This document shows positions 1-16,496 of a DNA stretch of 16,496 nt, one piece after another. Position numbers and translations under genes: made by a program. How positions within the stretch are numbered: the stretch's first letter is position 1; each line of letters starts with the position of its first letter. The notes beneath the pieces are model-generated. The model did no database searches. It was given only the letters and a program-made list of their open reading frames with translations, and was not told the origin of the DNA. Source of the stretch: a bacterium (lineage in GTDB: Bacteria > UBA10199 > 2-02-FULL-44-16 > DYJF01); NCBI GenBank assembly GCA_041739675.1, contig JBGSNL010000086.1, positions 1-16,496 on the forward strand, in the 5' to 3' direction.

Positions 1-22
1 CTGGGAAAGAAAAGGAGATATT

Positions 23-2110
23 ATGTTATCTGGCGCCAGAACCGAACTGCCGTCACTTCGTTATTATAATCTCCATTCATGGCATCGAGCGCAGGGTGTT
101 TCTCGCGTGAGCCCTGTTTCTTCTGACAGTTCATATGAACTGGTGAGCCGGCAGCTGTCTGTTTGGGGCGTCACAGGTTCCCGCGCGCAGAGGCCGTTTC
201 TTTACAGTGACGGTAAATCGGGAGGCGGACAGGTTGTGGATCTCGCTCGGGCAGCACGGATCAGGAAGGCAAACTTTTTTTTATCTCATGCAGAAACTAA
301 AATCGCAGAGCTGAAGTCCGTCTTGGCGAAGGCAGTAGCATCTCTGAGTAAGGCGGATGAGCAAAGAACAGCGCAAACTGGCATCAATGGAGCATTTTCC
401 CCAGAGTGGGAGGATGTCCGTTGGGCGAACGGTATGATTCTTGGCGCGCACCAACAGCTCTTCGACATCGGAAAGAACGCTGAACAATTCGCCGACATTT
501 TGGGTCCGCAACGAGTGACCGAGATAAAGGAAAAAGTCAGGGCGGCGAGAACGGAGACTGACCCTCAGATCTTCGGCGCTGTGGAAGGTACGGAGAAGGT
601 TGCGGCGCTCAGAAATCTGGGCGTGCGATTAAGTTTGCAGGACCGACTTGACGAAAGCGAGCTGCGAAGGAGATTCGAGCTCTCAGGCGTTGAAGGAGAT
701 TCCGCATATAAAGAGTTCAGAGTGAGATCCAGGCGCGCCGCCGATAGAGCGTTTGGAGGTCTATACCTATATATCGCCACGCTGTGGCAGTTTTCACGGG
801 TCGCGCCCGGTACGCTGACCGTTGCGGAGATTTATGACGCGTATGAAAGATTCCTGATCAGGGACCGAGAATGGGTCAGCAGGACTGTTGTCCAGCTGCG
901 GGCGAGCGAGGCGGGGCAAGGCCCGAAAGTCGTGCACTATTATGATTACAACCGCGAGCCGCAGAGCATGGCCGACGCATCTTCAGACGGCGCATATGAA
1001 TTGATGAGCCTGCAGCCGTCGGTGTGGGATGTGACGGGCTCCGGAAGCAGCCGTCCGTTTTACCGCACGACACTATCGACTGATGAAGGACTTTTTGCCG
1101 CGATAAAAAGGCAGATCGGCATTATCGAAATCGAGGCAGGCACTGCCATCAGGAGCGCTATGTCGATCGGCGTGGACAATCCTTTGCGAAAATTGATGGC
1201 GGCGACAGTGATGATGGAGCTTTTATCTGCACTGGAACCCATTCCAGAGAGGGCACTCGGAGAGTTGGATATTTATAGCGCGATAAGGATTCAAATACTC
1301 GTGGAGGGGGTGCTCAACCGGGCGGCCAATGTCCTCGATGTCGATCATTTCGGTAAAGTGGTCAAGACCTTTAGACTCGGCCTGCTGCATGCTTTGACGA
1401 CTGCTCAGGGGGACTTGATCGAAGAATTGGCGCGCCGGCGGAGCTTAAATGCCGACATATTTTTGACCAGTGCAAGAGAGGAATTTGATGAGCTTGTGAA
1501 CGAATTCGGCAGAGCGGCCTTGTCTCTCTCGAACCCTCCTTACGAATACAATGGCCAAGATTTGGAAGTCGCCGCCTTGTTCATTTTGAGTGTGCAGCGG
1601 TTTGCAGCTTTGGAGGCGGAAAGTGTGCCGGATATTCGTGAATCATATGTTGGAGTAGTGAGACAATTGTTTGAAGAGATACGTGAAGGGGTTTTTGACC
1701 GCGCGGGTGCAGGGCAGGGCCCCACGGAAGTTAAATTTCACTATTTTGAAAACCCGATGTATGCACACAGGGCTGTCGCCGATGATTCTGTCGGTGTGGA
1801 TGCAGCCAGAGCAGGAATCGACACGGTCGGTCTCGTAGGTGGACCGTTGTCTTCTACGAGCGCGCCGTTTTACCGCAGCGCTCCCTCGACTGTTGCAGGT
1901 CTCGTGGAGGAAACAGGCGAAACCTCCGGCGGCGCGTTTGAGGGCGGTGCGGGGCAGCTTGCGGGTGCCGGTGGAACTGGAGCCTCGCATCAGAGAGTCG
2001 CCCGGCAGCACGTCGCCGGCGCCCGTGTCATGACGCAAACAGGAGCACCGGTGAGAGCGCCGGTACCGGCCGCGGCTGTTTTCAGACCCACGATGATCCG
2101 TGTGCGGTAA
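23..2110 (+). CDS. Modular hypothetical protein, paralog 1 (putative secreted multi-domain effector)
   Basis: 695-aa ORF with SD-like AAGGAG upstream. N-terminus MLSGARTE.PS and C-terminal ETGETSGGAFE...SHQRVA.Q.VAGA tail shared with the ORFs at 2813 and 5725. Three copies of the internal conserved motif (62-214, 911-1066, 1709-1879). The effector role is inferred. Confidence 0.85.
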   Translation: MLSGARTELPSLRYYNLHSWHRAQGVSRVSPVSSDSSYELVSRQLSVWGVTGSRAQRPFLYSDGKSGGGQVVDLARAARIRKANFFLSHAETKIAELKSVLAKAVASLSKADEQRTAQTGINGAFSPEWEDVRWANGMILGAHQQLFDIGKNAEQFADILGPQRVTEIKEKVRAARTETDPQIFGAVEGTEKVAALRNLGVRLSLQDRLDESELRRRFELSGVEGDSAYKEFRVRSRRAADRAFGGLYLYIATLWQFSRVAPGTLTVAEIYDAYERFLIRDREWVSRTVVQLRASEAGQGPKVVHYYDYNREPQSMADASSDGAYELMSLQPSVWDVTGSGSSRPFYRTTLSTDEGLFAAIKRQIGIIEIEAGTAIRSAMSIGVDNPLRKLMAATVMMELLSALEPIPERALGELDIYSAIRIQILVEGVLNRAANVLDVDHFGKVVKTFRLGLLHALTTAQGDLIEELARRRSLNADIFLTSAREEFDELVNEFGRAALSLSNPPYEYNGQDLEVAALFILSVQRFAALEAESVPDIRESYVGVVRQLFEEIREGVFDRAGAGQGPTEVKFHYFENPMYAHRAVADDSVGVDAARAGIDTVGLVGGPLSSTSAPFYRSAPSTVAGLVEETGETSGGAFEGGAGQLAGAGGTGASHQRVARQHVAGARVMTQTGAPVRAPVPAAAVFRPTMIRVR

Positions 2111-2134
2111 ATTGGATCGAAATAATCAAGTGAT

Positions 2135-2171
2135 CAGAGACCGGATTCCCCCGAATCCGGTCTCTGTTTTT
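2135..2171 (+). terminator. Rho-independent terminator (family-conserved hairpin, copy 1)
   Basis: Perfect 14-bp stem CAGAGACCGGATTC / GAATCCGGTCTCTG with CCCC loop followed by TTTTT, 24 nt after the stop of ORF 23-2110. Confidence 0.85.
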
Positions 2172-2183
2172 CCAAGTTTTTAC

Positions 2184-2212
2184 TTGTTTTTTCATTATAA
2201 ATAATGTAAATT
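2184..2212 (+). promoter_or_regulatory. Putative sigma70 promoter of the TA operon with palindromic operator
   Basis: TTGTTT(2184-2189)-N17-TAAATT(2207-2212). Inverted repeat CATTAT-AA-ATAATG (2193-2206) lies in the spacer. The ATG is 6 nt after the -10 with no SD, suggesting a leaderless mRNA. Confidence 0.55.
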
Positions 2213-2218
2213 ATAGTT

Positions 2219-2443
2219 ATGAAAAAGACCGCTGTCATATCAACCGTCATCGATTCCGCAGTCAAGGAGGCCGCCACGCAGTTTTGCAAGCGCCGCGGCC
2301 TGAAGCTCCGCTATTTTGTGGAGCAGGCGTTATTGGAGCAGCTTGAGGACGAGATCGATCTTGAGGCCTACAATGCGAGGCGGACGGAGGAAACCGTTCC
2401 TCTTGAGGATATTCTCGCCGCCAAGAAAAAACGAGCCGCATAA
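2219..2443 (+). CDS. Type II antitoxin (RelB/ribbon-helix-helix-like)
   Basis: 74 aa with an N-terminal strand-helix-helix pattern and acidic C-terminus (LEDEIDLEAY...TVPLEDIL). Its stop overlaps the start of the downstream RelE-like toxin (TAATG). Confidence 0.8.
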   Translation: MKKTAVISTVIDSAVKEAATQFCKRRGLKLRYFVEQALLEQLEDEIDLEAYNARRTEETVPLEDILAAKKKRAA

Positions 2444-2715
2444 TGCCCGTATATCGTGTTGAATTCACGAAAAGCGCAAAAAAGGAGTTTGAGGATCTTT
2501 CCTCAGAGGTCCAACTGAAGGTCCTGGAGGCGTTGGGTCTTTTGTCGCAAAATCCCTTCTCTGAATTGCTGCAGATCAAGAAGCTGAAGGGCGCACAGTC
2601 TCTTTACCGCATCAGAATCGGGGATTACCGGCTCGTCTATGAAGTCCGTGGCAATGTTCTCGTTATAGTCGTCATCAAAATCGGCCACCGAAAAGACGTT
2701 TATCGGCGCTTCTGA
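2443..2715 (+). CDS. relE: Type II toxin, RelE/ParE family (mRNA interferase)
   Basis: 90 aa with typical RelE motifs YRVEFTKSAKKEF, KKLKG, YRIRIGDYRLVY and IGHRKDVYR. Confidence 0.92.
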   Translation: MPVYRVEFTKSAKKEFEDLSSEVQLKVLEALGLLSQNPFSELLQIKKLKGAQSLYRIRIGDYRLVYEVRGNVLVIVVIKIGHRKDVYRRF

Positions 2716-2743
2716 ACCCCAAAGAATCTCGCAAAAAATCCAC

Positions 2744-2770
2744 GCAACTTCTTTGACAACCCGCCGACAA
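2744..2770 (+). promoter_or_regulatory. Putative sigma28 (FliA/WhiG)-type promoter of paralog 2
   Basis: GCAA(2744-2747)-N15-GCCGACAA(2763-2770), compared with the sigma28 consensus TAAA-N15-GCCGATAA. The same architecture is conserved upstream of paralog 3. A TTGACA also lies in the spacer (2753-2758). Confidence 0.6.
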
Positions 2771-2812
2771 AGCGGCTAAGGATAAGGCACGGGGGAAGAA
2801 AGGGATTATCTT

Positions 2813-5554
2813 ATGCTGTCGGGAGCAAGAACCGAACGTCCATCCTTACATCATTACGATCTTGATGCATGGAGACAACCGCAGGGTCTGCCGGAAATTA
2901 GCCCCATTTCTTCGGACAGCGCATATGAATTGATGAGCCGCCGGCCGTCGGTGTGGGATGTCACAGGTTCGGGTGCGCAGCGTCCATTTCTTTATAGCGA
3001 CGGTATTCCCGGAAATGATACTCGCGTGAAAGCCGCGGTGGATGGTGCCAGGCGGGATTTGGAGAATACTTCTCGGCGCGAAGTCAGAACGGTCTATGAA
3101 GCCAGTGTAGAGGAAACGCATGGACGAGTTGTGTCCGCTGCTGCGCGAGGAGACGTTTCTAGCGTTCTGCCAGCAGAGGTTGAAAAACTGGGCGCGATGT
3201 TGTTGCCTGCAAGGGCCACATTGCGCGCTCATGTAACTGCGGCCACAATGAGCCCCGATCCTGCTCTGGCCAAAGATATCGGGATCGCGCAAAGAGATGT
3301 CGGCTATCTGAGAGCGGCACTTGCATGGCTTGTTGCCTTCGCGCAGGCGTATTTGCCGGCCGACAAAGCGGCAGAGATCAAGAGGCTTGTCGATGCGGCT
3401 ATCTCTGGAGGAGCAACGGAGCTTCGTCCCGAGATAGAAAGACAAGGCGGTGGCAGTGTTCAAAGTCCTATTGGCGGCAATCATTATTATGATCCTTTCC
3501 GCGCGCTTCGGAGCATGTCCGAAGCATCTTCAGACGGAACGCTTGAGGCGATACGCGGCATGCACTCGGTGTGGGATGCGATCGGTTCTGTCGGTCAGCG
3601 TCCGTTTTTATACAGCGACGGTTCATCGGCCGATGGCAGGGACGAAGCGAGTTGGGAAGAATTTCAGAGGATGCGACAATTGTATCAACATATGATGGAA
3701 AAGTTTGGAATTTCATTGGGAGCACTCAGTGCTGACGAATTGGTGCTCAATTTTGCTCTTATTCGAAATGAGTTGAACATCGGTCGCGAATATGGACTGT
3801 TCAACCGTGTGCTGGAGGGTTTCATTAATGAAACTGACGAGACGCCGGCGGATTTTGTAGCTGCATTCAAAGATTACGCGAGACAATTCCTTTTGCGGAA
3901 AGTTGCGGGCGCTTCTGGCAGCGGTGGGCAAGGATCGGGTCCAGCGAGCGCTCATTTCTTTGAAGATCCAAACTCCGCATATATGACCTTGGCTGATGAC
4001 TATTCCGGACTGACTGCGGTCCGGGCCGGAATCGACACCGTAGGATTCCTCGGTGGCGCTTCATCTCCGACGAGCGCCCCATTTTACCGCAGCAGTCCGG
4101 CGCCCGACGGCCTGATCAATCGCGCGCGTGCGTTTCTGAGCGCAAATATCGTACGCTTTCCGCGAAACGTCTTTCCGGCGAGCATTCAGGCGGAAGCGAC
4201 CATAAGGATAGACGCATGGCTCGCTTCTTTTCACAGAGCGGACTATCAGATACAAACCTTCGGTGGAACCGGCAACACAGAGGACGCGTTCCAAATCGTC
4301 ACTGCAATTTCGGAGATCGAGAGACGGTTGCCGACTGCGGGCCTGACCGAAGTGTATGAGATGTTGCAATATCTGGAGCATCATAAGTTTGAAGGAAGAC
4401 GCGTCGATTTGGATTATGAAGTGGGCCCTACCGCTTCACGAGCCGATGTCACAGGGGCCCTTCGCGTTCTGAATATCGCTATTGCGACAAGGGTGCTGGA
4501 AATTATGAGGGACGGAGAACTAATAAGAAGCGTCGGAGATACGCTGCCTCCTCCGATAAGAATGGTTCTCTACGAAGGGCAAAGCCGCGTAGCAACAGGC
4601 ACAACGGATAGGCTTCTCTACCTGTTTCAGGCGCTGACCGGCTCCCGTGAGGGCATCTATTACGTTTTGAAGAATGCGAGCCGCGGTAAACCGGTGTCCA
4701 CAGTCGATTTACTCATCATGACTCTGCAAACGTATCTCGACGAACTGATTGACGAGAGCGAGCATGTCTGGAGCGGTGCTGCTTCGGCGCAGCAGTTTTC
4801 AGCCGGCGTCGATGCCGAGATTCAAAGATTGCAGACGGTTTTGGCGCGGGAAGTGGAGCGGAAATCCGCTATCCCTATGGAGGAACCTCCCCAAAGTGCG
4901 GAAGAGCTTATCAGGCCCAGACTCAGAATGCTGCCGATTTATCTTGGGCGCGTTTCCCGTGAACAGAGAAGAATCGATTCGGTGCGTGCGGAGCTTGAAG
5001 GCATTGCCGCGGCAACTGAAGGATATGCGGATGCTTTAGGTCAAGCGCGCGTGGCCGAAATCAAGGGGCTTGTTTCCAGGGTGATTGGGGAAACGATTCC
5101 GGCTTCATCTTCAAGTCGTGTGGACAAGGGCGGCGGAGGAAATCCCAACGGTGCCGTTCCCGGCCCGTCAATCGGTCGTTTCTTTGAGCATCCCGCGTCT
5201 GCACATATGACGATGATGGATGATCCCACAAGTATAGATGCGTTCAGAGCGGGAATGGAGAGAAGTAATTTCTTCTTTGGCGGCGCGTTCAGATCCATCA
5301 GCCGTCCATTTTACCGCAGCGGTCCGTCAACAGTCGCCGGGATCGTGGAAGACACAGGCGAGACCTCCGGCGGCGCGTTTGAGGGCAGTGCGGGGCAGCT
5401 TGCGAGTTCCGGTGGGGCTGGAGCATCGCACCAGAGAGTCGCCCGGCAGCAAGTCGCCGGCGCACGCATAATGGTGCAAACAAGGTTACATGCCAGCTTG
5501 CCGGTAGTAACCCCTGCCATGGCCCCCATCAGGAGCACAATAGGTAGGCTGTAA
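2813..5554 (+). CDS. Modular hypothetical protein, paralog 2 (putative secreted multi-domain effector)
   Basis: 913-aa ORF with the family N-terminus and C-terminal tail. Four copies of the conserved motif (2849-3004, 3446-3622, 3926-4093, 5129-5320) separate three variable domains. Confidence 0.85.
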   Translation: MLSGARTERPSLHHYDLDAWRQPQGLPEISPISSDSAYELMSRRPSVWDVTGSGAQRPFLYSDGIPGNDTRVKAAVDGARRDLENTSRREVRTVYEASVEETHGRVVSAAARGDVSSVLPAEVEKLGAMLLPARATLRAHVTAATMSPDPALAKDIGIAQRDVGYLRAALAWLVAFAQAYLPADKAAEIKRLVDAAISGGATELRPEIERQGGGSVQSPIGGNHYYDPFRALRSMSEASSDGTLEAIRGMHSVWDAIGSVGQRPFLYSDGSSADGRDEASWEEFQRMRQLYQHMMEKFGISLGALSADELVLNFALIRNELNIGREYGLFNRVLEGFINETDETPADFVAAFKDYARQFLLRKVAGASGSGGQGSGPASAHFFEDPNSAYMTLADDYSGLTAVRAGIDTVGFLGGASSPTSAPFYRSSPAPDGLINRARAFLSANIVRFPRNVFPASIQAEATIRIDAWLASFHRADYQIQTFGGTGNTEDAFQIVTAISEIERRLPTAGLTEVYEMLQYLEHHKFEGRRVDLDYEVGPTASRADVTGALRVLNIAIATRVLEIMRDGELIRSVGDTLPPPIRMVLYEGQSRVATGTTDRLLYLFQALTGSREGIYYVLKNASRGKPVSTVDLLIMTLQTYLDELIDESEHVWSGAASAQQFSAGVDAEIQRLQTVLAREVERKSAIPMEEPPQSAEELIRPRLRMLPIYLGRVSREQRRIDSVRAELEGIAAATEGYADALGQARVAEIKGLVSRVIGETIPASSSSRVDKGGGGNPNGAVPGPSIGRFFEHPASAHMTMMDDPTSIDAFRAGMERSNFFFGGAFRSISRPFYRSGPSTVAGIVEDTGETSGGAFEGSAGQLASSGGAGASHQRVARQQVAGARIMVQTRLHASLPVVTPAMAPIRSTIGRL

Positions 5555-5588
5555 TTGAGATTAAGCTAGAGACAAATAACAAGTAACG

Positions 5589-5642
5589 AGAGACCGGATT
5601 GGAGTTTTTCCCCAATCCGGCCTCTTTTTTCCGGTCTCTTTT
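5589..5642 (+). terminator. Rho-independent terminator (family-conserved hairpin, copy 2, with duplicated right arm)
   Basis: AGAGACCGGATTGG (5589-5602) pairs with CCAATCCGGCCTCT (5612-5625, one mismatch) followed by a T-run. A second right arm TCCGGTCTCTTTT lies at 5630-5642. Confidence 0.75.
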
Positions 5643-5657
5643 GTACCAAAAAAACAC

Positions 5658-5684
5658 GCAACCTTTTTGACAGGGTGCCGACAA
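5658..5684 (+). promoter_or_regulatory. Putative sigma28 (FliA/WhiG)-type promoter of paralog 3
   Basis: GCAA(5658-5661)-N15-GCCGACAA(5677-5684), with the same spacing and elements as 2744-2770. Confidence 0.6.
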
Positions 5685-5724
5685 AGAAGGTAAAGGGACA
5701 ACTGGGGTAAGAAAGGGGAACAAT

Positions 5725-8700
5725 ATGTTATCGGGAGCAAGAACCGAGCGTCCGTCTCGTCATTATTTTGATATAGATGCCTGGAGACAATCGCAGGGTT
5801 TTCCTCAAGTGAGCCCTGTTTCTCCAAGCGGCGTGGACACATTTGAAAGGGGTATAGATGATGCTGGTCTCCTGGCCCGCCCGGATGGGCGCGGGACTGC
5901 TTACCGCACTGCCCCTGCGGTCGATCCGTCGAGCCGCACTTATTGGGTCGGCGATTGGAAGGTATATGTCCGTATCCTTCAACGGGAACTTGGAACACAA
6001 TTTGATGATCGAACCATTGCCATTTTTGAGGAACAATTTCCCTATGTCGGCAGTTTTGTAACGACCTATCTGAGTCTTTCGCCCAACGAAAACAGCCCGC
6101 ATCGTTGGATGATCGGAGGCGCGAGGCGGGCCGATCCCATTTCAGATTTTCGCACATATATCGAACTGCGTTCTCAGGGGGACCCTAAATTTGAAAAGCT
6201 CGCGCGTGTGTTGAAGAAAATCCAGGAGCAGGCCGATAGGGTGGAAGTGAATCTAATCAGACTGTCCGAGTATCAAGGTTATCTTAGCCGTGGCGATGAT
6301 AAACGTGATTTCTATCAGGGGAAAATTCGAGAAATACGAAGCGAAATTGCCGACGCCAAAGAAGCCATTCGAGAAAACGTTCGGGGAGCGGGGGAAGTTC
6401 TTAGGTTTCCGAAAGGCCACTTGGCGGAAGTGAGAAGATTTGCGCGGGAGGCGGTCCACGCCGCCGAATCTCAGGCGCAACAGACAATAGAAAGGGAGCG
6501 TATTTTTGCTGAGCTGGAGCGCCAGCGTTTCGGCACCAGAGCGGTCTCGGCGCCTTTGGGTGCGGGCAGTCGGCGAACATCACGCTCAAGAGGTGTGCGT
6601 TATTATGACGAGAATATGTTCAGAATGGCGCAAGGTTTGCCTGAAGTGAGCCTTGCTTCCGAGGGTATCGACAGTGTCGGTCTCCTTGCCGGTCCCGACG
6701 GCGTTGGCAGCTTTGCCCCGAACTATCTTAGCGGCCGTGCGTCGCGCAGCGGCGGCTCTGCCGGTTCGTCTGACGAAGCTGCCGTGCGAAGCGTCTGGTC
6801 AGATATGGACAAGATCATGTTCAAAGAGTTTCGACAAGACATACGGCGTGGAGATATCACTACAAGTCAGCAATTGTCCGAGCGCATCCATAGAGGAGGT
6901 CGCTTCGGAGGTCTCTACAACTCGGGGTTAGATTATGTGAGGGCAGCGGCCGAACTTCTTTTGTGGAGCAAAGATAAGATCGAATTTGATCTGGAGACCT
7001 ATGTCAAAGACCTGATGGATCTGAATATGTGGAGAAGGCGGGTCGTTTGGGAGCCGGGCGCGCATTTTGAATCTGATCATTATTCGCAACGCGGCGACGT
7101 CACAGGAGCTATATTAAAGGCCTTGAGCGTGGTTGAAAGGACGTTGTATGGCGAAGGCGCAGCGCGCGGTTTTCAGGAGGGATGGGAAGTCGATTATACG
7201 ATGTTTGCACTGGAGCCTGTCGATCTATGGGAAGGCGCCGATGCCGGGCATGATCCCGTTCTCCTTTCCAGACGCTTAGTGGAGGAGGTCTATAAGCTTT
7301 ACTCAGAAGGTTCTTCCTATCAGTCGGAACCATTGCAGCGGATCAATGATGCGATAATGTTTGCAAGTTTGGGTCACGGTGCTCAATTAAGAAAGGGTAC
7401 TGCATATCCGTACATAATCCATCCTATTGGCGTGGCCACGATAATCGCCGAGAACGGTGGCGACATCGATCAGATAATTGCCGGGGTCTTCCATGATCTG
7501 CCTGAAGATACGAAGGTCACTGTCGCAGAGATAAGGGCCGAGTTCGGCGACCGCGTAGCAAACGCCCTTGAGGCCGTCGTCACGCCGGGTAAATCGGAAG
7601 GGAAAAGCAAGCTGACGTGGGAGCAGAGCAAACAGCTCACCATCGACCACATCGCCGAATTGCCGCTGGATGCTCTCATTGTCGAGATGGCCGATAAACT
7701 TGATAACATGCGTGCTATAAGGGCCGACTTTGAAGCGCTGGGTGACGGGCTTTGGACGAGGTTCAAAAGAGGAAAAGAGCAGCAGGGATGGTATTACGGA
7801 TCAATAGCGGCCGCGTTTTTGAAGAGGACCGATACGGAAGCGACAAGAAAGATAGCCCGGGAATTTGCAGGGCATGTAAGGGCCGTTTTTGGCCAAAGCA
7901 GCGTCTCCGGAAGTGAAGCGTCGAGATCGGGCGGTCGCCCGTCGGGCCCCGGAAGCGCGCGTTATTATGAATTTCCGTCATGGTTCGCCGCAGACCCGGC
8001 CGAAGCGTCTTCAGACAGCACGCCGGAGTTCAGATTCGCGAGAACCTTTTTTGTAGGCGGCCCCGACGGACGGGAATTTCATTATAGGGACCGAAGCCAC
8101 TTGATAGGCCGCTCGCCCGATGCGCGGGTGAGACTTGTCGAAGATATATCGGCTAAGATCAGAAGTAAGGAAGGGTGGATTGAAGCTATGGCCGCGGACT
8201 GGCCATCACGAGTGGCAGCGTTGCAAGCGGCGAGTCCCCTTTTCGTCGATAGTGAGCTGGACAGAGTTCATGGTGCGCTTGAAGCAATAATGGACGATAT
8301 TGAAAGTCTGGTTAGAGATGCCGAAAAAGGGCGTTTGTTAAAGAGTCAGATGAGAGAAATCATAGCGCTTGCCCAGTCAGTTATCGCAAAAGCGATGGCC
8401 TGGCCCAATTTACCGAACACAGCTCAAGCACAATCCGCGCCGCCGGCGCCTGCTCCGCAGACTACACCCACGCCTGCAGCGCCTCCAGACTCGACACCTC
8501 CGGCCCCCGAAACGCAGTCAAGCGAGCCGACTGTTACAGGACTTGTGTCGGAGGAAGAAACAGGTGAAACATCGGGCGGCGCATTTGAGACCGGTGCAGA
8601 ACATTTGGCTGGAGCTTCTCAAGCTGGAAGCTCGCATCAGAGAGTCGCTCAACGGCAAGTTGCAGGCGCAGCGAGGGTGAGGCAGCCCGCGACAGGAGTG

Positions 8701-8754
8701 AGATCGGCGGTGGCGGCCCCTGCCGTTGTCAGAACCCCGGTCCTTGCGCCGTAA
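5725..8754 (+). CDS. Modular protein, paralog 3, containing a MESH1/SpoT-like HD (p)ppGpp-hydrolase domain
   Basis: 1009 aa with the family N-terminus and C-terminal tail and three motif copies (5761-5910, ~6589-6735, 7930-8088). HD_4-type domain at ~7339-7893 (AIMFA..GHGAQLRKGTAYPYIIHP..VA, HDLPED, ADKLDN, WYY). Pro-rich linker before the tail. Confidence 0.88.
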   Translation: MLSGARTERPSRHYFDIDAWRQSQGFPQVSPVSPSGVDTFERGIDDAGLLARPDGRGTAYRTAPAVDPSSRTYWVGDWKVYVRILQRELGTQFDDRTIAIFEEQFPYVGSFVTTYLSLSPNENSPHRWMIGGARRADPISDFRTYIELRSQGDPKFEKLARVLKKIQEQADRVEVNLIRLSEYQGYLSRGDDKRDFYQGKIREIRSEIADAKEAIRENVRGAGEVLRFPKGHLAEVRRFAREAVHAAESQAQQTIERERIFAELERQRFGTRAVSAPLGAGSRRTSRSRGVRYYDENMFRMAQGLPEVSLASEGIDSVGLLAGPDGVGSFAPNYLSGRASRSGGSAGSSDEAAVRSVWSDMDKIMFKEFRQDIRRGDITTSQQLSERIHRGGRFGGLYNSGLDYVRAAAELLLWSKDKIEFDLETYVKDLMDLNMWRRRVVWEPGAHFESDHYSQRGDVTGAILKALSVVERTLYGEGAARGFQEGWEVDYTMFALEPVDLWEGADAGHDPVLLSRRLVEEVYKLYSEGSSYQSEPLQRINDAIMFASLGHGAQLRKGTAYPYIIHPIGVATIIAENGGDIDQIIAGVFHDLPEDTKVTVAEIRAEFGDRVANALEAVVTPGKSEGKSKLTWEQSKQLTIDHIAELPLDALIVEMADKLDNMRAIRADFEALGDGLWTRFKRGKEQQGWYYGSIAAAFLKRTDTEATRKIAREFAGHVRAVFGQSSVSGSEASRSGGRPSGPGSARYYEFPSWFAADPAEASSDSTPEFRFARTFFVGGPDGREFHYRDRSHLIGRSPDARVRLVEDISAKIRSKEGWIEAMAADWPSRVAALQAASPLFVDSELDRVHGALEAIMDDIESLVRDAEKGRLLKSQMREIIALAQSVIAKAMAWPNLPNTAQAQSAPPAPAPQTTPTPAAPPDSTPPAPETQSSEPTVTGLVSEEETGETSGGAFETGAEHLAGASQAGSSHQRVAQRQVAGAARVRQPATGVRSAVAAPAVVRTPVLAP

Positions 8755-8780
8755 TTGGATCGAAATAATAAGATGATCAG

Positions 8781-8812
8781 AGACCGGATTCTCCGAATCC
8801 GGTCTTTTTTTT
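8781..8812 (+). terminator. Rho-independent terminator (family-conserved hairpin, copy 3)
   Basis: AGACCGGATTC-TCC-GAATCCGGTCT stem-loop followed by a T-run to 8812. Confidence 0.85.
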
Positions 8813-8882
8813 GCCGGCTGAGTGCCTTTTCTTCTTGCCTTCCCGCCCATGAATAGTGCAAAAGGCCGGTTGGCATATATTT

Positions 8883-10316
8883 ATGGGCGACCCTGTCAAC
8901 AAAACAGAGCCGGGCTGGTTTGGAACGTGGCTCTCTCTTGTGAAAGAATTGTATAGAGAGGACACTCTCCCGTTCGATCTTCCTCCCGAGGATTCATATT
9001 TCACAGCAAATGCGTTTGCAGAACTGATGATGCGCTTCAAGGTGTACGGCGTCTCGAATCCCATGCTCGAAAGCGACGCGCGCAAACTCTGGCAGCGCTC
9101 GCGCGTTGAAAAATTCAACATATCGCAAGATGCAAAGCCGCCCGCAGCCTATTATGAGGTCGAAGGGGCCGATGAAGATGCGAGAACTCTCATCGCCGCC
9201 GCAGCCCCGGACAGGCTCGCGGTTCCTTTTCGCGCATCCGTAGTGGAGGCGATCCGCGCGCTTGAAACGCAGAAAATCGTCATGCTCTTCGATTTTGACC
9301 GGCACGACTCCCACTTCAGGGAATTTGTGGCTCCGGGGCTTGTTTTGTCGAACGGCCGGACCGCTTTGTCGTATCAATATTTCCGTTTCGTTTCCAAATA
9401 TTACGACAATCCTGAAACGGAAAGTCAAAGCGGAATCGGTAAACTTGGCTTCAATCGGCAGGATATCACCTTTGAAGATCTGGAGGGAGTGGACCCGTCG
9501 TCACTTTTCACGCTGAGAAGGGATCTGCAGATTCTGATTCTGGATTTTCTGGATTTCAGGGATTGGATAAAAAAGCAGCAGATCGGATCGCAGAAAAGGG
9601 CGTTCAGGGCCTTCATGGGGGCGCTTGGGAGCGCGTTGAAAAAGCGCGGCGACGCCCGCGTGCTGCTTGTCGCGCAGGGTAACCCGCTCTCCTATCTCAG
9701 AAAGTGGAGCCTTTTGTATCCATATATGAGTGAGCTGGGGATAGATCAGCCATCCTATCCGGCCGTGATGATGAATCCGCAGTTGATGAACGAAGCGCAG
9801 GCGGCTCTCTTTGCGGGCGTGGATATTTCCGATATCGAATTGATCTCGCGCGGCGTTCCATTGCTGCCGAAATTGCTCAGGGCCGTATCGCGAATGAACC
9901 CTGACGGCGGCTCTCGCGATGCGGCGCTGCGTTCGCTTTACGCAGAGTTTCGCACTCACAAAATTCTTGTCGAGTCGAGCGGCGACGTTCCCGCGGGGCC
10001 ATACGAGACTCAGTTGGCGCATGTCGCAAAGGCGTATTCACCGCTTGGAGCGTTCGACCAATATGTGATCCGGCAAGAGGGGCGGCAGTGGAGCGGAGAG
10101 ATGTGGCCGCCCGTTCCTGCCACGGTCACAGGCATTTCCGGAACTGGCGAGGTCTCGGGCGGGAGTGCGGGAGCGGGCGCGCACAGGCCCGTTCGCCGGA
10201 GCCGCGCGATCCGCTCCGGAAACAGGGTGCGTTATTTCGTTCAGGGCGCAAGGAATATGATCTCGCGTCCCGTTGTTGCTACGATAGCTGCGAGAGCCCC
10301 AATCAGGGTTCGTTAA
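8883..10316 (+). CDS. Hypothetical protein with a diverged version of the family C-terminal tail
   Basis: Long ORF. The track starts at GTG 8856; the first ATG at 8883 is preferred but the start is uncertain. C-terminus PATVTGISGTGEVSGG..GAGAHR...VQGARNM...PIRVR resembles the tails of paralogs 1-3 (paralog 1 also ends IRVR). Confidence 0.75.
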   Translation: MGDPVNKTEPGWFGTWLSLVKELYREDTLPFDLPPEDSYFTANAFAELMMRFKVYGVSNPMLESDARKLWQRSRVEKFNISQDAKPPAAYYEVEGADEDARTLIAAAAPDRLAVPFRASVVEAIRALETQKIVMLFDFDRHDSHFREFVAPGLVLSNGRTALSYQYFRFVSKYYDNPETESQSGIGKLGFNRQDITFEDLEGVDPSSLFTLRRDLQILILDFLDFRDWIKKQQIGSQKRAFRAFMGALGSALKKRGDARVLLVAQGNPLSYLRKWSLLYPYMSELGIDQPSYPAVMMNPQLMNEAQAALFAGVDISDIELISRGVPLLPKLLRAVSRMNPDGGSRDAALRSLYAEFRTHKILVESSGDVPAGPYETQLAHVAKAYSPLGAFDQYVIRQEGRQWSGEMWPPVPATVTGISGTGEVSGGSAGAGAHRPVRRSRAIRSGNRVRYFVQGARNMISRPVVATIAARAPIRVR

Positions 10317-10328
10317 ACTTAACTCAAG

Positions 10329-10357
10329 TTGCCATCCACTGGAAATTCTGCTAATTT
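10329..10357 (+). promoter_or_regulatory. Putative sigma70 promoter for sctU/flhB
   Basis: TTGCCA(10329-10334)-N17-TAATTT(10352-10357) with an extended -10 TG. The ATG is 9 nt downstream with no SD. Confidence 0.5.
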
Positions 10358-10366
10358 GCCCCCACT

Positions 10367-11434
10367 ATGCCGGAAGAGGGCGGCCAGGAAAAAACCGAGG
10401 AAGCGACACCGAAACGCTTGCGGGACGCGCGCAAGAAAGGGCAGGTGGCGCGCTCCCGCGATCTCAACACAATCGTGATTCTCATCGCCGCATTCGCGCT
10501 GATCATCTTCATGCGCGGCTACATGGGCGAGCAGTTCAAAAATCTTCTCACCTCCCACTTCGACGCCATCTCGCGCCAGGAAATCACAAACGAGCTCATG
10601 TTCATCATGGCGCGCGAGAGCTTCATAAGCTATATCAAGATCGTGGCGCCCTTTTTGGGCGCGATGGCGCTCGTCGCGCTTGCAATCGGATTTTTCCAGA
10701 CCGGCCCCATCTTCTCCGGCGAACCTCTGAAACCCCAGACAAAGCGCTTGAACGCCATCGAAAATTTCAAAAACATGTTCAAGATGACAACCTTCGTGGA
10801 GCTTTTGAAAAACATAGCGAAGATCGTTGTGATCTTCTGGATCGCCTATCTCGTCATTGTGGACAGCCTGCGCGAAGTTGTCTTGACTGTCTCTTCAACC
10901 CCCGAAAAATCGATGCAGGTTGGCTCGCACATAGTGGCGATGTTTCTGGCGAAGGTCTTTGTCGTCTTCATTATAATAGCGTTTATCGATTTCATGGTGC
11001 AGCGCTGGCAGTATAAGAAGCAGCTCAGGATGACAAAAGAAGAGGTGAAGCGCGAATACAAGCAGGACGAGGGCGATCCGCTGATCAAGAGCGCCCGGCG
11101 CCATCTGCACCGAGAGCTCGCGATGAGCGACGTGCGCGAGCAGGTAAAGACCTCCGACGTCGTCGTCACCAACCCAACTGAGCTTGCGGTTGCGATAAAA
11201 TATGACGACAAAGAGATGGTTGCCCCGCAGATCACTGCAAAGGGGCAGCGGCTTTTTGCTGATATGATACGCGAGCTGGCCGATGAATACGGCGTGCCAA
11301 TCGTCCAGAACCCGCCTCTTGCATGGACTCTCATTGAAATGGATGTCGGAGATGAGGTCCCCGAAGAGATCTATGCGGCAGTGGCGGAAATACTTGTCTA
11401 TGTATATCGTTTAAAGGAACAAAAAGCACAATGA
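10367..11434 (+). CDS. sctU: Type III secretion export apparatus switch protein, EscU/YscU/FlhB family
   Basis: 355 aa with EKTEEATPKRLRDARKKGQV, four hydrophobic segments, MTKEEVKREYKQDEGDP and the autocleavage-site region VVTNPTE. By eye it is closer to YscU (RDARKKGQV, KREYKE) than to FlhB, but this assignment needs a phylogeny. Confidence 0.9.
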   Translation: MPEEGGQEKTEEATPKRLRDARKKGQVARSRDLNTIVILIAAFALIIFMRGYMGEQFKNLLTSHFDAISRQEITNELMFIMARESFISYIKIVAPFLGAMALVALAIGFFQTGPIFSGEPLKPQTKRLNAIENFKNMFKMTTFVELLKNIAKIVVIFWIAYLVIVDSLREVVLTVSSTPEKSMQVGSHIVAMFLAKVFVVFIIIAFIDFMVQRWQYKKQLRMTKEEVKREYKQDEGDPLIKSARRHLHRELAMSDVREQVKTSDVVVTNPTELAVAIKYDDKEMVAPQITAKGQRLFADMIRELADEYGVPIVQNPPLAWTLIEMDVGDEVPEEIYAAVAEILVYVYRLKEQKAQ

Positions 11435-11435
11435 C

Positions 11436-11521
11436 GTCATTCTGAGCGGAGCGAAGAATCCCATGGGATCCTTCGCCCGCCAAAGATCGTTGGCGGGCTC
11501 AGGATGACACCTTCGGTGTCA
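11436..11521. repeat. Multi-stem palindromic (REP/RPE-like) element between convergent genes
   Basis: Outer arms GTCATTCTGAGC (11436-11447) / GCTCAGGATGAC (11497-11508). Inner arms GCGAAGAATCCC / GGGATCCTTCGC and GCCCGCCAA / TTGGCGGGC. A further hairpin TGACACC-TTC-GGTGTCA at 11505-11521. Confidence 0.7.
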
Positions 11522-12250
11522 CTTTTCCAGGATCTTTCCTTTCATCGGCACAAACGTCACCGCTGCAAGTCTTTTCGGCCCCTCAAGCTTGCCGTTCTTT
11601 TTTGTGTAGAGCAGAAGTTCCTGAAATTTCTGTTCGCCGCCCAAGGGCAGAACCATTCGTCCGCCTTCCTTCAGCTGTTCGATCAGCGGTTTTGGAATCT
11701 CATCGGGGCTGCACGTGAAGACGATGGCGTCGAAGGGGGCGTGCTCGGCCCAGCCTGCGTACCCGTCGCCGGCTTTGACAATGATATCATTGTATCCCAG
11801 TTTATCAAAACGGGCCTTCGCGGCATGGGCGATTTCGGGGATGATATCGATTGTGTAAACCTCTTCCACCATCTTGGCTATGATTGCTGTCAGATATCCG
11901 CCGCCCGTCCCGACCTCAAAGACGCGGTCGGTCGGTTTGAGCTGCAATGCCTGAACTATGAACGCGTCTTCATACGGACGGTCGAGCGTCTGCTCGAAGC
12001 CGATCGGCACTTCGAGATCGGCATACGCCTTGTCGCGGAAGTGGGGAAGAACGAACTCCTCGCGCGGAACGGCGAGCATCGCATCGATTACGTTTTTGTC
12101 AGTAACTCCGCGCCAGAGGATCTGCTGCTCGACCATGGCCTTGCGCTGGGCGGCGAAGTCGGCCGGTTTGCAAGACGAGATTAGGATTAGGATTGGGATT
12201 AAGATTATGATTAGGACCGGGGGCGGGAGATTGTGCTTGATTTTCTTCAT
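11519..12250 (-). CDS. pcm: Protein-L-isoaspartate O-methyltransferase (Pcm/PIMT) family, with N-terminal lipoprotein-like signal
   Basis: Motifs VPREEFV, AYAD..VPIG, VFEVGTGGGY (SAM motif I), GDGYAGW..APFDAI, QLKEGGRMVLPLG and FVPMKG. N-terminal hydrophobic stretch ends in LISSC. Confidence 0.88.
   Translation of the reverse strand: MKKIKHNLPPPVLIIILIPILILISSCKPADFAAQRKAMVEQQILWRGVTDKNVIDAMLAVPREEFVLPHFRDKAYADLEVPIGFEQTLDRPYEDAFIVQALQLKPTDRVFEVGTGGGYLTAIIAKMVEEVYTIDIIPEIAHAAKARFDKLGYNDIIVKAGDGYAGWAEHAPFDAIVFTCSPDEIPKPLIEQLKEGGRMVLPLGGEQKFQELLLYTKKNGKLEGPKRLAAVTFVPMKGKILEK
12179..12214. repeat. Hexamer tandem repeat (GATTNN x6) encoding the Pcm signal-peptide h-region
   Basis: GATTAG GATTAG GATTGG GATTAA GATTAT GATTAG on the + strand, read as LIIILIPILILI on the - strand. 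Confidence 0.8.
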
Positions 12251-12256
12251 GTATAA

Positions 12257-12286
12257 ATTTTAATGCCGATGGGTCGGGGAAGTCAA
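12257..12286 (-). promoter_or_regulatory. Putative sigma70 promoter of pcm (leaderless)
   Basis: On the - strand TTGACT (12286-12281)-N18-TAAAAT (12262-12257), then 6 nt to the ATG, with no SD. Confidence 0.55.
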
Positions 12287-12322
12287 CGGATTGTAAGAAG
12301 GACCATTTAGGGGAGGTGTGAT

Positions 12323-14056
12323 GTGAGAACCGCGATTGTTTTTTTGGCGGCAGCGCTTGTGGTAGTCATATTGGCCGGGGCGGTGCGCGCGGCCGTGATC
12401 GACAAGGAGAGGAGGCGCCAGCTTCTCGTTGCCGCAGAGCTGGGCAAGTACGAGCATCGTGTTCTGACCTACGACGCCTCATCCCTTTCTGAAAAAGAAA
12501 AATCATTTTTGAAACACATGCTTGAGGCGGCAAAGATTGTTGGGGAGATAAATATGCTTCAGATCAATCCCAAGAATCTCGCCTTCAAAGAAGAGGTTGA
12601 AAAAACGGGAAGCAATGCCGACAAGATGCTTTTTCACCGCAACCAGGGGCCGTGGTGTCTGGAGATCGAAGATTCGTTATGCAACGCTCTCGCAAGCATG
12701 CCGGAAAAGAGAATAGGCTGGGGATTCTGGCCTGCCGGGATGAACGACAAGATGCTGGCCCAGATTGAAAAGATGAAGGACGCAAAAGAGCTTATGAGCC
12801 CTTTCACCTTTGTCGTCAGGGAAGAGGAAAAATTCAAGGCAGTTTCTTTCGCTTCCTCGCCGCTGATAGCCGAAAGAATGAGGGCGCTTGCTTCCCATCT
12901 GCGTGAAGCGGTGAAATTCACGGACGAGCCTTCTCTTGTGAGATTTTTAGAGTCGCGCGCGAAGGCGTTCGAAACGAAATCATCTTTCCCCTATGACGAA
13001 AGTGACTTTGACTGGATAGCTCTAGAGGGGCCGTGGGAGGTGACGGTAGGCCCCTATGAAACCTACAAGGAACCGTTCAAGACAAAGGCGCAGTTTGAAA
13101 TGTACGTCGCGCGCGAGGATCCGAAGGTCGGGGCGGAGCTATCCGCGTATAAAAAACATCTGCAGGAATTTGAAAGACACCTTGCCGATTTCACGGGCAA
13201 AGACATCTACAAGGCGAGAAAACTAGATCCCAGGATTCAGATCAGGGCGGCCCAGCTCATCCACGCGGCTGGCGACGGGAGAAACCCGCATGGTGCTACT
13301 GTTGCCTATCACCTTCCGAACCGGGGAAAATCTGTCGAAACCGGGCTCTACAAGAAAGTGATACTCTTGAACCACATGAGGCTCTTCACGCCGCTGATGC
13401 AGAAGCGCGCAAAGATAGCTCTGGCCGGCGATCAAGCATCTCTTGTCGATGAGTGGGCCGATATAATGAACACAACCTTCCATGAGTTCGCGCACGGTTT
13501 CGGCGCGCATGAAGAGCTTGCAATCGTAGTGGACGGGAAAAAGACGACGGTAGGCGAGGCGCTGGGGACGGCCGAGACTCTGATGGAGGAGCTCAAGGCC
13601 GACGTGGCGAGTCTGTGGTTTATCCATTATCTCGTGAAAACGGGTCTCATGCGACCCGAAGAGGTGAACAAGCGCTACACAACCGCCGTGATGCACCTGT
13701 TCGGGCTTCTTCAATATTCGTTGGGCGGAACCTATCCACAGATGGCGGCAGTGGAGGTCGGCAATATGATGGAGAAGGGCGCGCTCAAGTTCGATTCTGC
13801 AAGCGGCCGGTTCACTATCCATTTTGACCGAATGCCCGCTGCGATAGACGATCTGATGAAGAAGATCGTGACGATTCAAGTGACCGGCGACAAGGATGGT
13901 GCGGAGGCCTTAAGGCAGAGATATGTGAAAAAGATTGCGGCCGACAAGTTCGAGTTCGCGCCGCTCATAAAGGAGCCGCTGGCTAAACTGAAGGCCGCCT
14001 TCGACAAAGCGAAGCTGAAGAGTTTTGCAATCGACTACGAGGTGACGGGACTCTAG
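12323..14056 (+). CDS. Exported Zn-dependent peptidase, M49/DPP III-like (HEXXH variant)
   Basis: GGAGG SD before a GTG start. N-terminal signal peptide (A-V-R-A). Motifs VTVGPYETY, AYHLPN, KKVIL.N, HEFAHGFG (13481-13495) and EELKAD. Confidence 0.8.
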   Translation: MRTAIVFLAAALVVVILAGAVRAAVIDKERRRQLLVAAELGKYEHRVLTYDASSLSEKEKSFLKHMLEAAKIVGEINMLQINPKNLAFKEEVEKTGSNADKMLFHRNQGPWCLEIEDSLCNALASMPEKRIGWGFWPAGMNDKMLAQIEKMKDAKELMSPFTFVVREEEKFKAVSFASSPLIAERMRALASHLREAVKFTDEPSLVRFLESRAKAFETKSSFPYDESDFDWIALEGPWEVTVGPYETYKEPFKTKAQFEMYVAREDPKVGAELSAYKKHLQEFERHLADFTGKDIYKARKLDPRIQIRAAQLIHAAGDGRNPHGATVAYHLPNRGKSVETGLYKKVILLNHMRLFTPLMQKRAKIALAGDQASLVDEWADIMNTTFHEFAHGFGAHEELAIVVDGKKTTVGEALGTAETLMEELKADVASLWFIHYLVKTGLMRPEEVNKRYTTAVMHLFGLLQYSLGGTYPQMAAVEVGNMMEKGALKFDSASGRFTIHFDRMPAAIDDLMKKIVTIQVTGDKDGAEALRQRYVKKIAADKFEFAPLIKEPLAKLKAAFDKAKLKSFAIDYEVTGL

Positions 14057-14058
14057 CG

Positions 14059-14637
14059 TTACCAGTGGTATGCCACGTTGCCCACGAGCGAGAGCGGGAA
14101 CTCTGACGTTCCGTTGTGATCGCCGCCGATCGAATCTATGAAGCCGATCGAGCGGAAGATGGCCGCGAGCCCCAGCGAGAACCGTTCCGAAACGTAGAAG
14201 TCGCAACCTATCCCGGCGTCGGCGCCGATTCCAAAGGCCATCGAACCGTTGTCGGCGGAACCCTCCGTCATGGCGTAGAACCCTATACCCACCAGGCCGT
14301 ATGGATCCCAGCGCGACTCTTTCGAGAAGAGATAAAATTTCAGATCAAACGTGGGGATGCCCATGAGGACTATGCCGTTGTCGCCTTTGCTGGTGCCGGT
14401 TCCGTCTTCGGTCGTCACGACCACGCTGAACTGTGTCGAAAATTGAGGCGACCAGCGGTAATCGAAGTAAACGTAACCGCCGATTCCCGGATCGAGCTCC
14501 GGATCGGAATCTACCACGAAGATGTTGCCGACAGGGCCTATGCCGACGGTGTAGTTGCCGGCCGCGCTTCCGGCATCAGCAATGCGCGCAAAAACGAGCG
14601 CGAAGACCACGGCGGACAGCACAAAATATTTTTTCAC
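14059..14637 (-). CDS. Outer-membrane beta-barrel protein (small 8-stranded OMP-like)
   Basis: Signal peptide, alternating hydrophobic strands (PYGLVGIGFY, GADAGIGCDFY) and terminal aromatic AYHW. GGAGG SD with a GTG start. Confidence 0.75.
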   Translation of the reverse strand: MKKYFVLSAVVFALVFARIADAGSAAGNYTVGIGPVGNIFVVDSDPELDPGIGGYVYFDYRWSPQFSTQFSVVVTTEDGTGTSKGDNGIVLMGIPTFDLKFYLFSKESRWDPYGLVGIGFYAMTEGSADNGSMAFGIGADAGIGCDFYVSERFSLGLAAIFRSIGFIDSIGGDHNGTSEFPLSLVGNVAYHW

Positions 14638-14646
14638 GATTCCTCC

Positions 14647-15258
14647 TTATTTGATCCTCACTCGGCGACCTTTGAGAACGAGCCTTCCGCGGGCACAGAG
14701 GTTGATGGCCTCAGGATAGATTCGATGCTCCTCTTTTAGTATCCTTGCGCTTAGCGTGTCAACCGTGTCGTCTTCGGCAACCTTTACTGCCGCCTGCAAA
14801 ATGATCGGCCCATTATCGGTTTTTTCATCGACAAAGTGAACCGTGCACCCCGAAACTTTCACCCCGTATTCCAGCGCCTGCTTTTGGGCGTCGAGGCCCG
14901 GGAAAGATGGGAGCAGCGCCGGATGTATGTTGATGACGCGGTCCGGAAAGGCCGCGAGAAATTCCTTCCCGACTATTCTCATGTAACCCGCGAGGCACAC
15001 AAGCTCCACGTCATGTTTTTTGAGATCGCGAACAATCGCTTTTTCAAATTCCTCTTTTGTTGGATAATTTTTTCGAAGATGAATCGCCGTCGCCACTCCG
15101 AACTTCTTTGCGCGCTCCAGCGCTTTTGCCGCGGCAACGTCGCTTATGACGATTCTGACGTCGGCATCGATCTTGTCGTTGGCTGAGGCTTCAAGAATCG
15201 CTTGAAGATTCGTGCCCGATCCCGATGCCAAGACCCCCAATTTCAGTTTTTTGCGCAT
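14647..15258 (-). CDS. purN: Phosphoribosylglycinamide formyltransferase
   Basis: Motifs VLASGSGTNLQAI, LAGYMRI, INIHPALLPSFPG, GCTVHFVDE..DNGPII.Q and EHRIYPEAI. Confidence 0.97.
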   Translation of the reverse strand: MRKKLKLGVLASGSGTNLQAILEASANDKIDADVRIVISDVAAAKALERAKKFGVATAIHLRKNYPTKEEFEKAIVRDLKKHDVELVCLAGYMRIVGKEFLAAFPDRVINIHPALLPSFPGLDAQKQALEYGVKVSGCTVHFVDEKTDNGPIILQAAVKVAEDDTVDTLSARILKEEHRIYPEAINLCARGRLVLKGRRVRIK

Positions 15259-15261
15259 TGT

Positions 15262-16296
15262 TTATTCGATTGTTACGGTCGGCGCGTCGTTCGAGCACGG
15301 CCTGACGGTGCCGATTATGTATGCCTTCTCGCCGTGAGCTTTCGCCATGTGGCACAGTTCACCCGCCTGATCCGAATTGACGATGACGACAAGGCCGATG
15401 CCGCAGTTGAAAACTCTGTACATTTCGTTTTCGTCCACCGCGCCTTTCTCGGCAAAGAGTTTCATGAGAGGAGGGAAGGGCCACGAACCCTTGTCGATTT
15501 TTGCCTGGACACCCGGCGGCAGAACGCGCGGGATGTTATCCCAGAACCCGCCGCCCGTTATGTGCGCAATTCCGGTGACGTTGAATTCGCGGATGAGTTT
15601 TAAAACCAGCGGGCTGTAAAGTTTTGTCGGTTCGAGGAGCGCCTCGCCAAGTGTTTTCTCCAGCCCCGCGGCGGGCTTTGTCAGGTCGAGGTTTGCGTCG
15701 CGGACTATTTTTCTGACTAACGCATAGCCGTTGGAATGAAAACCGCTGGACGCCAACCCCACTATTTTCTGATCGACCCTCACTTCGGTTCCGTCCACGA
15801 TCTTTTTTCTGTCAACGACTCCGACGGCAAAACCCGCAAGATCGAAATCGCCCTCGTCGTAGAGATCGGGCATCTCGGCCGTCTCTCCGCCAATGAGCGC
15901 GCAGTTGGTCGTCTTGCATCCGTCCGCTATCCCTTCGATGATGACTTTATGCTCATCCGGTTTCAAATGCCCCATCGCGAAATAGTCGAGGAAGAAGAGG
16001 GGCTCGGCGCCGCAGCACGCAATGTCATTTACGCACATAGCGACGAGATCGATCCCTATCGTGTCGAATTTTTTCAGTTCGATTGCGAGCTTCAGCTTTG
16101 TGCCGACACCGTCTGTTGAGGAGACGAGAACCGGTTCCTTGTATTTTGACGAGTCGAGGGCGAAAAGCCCGCCGTAACCGCCGATGTCGGTCAAGACTCC
16201 GCGCCGCATCGTCTTCTTGATGGCCGGTTTTATAAGATCGACAAAACGATTCCCGGCATCGATATCAACGCCGGCCTGCTTGTATTTATTGTCCAT
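15262..16296 (-). CDS. purM: Phosphoribosylformylglycinamidine cyclo-ligase (AIR synthetase)
   Basis: Motifs YKQAGVDIDAG, TDGVGTKL, DLVAMCVND, GGETAEMP, SSGFHSNGY, HITGGG and FNCGIG. Lies directly upstream of purN. Confidence 0.97.
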   Translation of the reverse strand: MDNKYKQAGVDIDAGNRFVDLIKPAIKKTMRRGVLTDIGGYGGLFALDSSKYKEPVLVSSTDGVGTKLKLAIELKKFDTIGIDLVAMCVNDIACCGAEPLFFLDYFAMGHLKPDEHKVIIEGIADGCKTTNCALIGGETAEMPDLYDEGDFDLAGFAVGVVDRKKIVDGTEVRVDQKIVGLASSGFHSNGYALVRKIVRDANLDLTKPAAGLEKTLGEALLEPTKLYSPLVLKLIREFNVTGIAHITGGGFWDNIPRVLPPGVQAKIDKGSWPFPPLMKLFAEKGAVDENEMYRVFNCGIGLVVIVNSDQAGELCHMAKAHGEKAYIIGTVRPCSNDAPTVTIE

Positions 16297-16363
16297 AGTG
16301 AGCCTGAGCGAATAGCATAATCCAATGAAAAGTCAAATCATGACGCAAAACTCGGAGGCTTTC

Positions 16364-16494
16364 GGGGCAGTGGGGTCATGGGTACGGCGTCGTTTTTGGG
16401 TTACGGCCCAAAAACGCACCTCGTCTCTCGGCGATTGCGGCATCATAACCATGGATGCAATCGCCTCCGAGACGCCCCATGACCCCACAGCCCC
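16364..16494. repeat. ~130-bp element with 19-bp terminal inverted repeats and internal hairpins (MITE/REP-like or structured RNA)
   Basis: GGGGCAGTGGGGTCATGGG (16364-16382) / CCCATGACCCCACAGCCCC (16476-16494), one mismatch. Inner stems CGTTTTTGGG / CCCAAAAACG, CGTCTC / GAGACG and GGCGATTGC / GCAATCGCC. Confidence 0.65.
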
Positions 16495-16496
16495 TA

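Follow-up and report, generated by a model that had tools for sequence, protein, structure and literature searches.

Three adjacent genes of the window, i.e. the whole stretch of 16,496 nt analysed here, encode proteins in which a motif of 45 to 50 residues recurs between largely different segments (cargos). What are such proteins for, and do they leave the cell? A first-pass annotation had proposed a polymorphic multi-cargo effector or a polyprotein, in which the motif would be a secretion signal, a processing site or an assembly motif. The modular cargo, the linker and an effector-like context of this proposal stood up to analysis, while its arguments from the adjacency of a type III gene, from co-occurrence with type III secretion systems (T3SS) and from processing did not.

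An inserted array of motif-bearing genes

The open reading frames of 695, 913 and 1009 aa (p1 to p3) were present as annotated (Table 1). Four further paralogs with the motif reside on the adjoining contig C36, whose end fits the start of the present contig, a join that is backed by synteny. In total the family comprises 19 motif copies in seven proteins, to which p4, a protein with the tail only, is added. The present row of genes is an insertion between a kinase gene and sctU, a gap that is empty in the genomes G001 and G002; the row was inserted recently. Each array gene is composed of a promoter, a Met-Leu-Ser-Gly-Ala leader, modules of motif plus cargo, a C-terminal tail and a terminator. 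The sequenced gaps between the genes (50-170 nt) contain no open reading frame of at least 30 aa, with RelBE, located between p1 and p2, as the only exception. The proteins p1 to p3 are entirely free of Cys residues. A joint 2780-980 seen in contigs of the sequencing run was explained by the paralog a1 rather than by a rearrangement.

Table 1. Coordinates of the array genes and of their features (positions of the 16,496-nt window)
Feature	Position	Strand	Remarks
Paralog p1	23..2110	+	695 aa: S-motif, cargo B, S-motif, cargo C, G-motif, tail
Motif copy 1	59..205	+	S-type, leader
Motif copy 2	935..1063	+	S-type
Motif copy 3	1739..1873	+	G-type, immediately ahead of tail
C-terminal tail of p1	1889..2107	+	STV[TA]GL..TGETSGG, then Arg/Ala/Val/Pro-rich, Lys-poor
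Terminator-like hairpin 3' of p1	2135..2166	+	recurs downstream of each paralog
RelB-like antitoxin	2219..2443	+	score below curated cut-off
RelE/ParE toxin	2443..2715	+	type II toxin-antitoxin pair inserted within array
Sigma28/FliA-like promoter of p2	2742..2771	+	GCAAC-N14-GCCGA[T/C]A
Paralog p2	2813..5554	+	913 aa: S, cargo, S, cargo C, G, cargo, G, tail
Motif copy 4	2849..2995	+	S-type, leader
Motif copy 5	3482..3613	+	S-type; pLDDT 38-47 in model
Cargo C of p2	3644..3916	+	four-helix domain, block pLDDT 66-90; no specific fold match
Motif copy 6	3953..4087	+	G-type, internal; pLDDT 35-44
Motif copy 7	5177..5314	+	G-type, ahead of tail
C-terminal tail of p2	5330..5551	+	
Hairpin 3' of p2	5589..5625		
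Sigma28/FliA-like promoter of p3	5656..5685	+	
Paralog p3	5725..8754	+	1009 aa, three more diverged motif copies
Motif copy 8	5761..5907	+	divergent leader
Motif copy 9	6598..6729	+	
HD_4 domain in p3	7357..7725	+	small-alarmone-hydrolase/Mesh1-like; His/HD/Asp motifs; stand-alone relative P0016
Motif copy 10	7960..8088	+	divergent; pLDDT 40-56
Three-helix bundle cargo of p3	8116..8400	+	pLDDT 95-98; 47% identity to module in relative's array
C-terminal tail of p3	8530..8751	+	
Terminator-like hairpin 3' of p3	8779..8807	+	
p4	8856..10316	+	orphan protein without motif; tail at 10122-10313
sctU/flhB-family export switch gene	10367..11434	+	conserved flank, outside the insertion

All ten motif copies claimed for the window were confirmed, each in frame. 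Two subtypes, S (SVWD, n=9) and G (GID.VG, n=7), were distinguished besides three divergent copies, which are included in the family total; the stronger divergence noted for the copies of p3 was borne out. That one copy always opens the protein is true of the paralogs in the window and fails in two of the four on C36. One regex anchor in p4 was removed, and visual inspection contributed one leader copy. A profile built from the 19 copies recovered these with 25-90 bits, a result that is circular by construction, and its best match outside the array among 14,714 six-frame ORFs had an E-value of 0.35. Independent support came from two foreign proteins among 1.84 billion (E 5e-17 and 2e-12). Four of the twelve representative matches (P0009-P0012) were discarded as low-complexity repeats. 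None of the other 92 genomes of the class contained the motif, which is confined to few related organisms. Logan contigs of the sequencing run X1, which may be the sample of origin, cover motifs 1-2, 4-5 and 10 and disclosed zero differences; no RNA run was among those listed.

As already suspected, the motif belongs to no named family: NCBIfam matched none of the 19 copies, Pfam gave DUF1965 alone (2/19 at E 0.004) and the best PDB match had an E-value of 0.27. A resemblance to the RHS core was rejected (0/19 in NCBIfam, no Pfam RHS family at E up to 10). Among literature titles and abstract openings, none dealt with the present motif or tail.

Linkers and shuffled cargo domains

In two AF2 models, pLDDT values of 35-56 for the motif stood against 66-98 for the cargos, but the underlying alignments were shallow (13-14 rows), so that the low motif values may reflect alignment depth. 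As to whether the motif folds, which the annotation had left to such a check, it behaves in these low-confidence models as a disordered linker between helical domains, and is thus predicted to be non-folding. A complex prediction of the motif with a SycD-like TPR protein encoded beside sctJ scored 0.01 and was uninformative either way.

The variable middles of the paralogs proved to be modular and shuffled, although several cargos are homologous and the middles therefore less independent than had been claimed. One domain is common to cargo 2 of p1, cargo 2 of p2, cargo 3 of a4 and the protein P0007, each time preceded by an S-motif and followed by a G-motif; between p2 and a4 its identity is 59%. 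Cargo 1 of p1 is related to cargo 2 of a4 (E 5e-12). Cargo 3 of p3 has its counterpart in a relative, where the module (47%) is combined with a different N-domain and tail. Stand-alone or exchanged cassettes are represented by P0016 and the L085 module. Furthermore, mosaic tracts of the motif reach 84-92% identity between paralogs. Modules move between proteins and genomes.

Of the window's ten cargo segments, only one could be linked to a recognisable activity. Cargo 2 of p3 matched HD_4 (PF13328, E 1.6e-16; 7qoe, E 7e-30), and the His, HD and Asp motifs of small alarmone hydrolase/Mesh1 align. The stand-alone gene P0016 encodes this cargo alone (66% identity over the searched region) and starts with the same five residues followed by a degenerate motif, which scored 9.3 bits only. 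Because the HD domain also occurs by itself with a leader, the internal motif copies look like former leaders that were fused. The locus presents module shuffling in progress, including a putative (p)ppGpp-hydrolase-like cargo both fused and free. Fold searches on the cargo models yielded generic helical matches only (best Z 6.5, rmsd 4.2, 95 aligned; Z 12.0, rmsd 2.2, 98 aligned), Foldseek gave no match at E 0.001, and the ESM Atlas none that was usable for p1 or p2 430-770. No BID domain was matched in Pfam, and two cargos were modelled as generic bundles, whose fold lists leave room for a BID bundle with hook. A single helical-repeat family for all cargos was supported for a1, P0008, C25 and a4 only, the window cargos remaining at E >=0.15. 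Matches to P0008, of which two lay on genome contigs and four came from metagenomes, reached ~30% over 97 aa and were judged to be coiled-coil noise.

A genome-wide tail, a sigma28-like promoter and the export apparatus

The annotation had stated that the paralogs share both ends. For the C-terminus this is correct, but the end is not specific to the family. Every paralog terminates in an Arg-rich, Lys-poor tail that is common to ~38 mostly orphan proteins, and the presence of this genome-wide tail on every paralog and on many such proteins is new here. A regular expression for the tail matched 39 times at 55-95 aa from the stop (3.4 expected); one match (C73) was dropped as chance, and 32 of the remaining 38 make up the tail alignment. 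The tail profile had 40 matches. In all 38 tail proteins the last 50 aa carry a net charge of +4 to +12, with 0.3% Lys and 15.8% Arg, and Lys is depleted in the bodies as well (3.1% vs 6.2%). The motif is absent from ~31 other tail proteins; the tail is also found on an SNF2 helicase and on a GHKL ATPase.

Relatives have other tails: L084-L087 carry acidic ones, those of P0016 and P0007 are Met/Pro/Gly-rich, and G001 has diverged tails that only inspection by eye could recognise. None of the 93 class genomes contained the relative's acidic tail. Likewise, the tail profile of the present genome (G000) had no match at E 0.01 when run against 60 relatives, its matches at E 10 in G001-G003 were not credible, and a further homolog search returned only tail proteins that were identical to those of G000 or of the same size.

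Six of the seven motif genes possess their own sigma28/FliA-like promoter, the seventh falling in a contig gap. Its form is GCAAC/GCCGATAA, with the -10 element CCGATA as in the sigma28/FliA regulon; the canonical -35 (TTAAG in Bdellovibrio) was not found, the consensus upstream box here being ACGCAACTTTTT. At one spacing 24 sites occurred, versus 0-7 at others. When tail genes were left out of the training of the matrix, sites were detected ahead of 6/8 array, 10/30 other tail and 39/1148 other genes, an enrichment ahead of the other tail genes with an odds ratio of 14 (p 1e-7), and there were 73 matches versus 7 in the reversed genome. A FliA/WhiG gene, which is cut by the contig end and scored below the cut-off, follows sctJ. 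Because housekeeping-like and signal-peptide proteins are found in the regulon too, the promoter does not imply type III export. The genome-wide tail and the promoter, both missed by the annotation, are better links to export than those it had used.

The genome carries a non-flagellar, flagellin-less type III apparatus. SctV scored over its cut-off, SctU at 356 vs 358 bits and SctJ at 135 vs 162 bits, while flagellin had no match in the genome, control families being detected. Needle and class I (CesT) chaperone were not matched either, but here the controls gave no match. As proposed, the paralogs show no Sec signal peptide, a hydropathy scan revealing no hydrophobic N-terminus. The adjacency of sctU has to be given up as an argument: it is incidental because the array was inserted into the gap between the kinase gene and sctU. 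The suggested co-occurrence of motif and T3SS was uninformative, since SctV is present in 91/93 class genomes and the motif in 1/93.

Weighing the explanations and comparison with known systems

The reading that we prefer, with an even chance of being right, is an array of modular, effector-like attack-phase exported proteins built by recombination at linkers. The array would be lineage-specific and its proteins made in a sigma28-controlled, attack-type phase. The motif may have originated as the N-terminal leader of single-cargo genes; its internal copies would be scars left by fusion, where modules are exchanged through homologous recombination. Selection might retain it for short linear signals (YY[DE], SSD, WD/GID, PFY) that an export or targeting factor could read, and the tail would be a further address that is shared genome-wide. 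The likeliest candidate for the exporter is the flagellin-less type III apparatus. Inside a prey or host cell the cargos may act, e.g. the HD domain by degrading (p)ppGpp or a similar nucleotide. Shared linker and tail probably mark a set of exported attack proteins of an undescribed kind. The variety of tails among relatives speaks against the preferred reading, as such variety would be unusual for a signal that conserved machinery recognises. The known signals of type III export lie at the N-terminus, and signals at the C-terminus typify type IV or type I systems. It is possible, though rather unlikely, that a needleless type III machine uses the Arg-rich, Lys-poor tail as its substrate signal, the leader motif letting several formerly separate effectors thread as one chain. 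Tail sequences would then turn over between lineages, in a class with SctV in 91/93 and the promoter in 81/93 genomes.

MARTX toxins have a cysteine protease domain, Gly-rich/RTX repeat arms and a dedicated type I secretion locus, and the RHS core autoprotease has an RHS-associated core with paired DPxG motifs. A polyprotein of the MARTX or RHS kind, in which an auto- or trans-protease cleaves at the motif and releases each cargo, seems unlikely. The models place exposed disordered linkers at the flanks of every domain, Gly and Pro are near-invariant and Asp and aromatic residues conserved in the motif, and a cargo occurs as a free protein in a relative, all of which would suit cleavage. However, no protease domain for the processing once suggested was found in the seven paralogs or their neighbours, no RHS core was matched, and no type I secretion locus lies within the window. 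Moreover, only 12 residues separate the start from the first copy, and the last lies directly ahead of the tail, where cleavage frees little, and the stand-alone gene retains a motif-like leader.

Nor do we expect the motif to be the effector part itself, i.e. a multivalent linear motif bound or phosphorylated by a prey or host protein, with the helical bundles mainly as spacers. Such a role would be consistent with a disordered setting that contains paired Tyr/Phe, WD and PFY, with one to four copies per protein, and with several cargos that are generic three- or four-helix bundles without specific match; against it count the ~31 tail proteins without motif, the positional preferences of the two subtypes and the lack of a known target.

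A small chance is left to another export route (type II/type IV pilus, type I or vesicles), for which the basic tail would be the signal and type III irrelevant. Basic signals at the C-terminus have been described for type IV substrates (in part of PMC6509941), GspD/E/F-like genes are located on C80, and the sctU adjacency is incidental. On the other hand, the paralogs have no Sec signal, FliA adjoins sctJ, and VirB4 (PF03135), VirD4 (PF02534) and VipB were not found in the 94.6% complete genome, in which controls were detected.

It is very improbable that the proteins are cytoplasmic scaffolds or regulators of the sigma28 phase, with the tail as degradation or localisation tag and the motif as near-neutral recombination scar. 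The SNF2 helicase and GHKL ATPase would fit, the HD hydrolase could act at home, and the tail is unstructured and basic-hydrophobic; but Lys and Cys are strongly depleted, turnover is fast and lineage-specific with insertion at sites empty in relatives, and the motif is constrained at the protein level. Rickettsia-type palindromic elements are structured DNA repeats in unrelated genes and intergenic regions; a similar in-frame mobile DNA or RNA element of ~150 nt, though consistent with size and in-frame insertion, is largely refuted, as the DNA profile found the 19 coding copies alone and zero non-coding ones, third codon positions vary most (identity 52/52/38% at positions 1/2/3) and the folding z averages -0.3. 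The motif is conserved at the protein level, not at the DNA level.

If the tail is the substrate signal of such a needleless machine, tail and sigma28-like promoter would read out an effector set, ~40 proteins here, across an uncultured class. The locus supplies concrete candidate effectors for needleless type III systems and three handles on them, the repeated leader/linker, the genome-wide C-terminal tail and the class-wide promoter.

Bartonella Bep effectors combine repeated BID domains with a C-terminal tail of positive charge (in part of PMC6509941). The array resembles them in that its paralogs lie in tandem, duplication has shuffled multiple domains, and helical bundles and a basic C-terminal tail are present. 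It differs in that VirB4/VirD4 and a Pfam BID match were not found, the repeat is a predicted disordered linker and not a four-helix bundle with hook, and a TVTGL..ETGETSGG core is conserved in the tail. Type III effectors that evolve by terminal reassortment are described in part of PMC7555288; a portable unit of promoter and leader joined to new cargo, the lack of a Sec signal and type III export genes in the genome recall them, whereas the leader here is kept internally up to four times and a C-terminal tail is common to all. With MARTX the array shares recombining variable cargo, stand-alone cassettes and multi-cargo chains, as it does with polymorphic toxin systems (in part of PMC3482391). 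The latter join a constant N-terminal body to a variable C-terminal toxin, whereas here the variable parts are internal and the C-terminus is constant. Unlike both, the array has no immunity genes, protease or known toxin domain, and there was no Pfam/NCBIfam match for the cysteine protease or Gly-rich/RTX arms of MARTX. For the 'needleless' T3SS* of Myxococcus, effectors are only postulated in the part of PMC12075869 drawn on here. Flagellin-less SctV/SctU/SctJ and a deltaproteobacteria-like lineage are common to both; here the genes are scattered, T2SSF had two matches in one gene, with no separate match for Tad/Kil TadB/C, and the candidate substrates are unique to the present lineage. FliA of Bdellovibrio drives the attack phase and controls non-flagellar and uncharacterised genes (in part of PMC3627812). 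While the upstream box GCAACTTTT here differs from TTAAG and flagellin was not found, the -10 element CCGATA is that of the Bdellovibrio FliA regulon.

The array, its insertion site and its modules

In the 1.91-Mb genome G000 (94.6% complete), of which the window is contig C37, the three paralogous ORFs (p1 to p3) and all 10 motif copies of the first-pass annotation were present and in frame. By TBLASTN, four further paralogs (a1, 585 aa; a2, 761 aa; a3, 1089 aa; a4, 628 aa) were identified on contig C36, which, when reversed, supplies at its end one half of the array family's intergenic unit, the start of C37 supplying the other half. In the related genomes G001 and G002 the PEGA-kinase gene, which forms the C36 flank in G000, directly abuts sctU. 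Thus, eight genes, seven motif-bearing ones and p4, have been inserted between the kinase gene and sctU in G000. The type III gene reported earlier indeed adjoins the array, but this adjacency is not ancient. Relatives of SctU are labelled Deltaproteobacteria or Pseudomonadota MAGs. A relative with ~80% identity in the flanking genes carries an array of its own; the corresponding site in G000 is empty. The shared tail of that array is acidic, unlike that of G000.

Nineteen aligned motif copies gave the consensus spacer-[HR]YY[DE]-x10-SSD-x12-WD/GID-x-G-x5-PFY, nine being of the SVWD subtype (S-type), seven of the GID.VG subtype (G-type) and three divergent. The view that the motif has no named family held, as none in Pfam, NCBIfam or PDB fits. 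The next-best profile match elsewhere in the genome had an E value of 0.35, and the motif occurred in 0 of 92 other genomes of the class. Among 1.84 billion representatives, 12 matches were obtained: six paralogs, two genuine foreign proteins (P0007 and P0008) and four that were set aside as repeat artefacts.

Cargo 1 of p1 resembles cargo 2 of a4, cargo 2 of p2 resembles cargo 3 of a4, and cargo 3 of p3 a module in a relative's array. Cargo 2 of p3 contains an HD_4 domain, the closest solved structures being small alarmone hydrolases; in the protein P0016 this cargo stands alone, with the same start and a degenerate form of the motif ahead of it. A fixed domain order, named beforehand as evidence against a multi-cargo system, was seen in part: four proteins keep the invariant sub-order S-motif, four-helix cargo C, G-motif. 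DNA tracts of 84-92% identity span motifs and tails as a mosaic. Each module may be a leader joined to a cargo; fusion and exchange of such units would then occur through recombination at the motif.

Features of the window and of related loci
Feature	Location	Strand	Remarks
RelBE toxin-antitoxin pair	C37:2219-2715		Inside array
Promoter pattern (example)	C37:5658-5684
p4	C37:8856-10316	+	Tail-bearing, without motif
sctU	C37:10367-11434
Ordinary neighbours	C37:11519-16296		PCMT methyltransferase, M49-like peptidase, outer-membrane beta-barrel; by eye, purN/purM-like genes
L106	G000:C5:16261-20291		Compact cluster: small unknown genes, SycD-like TPR gene (conserved in 19/22 order genomes), sctJ, fliA; separate from sctV (C31) and sctU (C37)
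L017	G000:C25:17613-21521	-	1303-aa protein opening with divergent motif look-alike; four helical repeats in common with a1 and P0008; second linker repeat; C-terminal half Gly/Ala-rich, hydrophobic; promoter present, tail absent
Two large orphan proteins	G000:C81:533-3724 and C81:8055-11075		Lys-poor; near-identical C-terminal end of another type
Unrelated gene in relative's array	L085:8502-9197		232 aa; nucleotidyltransferase-like by eye; no NCBIfam match

The C-terminal tail

All eight array genes end with the tail STV[TA]G..[TG]E[TV]SGG plus ~55 Arg/Ala/Val/Pro residues, which is common to ~38 proteins of G000. The regular expression gave 39 matches against 3.4 expected (one was dropped), the profile 40, of which 32 were in the model. 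Of the 38 tail proteins, 37 had a Lys-poor, basic composition in their last 50 residues, compared with 18 among the 1148 other genes. The bodies of the tail proteins are also low in Lys and Cys, their GC being normal. Pfam matches at E 0.01 were absent in 27 of 31 tail proteins scanned, the remainder showing SNF2, GHKL ATPase or weak matches. Profile searches did not detect the tail in relatives; diverged versions were recognized by eye in three G001 proteins. Eight other loci (L008 to L014 and L016) hold tail-bearing orphan genes in tandem groups of two to four; among the products are an SNF2 helicase of 1675 aa and a GHKL ATPase protein of 2018 aa.

The sigma28-like promoter

The spacing-specific element GCAAC-N14-GCCGA(T/C)A lies upstream of each paralog, that of p1 falling in the contig gap, and a related hairpin is located 3′ of p1-p3 and of the C36 genes; p4 lacks the element. 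It also precedes the relative's array and a G001 SNF2 gene. Using a matrix trained without tail genes, we found it enriched before non-array tail genes (10/30 versus 39/1148). Of the 93 class genomes, 81 carried the pattern GCAAC/GCCGATAA, in up to 43 copies, against none in the control; in family f7 it was rare (4/14). Genes directly behind the promoter, scored genome-wide in G000 and at L107-L143 (G001, G002, G003, G008), were strongly depleted of Lys (median 3.3% versus 6.5% in G000); in G002 and G003 most have 0-2% Lys, including a 642-aa protein with none.

A FliA/WhiG gene follows sctJ. The element was not found at sctU, sctV, sctJ or fliA, as would be expected, by analogy with flagellar hierarchies, if it marked late substrates. 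Its -10 box matches the FliA attack-phase consensus of Bdellovibrio (PMC3627812).

Proposed function and known systems

The likeliest reading, at about even odds, is that the proteins are modular effectors, which would be made in the attack phase and exported. The motif would serve as a disordered leader, present in repeated copies, at which recombination joins the modules; the tail would be an address common to the set, probably for the type III apparatus. The data show the anatomy, the module shuffling, the conservation of the motif as protein, the tail and the promoter enrichment; export, its route, the target and the motif's partner are inferred. The bolder proposal that the tail is the C-terminal signal of a needleless type III machine, reading out a class-wide effector set, is rather doubtful.

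In two AF2 models from shallow alignments, the motif had a pLDDT of 35-56 and made no confident contact with cargo or other motifs; the cargos folded as four- and three-helix bundles, which retrieved generic matches only in structural searches. That the motif is a processing site is unlikely, and so is its use as a target-binding linear motif. G000 contains SctV, SctU, SctJ and a SycD-like TPR gene as well as type II/pilus genes, and searches for flagellin, VirB4, VirD4 and VipB found none in the 94.6% complete genome, their controls being detected; needle and CesT searches gave 0 matches, with control sequences also unmatched. Export by another route seems improbable. Co-occurrence of the motif with T3SS genes, suggested as a check, was tabulated over the 93 class genomes and was uninformative, since SctV is present in 91. 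The regulon also covers signal-peptide and housekeeping-like genes, so that the promoter is no proof of type III export. That the proteins are cytoplasmic is very unlikely. The motif is conserved at the protein level, neither non-coding copies nor an RNA structure signal were found, and its being a mobile DNA element can practically be dismissed.

Concerning the effector reading, the secretion gene set of G000 resembles the needleless T3SS* of Myxococcus. Effectors of that system are postulated in PMC12075869. An incomplete literature search turned up no account of the motif, the tail or the promoter for this lineage. The feature is real, undescribed and lineage-restricted. The array works like the Bep effectors (PMC6509941) and polymorphic toxins (PMC3482391), but fails the defining tests of both; its mode of working is also like that of type III effectors that arise through terminal reassortment (PMC7555288). 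It also fails the defining tests of MARTX and RHS. The array may belong with the modular effector systems as a variant.
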